Source: a virus
Taxonomy: Duplodnaviria; Caudoviricetes
Virus record (IMG/VR): IMGVR_UViG_3300028585_000518
Location: 1-42,161 of that record
DNA: 42,161 bases
Direction: 5' to 3' (one strand)
A program made the translations under genes and the position numbers. Positions 1 through 42,161 of this stretch are shown here, piece after piece (position 1 is the stretch's first letter; every line of letters starts with the position of its first letter). The notes beneath the pieces are model-generated. The model was not told the origin of the DNA and did no database searches. It saw only the letters and a program-made list of their open reading frames with translations.

Positions 1-2460
1 ATGGACCTGTTCAAAGAGCAACAAGAGATCGAAGCCCGCATGGCCGACCGTGGGATCGAGCGGTATAATCGCCTCGCCCAAGCGGCCAAAGAGAACGGGG
101 ACGCAACGAGCTCCAAAGGGGTCCAGACGGTCCTCGACTCCGCTATCGTCGGCGTTGCCGAAGCCATCGACGCCTTCAAGGCAGAGGCCACCACGGGCAA
201 GGCTGGACGCCGCCACACCGCGATCAAGCGCCTCGGTGGGATCGACACGACCGAAGCCGCGTTCGTGGCCCTCCGCATCGCCCTCGACTCGATGGCAAAG
301 TCCCTGCCCGTCACCCCCATTGCGCTCGCCATCGGCAACGCTCTGGAGCTGGAGGCGCGGATGAACGCCATCGCAGAGGAGCACCCGAAGTATGTCAAGA
401 AGCTCATGGAAGACCTTGACAGCCGGACCCGGAACGTGGGCCACCGCCGCGCGGTCCTCGCCAAGGTCCTCCGGGAGAAGGAGGAGAAGTGGAACCCGTG
501 GGGGAAGAAAGACAACCTCCAGACCGGGCTCAAGCTGATCGAGCTGATCGTCTCTGCGACGGGCCTCTTTGAGGTTCGGCTCGACCGGGACGGCAAGACC
601 CAGATCGCGGTCCTCGCGCCCACCGAACGGTTCAAGGCGTGGCTGCACTCCTTGGACACCCGGTTCGCCCTGATGGCCCCCGAGCATCTCCCCTGTGTGA
701 TCCCTCCGAAGGACTGGACGGACAACACCACGGGCGGCTACCACACGGACGCTCTGGCATACCCCCCGACCCTCGTGAAGACCTCCAGCAAGGCCCACAA
801 GATGGTCCTCAAGCGGGCGAACCTCTCGAAGGTCTTCTCTGCGGTCAACGCGATCCAGCGGACCCCTTGGGCGATCAACAACCGGGTCCTCGACGTGGCC
901 CGTGTCCTGATCGAGGCCGGACGCCCGGTCGCCAAGCTGCCGGACATGGAGAACACGCCCCTACCCGCCCGCCCGGTCAACATCGACACCGACGAGGAGG
1001 CCCTCAAGGGGTGGAAGCGTGAAGCTGCGCGAACCTACGAAGGCAACCGCAAGCTCGCGGGTCGCCGGGTCGGGGTCCTCAAGACGCTGGAGATCGCCAA
1101 AGAGTTCGCACACTACGACGCGATCTACTTCCCTCACCAACTGGACTTCCGGGGCCGGGTCTATCCGATCCCGCAAGGTCTGAACCCGCAAGGCAACGAC
1201 CTGACCAAGGGCCTCCTGCACTTCGCAGAGGGGGACCCGCTGGGGGGCGTGAAGGGTCGCCGCTGGTTCCTGATCCAAGGGGCCAACACCTACGGCGTGG
1301 ACAAGGTGAGCTTCGCGGATCGCGTGAAGTGGGTCGAAGATAACGCGGAGAACATCATCCGCAGCGCAGAGAACCCGCTGGACCATACTTGGTGGCAGAC
1401 TGCGGGCGACCCCTTCTGCTTCCTCGCGTGGGCCTTTGAGTTCTCCGACTGGACGGCCTCGGGCTGCTCCGATGACTTCGTGTCCCGGATCGCCGTGGCG
1501 ATGGATGGTTCCTGCAACGGGCTCCAGCACTACTCGGCCATGCTGCGCGACCCGCGCGGTGGGGCTGCCACCAACCTGCTGCCCTCGGACACCCCGCAGG
1601 ACATTTATGGGGAGGTGGCAAAGGTTGCCCAGAAGCGCCTCGACCGGGACCCCGCAGAGGTCAAGAAGGACGCCAAGAAGGAGGAACAGGAGAATGCAAT
1701 CTCGGATGCCGTCTTCCACGTCGCATGGCGGGGCTACGGCCTCACCCGTGCGGAGACGAAGCGCCCGGTCATGGTCCTGCCCTACGGCGGCACCCAACGA
1801 TCCTGCCTCGACTATGTGTATGAGGCTGTGAAGGATCGCGGCGGCTACCCGTTCACGGACGAACAGCTCCACAAGGCAACCGTCTACCTTGGTGGCGTCG
1901 TGTGGAAGTCCATCAACGAAGTCGTCACGTCCGCCACGCTGGCGATGGGGTGGCTCAAGGCGGTCGCATCGGCAGTCTCGAAGGAGAACCTCCCGATCAT
2001 CTGGACAACGCCCGTGGGGTTCCCCGTGGTGCAAGCCTACCCCCAGATGGACTCCACGCGGATCGAGTGCCTCCTCTTCGGGGACCGCTTCGTGCCCCGC
2101 ATGGACGTTGCCAGCGAGACGGAGATCGACAAGCGGCGTCAGGCTAACGGCGTGGCCCCTAACTTCGTCCACTCGATGGACGCCTCTGCGCTGATGGCAA
2201 CGGTCAACCACGCGGCAGAACAGGGCGTCACCAAGTTCGCCATGATCCACGACAGCTACGGCACCACGGCGGGCCAGACAGCAATCCTCGCGGAGTCTCT
2301 GCGGGAGGCGTTCGTGTCCATGTATGAGGAGAATGACGTGCTCGCCAACTTCCTCCAAGAGGTGGTCCCTGCGGGCATCCGAGACTCCATCCCCACGGCA
2401 CCTTTCGTCGGTGGGCTGGACCTGCAAAGCGTGAAGGAATCTCTTTATTTCTTTGCCTAA
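1..2460 (+). CDS. Single-subunit T7-like phage RNA polymerase (gp1)
   Basis: Motifs DFRGRVYP, DGSCNGLQH, KRPVMVLPYG, PNFVHSMDA, IHDSYGT and C-terminal YFFA. Confidence 0.99.
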   Translation: MDLFKEQQEIEARMADRGIERYNRLAQAAKENGDATSSKGVQTVLDSAIVGVAEAIDAFKAEATTGKAGRRHTAIKRLGGIDTTEAAFVALRIALDSMAKSLPVTPIALAIGNALELEARMNAIAEEHPKYVKKLMEDLDSRTRNVGHRRAVLAKVLREKEEKWNPWGKKDNLQTGLKLIELIVSATGLFEVRLDRDGKTQIAVLAPTERFKAWLHSLDTRFALMAPEHLPCVIPPKDWTDNTTGGYHTDALAYPPTLVKTSSKAHKMVLKRANLSKVFSAVNAIQRTPWAINNRVLDVARVLIEAGRPVAKLPDMENTPLPARPVNIDTDEEALKGWKREAARTYEGNRKLAGRRVGVLKTLEIAKEFAHYDAIYFPHQLDFRGRVYPIPQGLNPQGNDLTKGLLHFAEGDPLGGVKGRRWFLIQGANTYGVDKVSFADRVKWVEDNAENIIRSAENPLDHTWWQTAGDPFCFLAWAFEFSDWTASGCSDDFVSRIAVAMDGSCNGLQHYSAMLRDPRGGAATNLLPSDTPQDIYGEVAKVAQKRLDRDPAEVKKDAKKEEQENAISDAVFHVAWRGYGLTRAETKRPVMVLPYGGTQRSCLDYVYEAVKDRGGYPFTDEQLHKATVYLGGVVWKSINEVVTSATLAMGWLKAVASAVSKENLPIIWTTPVGFPVVQAYPQMDSTRIECLLFGDRFVPRMDVASETEIDKRRQANGVAPNFVHSMDASALMATVNHAAEQGVTKFAMIHDSYGTTAGQTAILAESLREAFVSMYEENDVLANFLQEVVPAGIRDSIPTAPFVGGLDLQSVKESLYFFA

Positions 2461-2464
2461 TTCG

Positions 2465-2478
2465 TCCCGCTACCGGGA
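2465..2478. promoter_or_regulatory. Operator-like palindrome copy (TCCCGCTACCGGGA) abutting the phage promoter
   Basis: One mismatch from the perfect palindrome TCCCGCTAGCGGGA; one of 7 copies. Confidence 0.75.
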
Positions 2479-2495
2479 TTACCCCACCGTTTAGG
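2478..2495 (+). promoter_or_regulatory. Phage RNAP promoter, copy 1 (middle genes), predicted +1 G2494
   Basis: ATTACCCCACCGTTTAGG recurs 5 times, intergenic or at a gene end, with T7/T3-like -17..+2 geometry. Confidence 0.9.
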
Positions 2496-2529
2496 TCAAT
2501 TCACAATTCAAATCTCAATGAGGTTCCCA

Positions 2530-2706
2530 ATGGCTCACACCAAGCCTAACGTCTCCATCCGCTTCGGCGCATCCAGCGATGACATTGCCGTGGATGGCAA
2601 GACCTTCACCCGCCACAAGCTGACCCGCTCGGAGCAAGGCTTCCTGCGCGGCGTCATCATCGGCGCTCTGACCAAGGCGGACTACTTCTCGAAAGAGGCC
2701 CGCTGA
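2530..2706 (+). CDS. Hypothetical protein
   Basis: GAGGT RBS before ATG 2530; first ORF after promoter. Confidence 0.75.
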   Translation: MAHTKPNVSIRFGASSDDIAVDGKTFTRHKLTRSEQGFLRGVIIGALTKADYFSKEAR

Positions 2707-2873
2707 TGCTCGCAGCCGTCTTCGTCCTCATCCTGTTCGCCGGAGAAACGGGCATCGCCACGGCGGAGTTCAAAGACCGCGCCGCCTGTGAGGCAGCCCG
2801 AGTCGCCTACAAAGAGCTCGTCCCCTTCGGATATGCCGGGCGTTCTGCCTGTGTCCCGACCCGGACCGAGTGA
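2706..2873 (+). CDS. Small protein, 55 aa, hydrophobic N-terminus and two Cys
   Basis: Translated by hand (MLAAVFVLILFAGETG...); TGATG coupling at both ends. Confidence 0.6.
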   Translation: MLAAVFVLILFAGETGIATAEFKDRAACEAARVAYKELVPFGYAGRSACVPTRTE

Positions 2874-2956
2874 TGCCCCGCTTCACCCCCGACTGGCTCC
2901 TTTCCCTGCAACTCGACGTAGCGGCCCTTGGGCTGCGCTGGAGACACCGCAAATGA
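2873..2956 (+). CDS. Possible 27-aa microprotein
   Basis: Coupled by TGATG upstream and ATGA downstream. Confidence 0.35.
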   Translation: MPRFTPDWLLSLQLDVAALGLRWRHRK

Positions 2957-3210
2957 ACCGCGACAAGCTGAATCACATCGGGCCCGAAGAGACGGCCCAA
3001 GCCGCCCTCGACGTGCTGGATCGGGTCAACGACCTGAACCCAGAGGTCCAACCTGCCGCTGTGGCAATGGTCCTGATCGCCTTCGCCCGGCGCACCGGGA
3101 CGGACGTGGGGGACCTGTTCACGGTCGCCAACAATATCCTCGGATCGAACTGGGCTGACGGCCCGGCGTTCCGCGCCATCCACCTCTACATGAAACACGA
3201 GATCGTCTGA
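2953..3210 (+). CDS. Hypothetical protein (85 aa)
   Basis: GGAG RBS, ATG 2953 within the 2788..3210 frame. Confidence 0.75.
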   Translation: MNRDKLNHIGPEETAQAALDVLDRVNDLNPEVQPAAVAMVLIAFARRTGTDVGDLFTVANNILGSNWADGPAFRAIHLYMKHEIV

Positions 3211-3226
3211 ACGCTTGTTCAGATCG

Positions 3227-3240
3227 TCCCGCTAGCGAGA
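3227..3240. promoter_or_regulatory. Operator-like palindrome copy (TCCCGCTAGCGAGA)
   Basis: Intergenic, preceded by ATCG as in other copies. Confidence 0.7.
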
Positions 3241-3248
3241 TCATCATC

Positions 3249-3389
3249 ATGACCGGACGCGACCCCCAACTGACCGAAGCAATCATCATCTGGCGCTCCG
3301 GTCGCCTCGTTCCCTCCGACCTTTGGGCGACCCTCGCGGCGCGTGGCTACAACATGGCCCGCCTCGAAGCCCAGCACTTCGACTTCTGA
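3249..3389 (+). CDS. Small hypothetical protein (46 aa)
   Basis: Translated by hand (MTGRDPQLTEAIIIWRSG...); fills the gap before SSB. Confidence 0.6.
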   Translation: MTGRDPQLTEAIIIWRSGRLVPSDLWATLAARGYNMARLEAQHFDF

Positions 3390-3407
3390 AATCCAAAAGG
3401 AAAACAA

Positions 3408-4136
3408 ATGGCTGCACGTCAAAAGAACCCCGACCAACTGAAAATGACCGCCCCGCGCGGCGTCCTGAAATACCCGAAGCTGAACGAGCCGGACCACGGC
3501 ACTGACGCCTTTCCGTGCTCCCACGCTTGGGGCGACTACAAAACGCGGCTGATCCTCGACCGCTCTGACAAGGGCGTCGAAGCCTTCCTCGCCAAGCTGG
3601 ACAAGCATCTGGCCCGTTCGCTGGAGCTGGCCGAAGAGGCGTTCAAAGAGCTGCCCGTGAAGCGCCGCAAGGAGCTCGAAGCAGACGGTGGCATCCGCGC
3701 CGACGCGCCCTACTCGGTCATCTATGACGAGGAAACCGAAGAGGACACCGGGAAGGTCGAGCTGAACTTCAAGATGCGGGCTGGTGGCGAGCGCAAGAAA
3801 GACGGCAAGGAATGGACGGCGAAGCCGGACCTGTTCGACGCCAAGCTCAAGCCGCTGGGCAAGAAAACCGCCGTGTGGTCTGGTTCGACCGCGATCATCG
3901 TCTTCGAGTCCACGCCCTACTTCATGCCGGGCACGGGCAAATACGGCATCACCCGCCGCCTGAACGCCGCCCAGATCGTGGAGCTCGTCTCTGCTGGCGG
4001 CAACAAGTCGGCATCGAGCTACGGCTTCGGTGAGCAGGACGGCTATGACAGCTCGCAAGACGCTGACGAGGACGACGCCCGCGAAGAGGACGGCGACACC
4101 TCGGAAGGCGGTGATGAGCCCGAAGTCAACTTCTGA
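3408..4136 (+). CDS. Single-stranded DNA-binding protein (gp2.5-like)
   Basis: YPKLNEPD, RLNAAQIVELV, very acidic tail ending in Phe; lies before endonuclease I. Confidence 0.93.
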   Translation: MAARQKNPDQLKMTAPRGVLKYPKLNEPDHGTDAFPCSHAWGDYKTRLILDRSDKGVEAFLAKLDKHLARSLELAEEAFKELPVKRRKELEADGGIRADAPYSVIYDEETEEDTGKVELNFKMRAGGERKKDGKEWTAKPDLFDAKLKPLGKKTAVWSGSTAIIVFESTPYFMPGTGKYGITRRLNAAQIVELVSAGGNKSASSYGFGEQDGYDSSQDADEDDAREEDGDTSEGGDEPEVNF

Positions 4137-4642
4137 TGCCAGCGAAACCTGTGGGGGCCCGAAAGGCCCCTGCAAGACGACCCCTTGGCGTCCGTGAGCG
4201 GGCCGTAGCAAACGGCTACCGCTCCGGGCTGGAGGACAAGATCGCAGAAGAGCTCGCCCGGAAGGGTCACGAGGTCAACTTCGAGACGATCAAAATCCCC
4301 TTTGTCCAGCCTGTGAAGCCCCGGACATACACCCCCGACTTCGTGCTGCGGAACGGCATCGTCATCGAGACGAAGGGCCGCTTCATGACCGACGACCGCC
4401 AGAAGCATAAGCTGATCGCGGCGCAGCACCCCGACCTCGACATTCGGTTCCTCTTCTCCAATGCCAAGACGAAGCTCTCCAAGGGCTCCCCCACCAGCTA
4501 CGGCGCGTGGTGCGAGCAATACGGCTTCCTCTTCGCGGACAAGGCGATCCCCCAAGAATGGCTCGATGAGGCCCCCTGCGAGAAGCGCATCGCCGCTCTC
4601 GGGGCCGTCGCCAAACCCACCACCAAGAAACCCACCGTCTAG
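4136..4642 (+). CDS. Endonuclease I / Holliday junction resolvase (gp3-like)
   Basis: YRSGLE, YTPDF, IETKGRF, HPDLDIRF, IPQEW motifs. Confidence 0.97.
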   Translation: MPAKPVGARKAPARRPLGVRERAVANGYRSGLEDKIAEELARKGHEVNFETIKIPFVQPVKPRTYTPDFVLRNGIVIETKGRFMTDDRQKHKLIAAQHPDLDIRFLFSNAKTKLSKGSPTSYGAWCEQYGFLFADKAIPQEWLDEAPCEKRIAALGAVAKPTTKKPTV

Positions 4643-4646
4643 CGAC

Positions 4647-4667
4647 AGGCCCTTCGGGGCCTTTTTT
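4647..4667 (+). terminator. Intrinsic terminator
   Basis: AGGCCC-TTCG-GGGCCT followed by a T-run. Confidence 0.85.
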
Positions 4668-4689
4668 CGCATCCTCGAAAGGAAATCAG

Positions 4690-4938
4690 ATGACGCACAA
4701 ACCGTTCACTCGGGTCAACAGCAAGAGCATGAAGACCCTGCTGCGTGAGCACCTCAAGAAGGGGCGCTCCATCAGCAACGTCGAGGCGCAAGCCCTGTGG
4801 CGCTGCCGGGCGCTCCCTAAGCGCATCCACGAGCTGACCCTCGAAGGCATGAAGATCGACCGGGAACGCTGCACGGACACGACCGGGCAATCCTACGTCC
4901 GCTACCGCTGGACCGATTACGACGCCGGGGACCGCTGA
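4690..4938 (+). CDS. Winged helix-turn-helix protein (HTH_39-like)
   Basis: HL..GRSIS..EA..LW.C..LP.RI.EL...G..I pattern; AAGGA RBS. Confidence 0.7.
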   Translation: MTHKPFTRVNSKSMKTLLREHLKKGRSISNVEAQALWRCRALPKRIHELTLEGMKIDRERCTDTTGQSYVRYRWTDYDAGDR

Positions 4939-5045
4939 TGAGCGCCCTGATCTGGATCGGCGTCGTCGCCTACTTTGCCATCCACATCGCCGTCTTTGGC
5001 TTCGGCGCACTGTGGCTCTGGTCGGCAATCAGGAGCCTCCGCTGA
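4938..5045 (+). CDS. 35-aa membrane microprotein
   Basis: MSALIWIGVVAYFAIHIAVFGFGALWLWSAIRSLR; TGATG coupling. Confidence 0.55.
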   Translation: MSALIWIGVVAYFAIHIAVFGFGALWLWSAIRSLR

Positions 5046-5113
5046 TGAGCGCCCTCCTCCTCACCGCCTTCATCCTCTTCTCCCCCATTTTCCCCAAGGA
5101 ACCTCGCAAATGA
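5045..5113 (+). CDS. Possible 22-aa microprotein
   Basis: MSALLLTAFILFSPIFPKEPRK; coupled at both ends. Confidence 0.35.
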   Translation: MSALLLTAFILFSPIFPKEPRK

Positions 5114-5361
5114 AAACCCTGATCCTGTCCGCCGTCACCGCCATCCGCACCCGTCTTGGTCTGGTCCCGACCATCGAGTCGGCCACCGCTGGCATCGCCA
5201 AGGCAGTCGCCCAACTGGACGCCGTTCTGATCCGTGAAGAGGCCGAAGTCGAAGCCGCCCGTCTGGCGATGGAAGCCGCCCGCGTCCGCACCGTGAACGC
5301 CATCGGCGCAGCCGACAAGGCAGAGCGCATCCGCATCCGTCTCGCGGCCTTGGTGGAGTGA
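5110..5361 (+). CDS. Hypothetical Ala-rich helical protein
   Basis: AAGGA RBS, ATG 5110. Confidence 0.7.
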   Translation: MKTLILSAVTAIRTRLGLVPTIESATAGIAKAVAQLDAVLIREEAEVEAARLAMEAARVRTVNAIGAADKAERIRIRLAALVE

Positions 5362-5365
5362 GCGC

Positions 5366-5431
5366 ATGATCGCCATCCTCGTCGTCTTCCTGTGCGTCGT
5401 GGCAATCTGCCTGTGCCTCAAGAACGAGTGA
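5366..5431 (+). CDS. Possible 21-aa hydrophobic microprotein
   Basis: GGAG RBS; MIAILVVFLCVVAICLCLKNE; GTGA overlap with next gene. Confidence 0.4.
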   Translation: MIAILVVFLCVVAICLCLKNE

Positions 5432-5850
5432 CCCCGAGCTACCCCGAGCTGGACCTCCAAGGCATCGACTTGGTTCTGGTTCGGGGAGCCCAAGGTTCCG
5501 GCAAGTCCACCTTCGCCCGGCATCTTGTTGACACCCACGGGTTCCTCCTGCTGGAGCCCGACGAGTTCTACCACGCGGGTCCCCACTACTTCTGGGACCG
5601 GGCATGGCTGGCAATCGCCCACCAGTGGAACCGCTGGCGGACCCTCAAGGCCCTCGAAGCGGGGCTCAAGGTGGTCGTCGCGGAGACGTTCTACGAGGCG
5701 CGGTTCCTGCACCCCTACGTTGCGATGACGCCCCACCACGCGGTCTACCAAATGACCGGGCGCTTCGAGAACGTCCACAACGTCCCAGCCGAGACAGTCG
5801 AGCGCGTCCGCGCGTCGATGGAGGCATACCCCGGAGAGATCATCCTGTGA
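5428..5850 (+). CDS. P-loop NTPase / polynucleotide-kinase-like (AAA_33-like) protein
   Basis: LVLVRGAQGSGKST Walker A and C-terminal HNVP motif. Confidence 0.8.
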   Translation: MTPSYPELDLQGIDLVLVRGAQGSGKSTFARHLVDTHGFLLLEPDEFYHAGPHYFWDRAWLAIAHQWNRWRTLKALEAGLKVVVAETFYEARFLHPYVAMTPHHAVYQMTGRFENVHNVPAETVERVRASMEAYPGEIIL

Positions 5851-7529
5851 GCGAAGAGGACAGCGCGTTCCTTCACAAGGGGCCGTGTCCGAGCCCCAAG
5901 TGCGGCTCTTCGGACGGCTTCGCCACCTACTCTGACGGCCACGGCTATTGCTTCGTGTGCCGTCATTACGTCCCCGGCGAGGGCGATGACCAACCCCCAA
6001 GAGAAAGGAAGCAAGTGAGCGCAGACCTTATGCCCATTGGCGAGATCGGGGCCATCCCCGCGCGTGGGCTGACCGAGGAAACCTGCCGCAAGTGGAGCTA
6101 CAGCACGTCCTCCATGCGTGGCAAAGGATGCCAGATCGCCAACTACCGCGACACCTCGGGCCAGATCGTCGGCCAGAAGGTGCGCTTCAAGAACAAAGAG
6201 TTCCTCTTCCTCGGTGACGCCAAAGAGGCGGGCCTCTACGGGCAACACCTATGGCGTGACGGCGGCAAGCGTGTCGTCATCACGGAAGGCGAGATTGACG
6301 CCATGTCAGTCAGCCAAGTTCAGGGGAACAAGTGGCCTGTAGTGTCGCTCCCATCGGGCGCACAAGCGGCCAAGAAGGCCCTGTCGCGGGAAATCCAATG
6401 GCTCCTCGGGTTTGAGGAGATCGTCCTCATGTTCGACGCCGACGAGGCCGGACAGGACGCCATCAAAGAGTGCGTGGGGCTGTTCCCGGCGGGCCGCTGC
6501 AAGATCGCCAAGATCGACGGCTACAAGGACGCCAACGAGGCGCTTCTGGACCGCAAGGGCGACAAGATCGTGGACGCCATCTTCGGTGCCAAGGTCTACC
6601 GCCCGGACGGGATCGTGACCATTGCGGACGTGAAGAGCGCCGCCATGACCTCGACCAAGATGGGGCTGCCTTGGTTCGCCAAGCACCTCAATCACGAGCT
6701 CTATGGCCGACGCATCCACGAGATCATCGGCATCGGGGCGGGCACTGGGGTCGGCAAGACCGAGCTCATCGCCAAGCAAATCCACTTTGACCTCACAGCT
6801 CTGAACGAGCCCGTGGGGGTTTTCCTGTTGGAGCAACAGCCCGAGGACACCGTTCGACGGCTCGCCTCGACCCACGCTGGAAAGCAATTCCACGTCCCAA
6901 ACCGGGATGAAGAGAACCCCCTGTGGACCACCGAGGAGCTCGCAGAGGCCATCGGCGCAATCGAGCACCACAAGCTGTTCCTCTACGACAGCTTCGGGGC
7001 CACCGACTGGGAGGTCATCAAGACCACGATCCGGTTCCTCTCGCACAGCGAAGGGGTCCAGCTCTTCTACATCGACCACCTGACCGCCCTCGCGGCGATG
7101 GAGGACGACGAACGGAAGGGTCTGGAGCGGATCATGGCCGAGATGGGCGCACTGGTCCAAGAGCTGCCGATCACCATCCACCTCGTCTCCCACCTAGCGA
7201 CCCCTGACGGGACCCCGCACGAGGAAGGCGGGCGCGTGATGATCCGGCACTTCAAGGGCTCCCGATCCATCGGCTTCTGGTGCCCGACAATGCTGGGGCT
7301 GGAGCGCGATCAACAGCACGAAAACCCGGACGTTCGACGCACCGTCACCGTTCGCATCCTCAAACATCGCCCTGTCGGGGCCGCAACGGGGAACTGCGTC
7401 TGGCTCCGTTATGAGCCGGACACGGGACTCTACACGGAGCTTGACAGCGACCCCTCCAAAGAAAGCAACAATGACGCAGAAAGCTACGGGTTCACCCCGC
7501 AAGAGACGACCGGAGAGCCGAACTTCTAA
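5847..7529 (+). CDS. Primase-helicase (gp4-like)
   Basis: Zn finger (CPSPKC...CFVC), TOPRIM ITEGEIDAMS, Walker A GTGVGKT, IDHL, LVSHL. Confidence 0.98.
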   Translation: MSEEDSAFLHKGPCPSPKCGSSDGFATYSDGHGYCFVCRHYVPGEGDDQPPRERKQVSADLMPIGEIGAIPARGLTEETCRKWSYSTSSMRGKGCQIANYRDTSGQIVGQKVRFKNKEFLFLGDAKEAGLYGQHLWRDGGKRVVITEGEIDAMSVSQVQGNKWPVVSLPSGAQAAKKALSREIQWLLGFEEIVLMFDADEAGQDAIKECVGLFPAGRCKIAKIDGYKDANEALLDRKGDKIVDAIFGAKVYRPDGIVTIADVKSAAMTSTKMGLPWFAKHLNHELYGRRIHEIIGIGAGTGVGKTELIAKQIHFDLTALNEPVGVFLLEQQPEDTVRRLASTHAGKQFHVPNRDEENPLWTTEELAEAIGAIEHHKLFLYDSFGATDWEVIKTTIRFLSHSEGVQLFYIDHLTALAAMEDDERKGLERIMAEMGALVQELPITIHLVSHLATPDGTPHEEGGRVMIRHFKGSRSIGFWCPTMLGLERDQQHENPDVRRTVTVRILKHRPVGAATGNCVWLRYEPDTGLYTELDSDPSKESNNDAESYGFTPQETTGEPNF

Positions 7530-7683
7530 GGACGCTCTTCTGGACCTGATCGAGGGTCTGCCCGATCTGACCAAGGCTCTCCAAACGGGGGGCCTTTCGC
7601 TTGCCATCCTTCGGCAATCCCGCCACCGCCAAGCGGTTGCCATCCGGGACACCTTCGCGGTGATCCAAGGGGGCCGCGCTTGA
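7471..7683 (+). CDS. Hypothetical protein; start uncertain, overlaps the helicase 3' end
   Basis: Open frame fills the helicase-polymerase gap and overlaps the polymerase start. Confidence 0.45.
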   Translation: MTQKATGSPRKRRPESRTSKDALLDLIEGLPDLTKALQTGGLSLAILRQSRHRQAVAIRDTFAVIQGGRA

Positions 7684-9851
7684 GTGACCTGCAAGAGCTG
7701 GAGAAGCTCGTCTTTGCAATCCCCCACGGGACCACGGCGCGATCCTCCGCAGAAGCATACCTCCGGGGCCTGAAAGACGGCCTCTTCAAGAACCTTCTGT
7801 TCGACCTCGAAAGCAACGGTCTACTCCATCAGATGGACCGCCTCCACTGTCTGGTCATCCAAGACCTCGACACGGATCAGTTCTTCGAGTTCGCTGACCA
7901 ACCGGGCTATGTGCCCATCGCCATCGGCATCGCTATGCTGAACGCGGCGGAAATGCTGGTCGGCCACAACATCATCAAGTTCGACGTTCCTGCGATCCAG
8001 CTCATCTACCCGAGCTTCAAACCCAAGGGACGCCTTCTCGACACCCTCGTCCTCGCCCGCCTGTTCTGGCCTGACCTGAACGGCTCCGATGAGGCGCTGG
8101 TGAAGCGCAAGAAGATGCCCCCGAAGATGCGGGGCCGCTACTCGCTGGAGTCCTTCGGCTTCCGTCTGGACTGCAACAAGGGCGACTACTCCGAGATCAT
8201 GAAAGCCAAGGGTCTTGACCCGTGGGCCGAGTGGAACCCGGAGATGCAAGCATACAACGTCCAAGACGTGGTGGTGAACCGCAAGGTCTACGATTACGCC
8301 ATGAAGTGCTGGCGCGGCGAAGACCAAAAGGGCTGGTCCGTCCCCTACTCCGACCGCTCCGTGTGGCTGGAGATGGACGTTCAAGTCATCCTCGCCCGGC
8401 AAGAACGCTGGGGCTTTGGGTTCAACGTCAAGGCTGCCGAGGAGCTCTATGTGGAGCTCGTCAAGAAGCGCGAAACGCTGGGCGCAAAGATCGCAGAATC
8501 GTTCGAGTCGTGGTGGGCCCCTGACGGGCCTGTCGTGGTCCCCAAGTCACCCCGCGCGGTGCAGCGAAAGGACTTCACGCCCATCGGGCAGAAGGTCAAG
8601 AAGAACGGCGACGTGGAGCTCCTCTATCCGAAGGAGCACTACAGCCCGGACGCACCCTACACGAAGATCAAACGGGTGGAGTTCAACCCCAACTCGGGGC
8701 ACCACATCGAGAACCGCCTTCGCACCAAATACAACTGGGAACCCGTGGAGTTCACGCCCAGCGGTCAAGCGAAGACGGACGAGAAGACCCTCGCCCTCCT
8801 GCCCTATCCCGAAGCCTCCGTCCTCACCGAGTATATGACCATCGCCAAGCGCATCGGTCAGCTCGCAGAGGGCAAGCAAGCGTGGCTCAAGAAGGAGCAA
8901 AAGGGGCGCATCCACGGCACCGTGACGACCCTCGGGGCAGTCACCCGCCGCATGACCCATAGCAACCCCAACCTGAACGTCCCGAAGGTCAAGAAAGGTG
9001 ATGACGGGAATATCCTCCTAATGGAGGCCGGGGGTTATGGGGCCGAGTGCCGGGCGCTGTTCACCAGCACCGCTGGGTGGGTCCTCGTGGGCTGTGACGC
9101 GGACGCCTTGGAGCTCCGTTGTCTGGCTGGATATATGTTCGCCTACGACAAGGGCGAGTATATCGACACAGTGCTCTCGGGCGAGAAGTCCAAGGGCACT
9201 GACATGCACTCGGTCAACTGTCGGGCCCTCGGGCTGGACCCCAAGAAGACCTACCTCGTCGCTGGCAAGATGATCCCCGGTCGGGACATTGCCAAGACGT
9301 GGTTCTATGCGTTCATCTACGGCTCCGGGGACCACAACCTCGGTCAGATCATGGGCGTCACCGGGTCCGCTCGGGCCATCACCGACGCTGGCAAGAAGTC
9401 CCGCAACGACTTCCTGACGGGCCTCCCCGCGCTCGGCAAGCTCACGCAAGCCGTTGTGGATCGGGCCTTTGGGGTCAAGGACAAGAAGACCAAGCAATGG
9501 AAGAAGCCGCCCCGTGGGTTCCTCGTGGGACTGGACGGCGGCAAGATCAAAGTGCGCCATCGCCATGCGGCCCTGAACACGCTCCTCCAGAGCGCAGGGG
9601 CGATCATCATGAAGATGGCCCTCGTGATCCTCGACAAGGCCCTACAGGCCCAGGGTTTGGTTCCCGGCGAGGATTATGAGTTCTGCGCCAACGTCCATGA
9701 CGAATGGCAGATCGACGTTCGACCGGACCACGCCGAGACGGTGATGGCGCTGGCCGAATGGTCCATCAAAGAGGCGGGCGTCGAGCTTAACTTCGGCTGC
9801 CCCCTAGCTGGAAATGCGGATCGTGGCTTCAACTGGCGCGACACGCACTAA
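7680..9851 (+). CDS. DNA polymerase family A (gp5-like) with 3'-5' exonuclease
   Basis: FDLESNG, GHNIIKFD, DADALELR, KTWFYAFIYG, LNTLLQSAGA, VHDE. Confidence 0.98.
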   Translation: MSDLQELEKLVFAIPHGTTARSSAEAYLRGLKDGLFKNLLFDLESNGLLHQMDRLHCLVIQDLDTDQFFEFADQPGYVPIAIGIAMLNAAEMLVGHNIIKFDVPAIQLIYPSFKPKGRLLDTLVLARLFWPDLNGSDEALVKRKKMPPKMRGRYSLESFGFRLDCNKGDYSEIMKAKGLDPWAEWNPEMQAYNVQDVVVNRKVYDYAMKCWRGEDQKGWSVPYSDRSVWLEMDVQVILARQERWGFGFNVKAAEELYVELVKKRETLGAKIAESFESWWAPDGPVVVPKSPRAVQRKDFTPIGQKVKKNGDVELLYPKEHYSPDAPYTKIKRVEFNPNSGHHIENRLRTKYNWEPVEFTPSGQAKTDEKTLALLPYPEASVLTEYMTIAKRIGQLAEGKQAWLKKEQKGRIHGTVTTLGAVTRRMTHSNPNLNVPKVKKGDDGNILLMEAGGYGAECRALFTSTAGWVLVGCDADALELRCLAGYMFAYDKGEYIDTVLSGEKSKGTDMHSVNCRALGLDPKKTYLVAGKMIPGRDIAKTWFYAFIYGSGDHNLGQIMGVTGSARAITDAGKKSRNDFLTGLPALGKLTQAVVDRAFGVKDKKTKQWKKPPRGFLVGLDGGKIKVRHRHAALNTLLQSAGAIIMKMALVILDKALQAQGLVPGEDYEFCANVHDEWQIDVRPDHAETVMALAEWSIKEAGVELNFGCPLAGNADRGFNWRDTH

Positions 9852-10161
9852 GGGCGAACGGCGGAACCACGGCGGGGGGTCCCTCTACGTCATCACCAAC
9901 CCGGCATGGCCCGGCTATGTGAAGATGGGACGGACCACCAACGCCGCCTCCCGGTTCCGCACTTACCAAACCGCCTCCCCGCACCGGGACTATCGGCTCT
10001 TCTACTCCCGATGGTTCCCTGATGTTTGCCGGGCAGAGCGCACCCTCCGAACCCTTTATCGCGGCCATGTGGTCAACGGCGAGTGGCACCTTCTGCACCC
10101 AGAGGATGCCGCCAACCTGATCGACATGACCGCCGAACAACTCACCAAGGAAGACACATGA
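9814..10161 (+). CDS. GIY-YIG / T5orf172-like nuclease-domain protein
   Basis: LYVITNPAWPGYVKMGRT...R..TYQT.SP...GEW; start uncertain. Confidence 0.75.
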   Translation: MRIVASTGATRTKGERRNHGGGSLYVITNPAWPGYVKMGRTTNAASRFRTYQTASPHRDYRLFYSRWFPDVCRAERTLRTLYRGHVVNGEWHLLHPEDAANLIDMTAEQLTKEDT

Positions 10162-10355
10162 GCGTCATCGACACCGCTGACGGCGGGAAACTCGTCACGA
10201 TCACCAAGGAGGCCCATGAGCGGCTTCTGCGGCAGTCCGAGAAACTGTCCGCCCTTGAGGCTGGCGGCGTGGACAACTGGGAATGGTATTACGAGTCCCT
10301 CCGGGGATTTTATGCCGAGGAAGACGAAGACGAAGGGCTGATTGACGAAGCATGA
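10158..10355 (+). CDS. Acidic small protein at the gp5.9 position (RecBCD-inhibitor-annotated family)
   Basis: LEAGGVDNWEWY motif and acidic tail; lies between polymerase and exonuclease. Confidence 0.6.
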   Translation: MSVIDTADGGKLVTITKEAHERLLRQSEKLSALEAGGVDNWEWYYESLRGFYAEEDEDEGLIDEA

Positions 10356-11185
10356 AGCGCGTCCTGCTTCTCGACGGTGACATGGTGGCCTATCGGGTCG
10401 CCGCCGCCGAAGAGAAATCCATCGACTTCGGAGAGGGCCAATTCGTCCTCACCGCCGACGCCGAGAGTGGAGCCCAGAACCTCGACCTGATGGTCGCTGG
10501 GTGGGTGGAGAAGCTGGAGGCTGACCTCGTGGTCATGACCTTCACCGACGACACCAACTACCGCAAGACGGTCATGCCCTCTTACAAATCCAACCGGGAT
10601 GGCGTCCGCCGCCCCCTGATCCTCAAGGCAATGCGGGAGTATTGCATCGAGAACTACGAATGGAAGATCGTCCCCACGCTGGAAGCCGATGACGTGCTCG
10701 GCATCATGGCAACCCACAAGGGCATCCATAAGGGCGACGAAAAGATCATCGTGACGTGGGACAAGGACCTCCGCACAGTCCCCGGACTGCACTGGAACCC
10801 CACCAACGACGCCGACCGTGGCCCCGTGACCGTCTCCAAGAAGGAAGCGGACAACACGTTCTACGCCCAAATCCTCTCCGGGGATGCCGTCGATGGCTAT
10901 CCGGGATGCCCCGGCATCGGGAAGAAGCGGGCAGAGCAGATCGTGAATGGCCGGGTCCTCACCTATCCGCACCAAGAGGAGATCAAGCGGGGCCCCAACA
11001 AGGGCACCATGCGGACCACTTGGAAAACCACCACCAATCCCGACCCGTGGGCTTGCGTGGTCGCACAATACGAGAAGGCGGGGCTGACCGAAGAGGACGC
11101 CCTCCAGACCGCCCGTGTGGCCCGCATCCTGCGCGTCGAGGATTACGACTTCAAAGCAAAGGAACCCATCCTGTGGCAACCCTGA
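10352..11185 (+). CDS. 5'-3' exonuclease (gp6-like)
   Basis: LLDGD, YKSNR, LEADD, DKDL, GDAVDGYPGCPGIG. Confidence 0.96.
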   Translation: MKRVLLLDGDMVAYRVAAAEEKSIDFGEGQFVLTADAESGAQNLDLMVAGWVEKLEADLVVMTFTDDTNYRKTVMPSYKSNRDGVRRPLILKAMREYCIENYEWKIVPTLEADDVLGIMATHKGIHKGDEKIIVTWDKDLRTVPGLHWNPTNDADRGPVTVSKKEADNTFYAQILSGDAVDGYPGCPGIGKKRAEQIVNGRVLTYPHQEEIKRGPNKGTMRTTWKTTTNPDPWACVVAQYEKAGLTEEDALQTARVARILRVEDYDFKAKEPILWQP

Positions 11186-11274
11186 TCGCCCTCGGAGTGC
11201 TCGCCTTCTTCGTGGCCCTCGGGGCTGCGTGGTTCGTGATCCTCCTCGAAATCGTCAAGGGCTTCCGTGACTGA
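11173..11274 (+). CDS. 33-aa membrane microprotein
   Basis: GTG start after AAGGA; one hydrophobic helix. Confidence 0.5.
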   Translation: MATLIALGVLAFFVALGAAWFVILLEIVKGFRD

Positions 11275-11668
11275 ACCCGCGAAGTCCTGCACCAACTGCG
11301 CCCATGTCAGCTCTCGTCGGTGCCCTGTGGGGTGTGCCCTGTTCTCCCGGTGGGAGTATGCGGGCGACCCGGAGCCCAACCCAGTGATCGCCCCCGCGCC
11401 TCGCCGGGTGATCCTCCCGAAGTCCGAACCCACCGCCAAGATCAAGTCCTCGGGCGGCTCCTCGAAATACTATGCGATCCCCGAGGACGCCAAGGACCTG
11501 CAAGACCTGATCGAGGTGAAGGAGATGAGCTTTGCACGGGGCAACCTGTTCAAGGCCCTCTACCGCCTCGGGGTCAAAGACGGGACGGACGTGGGCTATG
11601 ACCTGAACAAGCTCCAATGGTTCCTCGACAGGCTCAAGCAGATGCACGAGCGGGGTCAACGTCTGTGA
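11267..11668 (+). CDS. DUF3310 / gp1.7-like protein with Cys-rich N-terminus
   Basis: GGSSKYY...DLIE...F..GN.FKA.YR.G.K....DL.K..WF. Confidence 0.65.
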   Translation: MTEPAKSCTNCAHVSSRRCPVGCALFSRWEYAGDPEPNPVIAPAPRRVILPKSEPTAKIKSSGGSSKYYAIPEDAKDLQDLIEVKEMSFARGNLFKALYRLGVKDGTDVGYDLNKLQWFLDRLKQMHERGQRL

Positions 11669-11853
11669 ATGACTACAGAGCTGGCCCACCTCCTCTGGAC
11701 GCTGCGACAGTTGCTTTTGCTCTACAGGTGGCCCCGGCGAAGTGCCCGAACCCAGCGGACCCCGAAAGGGAAATCTGGATGAAGGCCGGGGAGCACCGCC
11801 TTGCGACCAAGCTCCAGAACCTCCTCAAACAACAGGAAATCGACAGTGTGTAA
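11665..11853 (+). CDS. Small conserved T7-like protein upstream of the head genes
   Basis: P.KCP....EREIWMKAGE pattern; GTGA coupling. Confidence 0.65.
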   Translation: MNDYRAGPPPLDAATVAFALQVAPAKCPNPADPEREIWMKAGEHRLATKLQNLLKQQEIDSV

Positions 11854-12037
11854 AACACCCAAGATGCCCGAGGTGAAAGCCTCGATCCCCACCGCGCCCC
11901 AGATGGTCGAAGCACCCCCGGAGCCCGTGGAAGTGGCGAAGGACACCCAGTCCAAGCTCAAGCGGAACCGGAATCCCCTTCGCATCGACCTCGCCGCTGG
12001 CGGGGGTGGTGGGGCCGTCTCCGGCGTCAATATCTAA
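11846..12037 (+). CDS. Virion-associated protein (gp7.3-like)
   Basis: Starts MC, Pro-rich, ends LRIDL...GVNI; directly before portal. Confidence 0.7.
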   Translation: MCKTPKMPEVKASIPTAPQMVEAPPEPVEVAKDTQSKLKRNRNPLRIDLAAGGGGGAVSGVNI

Positions 12038-12041
12038 CTAG

Positions 12042-13607
12042 ATGGCAGGAACCGCCGCCACGCGCTACACCGCTCTGGAAAGCGCCCGGCAACCGTTTCT
12101 CGACCGGGGGAGAGAGTGCGCCAAGCTCACGATCCCCTCGCTCCTGCCCGATGACGGTGCTTCTGGCACCACACGTTTCACAACCCCTGAACAATCCCTT
12201 GGCGCTCGCGGCCTGAACAACGTCTCCGCGAAGCTGCTGATGGCCCTCTTCCCGCCCAACGCCCCCTTCCTCAAGATGGAGGTGGACGACCTGACCGCCG
12301 CCGAGATGACGGGCCAGCAAGGGCTCAAGGATCAGATCGACAAGGCGTTCTCCCAATTCGTGCGCCGGATCATGACGGACGTGGAAGCCCGCGCCCTCCG
12401 CGCCGACCTCTACGAAGCGTTCAGGCTCCTCGTCTCGACGGGCAACGCGACCCTCTATGTCCCCGAAGACGGGCGTGGGCGGGTCTACCGTCTGGACCGC
12501 TACGTCTCCCGGCGTGACCCTGCTGGCAACCTGCTGGAGTGGGTCGCAAAGGAACCGATCGCTCGCGCATCGCTCCCCGAGGAAACCCGCAACGCCATCC
12601 CGGTGAACCCCGAGGCCCCCAAGCCTGTGTCCGTGGGTGGCATCCAAGTGGAAGCCTCCGACGAGATAGTTGACCTCTACACCCACATCGTCCGCAACGC
12701 GGAGGGGACCTTCGATATTTATCAGGAGGTCGAAGGGGAGATCATCAGCGGCTCCGAGGGCACCTATCTTAGCGACACCCTGCCCTTCCTCGTGCTCCGC
12801 TACAACAAGGTGGACGGCGAGGACTATGGCCGGGGCCTGATCGAGGAGTATCTGGGCGATCTGGCGCACCTCGAAAGCCTCTCGAAGGCGATCCGGGAGT
12901 TCGTCGCCATTGCGTCCCGCGTCATCCCCCTCATCAACCCCAACGGCAGCGTCCGCGCGACCGACCTGACGAAGGCCAAGAACGGGGAGCCGATCATCGG
13001 CAACAAGGAGGACGTGACGTTCCTCCAGATCGAACGCTACAACGACTTCCGGGTCGCCAAGGAGATGATTAACGAGCTGACCAATCGGCTCTCCTATGCG
13101 TTCCTCATGAACACCGCCATCCAGCGCCCCGGCGAGCGGGTGACGGCAGAGGAAATCAGGTTCATGGCGCGGGAGCTCGAAGACACCCTCGGGGGCACCT
13201 ACTCGGTGCAATCGGTGGACCTCCAGCTCCCCCTCGCCAAGGTCCTGATCGCGCACCTTGAGGCCCGCAAATCGCTGCCCGAGCTGCCGAAGAACGTGGC
13301 CTCCCCCAAGGTTGTCACGGGCATGGACGCGCTGGGTCGCGGCAACGACCTGTCGAACCTCCTCCAATGGAAATCCCTCATCATGGACACGCCAGCAATG
13401 GGCCGGGTCAAATGGGACAACTTCGCCCAGCGGACGGCCAACGGCCTGAACGTGGAGACGGAGGGTCTGGTGATGACCGAGGAAGAGTGGTCCGCTGCAC
13501 AGCAACAGGCTCAAATGCAACAGATGGTCGAGAAGCTCGGCCCGAACGCCGTCAACCAACTTGGCGGCATGGCACAGAAAACAATGGAGACACCCCAAGG
13601 TGGCTAA
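12042..13607 (+). CDS. Portal / head-tail connector (gp8-like)
   Basis: QSLGARGLNN, GEDYGRG, ERVTAEEIR, ELEDTLGGTYS, GMDALGR. Confidence 0.98.
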   Translation: MAGTAATRYTALESARQPFLDRGRECAKLTIPSLLPDDGASGTTRFTTPEQSLGARGLNNVSAKLLMALFPPNAPFLKMEVDDLTAAEMTGQQGLKDQIDKAFSQFVRRIMTDVEARALRADLYEAFRLLVSTGNATLYVPEDGRGRVYRLDRYVSRRDPAGNLLEWVAKEPIARASLPEETRNAIPVNPEAPKPVSVGGIQVEASDEIVDLYTHIVRNAEGTFDIYQEVEGEIISGSEGTYLSDTLPFLVLRYNKVDGEDYGRGLIEEYLGDLAHLESLSKAIREFVAIASRVIPLINPNGSVRATDLTKAKNGEPIIGNKEDVTFLQIERYNDFRVAKEMINELTNRLSYAFLMNTAIQRPGERVTAEEIRFMARELEDTLGGTYSVQSVDLQLPLAKVLIAHLEARKSLPELPKNVASPKVVTGMDALGRGNDLSNLLQWKSLIMDTPAMGRVKWDNFAQRTANGLNVETEGLVMTEEEWSAAQQQAQMQQMVEKLGPNAVNQLGGMAQKTMETPQGG

Positions 13608-13767
13608 CCTGAACGTGGGGACACGATCCCGCAAGAAAGACGCGGAGGCCGCTAAGGCCCTCGCAGACGACGCCGCGAACCAAGGCGCTCGCATCGAAGA
13701 AATTGAAGGCGGCAAGGTGGCGATCACCACCGCTTTCGGACTGACCATCAGCACAAGGATCGAATGA
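13600..13767 (+). CDS. Small hypothetical protein
   Basis: GGAG RBS, GTG 13600; between portal and scaffold. Confidence 0.6.
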   Translation: MANLNVGTRSRKKDAEAAKALADDAANQGARIEEIEGGKVAITTAFGLTISTRIE

Positions 13768-13768
13768 C

Positions 13769-14542
13769 ATGGCCGACGCAATCGAAGTGAACATCGTGCA
13801 ACCCGAGACGGGCGCAGAGGCCCCCGTGGTCCTGTCTTCGACGCCCCGCCCGGCGAACGTCCCGGAGCAATTCTGGGACCCCGTGAAGGGCGAGACGAAG
13901 ATGGACGAGCTGCTGGCCTCCATCGTGGACAAGCCCGCTGACGCCCCCGCTGACGAGGCCCCCAAGGGCAACGAAGAGGCACCCAAGGAGGGCGACGAAG
14001 AGGCCCCCAAGGTCGAAGACGAACAGGCCGACGAGCTGGCCGAAGCGGCTGGCATCGACATTGCCGCCGTGGAAGCGACGTTCCTTGAGTCCGGGGAGAT
14101 CGGGGAAGACACCTATGAGAAGGCCGCGAAGATCGGCATCTCGAAGGAGATGGTGGACGAGTTCGTTCAGTATCGTGTCACCCAAGCGGACCTGATGCGC
14201 GACGAGATGCTGAAACCCTATGGGGGCCTTGAGGCCGTCACTGGGATGACCGAGTGGGCTGGCAAGAACTGGACCCCGGAACAGGCCAATGCCTTCAACG
14301 AGGCCGTGGGCTCCGGCGACAAGGGCCGTGTTGAGCTGGCCGTTCGGGCTCTGAAAGCCGACTTCGACAAGAAGAACGGCGTGAAGCCGAAGCTGCTGAC
14401 CCCGGCTGGCGGCTCCAGCAACGCGGGGGGCGTCTTCAACTCCCTCCAAGAGATGATGGCAGCCCAGCAAGACCCACGCTACGCCAAGGACCCCGCCTAC
14501 CGGGCCGAGGTCGCAGCGAAACTCCGTCGATCCAAAATCTGA
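13769..14542 (+). CDS. Capsid scaffolding protein (gp9-like)
   Basis: Acidic; C-terminal DPRYAKDPAYRAEVAAKL motif. Confidence 0.93.
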   Translation: MADAIEVNIVQPETGAEAPVVLSSTPRPANVPEQFWDPVKGETKMDELLASIVDKPADAPADEAPKGNEEAPKEGDEEAPKVEDEQADELAEAAGIDIAAVEATFLESGEIGEDTYEKAAKIGISKEMVDEFVQYRVTQADLMRDEMLKPYGGLEAVTGMTEWAGKNWTPEQANAFNEAVGSGDKGRVELAVRALKADFDKKNGVKPKLLTPAGGSSNAGGVFNSLQEMMAAQQDPRYAKDPAYRAEVAAKLRRSKI

Positions 14543-14548
14543 TCGGCA

Positions 14549-14566
14549 ATTACCCCACCGTTTAGG
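14549..14566 (+). promoter_or_regulatory. Phage RNAP promoter, copy 2 (lysis and capsid genes), +1 G14565
   Basis: Exact ATTACCCCACCGTTTAGG. Confidence 0.9.
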
Positions 14567-14590
14567 ACGAACTAACCAAAGGATTCCCCA

Positions 14591-15115
14591 ATGTTCCGTA
14601 AGACGCTAGGCGTCCTCGGGCTGTTCGGGGGTGCTGCCACCGCTGGCTTCCTCGCTCTCACCACGACCGGGCTCCTCCAATCCGAGGACCTCCGAACGAA
14701 AGCCTATCGTGACCCCGTTGGGATTCCCACGGTATGCGTCGGTGAGACGAAGGGGGTCCGCATGGGCGACACCCACACGCGGCAAGAGTGCCTCGATATG
14801 CTACAGGACCGGATTGTCCAATTCGACAAAGAGCTAGGCCGCTGCATCCACGTCAAGGTCCCCGAAGAGACACGCTCTGCGATTGTCCAATGGGGCTATA
14901 ACGTGGGCGTCGGGGCCGCTTGCAAGTCCACGCTGGTCCGCAAGCTGAACGCAGGTGACACCGAGGGGGCATGTAATGAACTGCCCCGTTGGGTCTACGC
15001 CACCCAGACCTCGAAGATAGCAGGAAAGACCGTGCGAAAGCGGATCACCCTGCCCGGTCTGGTCACACGTCGCCAGCACGAACGAAATCTTTGCCTAGCT
15101 GGGATCGGTAAGTGA
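14591..15115 (+). CDS. Endolysin, GH24 lysozyme with probable SAR N-terminus
   Basis: E-x8-D-x5-T triad (EDLRTKAYRDPVGIPT), YNVG, GLVTRR; Gly/Ala-rich weakly hydrophobic N-terminus. Confidence 0.92.
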   Translation: MFRKTLGVLGLFGGAATAGFLALTTTGLLQSEDLRTKAYRDPVGIPTVCVGETKGVRMGDTHTRQECLDMLQDRIVQFDKELGRCIHVKVPEETRSAIVQWGYNVGVGAACKSTLVRKLNAGDTEGACNELPRWVYATQTSKIAGKTVRKRITLPGLVTRRQHERNLCLAGIGK

Positions 15116-15423
15116 GCCGACTCGCTACTGCCATCATCGCGGTCCTCGTGATCGCGGTCGCTGGGCAATGGGTTATGAACGCCCGCCTCACTGCAAACCT
15201 CTCCATGTCCAACGAGGAGAACGCCTCCCTACGCCTGTCCATCACGCGAACCAATGAGGCCCTTGAGGTCTACCAAGAGTCCCACTCACGGGACACCCTG
15301 ACCCTCCATGCACTCGACGCCAAGATCAAGGAGCTGAACGCCTATGCTGCGTCCCTACCTGACGGGGCCGCTCGGTGCCTGTCTTCTGATGATACTGTCC
15401 GGTTGCGCGGGCTCTGGGACTAA
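15112..15423 (+). CDS. i-spanin (Rz-like)
   Basis: N-terminal TM plus coiled coil, follows endolysin. Confidence 0.8.
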   Translation: MSRLATAIIAVLVIAVAGQWVMNARLTANLSMSNEENASLRLSITRTNEALEVYQESHSRDTLTLHALDAKIKELNAYAASLPDGAARCLSSDDTVRLRGLWD

Positions 15424-15610
15424 CCCCACCGCGCTGCCTCCCGTCCCGGCGGACCTCAAGGTCTGCTTCGACACAACTTCTACAGCCCCCCAAGAGGGCA
15501 TCCTGACGAAAGCCGAAGTCATCCGCCTGATCGCGGAGCTGCGGCGTTCGGAGGTCGAGAAGAGCCTCTGTGGCAAACGCCTGATCGCCTTCTACGAAAC
15601 CTTCATCTGA
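15344..15610 (+). CDS. o-spanin (Rz1-like lipoprotein)
   Basis: Lipobox LSGC, Pro-rich, overlaps Rz in another frame. Confidence 0.8.
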   Translation: MLRPYLTGPLGACLLMILSGCAGSGTNPTALPPVPADLKVCFDTTSTAPQEGILTKAEVIRLIAELRRSEVEKSLCGKRLIAFYETFI

Positions 15611-15730
15611 CCCGTTCCCAGTTCCCTGCCTGACCCAAAGAGGCTCGCAGGTTCGCGCCGGGACACACCCCCATCCAGCCCCCGTGCATGACGCGCGAGG
15701 GGCCCCAATTCATTTCCTAAAGGAATACCT

Positions 15731-16675
15731 ATGGCCGATCTTAACGTCTCCCGCTCGGGTCAAATCCAACTGTCCGGCGAAGACCGCGCACTCTACATGA
15801 AAATGTATGCGGGCGAGGTCATCAACACCTTCAACGCCCGTTGCGTCTTCCAAGACAAGCACGTCACCCGCACCATCGCCTCGGGCAAGTCCGCCCAATT
15901 CCCGGCGACTGGCAAAACCACGGCGAAATACCACACGCCGGGCACCCAGCTCACGGGTCAGAAGGTCGCCCACAACGAGAAGATCATCACGATTGACGAT
16001 CTGCTCCTGTCCGACATCATGCTGGCCGACATTGACGAAGCCATGTCCCACTTCGACGTGCGCTCGGAATACTCGAAGCAACAGGGCGAAGCTCTGGCCG
16101 TCGCCTTCGACAAGAACGTGGCCCGCGTGAACGTGCTGAACGCCCGTGACGCTGCCGTCATCGCTGGTCTGCCGGGTGGTTCGACCATCAAAGGCGGCGT
16201 GAACGTCCGCACCGACGCGGCCCTCATCTCCAAGGCGCTGTTCGCGGCTGCCATGACCTTCGACGAGAAGGACATTCCCGAGTCCGACCGCTTCGCCTAC
16301 ATGCGCCCCGTCAGCTTCTATGCTGCGGCTGCGTCCACCGACCTCCTGAACAAGGACTGGGGCGGCACGGGCTCCATCGCCAAAGGCACCATCGAGACGC
16401 TCGCGGGCATCTCCCTCGTGAAGTCGAACCACGTCCCGAACACGGACGAGTCGGCTGCTGACTCCGTTCGCGTGAAATACCGTGGCGACTTCTCGAAGAC
16501 GGCGATGGTCATCTCGCACCGCTCCGCCGTGGGCACCGTGAAGCTGATGGACCTGTCCATGCAGTCTGAATACCTGACGCTGTTCCAAGCGTCCCTGCTG
16601 GTCGCCCGCTATGCAGTCGGCCACGGCGGTCTGCGCCCCGAGTGCTCCATCGAAGTCGCCGCTGTTGCAGCATAA
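15731..16675 (+). CDS. Major capsid protein (gp10-like)
   Basis: RTIASGKSAQFP, ITIDDLL, DVRSEYS, GHGGLRPE. Confidence 0.98.
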   Translation: MADLNVSRSGQIQLSGEDRALYMKMYAGEVINTFNARCVFQDKHVTRTIASGKSAQFPATGKTTAKYHTPGTQLTGQKVAHNEKIITIDDLLLSDIMLADIDEAMSHFDVRSEYSKQQGEALAVAFDKNVARVNVLNARDAAVIAGLPGGSTIKGGVNVRTDAALISKALFAAAMTFDEKDIPESDRFAYMRPVSFYAAAASTDLLNKDWGGTGSIAKGTIETLAGISLVKSNHVPNTDESAADSVRVKYRGDFSKTAMVISHRSAVGTVKLMDLSMQSEYLTLFQASLLVARYAVGHGGLRPECSIEVAAVAA

Positions 16676-16684
16676 TTGAAACCC

Positions 16685-16721
16685 ATGCCGGGGGCCCTTC
16701 GGGGTCCTCGGTATTTTTTTT
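16685..16721 (+). terminator. T-phi-like terminator after capsid gene
   Basis: 13-bp stem with G-U pairs, TTCG loop and T8 run. Confidence 0.9.
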
Positions 16722-16732
16722 AGGGCCACCCT

Positions 16733-17299
16733 ATGATCCCAAACGGACCCGCAGACGAGCTCTCTGCGGTCAACGAAATGCTTGCCGCCGTGGGGCAGGA
16801 CCCGGTGGGCAGTCTCGAAATGCTCCCGCCAGACGGCAACACGGCCCTCTTCGTGCTCCAGACGACAGCCCGAGACTTCCAAGAGGAGGGCTTCTGGTTC
16901 AACCGCGAGGCGGACTATGAGCTGAAACCTGACGCGGAGGGGCGGATCACGATCCCGTCCTCCATCCTGTCCATCGACGGCATGGAAGCGGACGTGGTGG
17001 AACGCTGGCCGTATCTCTACGACCGCGCCAACAAGACCCACATATTCACCGCTCCCGTCCTCTGTGACGGAATCTTCCACCGGACATGGGATCGCATCCC
17101 CCACGCAGCCCGGCGCTACATCACGGCACTTGCCATCGAGAAGTTCGTGGATGGGTTCCCCGGCGCACAGGCCGTCACCGAAGCCCGCGAGAGGAACCTC
17201 CTCCGCGCCAAGGTGGCCTTTGAGAGGGCCGTGATCCGCAACGAGGACCTGAACCTCCTGAACAACGACACCATCGCAACACTCGCACGGAGAAGCTAA
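16733..17299 (+). CDS. Tail tubular protein A (gp11-like)
   Basis: ELSAVNEML..VG..PV, EGFWFNRE, LYDR; synteny. Confidence 0.92.
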   Translation: MIPNGPADELSAVNEMLAAVGQDPVGSLEMLPPDGNTALFVLQTTARDFQEEGFWFNREADYELKPDAEGRITIPSSILSIDGMEADVVERWPYLYDRANKTHIFTAPVLCDGIFHRTWDRIPHAARRYITALAIEKFVDGFPGAQAVTEARERNLLRAKVAFERAVIRNEDLNLLNNDTIATLARRS

Positions 17300-19692
17300 T
17301 GCGGACAACTGGGGGTTCCCCGAACGTCATCAACGGAGTGTCTCGGCAGCCCCCAGAGGTGCGCCTGACCTCGCAGCTCCAAGAGAGCGTCAATCAATTT
17401 CCAACCGTCACCCGTGGGCTGGTCCCGCGCAACCCTGCCCGGCTCCGAGGGGTGATCCCCACGATTGGCCCAGAGGTCGCCGTGGAGCACCTGATCGACC
17501 GGGACGCGGTGGAACAATACAACGTCACGCTAACGCCTGTCGGGGTGACGGTTCACAAGCTCGACGGCACGAAGATCAACGTCAACGCCCCCAGCGGGTG
17601 GGAATACCTGAACGGAGCGGGCCCGAACGACCTGACGGCGCTGACCGTGCAGGATCACACCTTCATCCTGAACCGCCGTAAGGTGGTCGGAAAGATGGGC
17701 TCGCTCACCCCGAGTGCCCGCTCGGAGGGCCTCGTGCATATCGTGCAGGGGGACTACTTCACCGAGTATAAGGTCATCGTCAACGGCAACGTCGCGGGCC
17801 ACTACATCACCGATGGGGGGCCTCATTCTGATCCAGAAGCCTCCCGTGAAGCAGAGCGAGGGGCCCGGACGGGATACATCGCCCAAGCCCTCGTCACCGG
17901 ATCCACACCCGCTGGGGTCCCGTCACGCCCTTCGACAGCTCTGGTCAACCTTCGGCAGTCGCTAGACCCCGCCGAATGGGGCATCCAGCTCATCGACAAC
18001 GTGATCTACATCGTGAACCAGAAGGGTAACTCCTTCACTCTCGAAGTGGAGGCTGGCTCTGAAACCCGCATCCGGGCGCACAAGGGGGAAAGCCAAGACT
18101 TCGCTAAGCTGCCCGCTAAGGCCCGCGCGGGGTTCCTCCTCAAGATCAACGGTTCCGAAGATACCGCCTATGACGACTACTATGTGCGCTATGGCAAGGC
18201 ATCGGACTCGGCCCAAGGAACGTGGAAAGAGGACCACGCCCCGGCCACCCAATACCGCCTCGACCCGGCCACAATGCCCCACCTTCTGGTGCGGGAGGCA
18301 AACGGCAACTTCACGTTCAAGCGGGCAGAGTGGGCGGATCGCAAGGTGGGTGACGACGACACCAACCCTTGGCCGTCCTTCGTGGGCCAGAAGATCAACG
18401 GCATCGCCTTCGGCAACAACCGTCTGGGCTTCCACTCTGGCGAGAGCTTCGCACAGAGCCGCCACGGGGACTTCTTCAACTTCTTCATCGAGAGCATCCT
18501 GACGCCCCTCGACACGGACCCTGTGGACGCTGCCATCTCCTACCCGGAGGTCAGCACCATCAACCACATCGTCCCGTTCTCCGGGGAAATCCTGCTGTTC
18601 ACCGAGTCGGTCCCGTTCCGGCTGGAGAAGGGGGAAACCCTGACCCAGAAGAACGCCCACTATGAGCACCTCCTGTCCAACAAGGTGAGCGCCAAGGTGC
18701 GCCCCGTGGCAGCCGGGTCCAAGCTCTACTTCGTGAATGACACGCCCACGGGCTGCTTCGTCCACGAGTTCAGCTATGATCGGTCGGTGGACAACCTGAC
18801 GGCCCAGAGCATCACGGACCATGTGTCCGGCTATGTGCCCCCCGGCATCACCATGATGGCCGCAGATGGGGACCTCAAGATGCTCATGCTGGTCAGCGAG
18901 AAGGAGCCCAATTCGATCTACGTCTATAAGTGGCTGTGGATCGGATCGGAGAAGGTGCAGTCGGCATGGCAGAAGTGGACCCTCGACGCCCCCATCAAGG
19001 CCATGAGGTTCTACCAAGAGGAGCTCGTCGTGGTCACGCAACGGTCCAGCACACGGGAAATCCTCGGCATCAACTGCCACGAGGCGTTCACCCAGAACGG
19101 ACCATGCCCGGCCTATCTGGACCGTCAGGTTTCCCGTCAGGGGTCCTATGACGCCGCCACGGACACCACGTCCTTCAACCTGCCCTACCCGGCAGCGGGG
19201 GCGATGGCAGTCATGGTGGACCCGCGCATCTTCGGGATGGCACCAACCATCGCTAGGGCCACCGGGAACACCCTTGTCGTGAACGGCCACTATGGGGGCA
19301 ACACGGCGCGGATCGGGTTCCCCTACGAGAGCTACGGCATCCTGTCCGAGCTCCTGCACCGCAGCACGAATCAGAACGGCTCCTATGGGAACGCCCTTCC
19401 CGGCTTCCAGACGACCATCTCCAGCCTACGCTTCGGCACAGGCGAGACGGCGTTCATGCGGGTGGAGCTGGAGCGGGACTACCGCAAGCCGTATGTCTAT
19501 GACTTCGCGGCTGCCCTCGTGGGCACCAAGACGGGCCTCCACGGGTCCCTCATTCTGGGGGAGATCGCAAAGCCCGTGGCGATCATGTCCCGCTCCACCG
19601 ACTTCCGGCTCAAGTTCGGAAGCAACGGGCCCTATCCCTACTCCGTGCTCTCCTATGCGTGGACCGGGGATGCCCGGCAAATCTCCTACTGA
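17299..19692 (+). CDS. Tail tubular protein B (gp12-like)
   Basis: GVSRQP, TMPHLL, RKVGDDDTNPWPSFVG, NRLGF, QSAW. Confidence 0.95.
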   Translation: MRTTGGSPNVINGVSRQPPEVRLTSQLQESVNQFPTVTRGLVPRNPARLRGVIPTIGPEVAVEHLIDRDAVEQYNVTLTPVGVTVHKLDGTKINVNAPSGWEYLNGAGPNDLTALTVQDHTFILNRRKVVGKMGSLTPSARSEGLVHIVQGDYFTEYKVIVNGNVAGHYITDGGPHSDPEASREAERGARTGYIAQALVTGSTPAGVPSRPSTALVNLRQSLDPAEWGIQLIDNVIYIVNQKGNSFTLEVEAGSETRIRAHKGESQDFAKLPAKARAGFLLKINGSEDTAYDDYYVRYGKASDSAQGTWKEDHAPATQYRLDPATMPHLLVREANGNFTFKRAEWADRKVGDDDTNPWPSFVGQKINGIAFGNNRLGFHSGESFAQSRHGDFFNFFIESILTPLDTDPVDAAISYPEVSTINHIVPFSGEILLFTESVPFRLEKGETLTQKNAHYEHLLSNKVSAKVRPVAAGSKLYFVNDTPTGCFVHEFSYDRSVDNLTAQSITDHVSGYVPPGITMMAADGDLKMLMLVSEKEPNSIYVYKWLWIGSEKVQSAWQKWTLDAPIKAMRFYQEELVVVTQRSSTREILGINCHEAFTQNGPCPAYLDRQVSRQGSYDAATDTTSFNLPYPAAGAMAVMVDPRIFGMAPTIARATGNTLVVNGHYGGNTARIGFPYESYGILSELLHRSTNQNGSYGNALPGFQTTISSLRFGTGETAFMRVELERDYRKPYVYDFAAALVGTKTGLHGSLILGEIAKPVAIMSRSTDFRLKFGSNGPYPYSVLSYAWTGDARQISY

Positions 19693-20162
19693 TGACCCCT
19701 CACGGCATCGTCACGCGCTCCGTCATGGCGGACGCGGGGGAGTGCGCTGCAATCCTTCGAGAGGAGGATCGGCGCGAGCTGGAGGAGATCGGCGGCGTCC
19801 CTGCCATCGACAGCCTCAAACGGGGGGTCCTTCTGGGCTCCCCATCGCTCACCCTTAGAACCCACACGGGGGACATGGTGGCGCTTATGTCCGTGGTCCC
19901 TTTCGGGTCCCGGCTGGGCTTCATCGCGCTCTCCGGCACGAGGCTTCTGGAGGAGAACCGGACGGCATTCCTTCGGGGATCGCGGGACGTTCTCGCCCAC
20001 CTCGACACCAAGTTCGACACGCTCTGCAATGTCTGTGACGCCCGCAACGAAGTCCACATCAAGTGGCTCAAGTGGCTCGGGTTCACCTTCATCCGCAGGA
20101 TTGAAACCTATGGGGCGCACGGCGTCCCTGTCTACGAGTTCGCAAGGATCAGAAATGTGTGA
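19692..20162 (+). CDS. gp13-like internal virion / acetyltransferase-fold protein
   Basis: LREEDRRE, N.VHIKWLKWLGF; synteny. Confidence 0.8.
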   Translation: MTPHGIVTRSVMADAGECAAILREEDRRELEEIGGVPAIDSLKRGVLLGSPSLTLRTHTGDMVALMSVVPFGSRLGFIALSGTRLLEENRTAFLRGSRDVLAHLDTKFDTLCNVCDARNEVHIKWLKWLGFTFIRRIETYGAHGVPVYEFARIRNV

Positions 20163-20688
20163 CCCTGTAACTCTGATGGCGACTTCACTTGCGATCACCG
20201 GGGCGCAGACCGTCACGGGCATGAAAGCCGCCAATCAGCAATACAAGGCCGGGTCAGCAATGGCCCAGCAAAACGCCGACAACGCCGCGCAATCCACCGC
20301 CCGGACCTACTCCAACATCGGCATCCGTGCCCAGCAAGAAGGACAAGCCGCCCACCAACAGAAACAAGCCTCCGAAATCGAGACTGCCCGAGCCGTCGCC
20401 TCTGCCGAATTGGCTGCGGGCGCGGGTGGCGTCACGGGTCTGTCCGTGGATGCCGTCCTCCGGGACATTTACGCCCAAGCCGGGCGCAACGAGGTGGTCG
20501 CAGACAACAACCTCCAGATGAGCCGGGACTACCTGACCGGGGAGATGACCGCTGCCGAGGCGTCGGGTCAGAACCAGATCAACGCCATGCCCCAACCGGA
20601 ACGACCCGACCACACCGCGCTCCTCCTCGGGGGGTTCGCCAGCGGGCTCAATTCCTACACCAACTACAAAGCACAGAAGGAAAGCTAA
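20155..20688 (+). CDS. Internal virion protein (gp14-like)
   Basis: Starts MCDP, Ala/Gln-rich, GVTGLSVD. Confidence 0.85.
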   Translation: MCDPVTLMATSLAITGAQTVTGMKAANQQYKAGSAMAQQNADNAAQSTARTYSNIGIRAQQEGQAAHQQKQASEIETARAVASAELAAGAGGVTGLSVDAVLRDIYAQAGRNEVVADNNLQMSRDYLTGEMTAAEASGQNQINAMPQPERPDHTALLLGGFASGLNSYTNYKAQKES

Positions 20689-23079
20689 ATGGCCGGAGGA
20701 CTCTTCGGAACGAATACGCCGGACGCGCAGCTCCAACAGCAACGCCTCCAGCCCGCCGCGACACCGGGGAGCACCTTTGTCCGCCCTGTTCAGGCGCAGA
20801 CGGGGGGCAACCTCCGGGCCCTGACGGACGCTCTGGGGAGCCTGAACGGTTCCCTCCAGCAATACGGTCAGGTCCAAGACAAGATCAACGACAACCCCGA
20901 GTCCCTCGCCAACCGCGAGTGGATCGCACAGCGCCAACAGATGACCTCGGAGGAGCTCCGCGCCGAAGCCGCAGCGGGAACCCCGAACGGCATCCGGGTC
21001 CGACAGGACGCCCTCGACGGCCTTCTGGGGGAACGTGGGAACGCCGACTGGCGGCAGGACTGGGGCACCCACTATAACACCGACTTCGACCGCTCCAACG
21101 GTGATGTTGCCGGGGACTATGACGCCCGCCGCGCAGAGTTTGCCGAGGGGCTCCCTTCGGAGATCGCACGGGGCAACTTCTACCGCCTGACGGAGCCGCA
21201 CCGGGCCACGGTAATTGCCGAAGCCACGGGTGAGCGGATCGCGTCTGCCAAGCAACAGATCAACACCACGATCATTGATAGCTGGCACACCCAGATCGCG
21301 GACGCCACCAAGAGCGGTTCGGCTGATGTTGGTGCCCTCGCCGCCTCCATCATGGACAGCGCCGCCTCCAATCAGACCTTCTACGGGCAATCACAGAAGG
21401 AGCAGGAGGGGACGATCTACGGGCTGGCCGAGCGGGTGGCGCTGGAAGGTAAACCCGAGCTGGCTAAGGCGATCCTGAACGCGCCCCGCAAGGGGCCTGA
21501 TGGGTCCACCCTGCCCTCCCTCGCCTCCATGCCAGCCTATGCCACCAAGTCGGCTTCGCTGGTGGAGAGCGCCAACGGGGTCCGCACCAAGCTGGACGAC
21601 GAGCAGAGCTTCCCGCTCCGCGCCGAAGTGGACCGCAAGCTGGTCATGGGAGAGCTGACGGAAGAGGACGTGAAGGTCCTGCCAGACACGCTCTACTCCA
21701 ATACACGTAAGGCAGCACTACTGACCCAATCCGAGGGGAACCGACAGGCGATCCTCACGCGCACCCAGACAGCCGAGCACAAGGCAGCTCTGGCCCGCTA
21801 TGCGGATCAGGCGCGGTTCGACGTGCAGTCCTCCGTTATGGCCGTCATGGGCCAAGTAGGTGGCGCTCCGAAGCTAAAGGACGTTCAAGTCCCGACAGCA
21901 TCCGGTGGCACCGAAACCTACACCCGCGAGGCCCAGATCGAGGACGTAAGGACCCTCATGGAAAGCCGATGGGAGGATCAGGAAGCCGCCCTCGTGGCGC
22001 AGAACATGGACCCCGCAGAGGCAGCCCAACAGATGCAGGGGGTCCGTCTGGCGTGGTATGAGGCGAACAACGTCCACAATGAACAGTGGGCGGATATGTT
22101 CTCGGGTCTGCCCGTCGCGGCCAACGCTGACGTGCTGATGAAGAACCCCGAGGCCGCTGCCAACTTCACCCAAACGGCTGACCTCTATCGCCAGATCAAA
22201 GCATCCAACCCGGCCTATGCCGCCACGCTTCTTGATCCCAAGAGCCGCGACTTCCTCGACAGCTACGACATGGCCGTCACGTTCAACCGCATGACGCCTA
22301 ACGACGCCATCGGGTGGGCTGCCGGGTGGGCCGCTAAGACGGACACCGAGAAGGCCCGGCTGACGATCAAACCGCAGGACGCCGACCGCATCGTGGGCCG
22401 GGTTCTCCGTCGCATCGGTGCAGAGGCTCACGGAGAGAGCTCCGCTATCATCAACCAGAAGCTCCAAGCCATGAGCGCCCTCGGGATGAACGAAGGGGCG
22501 ATGGAGAGGAACCTCCGGGCGTGGGCAGAGGACAGCACTTACGTCATCAACGGGATGGCTATGCCCGCCATGCGGGACCTCCCCCAAGACTTCCCCATCC
22601 TCGCGGACATGGAGCTTGATCGGGTCTTCGCAGAACGGGGTGAAGCCCTCGGGATCGAGGACTCCGAAGACCTGTTCCTTCAACCCGTCAGCGGGGAGAC
22701 GAAATGGCAAGTCTGGAGCAAGACCGTGGGCGGCCCCGTGGGCAACGTCTTCGTCACCCCGGAGAGCCTCGACAGCCAACGTCAGGCACAACACCAGACG
22801 CGCATCGCGGCAGCCAATGCCGAGAAGGACGGGGACCAACAGTCGTTCAACGATTACGTCGCCCACCAGCGTTCGGTCATCCAGTGGCACCGGGAGAACC
22901 GGGGCAAGCTGGGCCGATGGGCGGCGGACGGATGGGAGCGCGATCTGGAGGAGTATATCCAGTCCCGCGATCCGAACCATGTGGCAGCACAACGGGCCGC
23001 ACGACAGTCCGAGGAACGCGAGCTCGCAAGGGCAAATGCGCTGAACCTCGGGTTCGCTGATCCCTTCCCCGGCCAATAA
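20689..23079 (+). CDS. Internal virion protein (gp15-like)
   Basis: 796 aa, helical; synteny. Confidence 0.8.
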   Translation: MAGGLFGTNTPDAQLQQQRLQPAATPGSTFVRPVQAQTGGNLRALTDALGSLNGSLQQYGQVQDKINDNPESLANREWIAQRQQMTSEELRAEAAAGTPNGIRVRQDALDGLLGERGNADWRQDWGTHYNTDFDRSNGDVAGDYDARRAEFAEGLPSEIARGNFYRLTEPHRATVIAEATGERIASAKQQINTTIIDSWHTQIADATKSGSADVGALAASIMDSAASNQTFYGQSQKEQEGTIYGLAERVALEGKPELAKAILNAPRKGPDGSTLPSLASMPAYATKSASLVESANGVRTKLDDEQSFPLRAEVDRKLVMGELTEEDVKVLPDTLYSNTRKAALLTQSEGNRQAILTRTQTAEHKAALARYADQARFDVQSSVMAVMGQVGGAPKLKDVQVPTASGGTETYTREAQIEDVRTLMESRWEDQEAALVAQNMDPAEAAQQMQGVRLAWYEANNVHNEQWADMFSGLPVAANADVLMKNPEAAANFTQTADLYRQIKASNPAYAATLLDPKSRDFLDSYDMAVTFNRMTPNDAIGWAAGWAAKTDTEKARLTIKPQDADRIVGRVLRRIGAEAHGESSAIINQKLQAMSALGMNEGAMERNLRAWAEDSTYVINGMAMPAMRDLPQDFPILADMELDRVFAERGEALGIEDSEDLFLQPVSGETKWQVWSKTVGGPVGNVFVTPESLDSQRQAQHQTRIAAANAEKDGDQQSFNDYVAHQRSVIQWHRENRGKLGRWAADGWERDLEEYIQSRDPNHVAAQRAARQSEERELARANALNLGFADPFPGQ

Positions 23080-23093
23080 CCCCACCGTTTAGG
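23076..23093 (+). promoter_or_regulatory. Phage RNAP promoter, copy 3, overlapping the gp15 stop codon
   Basis: ATAACCCCACCGTTTAGG, one mismatch. Confidence 0.85.
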
Positions 23094-23106
23094 TCAATCA
23101 CATCAC

Positions 23107-23129
23107 GGGTCCCTCACGGGGCCCTTTTT
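23107..23129 (+). terminator. Terminator-like hairpin just downstream of promoter 3
   Basis: GGGTCCC-TCAC-GGGGCCC-TTTTT. Confidence 0.7.
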
Positions 23130-23145
23130 CATTTGAGGAGACGAC

Positions 23146-26100
23146 ATGCAGGACAGATTGGCTGCGGCCATCGTCAAGGAAGCTACGCGCATCGGCGCTG
23201 ACCCCGAAGACTTCGCCACGGCCATTTCCTTTGAGACGGGCGGAACATTCGACCCGTGGCAGAAGGGTCCTACCACCAAATGGGGCGTCCATCGTGGGCT
23301 GATCCAGATGGGCGAACCCCAGCGTCAACAGTTCAACTATCAGGAAGGTATGGCTATCGAGGACGCGGTGCGCTCCTCTGCTGACTATCTGGTCGCCAAC
23401 GGGTTCAAGCCGGGCATGTCCGGGCTGGACCTCTACTCCACCATCAACGCTGGCTCTCCGGGCCGCTACGGGGCTTCTGACGAGGCCGCTGGCGGGACGT
23501 GGGGCGACGTGGCGGACAAGTGGAACAGCCAGATGGGAGATCACCGGGAGAAAGCCAAAGGGCTCCTCGCGGGCACCTATATCCCCACATACAACAACCC
23601 CTACGCCGAACAAGCGGCGGACCCTAACGCCGTCCCTGTGGACCCTCTGGCGCACACCGACACCGAGGCCGCAGCGCCAGTCGATATGTTCACCGAGGTG
23701 GAGAACGCTCCGAAGCCCTATGAGAGCTTCATGGGGGAGATCGGGGCACAGTTCCAATCCACCTCCATCACCTCCCAAGCCATCCGATGGATGAGCGAGG
23801 ACACGGTGGACCTCGACTTCCGCATTGACGAGACACGGGGCAGCGAGATGCTGACCCAGTATCCCGAGCAATACCACGACATGATCCTCGGCTCGGGCTC
23901 GGAGAAGAACCTCGCGTCCCGCCTCCAGTGGATCGAAGAGGACGTGCAGCGCCAAGGGCGTCTAGGTGCGGGTGGGGGTTCTGCCGTTGCGGCGGGTTTC
24001 ATCGCTGGCATGGCCGACCCCATCCCCCTCGCTGCGGGCTTCGCTACTGGCGGTCTGGGCTTCGCGGCTCGGGCTGGTATGGCTGGCCGGGCGGCATACG
24101 GGGCTGCTGCGGGTGCTGCGGTCAACGCGGGCATCGACGCCACCTCCAAGGCGGTCTTTGACGACCCCTATGCGGACCCCCTTATGGCGGGCATCGTCGG
24201 GGGCGCTTTCGGTGCCCTTGGTGGCGCTCTGGCGCGGAACCCTGCAACGGCCTTCGAGGCTGACCTAGCGTCCACCACGGGAGCCCTCACGACGCGCGGC
24301 AAGCTCCAATCCGGGGCAGCCGAAGCGATCATCGCAGGGGCTCGCAACGACAGCGTGGGCGCGGCCCGCAACATGGACCTCCGTGACAGCCTGATCCCCG
24401 CCGAACGCGCCTATCTGGGCGAGGTGACAGATGGGGCAGCACCCACGGGCTTCGGTCGCGGCACCCGGTTCGACATTGCGGGCCAGATGACGACCTCCAA
24501 GGTGCCCCTCGTGCGCCTCCTCGGCATGAACCTCTTTGAGGAGACTGCGGGGCTCAAGGGGCGTGGCGTGGTGCCGGACAGCGTGAACAGCAAGTTCACC
24601 GCCATGCACCGCAAGGTGATCGGCAACTTCGTCATGGAATATCAGCCCGCCAAACACGCCTACATGAAGGGCCAAGGCGTGGGCCGCTTCAACCTCCTAG
24701 AAATGTCCCGGAAGGAGGCAGAGTTCAACCGGGAGGTGGCGGCGCACGTTCGGGACCCCATGCCGAGCCCTGACGTGGACCCCAACATCACCAAGGCAGC
24801 AGGGGCCGTTCGGCGCACCATGAATGACCTTCGGGTGGCCGCGCAGGAATCCGGTCTGGCCGATCTGCCGGAGAACAAGAACTACCTGCCACTGGTCGCC
24901 CAGCATAGCTCGGTGGCCGATCTGGACAGGGCCGTCCATCAAGACGTGATGACGGACTTCTTCGCCCAAGCGATCCGCAGCCGGACCCCGGACCTCGACG
25001 CACAGATCGTGAAGCGAATGTCCAAGGGCTACTGGAACACCCTCCGCAAGGCGGGCTTCGGGATCGAGGACGGGCTGACACGCTCGCTCCAGCTCGGGGA
25101 CAAGGACGCCTTCAAGCGGGCCTTCATGGAAGCCGCAGAGAACAAAGGGCTGCTGGACGACGATCAGCTCGACGCCGCCTATGATGCCCTCTCGGGGGTC
25201 ATGGACAGCACCAAGAAGGCGGACGGTGAGGCAGCCAAGGGCGTCTCTTCGTTCAAGAAGCGGACCCTCATGGATTACAACTTCAAGGCCACCGTCCCCA
25301 CACGGGATGGCGGGAGCCGAGAGCTTTCCGTCTATGACCTCTTCGAGAACGACGCAGAGCTCCTCACCCGGCGCTACACGCGGACCCTCTCGGGGCGTCT
25401 GGCCTTCGCCAACATGAAGGTCATGAACCCCGGCAAGGGAGAGCTGCTGATCGACGGCATCAAGTCCGAGGCTGATCTTGAGCGGGTCAAGGACATGGTG
25501 AAGGAAGCCTACCGCACCGCTGACGGCGACTATGCCGCCAAGAAGTCGGACATGGAGAACCAACTCCAGAACATCGACTTCGCTTGGAAGAGGATCAACG
25601 GCATCCCCGTCTGGGACAACCAGAACGGCTTCAACCAGTGGGCGCGGCGTCTCAAGACAATGCAGTTCATCCGGCTCATGTCCAACATGGGTCTGAACCA
25701 AGCCCAAGAGAGCTGGAAGATCATGTCCCTGACGGGCTTCCGGGCTGCCATGTCCCAACTCCCGGCCATCCGCACAATGCTCTCGGGCGTGAACGCGGGC
25801 AAGTGGGACAAGGACAAACTGCTGACGGAGCTGACGGACATGACGGGGATCGGGCTGGACGGCCTGTGGAACCGCTATGATCTGCGGCTGGACGAGGACC
25901 GCATGGGCTCGATGGCGGGCTCTGGGTTCTCCCAAAAGGTGGACGCGGTGCTGGACGCCGGGCAACAGCTCACGGGCCATATCTCTCTGATGAGGACCAT
26001 TCAGGACTACCAGCAACGGTGGGCCATGAAGGCCATAACGCAACAGCTCGTCCACATGCAGCGCAAGGGTGGCTTCGACGCCATGAAGCCCCGCGACCGC

Positions 26101-26868
26101 GACAGGCTGGCATCCATAGGGCTCGGAGAGGAGGACGCAAAGCTCCTCTTCAAGAACCTCACGGATCACAGCGAGTTCGACGGCAAGAAGATCGTCGGGC
26201 TGAACCTGACCAAATGGGATGCGGAGGCCGTCTCCAAGTTCCGTCACTTCATGGGCCGCTACACCGACCGATTGGTGCAGCAAAACGACTTCGGGGCCTT
26301 GTCCAAATGGATGAGCCAACCCGTCGCGTCGATGTTCATCCAGTTCCGCTCCTTCGTCTTCGGGGCGTGGTCGAAGTCCACCCTCTGGACCCTGAATCAC
26401 GGCGGTCTGACCGATCCGAAGATGATGGTCCTCCTACTGGGTGAGATCGCGGCTGGCACGGCAACCTACGCCATTCGCCAAGCCGGGCAGCTCTCGACCG
26501 AGGAGGGCCGCGAGAAGTTCAACGAACAGATGGAGCCAGCCAACCTCCTCAAGAACGGCTGGGCCCGCACGGCAACCGCAAGTGTGATCCCCATGCTCGC
26601 GGATAGTGCCCTCATGTTCACCCCGCTAGGCCCCCAGTTCAACAACGCTCGGGCCTCGGGATCACCCACCGACACGTTCTTCGGCTCCCCTGCCGTGGAT
26701 CAGCTCACCTCGGCTGCCCGGTTCGCTAAGGGCGCTTCTGGTTCCCTGATCGACGGCGAGGACATGACCGCTGGAGAGATCAAGGGGGGCATCCGTGCCC
26801 TCCCCCTGCCCACCAACTGGGTCCCCCTGACGGCTGCCCTCGGTGGCCTCATCAAAGACCGCGAGTAG
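23146..26868 (+). CDS. Internal virion protein (gp16-like) with N-terminal lysozyme/transglycosylase-like domain
   Basis: 1240 aa; ISFETGGTFDP...GLIQM; C-terminal QFRSF; synteny. Confidence 0.85.
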   Translation: MQDRLAAAIVKEATRIGADPEDFATAISFETGGTFDPWQKGPTTKWGVHRGLIQMGEPQRQQFNYQEGMAIEDAVRSSADYLVANGFKPGMSGLDLYSTINAGSPGRYGASDEAAGGTWGDVADKWNSQMGDHREKAKGLLAGTYIPTYNNPYAEQAADPNAVPVDPLAHTDTEAAAPVDMFTEVENAPKPYESFMGEIGAQFQSTSITSQAIRWMSEDTVDLDFRIDETRGSEMLTQYPEQYHDMILGSGSEKNLASRLQWIEEDVQRQGRLGAGGGSAVAAGFIAGMADPIPLAAGFATGGLGFAARAGMAGRAAYGAAAGAAVNAGIDATSKAVFDDPYADPLMAGIVGGAFGALGGALARNPATAFEADLASTTGALTTRGKLQSGAAEAIIAGARNDSVGAARNMDLRDSLIPAERAYLGEVTDGAAPTGFGRGTRFDIAGQMTTSKVPLVRLLGMNLFEETAGLKGRGVVPDSVNSKFTAMHRKVIGNFVMEYQPAKHAYMKGQGVGRFNLLEMSRKEAEFNREVAAHVRDPMPSPDVDPNITKAAGAVRRTMNDLRVAAQESGLADLPENKNYLPLVAQHSSVADLDRAVHQDVMTDFFAQAIRSRTPDLDAQIVKRMSKGYWNTLRKAGFGIEDGLTRSLQLGDKDAFKRAFMEAAENKGLLDDDQLDAAYDALSGVMDSTKKADGEAAKGVSSFKKRTLMDYNFKATVPTRDGGSRELSVYDLFENDAELLTRRYTRTLSGRLAFANMKVMNPGKGELLIDGIKSEADLERVKDMVKEAYRTADGDYAAKKSDMENQLQNIDFAWKRINGIPVWDNQNGFNQWARRLKTMQFIRLMSNMGLNQAQESWKIMSLTGFRAAMSQLPAIRTMLSGVNAGKWDKDKLLTELTDMTGIGLDGLWNRYDLRLDEDRMGSMAGSGFSQKVDAVLDAGQQLTGHISLMRTIQDYQQRWAMKAITQQLVHMQRKGGFDAMKPRDRDRLASIGLGEEDAKLLFKNLTDHSEFDGKKIVGLNLTKWDAEAVSKFRHFMGRYTDRLVQQNDFGALSKWMSQPVASMFIQFRSFVFGAWSKSTLWTLNHGGLTDPKMMVLLLGEIAAGTATYAIRQAGQLSTEEGREKFNEQMEPANLLKNGWARTATASVIPMLADSALMFTPLGPQFNNARASGSPTDTFFGSPAVDQLTSAARFAKGASGSLIDGEDMTAGEIKGGIRALPLPTNWVPLTAALGGLIKDRE

Positions 26869-26873
26869 CGGCA

Positions 26874-26893
26874 CCCGGCCCTTCGGGGCTGGG
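26874..26893 (+). other. UUCG hairpin without a U-tract (processing, stability or weak terminator)
   Basis: CCCGGCCC-TTCG-GGGCTGGG between gp16 and tail fiber. Confidence 0.5.
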
Positions 26894-26915
26894 ATAACCC
26901 CTTCCAAGGAAAAGC

Positions 26916-30239
<3,324 letters not shown>

Positions 30240-30283
30240 CGGGTGGGGCCTTCGGGCCCTCCCCTGCCCCTCTTAGGACCCCA

Positions 30284-30460
30284 ATGGATAGCACCAACAC
30301 CGCCGTAGCTGCGGCTGCCGTGGTGAGCCCCTTCTGGCTCCCTTGGCTTCAAACAGCATCAGAAGTCGCCGCCATCGCCGCCCCCATCTTGGGCGTCGTG
30401 TGGCTCGTGGTCCAAATCTGGGCCAAAATCTACGACACCTTCATCAAGGAGAAGGAATGA
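30284..30460 (+). CDS. Putative holin (gp17.5 position)
   Basis: 58 aa, hydrophobic, charged tail; between fiber and TerS. Confidence 0.65.
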   Translation: MDSTNTAVAAAAVVSPFWLPWLQTASEVAAIAAPILGVVWLVVQIWAKIYDTFIKEKE

Positions 30461-30684
30461 GCAAAGCAACCACCGAGCTGCTTGAGAAAATCCACCAACA
30501 ACTGGCGAAAGACATGCTGGAGCTGTTGGAAAGCGGAGAGGCACAAGCCAAGGACTGGGCGGTGATCGTCAAGTTCCTAAAGGACAACAACATCGACGCG
30601 ATCCCGACCGGGGATGGAGACACCAACAACGCCTTCGCGGCTATGGTGGAACGCGCCAAAGAGAGCATCGCTAAATACCAATGA
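30457..30684 (+). CDS. Terminase small subunit (gp18-like)
   Basis: KAT..LL..IH, KFLKDNNI. Confidence 0.9.
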   Translation: MSKATTELLEKIHQQLAKDMLELLESGEAQAKDWAVIVKFLKDNNIDAIPTGDGDTNNAFAAMVERAKESIAKYQ

Positions 30685-32414
30685 CGAAGATCGCCCAGTT
30701 GGGCTCTTCGACACACCTCGCGGGGTCTTCGGACCCCCTTCGAGACGACTTCAAGACCTTCCTCTTCCTGATCTGGACCTTCCTGAACCTGCCCGAGCCG
30801 ACCCGGACGCAATACGTCATGGCCGAGTGGCTCCAGAACGGACCCGAGAAGCTCGTGATCGAAGCCTTCCGGGGCATCGGGAAGAGCTGGGTGACGGCAG
30901 CCTATGTCTGCTGGCTGCTCTACCGCGATCCGCAGCTCAAGATCATGGTCGTGTCCGCCTCCAAGCTCCGGGCCGACGACTTCTCAACCTTCACCCTGCG
31001 GCTGATCGAGGAAATCCCATTCCTCCAGCACCTCCAGCCCAAGCAAGGCCAGCGGTCCTCCAAGATCGCCTTCGACGTGGGCCCCGCGCGGGCCGATCAG
31101 TCGCCCTCCGTGAAGTCCGTGGGCATCACCGGGCAGCTCACCGGGTCCCGTGCTGACGTTATCATCGCGGACGACATTGAGGTCACGAACAACTCGGCCA
31201 CGCAGGGGATGCGGGACAAGCTGAAAGAGCTCACCAAAGAGTTCTCGGCTATCCTCAAGCCCCTGCCCTCATCGAAGATCATCTATCTGGGCACTCCCCA
31301 GACCGAACAGTCGATCTACAACGGGCTCCCCGAGCGCGGCTATGAGATCAGGATCATCCCCTCCAAGTATCCCACGCCCGTCCAGACAGCCCGCTACGGG
31401 CCCCGTCTAGCGGCCTACTTGGTGGCGGAGCTGGAGCAGGACCCCACCCTTGCGGGCAAGCCCGTATGCACCCGGTTCAACGCCGAGACGCTCATGGAGA
31501 AGATGGCCGAGTATGGTCAGGCAGGGTTCGCCCTCCAGTTCATGCTCGACACGTCGCTTGCTGACGCCGACCGCTACCCGCTCAAGCTCTCGGACATGAT
31601 GTTCATGGACTTGGACAAGGAGCGCGGTCCCGTGCAGCTTGCATGGGCCAATGACCCGGCCCTCGTGATCCAAGAGGTGCCCATCGTGGGCTTCGACGGG
31701 GACAAGGCATACCGCCCCATGATGGTCAGCAAGGATGAGTGGCTGCCATACACCGGGATCGTCATGGCTATCGACCCCTCGGGGCGCGGTGGTGACGAAA
31801 CTGGATATGCCATCGTGGCGATCCTGAACGGGCGGCTCTTCCTGCTGGACGCCGGGGGGTTCTCGGGCGGCTATGAAGATGCCACGCTGGAGTCCCTCGC
31901 ATACAAGGCCAAGGAGTATGGCGTCCGGGAGATCATCATCGAACCCAACTTCGGGGACGGCATGTTCAACAAAATCCTGGGCCCGGTTATCAACCGCATC
32001 TACCCCTGCAAGATCAGCGAAACCGAACGGTCGAAAGGCCAGAAGGAACAGCGGATGGTGGACACCTTGGAGCCTGTCCTGAACGGGCACCGTCTGGTGG
32101 TCGATAGGGGGCTGCTGGAGCGGGACTACAGGAGCACGGAGCAACTCCCCCCGGAGAAGCAGAACCGCTACCGCCTGTTCTTCCAGCTCACCCGTGTGAC
32201 GCGGGATCGTGGCGCTCTGGTCAAGGACGACAGACTGGATGCCGTGGCGATGGCCGTCCACTACTGGACTTCGGCAATGGCCCGCGACGTGGAGAAGGCA
32301 GCCGAACAGACACGCGCAGAGGCCCTCGACAGGGAGCTTGAAAACTTCATGCGCCACGTTGTCGGAGGTGCCCCTATGGCCCTCTCAATCATCGACAGGG
32401 GCTTCCTTCGGTGA
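30681..32414 (+). CDS. Terminase large subunit (gp19-like)
   Basis: AFRGIGKSW, GQLTGSRAD, YLGTPQ, IDPSGRGGDE, DDRLD. Confidence 0.98.
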   Translation: MTKIAQLGSSTHLAGSSDPLRDDFKTFLFLIWTFLNLPEPTRTQYVMAEWLQNGPEKLVIEAFRGIGKSWVTAAYVCWLLYRDPQLKIMVVSASKLRADDFSTFTLRLIEEIPFLQHLQPKQGQRSSKIAFDVGPARADQSPSVKSVGITGQLTGSRADVIIADDIEVTNNSATQGMRDKLKELTKEFSAILKPLPSSKIIYLGTPQTEQSIYNGLPERGYEIRIIPSKYPTPVQTARYGPRLAAYLVAELEQDPTLAGKPVCTRFNAETLMEKMAEYGQAGFALQFMLDTSLADADRYPLKLSDMMFMDLDKERGPVQLAWANDPALVIQEVPIVGFDGDKAYRPMMVSKDEWLPYTGIVMAIDPSGRGGDETGYAIVAILNGRLFLLDAGGFSGGYEDATLESLAYKAKEYGVREIIIEPNFGDGMFNKILGPVINRIYPCKISETERSKGQKEQRMVDTLEPVLNGHRLVVDRGLLERDYRSTEQLPPEKQNRYRLFFQLTRVTRDRGALVKDDRLDAVAMAVHYWTSAMARDVEKAAEQTRAEALDRELENFMRHVVGGAPMALSIIDRGFLR

Positions 32415-32680
32415 GCTGGGGCACACCCACCGAGATCGAGCGGAGGAGGCGCATACGAGTCGCTCTGTGGGCCTACGCCTATGAGGAGCACAGCGTCTCC
32501 CTCGTGTCGGACGCAGAGTTCGATGAAGAGTGCCTCAAGGTGAACCTAAAGCAATCCACGGGGGACCGTAGGATGGACAACTGGTTCCGCAAGACGTTCT
32601 CCCCGCACACGGGCCAATGGGTCCACAACCACCCCAACAGGACGGGGCTGGAGCGGCTCTACCGCCTACTGACCACCTGA
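32411..32680 (+). CDS. Small protein resembling the NAD-dependent ligase N-terminal (Ia) segment
   Basis: AYAYE....VSDAEFD resembles LigA YY....VSDAEYD; GTGA coupling. Confidence 0.55.
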   Translation: MSWGTPTEIERRRRIRVALWAYAYEEHSVSLVSDAEFDEECLKVNLKQSTGDRRMDNWFRKTFSPHTGQWVHNHPNRTGLERLYRLLTT

Positions 32681-32841
32681 CTGACCGGGCCCTCGCATGG
32701 CCCCTGTATGACCTCCTCTGGGGGCTGTATGGGGATCATGTGGGGGCCCTATTTTTTTCATGATGGAAGGGGCTCCGTGGACGTGGTGCCTTGACAAGTG
32801 CTCGTTGCCTTCCCCTGCGGGGGACTGTGGGGACCGAATCA

Positions 32842-32859
32842 ATTACCCCACCGTTTAGG
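32842..32859 (+). promoter_or_regulatory. Phage RNAP promoter, copy 4 (phiOR-like, pointing into the terminal repeat)
   Basis: Exact motif; no gene downstream before the genome-end region. Confidence 0.9.
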
Positions 32860-33161
32860 AGGAGGACCCCCTTTACATACCTATGGATGATATATGTGGG
32901 GTAGTAAGGGATGACCAATGTGGGGTCCTAGCCGTGCTACAGCGGGGAGCACCACCACTCCGTCCATCCCTCATACACCCCTGACGGGATGAACAATGTA
33001 GGGTCGATCCCTCCCACCTCCTCACCTCGGGCTACGCCCTCGGCAAGGAGGTCAACCCCTTGACAGCAAATGACATTGGCCCTGTGGCTTTGAGGTCTAT
33101 GCGACAGCACACCGCTTTGACAAACCGAAATAATTGAGACGAAAAAATCCGAGGCACTGAC

Positions 33162-33431
33162 CTCGACTGGTGAGGAACGCGCGTCCCCCCGTGCCCCCGC
33201 GCGGTAATAGCTCCCACGCGCATCATGATCGCCCGCGCGGACATAGCTCCCGCCCGCGTCTTTGCCTTGCAAGTCACACATTTGGGCACTCCTCAAGGCT
33301 AACCCATTGTTATCATTAGGTTCCCACCAGATGCTACATCTGTCGCCCTAGCATTGGGCACCACTAGGCCACCAATCGGGGCACCACGGGGCACCTAATA
33401 GGTCACACATGCTGACCTTCTCTGTCCTTCT
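33162..33431. repeat. Probable terminal direct repeat, single collapsed copy, boundaries approximate
   Basis: Preceded by AAAAAATCCGAG, contains CCCCCCGTGCCCCC, ends TCTCTGTCCTTCT|ATCTGTT like T7 TCTCTGTGTCCCT|ATCTGTT. Confidence 0.55.
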
Positions 33432-33438
33432 ATCTGTT
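33431..33438 (+). terminator. Class II / concatemer-junction pause signal TATCTGTT
   Basis: Matches the T7 HATCTGTT element in the equivalent position. Confidence 0.7.
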
Positions 33439-33458
33439 TTGTTATCTTATCACATTGC

Positions 33459-33725
33459 ACCCATCGGCCACCCATAGGCCACCACTAGGCCACCACGGGG
33501 CATCCCTGCCCGCGATCCCACTAGGCCACCCATAGGCCACCCATAGGCCACCCATAGGCCACCACGGGGCACCAATCGGGGCATCACGGGGCACCAAATC
33601 AGCCCCATATCGGGACCATATAGGCCACCACGGGGCACCAATCGGGGCATCACGGGGCACCAAATCAGCCCCATATCGGGACCATATAGGCCACCACGGG
33701 GCACCAATCGGGGCATCACGGGCAC
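33459..33725. repeat. Genome-end repeat array: 11-bp CCCATAGGCCA-type units and a 66-bp tandem repeat (~2.6 copies)
   Basis: 66-bp units start at 33555, 33621 and 33687. Confidence 0.92.
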
Positions 33726-33795
33726 AATATCGCATAATAAAACACTGCCGGATCAACCACTTACAAGATAATCGCCCTTGGTCACAATTTTCTTG

Positions 33796-33824
33796 TTGCA
33801 ATCATCCCGACAGCGGGCCTATCT
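33796..33824 (+). promoter_or_regulatory. Host sigma70-type early promoter TTGCAA-N17-CTATCT with an operator copy (33805-33818) in the spacer
   Basis: Resembles alphaproteobacterial TTGAC-N17-CTATAT; AT-rich upstream; at the start of the early region. Confidence 0.65.
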
Positions 33825-34094
33825 ATGTCTCACCGAAAGGGACCACGGCAGACGGCGGGAACGCCAGAGCAGGACCCGGACGGGCAGACCCTAGCAACTG
33901 CGCCACCACGGCTGAACGGGCTAGACGGACATTAAGTGGGAAAACCGGGAACCATAGGCCCACCCTGACGACCGCAAGGACAAGCGGGAAAGGCGCGACA
34001 GGCGAAAGCGGCAGTCTAGCGTCAACCGGAACGAAAGGGACAGGCGAAAGCGGCAATCCCAACGACGACACGAAGACACGACACGACCAAATCA

Positions 34095-34108
34095 TCCCGT
34101 TAGCGGGA
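34095..34108. promoter_or_regulatory. Operator-like palindrome copy (TCCCGTTAGCGGGA)
   Basis: Preceded by ATCA. Confidence 0.75.
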
Positions 34109-34109
34109 C

Positions 34110-34121
34110 CGCTCTTTGAAA
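34110..34121 (+). promoter_or_regulatory. boxA-like antitermination element
   Basis: CGCTCTTTGAAA resembles rrn/lambda boxA. Confidence 0.6.
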
Positions 34122-34217
34122 CTGTTGGAACCCTACGCCTAGCGGCTTGCCGCGATAATGGCCTTCGATAGGGCAGGAAAGCGCCGCGACAATCACGCGG
34201 GGCAACGCTCCTGCCCA

Positions 34218-34274
34218 TTGGTTCGGGTGCTGATGCTGCATCCCTGATGATGCCCTAGCAGGGGCGAAAACCAA
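34218..34274 (+). ncRNA. Type III hammerhead ribozyme 1; predicted cleavage after C34224
   Basis: UUGGUU-C | GGGUGC-UGAUGCU-GCAUCC | CUGAUGA-U | GCCCU-AGCA-GGGGC | GAA-AACCAA; all three stems pair. Confidence 0.92.
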
Positions 34275-34287
34275 CGGAGTGACGGAC

Positions 34288-34479
34288 ATGACGAAGAGAA
34301 GACGGGCAACGGTCCAAGTCTATGAGCAGAAGACAACGCGGGAAGGGATTGCGATCCGCGAGACTTTCCTCGGTGGGTTTGAGGTGCGCGTGGTCAACTG
34401 GTCCCGCCCCACGAAGAGAAGACGCTACACGGGCAGGTTCGCCCGTCTCTGGTCCAAACTGGACTATTGGCTCCGCTAG
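34288..34479 (+). CDS. First early gene, 63-aa basic protein between the two ribozymes
   Basis: GGAG RBS at 34276, ATG 34288; Arg-rich. Confidence 0.7.
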   Translation: MTKRRRATVQVYEQKTTREGIAIRETFLGGFEVRVVNWSRPTKRRRYTGRFARLWSKLDYWLR

Positions 34480-34486
34480 GGGCCGC

Positions 34487-34539
34487 GTGTCGGGGCATGA
34501 CGCTTGCCCCCTGATGATGGTCTAGCAGGACCGAAACAC
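34487..34539 (+). ncRNA. Type III hammerhead ribozyme 2; predicted cleavage after C34491
   Basis: GUGU-C | GGGGCA-UGACGCU-UGCCCC | CUGAUGA-U | GGUCU-AGCA-GGACC | GAA-ACAC; stems covary with copy 1. Confidence 0.92.
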
Positions 34540-34572
34540 CCGCCATTATTGCGCCTCTGTGCGCCCAAATCG

Positions 34573-34586
34573 TCCCCATAGCGGGA
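34573..34586. promoter_or_regulatory. Operator-like palindrome copy (TCCCCATAGCGGGA)
   Basis: Preceded by ATCG; just upstream of the RBS of the 34605 gene. Confidence 0.7.
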
Positions 34587-34604
34587 CATTCAACGGAGCA
34601 TGTC

Positions 34605-35060
34605 ATGCACCTTTCGCCAATCTATCGCCGCGCCACCCATGCCGAATATCTGGCATCGCTGGATGCCTCCAGAAGACAACGCGGGGACGCTGGCCTTTGC
34701 GTGGCGGACCCTGACAGCGGGGCAGACCTGTTCCTCTCCGCTGACGGTCTGTCTGGCTATGCGCTTGAAGGTGGGAACCTCGGGTCCGTCTTTTCGTCCG
34801 CTAAAGGTCGCCTCTCGGGTATGATCCGGGACGCCAAGAGCCGCGCCAGAAGAGCGGGCGAACATGCCCTCAAGATCGACTGTTTTGAGCCCCTCGCGGT
34901 GGTCTATGAGCGTCACGGGTTTGAGCGTTGTTCGACGCTTGCCTTTGACTGGGCATATGCCCCGGCTGGCTGGACCAAACGCCACGGAGAGCCGGACGTA
35001 GTTTTCATGTCCCTTCCGATTGTCCAGATCGTCCCGGTAGCGGGACAGATAGCGGCCTGA
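34605..35060 (+). CDS. Early protein, possible GNAT-like fold
   Basis: GGAG RBS; IDCFEPLAVVYERHGF resembles the GNAT Y...GF motif. Confidence 0.7.
   Translation: MHLSPIYRRATHAEYLASLDASRRQRGDAGLCVADPDSGADLFLSADGLSGYALEGGNLGSVFSSAKGRLSGMIRDAKSRARRAGEHALKIDCFEPLAVVYERHGFERCSTLAFDWAYAPAGWTKRHGEPDVVFMSLPIVQIVPVAGQIAA
35032..35045. promoter_or_regulatory. Operator-like palindrome copy (TCCCGGTAGCGGGA) inside the 3' end of a CDS
   Basis: Preceded by ATCG. Confidence 0.7.
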
Positions 35061-35125
35061 CGGTCAAGAAGTGGGCCCTCGCGGGGGTCCATCACTGGAA
35101 CGTCACAAACAAAAGGATTGGACGG

Positions 35126-35290
35126 ATGAAAGCTGGAGAACGTCTCTGGAATGGCGTCATCGCCTCTCAATGGCTGGCTGACGCATACAACGCCACCACG
35201 GCGCGGATTGAACGCTTTGAGGCCGAGGGCCGCACCGTGCCCGAAGAGCTGTTGAACGGTCGGCACAACCTGATCGCGGGGGCCGTGTGA
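35126..35290 (+). CDS. Early hypothetical protein (54 aa)
   Basis: Translated by hand (MKAGERLWNG...); AAGGA RBS. Confidence 0.6.
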   Translation: MKAGERLWNGVIASQWLADAYNATTARIERFEAEGRTVPEELLNGRHNLIAGAV

Positions 35291-35451
35291 TGCGGCGCTT
35301 CAAAACCTACACCCGCCACGGGTTCTTCATCAGCCGCACGGGTGGGCCGGATGCCCCTTGGGTGGGTCGCCGCGATGACGGCTTGAAGTTCCGCGCGGAC
35401 ACTTTGCGGGGTGCCTTCGACTTCGCCCGCGAGTGGAAGGACCACCCGTGA
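35290..35451 (+). CDS. Early hypothetical protein (53 aa)
   Basis: Translated by hand (MRRFKTYTRH...); TGATG coupling. Confidence 0.55.
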   Translation: MRRFKTYTRHGFFISRTGGPDAPWVGRRDDGLKFRADTLRGAFDFAREWKDHP

Positions 35452-35533
35452 CCGCCCCCAGAACCCCCACTTCGGACCCCTGCGATGACTGGTCCGTGAC
35501 CCTCTTTCCTTGGCTCAAAAGGAGCGCCCAGAA

Positions 35534-36127
35534 ATGACCGTCTATGCGAACGAACAAGCCCGCCAAGTGAACGAGTGGCAACTGACGAAGGACCTCCTCG
35601 CGGCCTTCGGGGCGGCGCGTGACGAAGACCGGATGGACTTCGGGGACGGGCTCCTCTGCACCCTTCGCCGGGGGCACGGGGCCGACTGGCACAAGATCGA
35701 GTTCCACTTCTGGCTGCGGGGTCTGCAAAAGGACCTGCCCGACACCCAATACTGGGGCGGCTTCCCGTCCCCGTCCATCAGCGCCAAGCGCCCCTTCAAG
35801 TCCATCGTGGTGGACCTGCGGAAGCGCGGCCTTGAGGTGGCCCAAGAGGTCGCCAAGGAGAAGCGCGTGAAGATCGCAGAGCGGCAAGCGCGGACGGATG
35901 AATTGCGGGCGCATATGCAGGTCCTGCGGGACGCCTATCCGGGCCTTGAGGTGCGCCAAGAGCGGGACACCGACGCCAGCGCCAAGGTCTACTGGAACAA
36001 GTCCGGCACGGGATACATGACGGGGACCCTCTACCATGACGGGGACCTCCACCTTGAGCGGGTCCGGGTCGCCAAGGGCAACGCCACGCTGATCCTCGAC
36101 GCGGTGACGAAGGAGGGCCGGGAATGA
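35534..36127 (+). CDS. Early hypothetical protein
   Basis: AAGGAG RBS, ATG 35534. Confidence 0.8.
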   Translation: MTVYANEQARQVNEWQLTKDLLAAFGAARDEDRMDFGDGLLCTLRRGHGADWHKIEFHFWLRGLQKDLPDTQYWGGFPSPSISAKRPFKSIVVDLRKRGLEVAQEVAKEKRVKIAERQARTDELRAHMQVLRDAYPGLEVRQERDTDASAKVYWNKSGTGYMTGTLYHDGDLHLERVRVAKGNATLILDAVTKEGRE

Positions 36128-36537
36128 GCAAGAACGCCCAGCTTGAGTGCTTCACCCACGCCTACATCACTTGCGCCCTCTGGTCCTCCACGGATGGCGA
36201 GGGGACGCCTCTGGATGACGGGCGGGACGCGGATGATCTGGCCCCCGAGACGTTGGTGAAGATGCAAGCCGATTGCGCGATCTTCTACGCCCGTCACGAA
36301 GGCGCGATCCAGTGTGACGGGGCACCCATGTCCCGAGAGGACCTCACGGCATCCGAGAGTGAACGCAAGGCGGCAATGGCGGGGCACGACTTCTGGCTGA
36401 ACCGCAACGGGCACGGCGCGGGGTTCTGGGACGGAGACTGGCCCGAACCCCATGCGACCGCACTAGACAAGGGATGCGCGGTCTTCCGCCCCTGTGACCC
36501 CTACGTTGGTGATGACGGCCTGATCTATCTCGCATGA
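36124..36537 (+). CDS. Early conserved phage protein of unknown function
   Basis: Y..CALWSS and GHDFWLNRNGHGAGFWD motifs; ATGA coupling. Confidence 0.8.
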   Translation: MSKNAQLECFTHAYITCALWSSTDGEGTPLDDGRDADDLAPETLVKMQADCAIFYARHEGAIQCDGAPMSREDLTASESERKAAMAGHDFWLNRNGHGAGFWDGDWPEPHATALDKGCAVFRPCDPYVGDDGLIYLA

Positions 36538-36623
36538 CGCTCTTGGAGTGCGCCCTACGGGGCCCACCGCTGGATCGTCACGACGACCCTGAACCCACCC
36601 ACATAGCTACAAAGGAGAGCATC

Positions 36624-37019
36624 ATGGGACGTTCTGTTTCCTATCCGCACGGCGCGTTGGTCGCCTTCACCCATGTCCACGACGAGGACGACACCGACGA
36701 TTGCGCTTGGCTTCTTGAGTTCTGGCGCGAGATGGCCCAACGCCTCTGGCCGAGCCTCCGTGAGGTGGACACATGGCGGGGCCGCGAGGATCACGTCATC
36801 GCCCGCAACGGGCTCGTGGAGTTCGGCGTGAGCGAGTATTGCGGGCTGGTCGCAATATGGCTGGTGGAGCGCACCGATCTGGACACGGCGGGGCAAGAGG
36901 CGCTCGCAACCCAATGGATCAAGTCCGTCGCCCCGAGGTTCCGCAAGACCTTTGGGACGCTCCGCAAGGTTGGAACCTTCTCGAACGGCGAAGGCATCTT
37001 CGAGCGGGTGGCAGCATGA
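36624..37019 (+). CDS. Early hypothetical protein
   Basis: AAGGAG RBS, ATG 36624; SEYCG and TFSNGE motifs. Confidence 0.8.
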   Translation: MGRSVSYPHGALVAFTHVHDEDDTDDCAWLLEFWREMAQRLWPSLREVDTWRGREDHVIARNGLVEFGVSEYCGLVAIWLVERTDLDTAGQEALATQWIKSVAPRFRKTFGTLRKVGTFSNGEGIFERVAA

Positions 37020-37222
37020 CCCGCAAGGATTACGAGACGCTCGCCCAAACCTTCGCCAAGGAGGTCGCGGTCTGGACCGGGGTGCCATACGCGAACATGC
37101 GCCTACGGGCTATCGAAAGCATGGCGGCGCGGCTCGCCAATGCGCTACAGGAGGACAACCCACGGTTCGACGTGGGGCTGTTCATGACGAACTGCGGGTT
37201 CTCCCAAGGGAGGGCCGCGTGA
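37016..37222 (+). CDS. Early hypothetical protein
   Basis: MTRKDY...DNPRFD..F...C pattern; ATGA coupling. Confidence 0.75.
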   Translation: MTRKDYETLAQTFAKEVAVWTGVPYANMRLRAIESMAARLANALQEDNPRFDVGLFMTNCGFSQGRAA

Positions 37223-37314
37223 TGATTCTGTTTATCGAGATCGTCTCGTGGATCATCAATGGCGTCATAGTAATCGGTGCCGTCATTACGATCTGGCAAG
37301 CGATCACCCTCTGA
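37222..37314 (+). CDS. 30-aa membrane microprotein
   Basis: GGGAGG RBS; single hydrophobic helix. Confidence 0.5.
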   Translation: MILFIEIVSWIINGVIVIGAVITIWQAITL

Positions 37315-37377
37315 CCAATTTTTTAAGGGTGATCTGCGGCTTATTAGAACGAATCAGGGTCAAGCGCATATAGTCGT

Positions 37378-37406
37378 TTGACTCAATGAAACCGATTACC
37401 TAATAC
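37378..37406 (+). promoter_or_regulatory. Candidate host promoter for the lysogeny module (TTGACT-N17-TAATAC)
   Basis: In an AT-richer intergenic gap; degenerate operator copy at 37417-37430 just downstream. Confidence 0.4.
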
Positions 37407-37423
37407 GCCCCGATTATCCCGCT

Positions 37424-37642
37424 ATGGAGACTATTGTGGACCGTAAAAATCTCGGAGCGGTGAACGACCTAAACCAGACGGTCGAGTTCATTATGCAAGC
37501 AATCAAAGGGCTTGCGGGCGATGTTGACCTAGATGACCCGGAAGTTCAGCAATATATAAACTGGGCCCGGAGAAAGCTGACCCCCCTAGACAAATCGTCC
37601 CACTATGGGGCACAGGTAAGGAAGAAGACGCGAAAACCCTAG
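37424..37642 (+). CDS. Hypothetical protein in the lysogeny module
   Basis: 72-aa ORF, AT-richer codon usage, no clear RBS. Confidence 0.6.
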   Translation: METIVDRKNLGAVNDLNQTVEFIMQAIKGLAGDVDLDDPEVQQYINWARRKLTPLDKSSHYGAQVRKKTRKP

Positions 37643-37655
37643 TCGGAGTTTTGAC

Positions 37656-38087
37656 ATGGTTGCCGATGAACACACACCAAAGAACGATAACCCCCCGAAC
37701 GCCGTTATAGGTGCAAGGGTGGTCCCGAAGGAGGAACAGGTCCGCAGCGATATGCGCGGTCTGTTGCGAATACTGGAAATCGTAAAATCGGACTTTCCCC
37801 AAATGGAATTGCCGCAGCTTGCGGTATTCCTCGCGGTGGTCACTGAACCGGGGGTCGCCACACAAGACCTCCTCGGCACCGTTGGCCTCAAGCGTTCCGC
37901 CCTCTCGCGCAACGTGAAGGCCCTCTCGGAGCTATCCTATCTGACCGATGATGACGGCGATCCCCGCCCCGGCCTCGGCCTCATCACACAAATCCCGGAC
38001 CTAGAAGACGCCCGAGTCTTCCACTTGGCCCCCACCAAACCCGGCTATTCGTTTGCGAAAAAACTAAGCCGGATGATGAAAGGATGA
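37656..38087 (+). CDS. MarR-like winged-helix regulator (candidate repressor)
   Basis: QLAVFLAV..EPG....L...VGL..SALSRNVKAL...GLI......DAR; adjacent to integrase. Confidence 0.8.
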   Translation: MVADEHTPKNDNPPNAVIGARVVPKEEQVRSDMRGLLRILEIVKSDFPQMELPQLAVFLAVVTEPGVATQDLLGTVGLKRSALSRNVKALSELSYLTDDDGDPRPGLGLITQIPDLEDARVFHLAPTKPGYSFAKKLSRMMKG

Positions 38088-38091
38088 CCCT

Positions 38092-39150
38092 ATGGCCCGC
38101 CTTCGTGGCAAACGCTGGATGGCTGATGTAAGGGCCCCCAACGGGGAGCGCCTTCGCCCCACCTTCGCCCAACAATCCGACGCCGACGCATGGGAAGAAG
38201 AGGCCCGCCTAGCGATCCTCGACGGTCGCCCCATCCCCGACCCAAAGAGCGGCCTAGCGCCGGGCAAGTCCGCCCCCGGTAAGCTGCACTCCCTCGGTGG
38301 CCTGTTCGAGCACGTTGTCGCCTCCGAATGGCGCGGCACACGGGGCGAGAAGACGGCAACCCTGAACGCCCAGCACGTTGTCGATTACTTCGGGCGGAAC
38401 CGTGACGTTGCGAAAATCACCAGCGAAGACATTGCGAATATGCGTGTCCACTTCGCCGACAAGGGGCTGGCGGCTGCTACGGTCAACCGGAAGACCGCCG
38501 CCCTGTCCAAGATGCTCCACGTCGCCCACGACGCCGGGGTGATCCCGAAGATGCCCCGGATCAAGTTCAAGCAGGAGCTCAAGACCAAGTTCCGCTATCT
38601 GGACGATCAGGAGCAGGACGTTCTGCTGGCCTACTGGACCGCCCAAGGCGACAAGGACATGCACGATCTGTCCGCCTTCCTGATCGACACGGGGGCCCGC
38701 TGCTTCACCGAAGCCATCCCCGTCCGCTGGGACCACTTCGCGCCCAATTTCACCTCCGTGACGTTCTGGCACACGAAGACCAACAGCCCCCGCTCGGTGC
38801 CCCTGACGAGCCGCATGAGGGCCATCCTCAAGGACCGCAAGAACCGCGCACCGAAGAACGCCGGGCCCTTCTGCGGGGTCCAGCACGGCGGCGACGTGGG
38901 CATGACGATCAAGAAGCGCACCCTGCACACCAAATGGGAGCAGATGCGGGGCCTGACGGGGCTGGATGAGGTCACACCGCACACCCTGCGCCACACCTGC
39001 TGCACTCGCCTGATCCTCGGCGGGGCGGACATTAAGCGCGTCATGACGTGGATGGGTCACACGACCATCGCCACGACCATGCGCTACATGCAGATCAAGC
39101 CAACGGCACTCGAAGACGTGCTCCATATCCTCGAAGGGAAAGCCGCATGA
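38092..39150 (+). CDS. int: Tyrosine recombinase / integrase
   Basis: DTGAR, TKT, HTLRH, MGH, TMRY give a full R-K-H-R-H-Y set. Confidence 0.97.
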   Translation: MARLRGKRWMADVRAPNGERLRPTFAQQSDADAWEEEARLAILDGRPIPDPKSGLAPGKSAPGKLHSLGGLFEHVVASEWRGTRGEKTATLNAQHVVDYFGRNRDVAKITSEDIANMRVHFADKGLAAATVNRKTAALSKMLHVAHDAGVIPKMPRIKFKQELKTKFRYLDDQEQDVLLAYWTAQGDKDMHDLSAFLIDTGARCFTEAIPVRWDHFAPNFTSVTFWHTKTNSPRSVPLTSRMRAILKDRKNRAPKNAGPFCGVQHGGDVGMTIKKRTLHTKWEQMRGLTGLDEVTPHTLRHTCCTRLILGGADIKRVMTWMGHTTIATTMRYMQIKPTALEDVLHILEGKAA

Positions 39151-39395
39151 CGACGATAAAGCTCACGGAGAGCACAGACGCCCGCAACGGTCGCATGTGG
39201 GATCGACTCAAGGGCGAGACTTCCCCCTTTCACGCCCATTGCGTCCTGATCGAATGGCAGGACCTTGGGTATCAGGGGAAGGGAAAGATGACTGCGTGGT
39301 CGGAAGGCCCCAAAGGGCTACGAGATCGCATTAAGCGGGGGGTTCCCGGCTATGAAGAACTGATCCAGCAATGGTCCCAAAAGCTGGCCCCGTGA
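39147..39395 (+). CDS. Hypothetical protein
   Basis: ATGA overlap with int stop. Confidence 0.65.
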   Translation: MTTIKLTESTDARNGRMWDRLKGETSPFHAHCVLIEWQDLGYQGKGKMTAWSEGPKGLRDRIKRGVPGYEELIQQWSQKLAP

Positions 39396-39407
39396 TCGGG
39401 CCGGGGG

Positions 39408-39425
39408 ATTACCCCACCGTTTAGG
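39408..39425 (+). promoter_or_regulatory. Phage RNAP promoter, copy 5, downstream of int
   Basis: Exact motif. Confidence 0.9.
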
Positions 39426-39514
39426 TCCCTCCCTCCCCCTCTTCATTTACTTAACAGTTATTGACGGGAGCCTCTGCCAGATCGGCGGGGGCTTCTCTCG
39501 TCATGGAGAACGAC

Positions 39515-39685
39515 ATGATCCGACGCCTCAAAGCGTGGGCCGACCGAGTATTGCCCCGCTACCCCCGAGCCCATGTGGAAGCCCTTGAACAGGACAACGC
39601 AAAGCTCCGCCAACGCATCCAATTCCTGACCGCCCCGGACGAAGAGTTCGGCATGTGGGTCCTTGAGTATGAGGTCACCGAATGA
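39515..39685 (+). CDS. Small hypothetical protein
   Basis: GGAG RBS at 39505; short coiled coil. Confidence 0.6.
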   Translation: MIRRLKAWADRVLPRYPRAHVEALEQDNAKLRQRIQFLTAPDEEFGMWVLEYEVTE

Positions 39686-40422
39686 CACCCCAAGAGTTCA
39701 CCTTCCAAGATCACCCCATCAGAACCCTCAAGATCGCCGGGGAGCCGTGGCTGGTCGCCGTGGACGTTCTCCGGGCATTGGGGATTGCCGTGGACGCCAC
39801 CAAAGGAGCACACAATAAGCTCCTGATCCTCGACGCTGACGAAAAGCGGGTGGAGAAGATACCCCTACAAACTTTGACGGGCAATGTTGGCAACCCCTCC
39901 CCGCGCACCACCCTCATTTCCGAGAGCGGCTTCTATAAGCTGACCATGCGGGCCCAGCGGAAGAACCCGAAGGCCCGTGAGTTTCAGGACTGGGTGACGA
40001 AGACGGTCCTCCCTTCGATCCGCAAGGACGGGGGTTACGTCATGGGGGAGGAGAAGCTGGCCTCGGGAGAGATCAGCGAGGAGGAGTTCGTCCTCAAGGC
40101 GATGGAGATGCAGCGCCGGAAGATCGAGCGACTGACGGCCAAGGTCGCGGTCCTGTCCGACGAATATGAGTTCGTCTCCATCGCGGAGTTCGTCTCCTCC
40201 AACCACGTCTACCTCGGGAACACCGACCGGGCCCGTCTGGCTGCCCGCGCACGGCGCATTGCCAAGGCTGACGGGGTGGAGCTCAAGAAGAGCCCCCGCG
40301 TCTTCCAATCCATGAACGGACCCATCGACACGGCGGTCAACATTTACCCGCGTGGCGTCCTCGACCGGGCCACCGCAGAGCTCGACTTGTTCGCCACGCG
40401 GAAGCTCGGGGATGCGGTATGA
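39682..40422 (+). CDS. BRO-N domain protein (antirepressor-like)
   Basis: GEPWLVAVDV..ALG, ISESGFYKL, AREFQDWVT..VLPSIRKDGGY. Confidence 0.92.
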   Translation: MTPQEFTFQDHPIRTLKIAGEPWLVAVDVLRALGIAVDATKGAHNKLLILDADEKRVEKIPLQTLTGNVGNPSPRTTLISESGFYKLTMRAQRKNPKAREFQDWVTKTVLPSIRKDGGYVMGEEKLASGEISEEEFVLKAMEMQRRKIERLTAKVAVLSDEYEFVSIAEFVSSNHVYLGNTDRARLAARARRIAKADGVELKKSPRVFQSMNGPIDTAVNIYPRGVLDRATAELDLFATRKLGDAV

Positions 40423-40556
40423 AGGCGGGCCTGATCGTCCGCCTCGCGTCCTTCTGGGTGGGAGCCCACTGGTCCCCTTACAACCGCCGCCTGTGCGTCA
40501 ACTTGATCCCCTGCGTGACCCTCTGGGTGACGCTGCCGGGAGGGAATACACCATGA
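40419..40556 (+). CDS. Small hypothetical protein (45 aa)
   Basis: Translated by hand (MKAGLIVRLASFWVGAHWSPYNRRLC...); ATGA coupling at both ends. Confidence 0.65.
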   Translation: MKAGLIVRLASFWVGAHWSPYNRRLCVNLIPCVTLWVTLPGGNTP

Positions 40557-40789
40557 AGCCGAACCTCGTTCACTCGCTGGACGCCGACCACCTCAACCAC
40601 AAACTACCGCTGACCCTGACGGCCATAAGCGGGTCACTTCCCGAGGAGCTGGAAAAAGTCCGCACCGAGGCTCTCGCGCGGCTGCGTGAAATTGATGATG
40701 CCCATAGGAAGGCCCGTCAGCACCTCGTGGAGGCTCTGTGCCGGATCGAGGCGGTGCGCCCGGTGACTTACCTCGTGGTGCCCGCGTGA
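40553..40789 (+). CDS. Hypothetical protein
   Basis: GGGAGG RBS, ATG 40553. Confidence 0.65.
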   Translation: MKPNLVHSLDADHLNHKLPLTLTAISGSLPEELEKVRTEALARLREIDDAHRKARQHLVEALCRIEAVRPVTYLVVPA

Positions 40790-41019
40790 AGCTGAACCCC
40801 GTCTTCAACCGCCGCTTCGGTCAGTGGCGCATCTACCACGATCAGCCCTGCCAGCGTGGAGAAACCTCAATCGTCGCCGCGATCACTACGACCGGGAACG
40901 ACGACGAGGATGAACGGATCGCCCGCATGATCTGCGAACGGTTCAACGTCCTCGAAGACGCAGAGAAGTCCTTGTTCAATGCCATTATCTACGGCAGGTC
41001 CGACCACTCCCCGGCGTAG
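40786..41019 (+). CDS. Hypothetical protein
   Basis: GTGA coupling to the upstream gene. Confidence 0.6.
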   Translation: MKLNPVFNRRFGQWRIYHDQPCQRGETSIVAAITTTGNDDEDERIARMICERFNVLEDAEKSLFNAIIYGRSDHSPA

Positions 41020-41161
41020 GGGTCCCACCCGAAGAACAGCACCCCGCACAACCCCACGACTGCGGGGACGAGGAACAACAGGATCGTGAATCTTTCGGGG
41101 TTCATGGTGCCTCTTTCTGTTGCGCCCCTGCATAACCCAAAACCTCCTGAAAGGAACCCAA

Positions 41162-41422
41162 ATGACCACCTTCTCCCGCTACGGCGGGTCCATCGGGGGC
41201 CCTGCCCGCGATATTGCCCCAGTCACCCCGAGTGACGGCCTGAACCTCCCCCAAGAAGCCGCATCCCTCTACATCGAGACGGGCGGCACCCTGTCCATCA
41301 TGACCGCGTGGGGCGAGCGCCGCACCGTCAAGGTCGGGGACCTGCACACCTTCCCCGTGGGCGTCGTTCGCGTCTATGCCACGGGCACCACGGCAACGGG
41401 CATCCACGCCCTCTTGGTGTGA
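41162..41422 (+). CDS. Head spike base protein (RcGTA Rcc01079/GhsA-like)
   Basis: 86 aa; PA.....VTPSD...L......LY...GG...PV.V.RV.ATGTTATGI.AL signature; AAGGA RBS. Confidence 0.8.
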   Translation: MTTFSRYGGSIGGPARDIAPVTPSDGLNLPQEAASLYIETGGTLSIMTAWGERRTVKVGDLHTFPVGVVRVYATGTTATGIHALLV

Positions 41423-41423
41423 C

Positions 41424-42161
41424 ATGCCGGGCTTCGGACTTGGGTGGGGCTTAGGCCGCGCCCGCCGACCCCTCGGGGCCACAAGCGGCCTCGTCCCGTG
41501 GACCCTAGACGACATTCCGGTCGAGTATCGCGGGATGCTCGTGGACATGGACAAGCCGATCCTGAATGACGGGAAGGTTGCCGCCCTGTCAAACAAGTGG
41601 AGCGAAACCCTGATGTTCAGTCAGGCGGACCCGCTCTATCAGGTCCCGGCTGGCACGAGCAAAGGCTTCCCCGCGCTCCTGTTCCCAAAAACCCCAAACG
41701 CTCTTGGGCTGACGCCCACGACTAGCTTTGCCCCTGTCTGGTGGCTGTTCGTCGCAGACTACCCCACGAACCCCTTCAACACACCGTCCTTCATCCTCGA
41801 CGGGGGATCGTCAAACCGTGTCTTCGGCAACACGAACGCGGATGGGTTCAACGAAGGAAATAGCTGGACCAGCAAGTCGAACAGGAACGCGGCTGGCTAT
41901 GCCGACAAGCTGCTCCCTCTCGACCTTTCGAGTTTCCAGATACGCGGCGCAAGTATTTCAGCGCCTTGGTGCCTCGGGCGCAGGGGCACGAACCTGCAAA
42001 GCTGGCAGGACGCGATCTACCATATCATGGCCTTGAACATCGAACCCGTGGGGGACCTGCTGGCCCGTATTGAGGGCCGGGTTCACTGGGACTTCCGCAT
42101 CCAATCGAGTCTCCCTCTCGGGCACCCCTTCCGGGACGCGCCACCGATGAAACCCACCTGA
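41424..42161 (+). CDS. Putative head spike fiber (RcGTA Rcc01080/GhsB-like N-terminus)
   Basis: Starts MPGFGLGWGL, like the GLGLGL anchor peptide; directly follows the spike base gene. Confidence 0.65.
   Translation: MPGFGLGWGLGRARRPLGATSGLVPWTLDDIPVEYRGMLVDMDKPILNDGKVAALSNKWSETLMFSQADPLYQVPAGTSKGFPALLFPKTPNALGLTPTTSFAPVWWLFVADYPTNPFNTPSFILDGGSSNRVFGNTNADGFNEGNSWTSKSNRNAAGYADKLLPLDLSSFQIRGASISAPWCLGRRGTNLQSWQDAIYHIMALNIEPVGDLLARIEGRVHWDFRIQSSLPLGHPFRDAPPMKPT

What the first reader, a model, noticed from the sequence alone, without database searches (positions are those of the whole stretch)
33831..34224. About 390-nt structured noncoding RNA released by the first ribozyme
Seen: no credible ORF between the early promoter and hammerhead 1, but dense nested pairing. 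Examples: GCAG(33848)/CUGC(33898) enclosing GGCG-GGAA-CGCC; GCUAGAC(33920)/GUCUAGC(34014) enclosing GUGGG/CCCAC and CC-GCAA-GG; GCGG-CUUG-CCGC; and a long GGGCAGG(34171)/CCUGCCC(34210) hairpin. The first ~260 nt are strikingly U-poor. Inference: the first RNA made on infection is a discrete ncRNA with a ribozyme-defined 3' end, possibly an antiterminator, a protein decoy or an anti-defence RNA.
Basis: partly seen in the sequence, partly recalled or inferred. Interest (0 to 1): 0.8.

Follow-up and report, generated by a model that had tools for sequence, protein, structure and literature searches.

The report
Phage leader hiding an orphan hammerhead
This 393-base non-coding stretch, likely the first RNA the phage makes, carries a copy of the signal bacteria use to read through their ribosomal-RNA genes, is likely cut free by a self-cleaving ribozyme, and contains half of a second ribozyme whose arms exactly match the phage's own RNA-polymerase message, so it may be a natural ribozyme that cuts another RNA.

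Summary
The window is a temperate T7-like provirus. 33832-34224 is the non-coding leader between its early host promoter and a complete type III hammerhead. The named helices exist and the U-poverty is real (5% vs 16%), but overall folding is not above chance (z -0.77), and two of the named helices are unlikely to form. (1) 34110-34121 is the genome's only boxA, at the position where T7 and 17 other cultured phages have one (18 of 26 stretches fetched). Most likely this is a T7-type antitermination leader in which a hammerhead replaces the RNase III site. This scan noted such leaders on other DNA before. (2) The U-poor part holds an orphan hammerhead core (33965-33991; 8 of 20,000 shuffles) with no local substrate. 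Its arms pair 6+6 Watson-Crick around a CUC triplet in the phage RNA-polymerase mRNA (228-240; 2-12 of 700-1500 control arm sets). Against it: an inverted 10.1-11.1 pair, self-paired arms, break-even energetics and no homolog. A natural trans-cleaving hammerhead acting on the lytic switch is about 27% likely and is directly testable in vitro.

The parts
33796..33824 (+). Inferred host sigma-70 early promoter (-35 TTGCAA 33796-33801, 17-nt spacer, -10 CTATCT 33819-33824)
   Evidence: Same geometry as annotated T7 A1. A promoter-operator-start pattern hit 4 of 4 true relatives in IMG/VR. Not called by the E. coli consensus scan.
33801..33819 (.). Palindromic operator-like site between -35 and -10 (likely MarR-type repressor site)
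   Evidence: 10 matches at up to 2 mismatches vs 0.2 expected. One copy abuts a phage-promoter-like repeat after the RNAP gene.
33832..33882 (+). 5'-terminal hairpin; start sequence resembles the T7 A1 transcript start
   Evidence: Local z -2.7; alignment to T7 498-516. Weak: 37 of 84,282 window 20-mers score as well.
33920..34020 (+). Domain closed by the 7-bp GCUAGAC/GUCUAGC helix, holding the orphan hammerhead core
   Evidence: Pair probability 0.97 in the isolated domain, 0.05 in the full RNA.
33959..33964 (+). Stem I arm (CCCACC) of the orphan core; pairs locally with GUGGG 33936-33940 or with the distant sites
33965..33991 (+). Orphan hammerhead core: CUGACGA, stem II CCGC/GCGG with an 8-nt loop, GAAA; the 10.1-11.1 pair is C-G
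   Evidence: One of only 3 such cores on both strands of the genome; 8 of 20,000 leader shuffles; no substrate within 130 nt.
33991..33996 (+). Stem III arm (AGGCGC) of the orphan core
33997..34016 (+). 20-nt repeat, copy 1 (GAAA-capped hairpin with internal loop)
   Evidence: 95% identical pair.
34032..34064 (+). Hairpin containing repeat copy 2 (34039-34058); resembles the T7 A1 5' hairpin
   Evidence: Local alignment to the T7 leader, 1 of 300 dinucleotide shuffles. Best hit in the genome of a T7-group model but E 0.26: suggestive only.
34091..34109 (.). Second operator-like palindrome, directly before boxA
34110..34121 (+). boxA (CGCTCTTTGAAA)
   Evidence: Only match of the 10-nt core on either strand of the window; like rrn-leader boxA of Mesorhizobium and Bartonella genomes; same position in T7 and other phages.
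34142..34153 (+). CUUG tetraloop hairpin
   Evidence: Pair probability 0.70.
34171..34216 (+). Long bulged 3' hairpin; relatives have a long hairpin before the first gene, T3 an annotated RNase III site
   Evidence: z -4.8, 0 of 200 shuffles.
34218..34274 (+). Hammerhead 1, type III, UUC triplet, predicted cut after 34224; one U inserted between A9 and G10.1; loops I and II complementary
   Evidence: Fold; its own site is the best substrate in the genome. No Rfam hit at E up to 10.
34288..34479 (+). First ORF, 63 aa, two TKRRR motifs
   Evidence: Only itself found; sequence.
34368..34381 (+). Second candidate substrate of the orphan core (CUC triplet, cut after 34371; 10-bp stem I with G-U pairs, 3-bp stem III)
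34484..34542 (+). Hammerhead 2, type III, GUC triplet, predicted cut after 34491
   Evidence: Rfam Hammerhead_3, 34.5 bits, E 2.9e-5, below the gathering score of 48.5.
228..240 (+). Best candidate substrate of the orphan core, in the phage RNA-polymerase gene (GCGCCU-C-GGUGGG, cut after 234, codon 78)
   Evidence: 6+6 Watson-Crick pairs, best of all NUH sites on the + strand.

Best explanation
The stretch is a non-coding leader, likely the start of the phage's early transcript, whose boxA likely recruits the host's ribosomal-RNA antitermination factors so that host polymerase reads through about 8 kb of early genes into the phage RNA-polymerase gene, and whose hammerhead likely cuts the leader off, as RNase III does in T7. 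Shown: no ORF, a unique boxA, a complete hammerhead, operator-like palindromes on the promoter and before boxA, and the same order of parts in relatives. Inferred: host RNA polymerase starts at A33832 when the repressor is off; the U-poor first 260 nt cannot form a U-tract terminator before boxA is reached; NusB-S10 with NusA, NusG and SuhB load at boxA (mechanism recalled from rrn operons); the hammerhead frees a 393-nt RNA and gives the first mRNA a 5'-OH end. On this reading the orphan hammerhead core in the folded part is a relic or scaffold without catalytic work.
For: boxA is unique in 42 kb and resembles rrn-leader boxA (3 of 18 genome matches lie 215-288 nt before a 16S start, 3 more share that leader sequence, 3 are in prophage leaders, 9 elsewhere). 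A boxA core lies in the early region of 9 of 13 cultured-phage stretches, 4 of 5 and 5 of 8. RHEph01 and S2B show promoter-leader-boxA-hammerhead directly; T3 and gh-1 show promoters-boxA-RNase III site. U is lower before than after boxA in 9 of 10 leaders, not all independent. LUZ100 has terminators between its host promoters and RNAP gene, and read-through is proposed there (PMC10134795 passages). Tandem hammerheads in an Agrobacterium prophage with ArdA-MarR-integrase context cleave in vitro and in vivo (PMC3088659 passages).
Against: boxA is not universal: only 8 of 63 terminase-linked loci have it within 2.5 kb, vs 3 of 63 on the opposite strand and 1 of 47 upstream. Pasto and its relatives lack it. 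Only one weak + strand terminator-like site was found between leader and RNAP (two overlapping calls near 41.1 kb). In the full-length fold the 5' half of boxA is paired. boxA needs about 12 nt, so this reading does not explain the 260-nt folded part, the intact orphan core or its 6+6 match. No RNA run holds this DNA, so nothing here shows transcription.
Confidence: 0.55

Rival explanations
1. The released 393-nt RNA is a natural trans-acting hammerhead ribozyme. Its orphan core binds the phage RNA-polymerase mRNA through two 6-bp arms and cuts after codon 78 (perhaps also at 34371 and 41967), damping polymerase synthesis and so favouring or guarding lysogeny, or timing early shut-off. This can hold together with boxA antitermination.
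For: Core in 8 of 20,000 shuffles and one of only 3 in the genome. Perfect 6+6 Watson-Crick match with an NUH triplet: 2 of 1500 random leader arm sets and 6 of 1500 shuffled arm sets did as well (13 and 26 of 1500 with a looser rule). By energy: 12, 3 and 2 of 700, and 0 of 700 in each set when the site must also lie in the RNAP gene. The top three sites all lie in the early transcript (0 of 700 in each set). The same scan returns the own sites of hammerheads 1 and 2 as their best, with weaker scores than the orphan's. The 13-nt pattern is absent from 1.65 Mb of other GC-rich loci. The target uses the minor codons GGT (14% of Gly) and GGG (31%).
Against: The 10.1-11.1 pair is C-G; all 18 complete hammerheads found here have G-C, and inversion is recalled to cost much activity (from memory). 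The arms are self-paired: opening costs 9.9 + 11.5 kcal/mol against -24.2 for binding, before a junction penalty, and cofolding shows no gain for the RNAP site. No clear loop II contact. One ordinary hammerhead (L132) has a chance distant site of similar strength (-25.6). There is no homolog; the most similar leader (L051) lacks the core; 0 of 5 relatives show a core-flanked match in the RNAP parts held. The idea arose after many looks at the sequence.
Confidence: 0.27
2. The released RNA is a stable protein decoy or anti-defence RNA made before any phage protein; the two GAAA-capped repeats would be the binding sites.
For: It occupies the first-expressed slot. Relatives carry different, large, covarying RNAs here: in the Pasto/Mesorhizobium family 11 of 56 pairs have compensatory changes (0 of 500 shuffles; structure derived from the same 6 sequences). 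Both ends are hairpins.
Against: No Rfam family. GGA is not enriched, so it is not a CsrA-type sponge. The window RNA does not match those families by profile search. No partner can be named.
Confidence: 0.12
3. Lambda-like N/nut control: the first ORF (two arginine-rich TKRRR motifs) binds the two GAAA hairpins and acts with boxA.
For: The order promoter, hairpins, boxA, processing site, arginine-rich small gene recalls lambda pL-nutL-N (from memory); two motifs and two repeats.
Against: The ORF has no homolog. First genes of boxA-bearing relatives differ. The hairpins lie before boxA, and their top stems are only 2 bp.
Confidence: 0.04
4. The region is coding (131-aa antisense ORF) or a neutral spacer.
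For: An antisense ORF spans it; overall folding is at chance level.
Against: No homolog; the ORF follows from A-poverty of that strand; boxA, operators and hammerhead are specific + strand signals.
Confidence: 0.02

Closest known systems
Phage T7/T3 early leader (host promoters A1-A3, boxA, RNase III site R0.3, gene 0.3)
   Same: Position next to the terminal repeats, promoter geometry, similar first 18 nt, boxA before the processing site. A1 to R0.3 is also about 390 nt (cut position recalled).
   Different: One promoter under operator-like sites, a temperate phage, a hammerhead at the cut, a U-poor multi-hairpin domain and an orphan hammerhead core.
Tandem prophage hammerheads of Agrobacterium C58 and Azorhizobium (Perreault et al. 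2011, PMC3088659; passages, section 8 and supplement searches read)
   Same: Hammerheads flanking early genes ahead of MarR and integrase; proposed to cut long transcripts into units.
   Different: Those act in cis. The passages read describe no leader RNA, boxA or orphan core.
rrn antitermination (boxB-boxA; NusB-S10, NusA, NusG, SuhB)
   Same: boxA sequence and position in a leader; hairpins upstream. Mechanism recalled.
   Different: On a phage mRNA leader; factor dependence untested.
Engineered trans-cleaving hammerheads and the discontinuous Clec2 hammerhead
   Same: Enzyme strand with core and stem II, arms for stems I and III, NUH site (PMC6155905 and PMC12192606, passages).
   Different: [quoted passage not shown] Here enzyme and site would be on separate molecules, and the 10.1-11.1 pair is inverted.
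LUZ100-type temperate T7-like phages (PMC10134795, passages)
   Same: MarR-like regulator, integrase, boxA after a host promoter.
   Different: No ribozyme or leader RNA in the passages read; RNAP control there is proposed to be by repressor and terminator read-through.

Membership tests
T7-type boxA early leader | Host promoter just inside the terminal-repeat region | tested here: met
   Geometry and shared pattern; sequence inference only.
T7-type boxA early leader | boxA between promoter and first gene | tested here: met
   34110-34121, unique in the genome.
T7-type boxA early leader | Processing site before the first gene | tested here: met
   Hammerhead 1 instead of an RNase III site.
T7-type boxA early leader | Sequence or structure homology to the T7 A1 5' hairpin | tested here: inconclusive
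   Best genome hit but E 0.26; no hit in the leaders of 12 other loci; the model's own covariation was not above shuffles.
rrn-type antitermination | NusB/S10-dependent read-through | not testable with these tools
   Needs a reporter assay.
rrn-type antitermination | Downstream terminators to be read through | tested here: inconclusive
   One weak + strand site near 41.1 kb; Rho sites cannot be scanned.
Type III hammerhead (hammerhead 1) | Core nucleotides, three stems, NUH triplet, G10.1-C11.1 | tested here: met
   one U inserted after A9, as in 8 of the 18 complete cores listed.
Type III hammerhead (hammerhead 1) | Rfam gathering score | tested here: not met
   No hit for hammerhead 1; hammerhead 2 scores 34.5 of 48.5.
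Type III hammerhead (hammerhead 1) | Self-cleavage | not testable with these tools
   In vitro transcription needed.
Hammerhead ribozyme (orphan core) | C3-A9, stem II, G12-A15.1 | tested here: met
   33965-33991; stem II probability 0.78-0.94.
Hammerhead ribozyme (orphan core) | G10.1-C11.1 pair | tested here: not met
   C-G here; G-C in 18 of 18 complete ones.
Hammerhead ribozyme (orphan core) | Substrate in cis nearby (stems I and III) | tested here: not met
   None within 130 nt.
Hammerhead ribozyme (orphan core) | Substrate at a distance with NUH | tested here: met
   228-240, 6+6 Watson-Crick.
Hammerhead ribozyme (orphan core) | Stem I-loop II tertiary contact | tested here: inconclusive
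   No complement of loop II near the RNAP site; one 4-mer 29 nt after the 34371 site.
Hammerhead ribozyme (orphan core) | Cleavage activity; arm-target covariation | not testable with these tools
   No homolog found.
CsrA/RsmA sponge RNAs | Many GGA motifs in loops | tested here: not met
   11 vs 10.6 expected.
Any Rfam 15 family (for the leader itself) | Model match | tested here: not met
   0 at gathering; only hammerhead 2 at E up to 10.
Lambda N/nut | boxB after boxA and a conserved arginine-rich antiterminator | tested here: inconclusive
   TKRRR motifs present, no homolog.

The most novel reading that the evidence does not exclude
The phage uses one hammerhead to release a second, trans-acting hammerhead ribozyme that cleaves its own RNA-polymerase mRNA: a natural RNA enzyme acting on another RNA as part of the lysis-lysogeny switch.
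Probability: 0.27. Interest if true: 0.95.

Novelty: new variant of a known kind. Interest (0 to 1): 0.72.

Why it matters
On the likely reading it shows that the T7 early-leader plan (host promoter, boxA, cut site) is kept in temperate alphaproteobacterial phages with a ribozyme swapped for RNase III, which gives prophage hammerheads a concrete job. On the novel reading it would be a natural small ribozyme that cleaves a different RNA; a review read here says natural hammerheads are known to act only in cis (PMC6155905). It would also be an RNA-only brake on the master lytic gene. One cleavage gel decides it.

Tried and rejected
Homolog searches for the RNA: blastn against cultured phages, none. 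Pattern scans of viral contigs gave 19, 7 and 6 stretches, all chance or non-homologous apart from L051's own contig. The metagenome scan gave 2 stretches, one identical copy and one chance hit. Relatives of the second early gene were too distant; the repressor search gave none. So no covariation test on this RNA was possible. Sequencing runs: no RNA holder listed; the three DNA runs are near-identical and show no variation in the leader. Profile HMMs of three relative leader families do not match the 5' domain. Pairwise alignments give only diffuse similarity to several leaders. A T7-group 5'-hairpin model was not significant. CsrA sponge, antisense ORF and an N-like first gene: unsupported. 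The reading of the palindrome as the phage-polymerase promoter was dropped, since it is missing before late genes and another repeat fits better. Pairing of an upstream purine run with boxA was noted but is expected in so purine-rich an RNA. One search used a misregistered structure; one search is the corrected count. Searches of the Perreault supplements for natural C10.1-G11.1 cores found nothing usable; figures and gapped alignments could not be read, so this is open. Ten literature searches found no paper on hammerheads or boxA in Autographiviridae leaders or on a natural trans-cleaving phage hammerhead; the library lacks most subscription papers and the older T7 literature.

Full report
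Setting. The window is a 99% complete provirus of a temperate T7-like phage: single-subunit RNA polymerase at 1-2460, T7-type replication and virion genes, terminase at 30681-32414, then a regulator, integrase and anti-repressor. The nearest cultured RNAP is that of Rhizobium phage Pasto, 50.7% identical. Short repeats at 33340-33720 mark the terminal-repeat region. Assembly pieces of the source-like run end about 30 nt after the window's end and 230 nt before base 1. This fits an attachment site between the early genes and RNAP, so that in the free phage the early transcript would run from 33832 through about 8.3 kb into RNAP (inference).

The observation. The antisense 131-aa ORF has no relative. 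The claim of dense pairing is weaker: z -0.77 for the whole, +0.24 for the 5' part, and long helices at chance level. GCAG/CUGC and CC-GCAA-GG are unlikely to form (0.0 and 0.16). The 3' hairpin is strong (z -4.8), and tetraloop-capped hairpins are in excess (6 vs 1.7; 5 of 1000). Rfam has no family for it.

Promoter and operators. TTGCAA-17-CTATCT with a start at A33832 has the spacing of the annotated T7 A1 promoter, and the first bases resemble the T7 A1 start. A pattern made of the palindrome and the start found 4 of 4 true relatives in IMG/VR. The palindrome occurs 10 times at up to 2 mismatches vs 0.2 expected: on the promoter, before boxA, before early genes, and beside a phage-promoter-like repeat after RNAP. 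I read it as the site of the MarR-like regulator, as proposed for LUZ100 (PMC10134795, passages). This is inference.

boxA. 34110-34121 is the only match of the boxA core on either strand. In five alphaproteobacterial-type genomes a 12-nt version gave 18 matches: 3 lie 215-288 nt before a 16S start, 3 share that leader sequence on contigs lacking the 16S start, 3 are in prophage leaders and 9 elsewhere. The core occurs in the early region of 9 of 13, 4 of 5 and 5 of 8 cultured-phage stretches (chosen by RNAP or T7 likeness, so not a random sample). Among terminase-linked loci it is in 8 of 63, against 3 of 63 on the other strand and 1 of 47 upstream, so it is common in close relatives but not universal. 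RHEph01 and S2B have boxA followed at once by a hammerhead; T3 and gh-1 have boxA followed by an annotated RNase III site. U is lower before than after boxA in 9 of 10 leaders, so the U-poverty is a clade habit that is extreme here.

Hammerhead 1 folds as a complete type III ribozyme with a UUC triplet and complementary loops. A genome-wide substrate scan returns its own site, 34224, as best. It carries a U after A9, seen in 8 of the 18 complete cores listed; that such insertions are tolerated is recalled. Perreault et al. showed that tandem hammerheads in an Agrobacterium prophage with the same gene context cleave in vitro and in vivo (PMC3088659; passages, section 8 and supplement searches).

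Relatives' leaders. The 21 leaders I delimited by eye run 186-536 nt and fall into several unrelated sequence families. The Pasto/Mesorhizobium family has no boxA but a large RNA with 11 of 56 pairs changed on both sides (0 of 500 shuffles; 6 sequences, structure derived from them) and no Rfam match. The slot therefore holds selected RNA structure in the clade. The window's own RNA has no close homolog, only diffuse similarity to L051, L025, T7 and a few others; a T7-group hairpin model ranks 34032-34064 first in the genome at E 0.26. Covariation could not be tested on it.

The orphan core. Inside the U-poor part lies CUGACGA, a 4-bp stem II and GAAA (33965-33991). Only three such cores exist in the genome, the other two being hammerheads 1 and 2, and 8 of 20,000 leader shuffles have one. 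Stem II is predicted to form (0.78-0.94). No substrate lies within 130 nt. Scanning all NUH sites, the best is at 234 in the RNAP gene, sense strand: six Watson-Crick pairs on each side of a CUC triplet. Controls: 2 of 1500 random leader arm sets and 6 of 1500 shuffled sets reach 6+6 (13 and 26 with a looser rule). By energy 12, 3 and 2 of 700 reach it, and none of 700 does so inside RNAP. Across all arm spacings of the leader there are 10 such 6+6 NUH matches in the genome, and one is exactly the pair flanking the core. The next two sites, 34371 and 41967, are also in the early transcript.

Against the trans reading. The pair closing stem II is C-G, whereas 18 of 18 complete hammerheads here have G-C; I recall that the inversion costs much activity, and could not check natural exceptions in the supplements. 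Both arms are self-paired, and binding to the RNAP site is about break-even (-24.2 vs 21.4 kcal/mol opening); cofolding favours only the 34371 site. An ordinary hammerhead in L132 has a chance distant site nearly as strong. L051, the most similar leader, lacks the core, and 0 of 5 relatives show a comparable match in the RNAP parts held. The local GUGGG helix gives the domain the outline of a decayed type III hammerhead, which would explain the core and leave the match to chance at about 1 in 100. I put a working trans or long-range ribozyme at 27%.

Mechanism. Most likely (0.55): with the repressor off, host polymerase starts at 33832, crosses a terminator-proof U-poor stretch, loads Nus factors at boxA and reads on to RNAP; hammerhead 1 drops the 393-nt leader and trims the first mRNA. 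The parts are shown in sequence; transcription, factor loading and cleavage are inferred. The bold extension is that the dropped RNA then cuts RNAP mRNA after codon 78, a brake on the lytic switch that could also guard a lysogen against leaky polymerase.

Novelty. The plan is T7's, and hammerheads in such prophages are published, so the leader is a new variant of a known kind. Ten searches found no paper on it, but the library lacks much of the older T7 work. This scan has noted boxA leaders with hammerheads on other DNA (unchecked notes that agree with the reading I had recorded), and nothing on a trans-acting hammerhead or on this sequence. [quoted passage not shown] PMC10914365, PMC11893012 and PMC13481778 (passages) added nothing specific. 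A confirmed trans cut would be categorically new.

Noticed in passing
L021:10808-11345, L022, L023, L182, L183 and Pasto L181:578-1050: A roughly 430-nt multi-domain RNA with clear covariation fills the early leader of Pasto and Mesorhizobium-type prophages; no boxA, no Rfam match. A candidate new large RNA family in a cultured phage.
   Followed up: partly
L024:11190-11690, L025, L184, Lo5R7ANS L234:596-1118: A second leader family: conserved 5' block, boxA at +100 to +130, then about 350 nt of structure ending in a long covarying hairpin before the first gene.
   Followed up: partly
T7 L233:498-595 and L237, L246, L250-L257: The first 100 nt of the T7-group A1 transcript form a conserved hairpin series, also in a 43-kb Klebsiella phage and an Aeromonas phage; 491 records match; no Rfam family.
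   Followed up: partly
L236 (RHEph01) 658-715, 2078-2148, 2544-2605; L242 (S2B); L243 (TRX32-1): Unannotated hammerheads in the early regions of cultured Rhizobium and Caulobacter phages, one directly behind boxA.
   Followed up: partly
L200, minus strand, core near 2501: Type I hammerhead with the same core as hammerhead 1 and a roughly 50-nt insert in loop III.
   Followed up: no
window 2479-2500, about 23075-23100, 32843-32862: A repeated CCCCACCGTTTAGG element after RNAP, before an internal virion gene and after terminase; likely the phage-polymerase promoter; the first copy abuts an operator-like palindrome.
   Followed up: no
window 33832-34700: GAAGAC occurs 5 times on the + strand vs 0.7 expected, twice giving the TKRRR motifs of the first ORF.
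   Followed up: no
window 33340-33720: Arrays of 11-nt and 66-nt repeats beside the terminal-repeat region, two carrying worn operator-like copies.
   Followed up: no
L186:10057-10320 and L191: Bartonella prophage-like loci have boxA only about 18 nt after the inferred start, a minimal leader.
   Followed up: no
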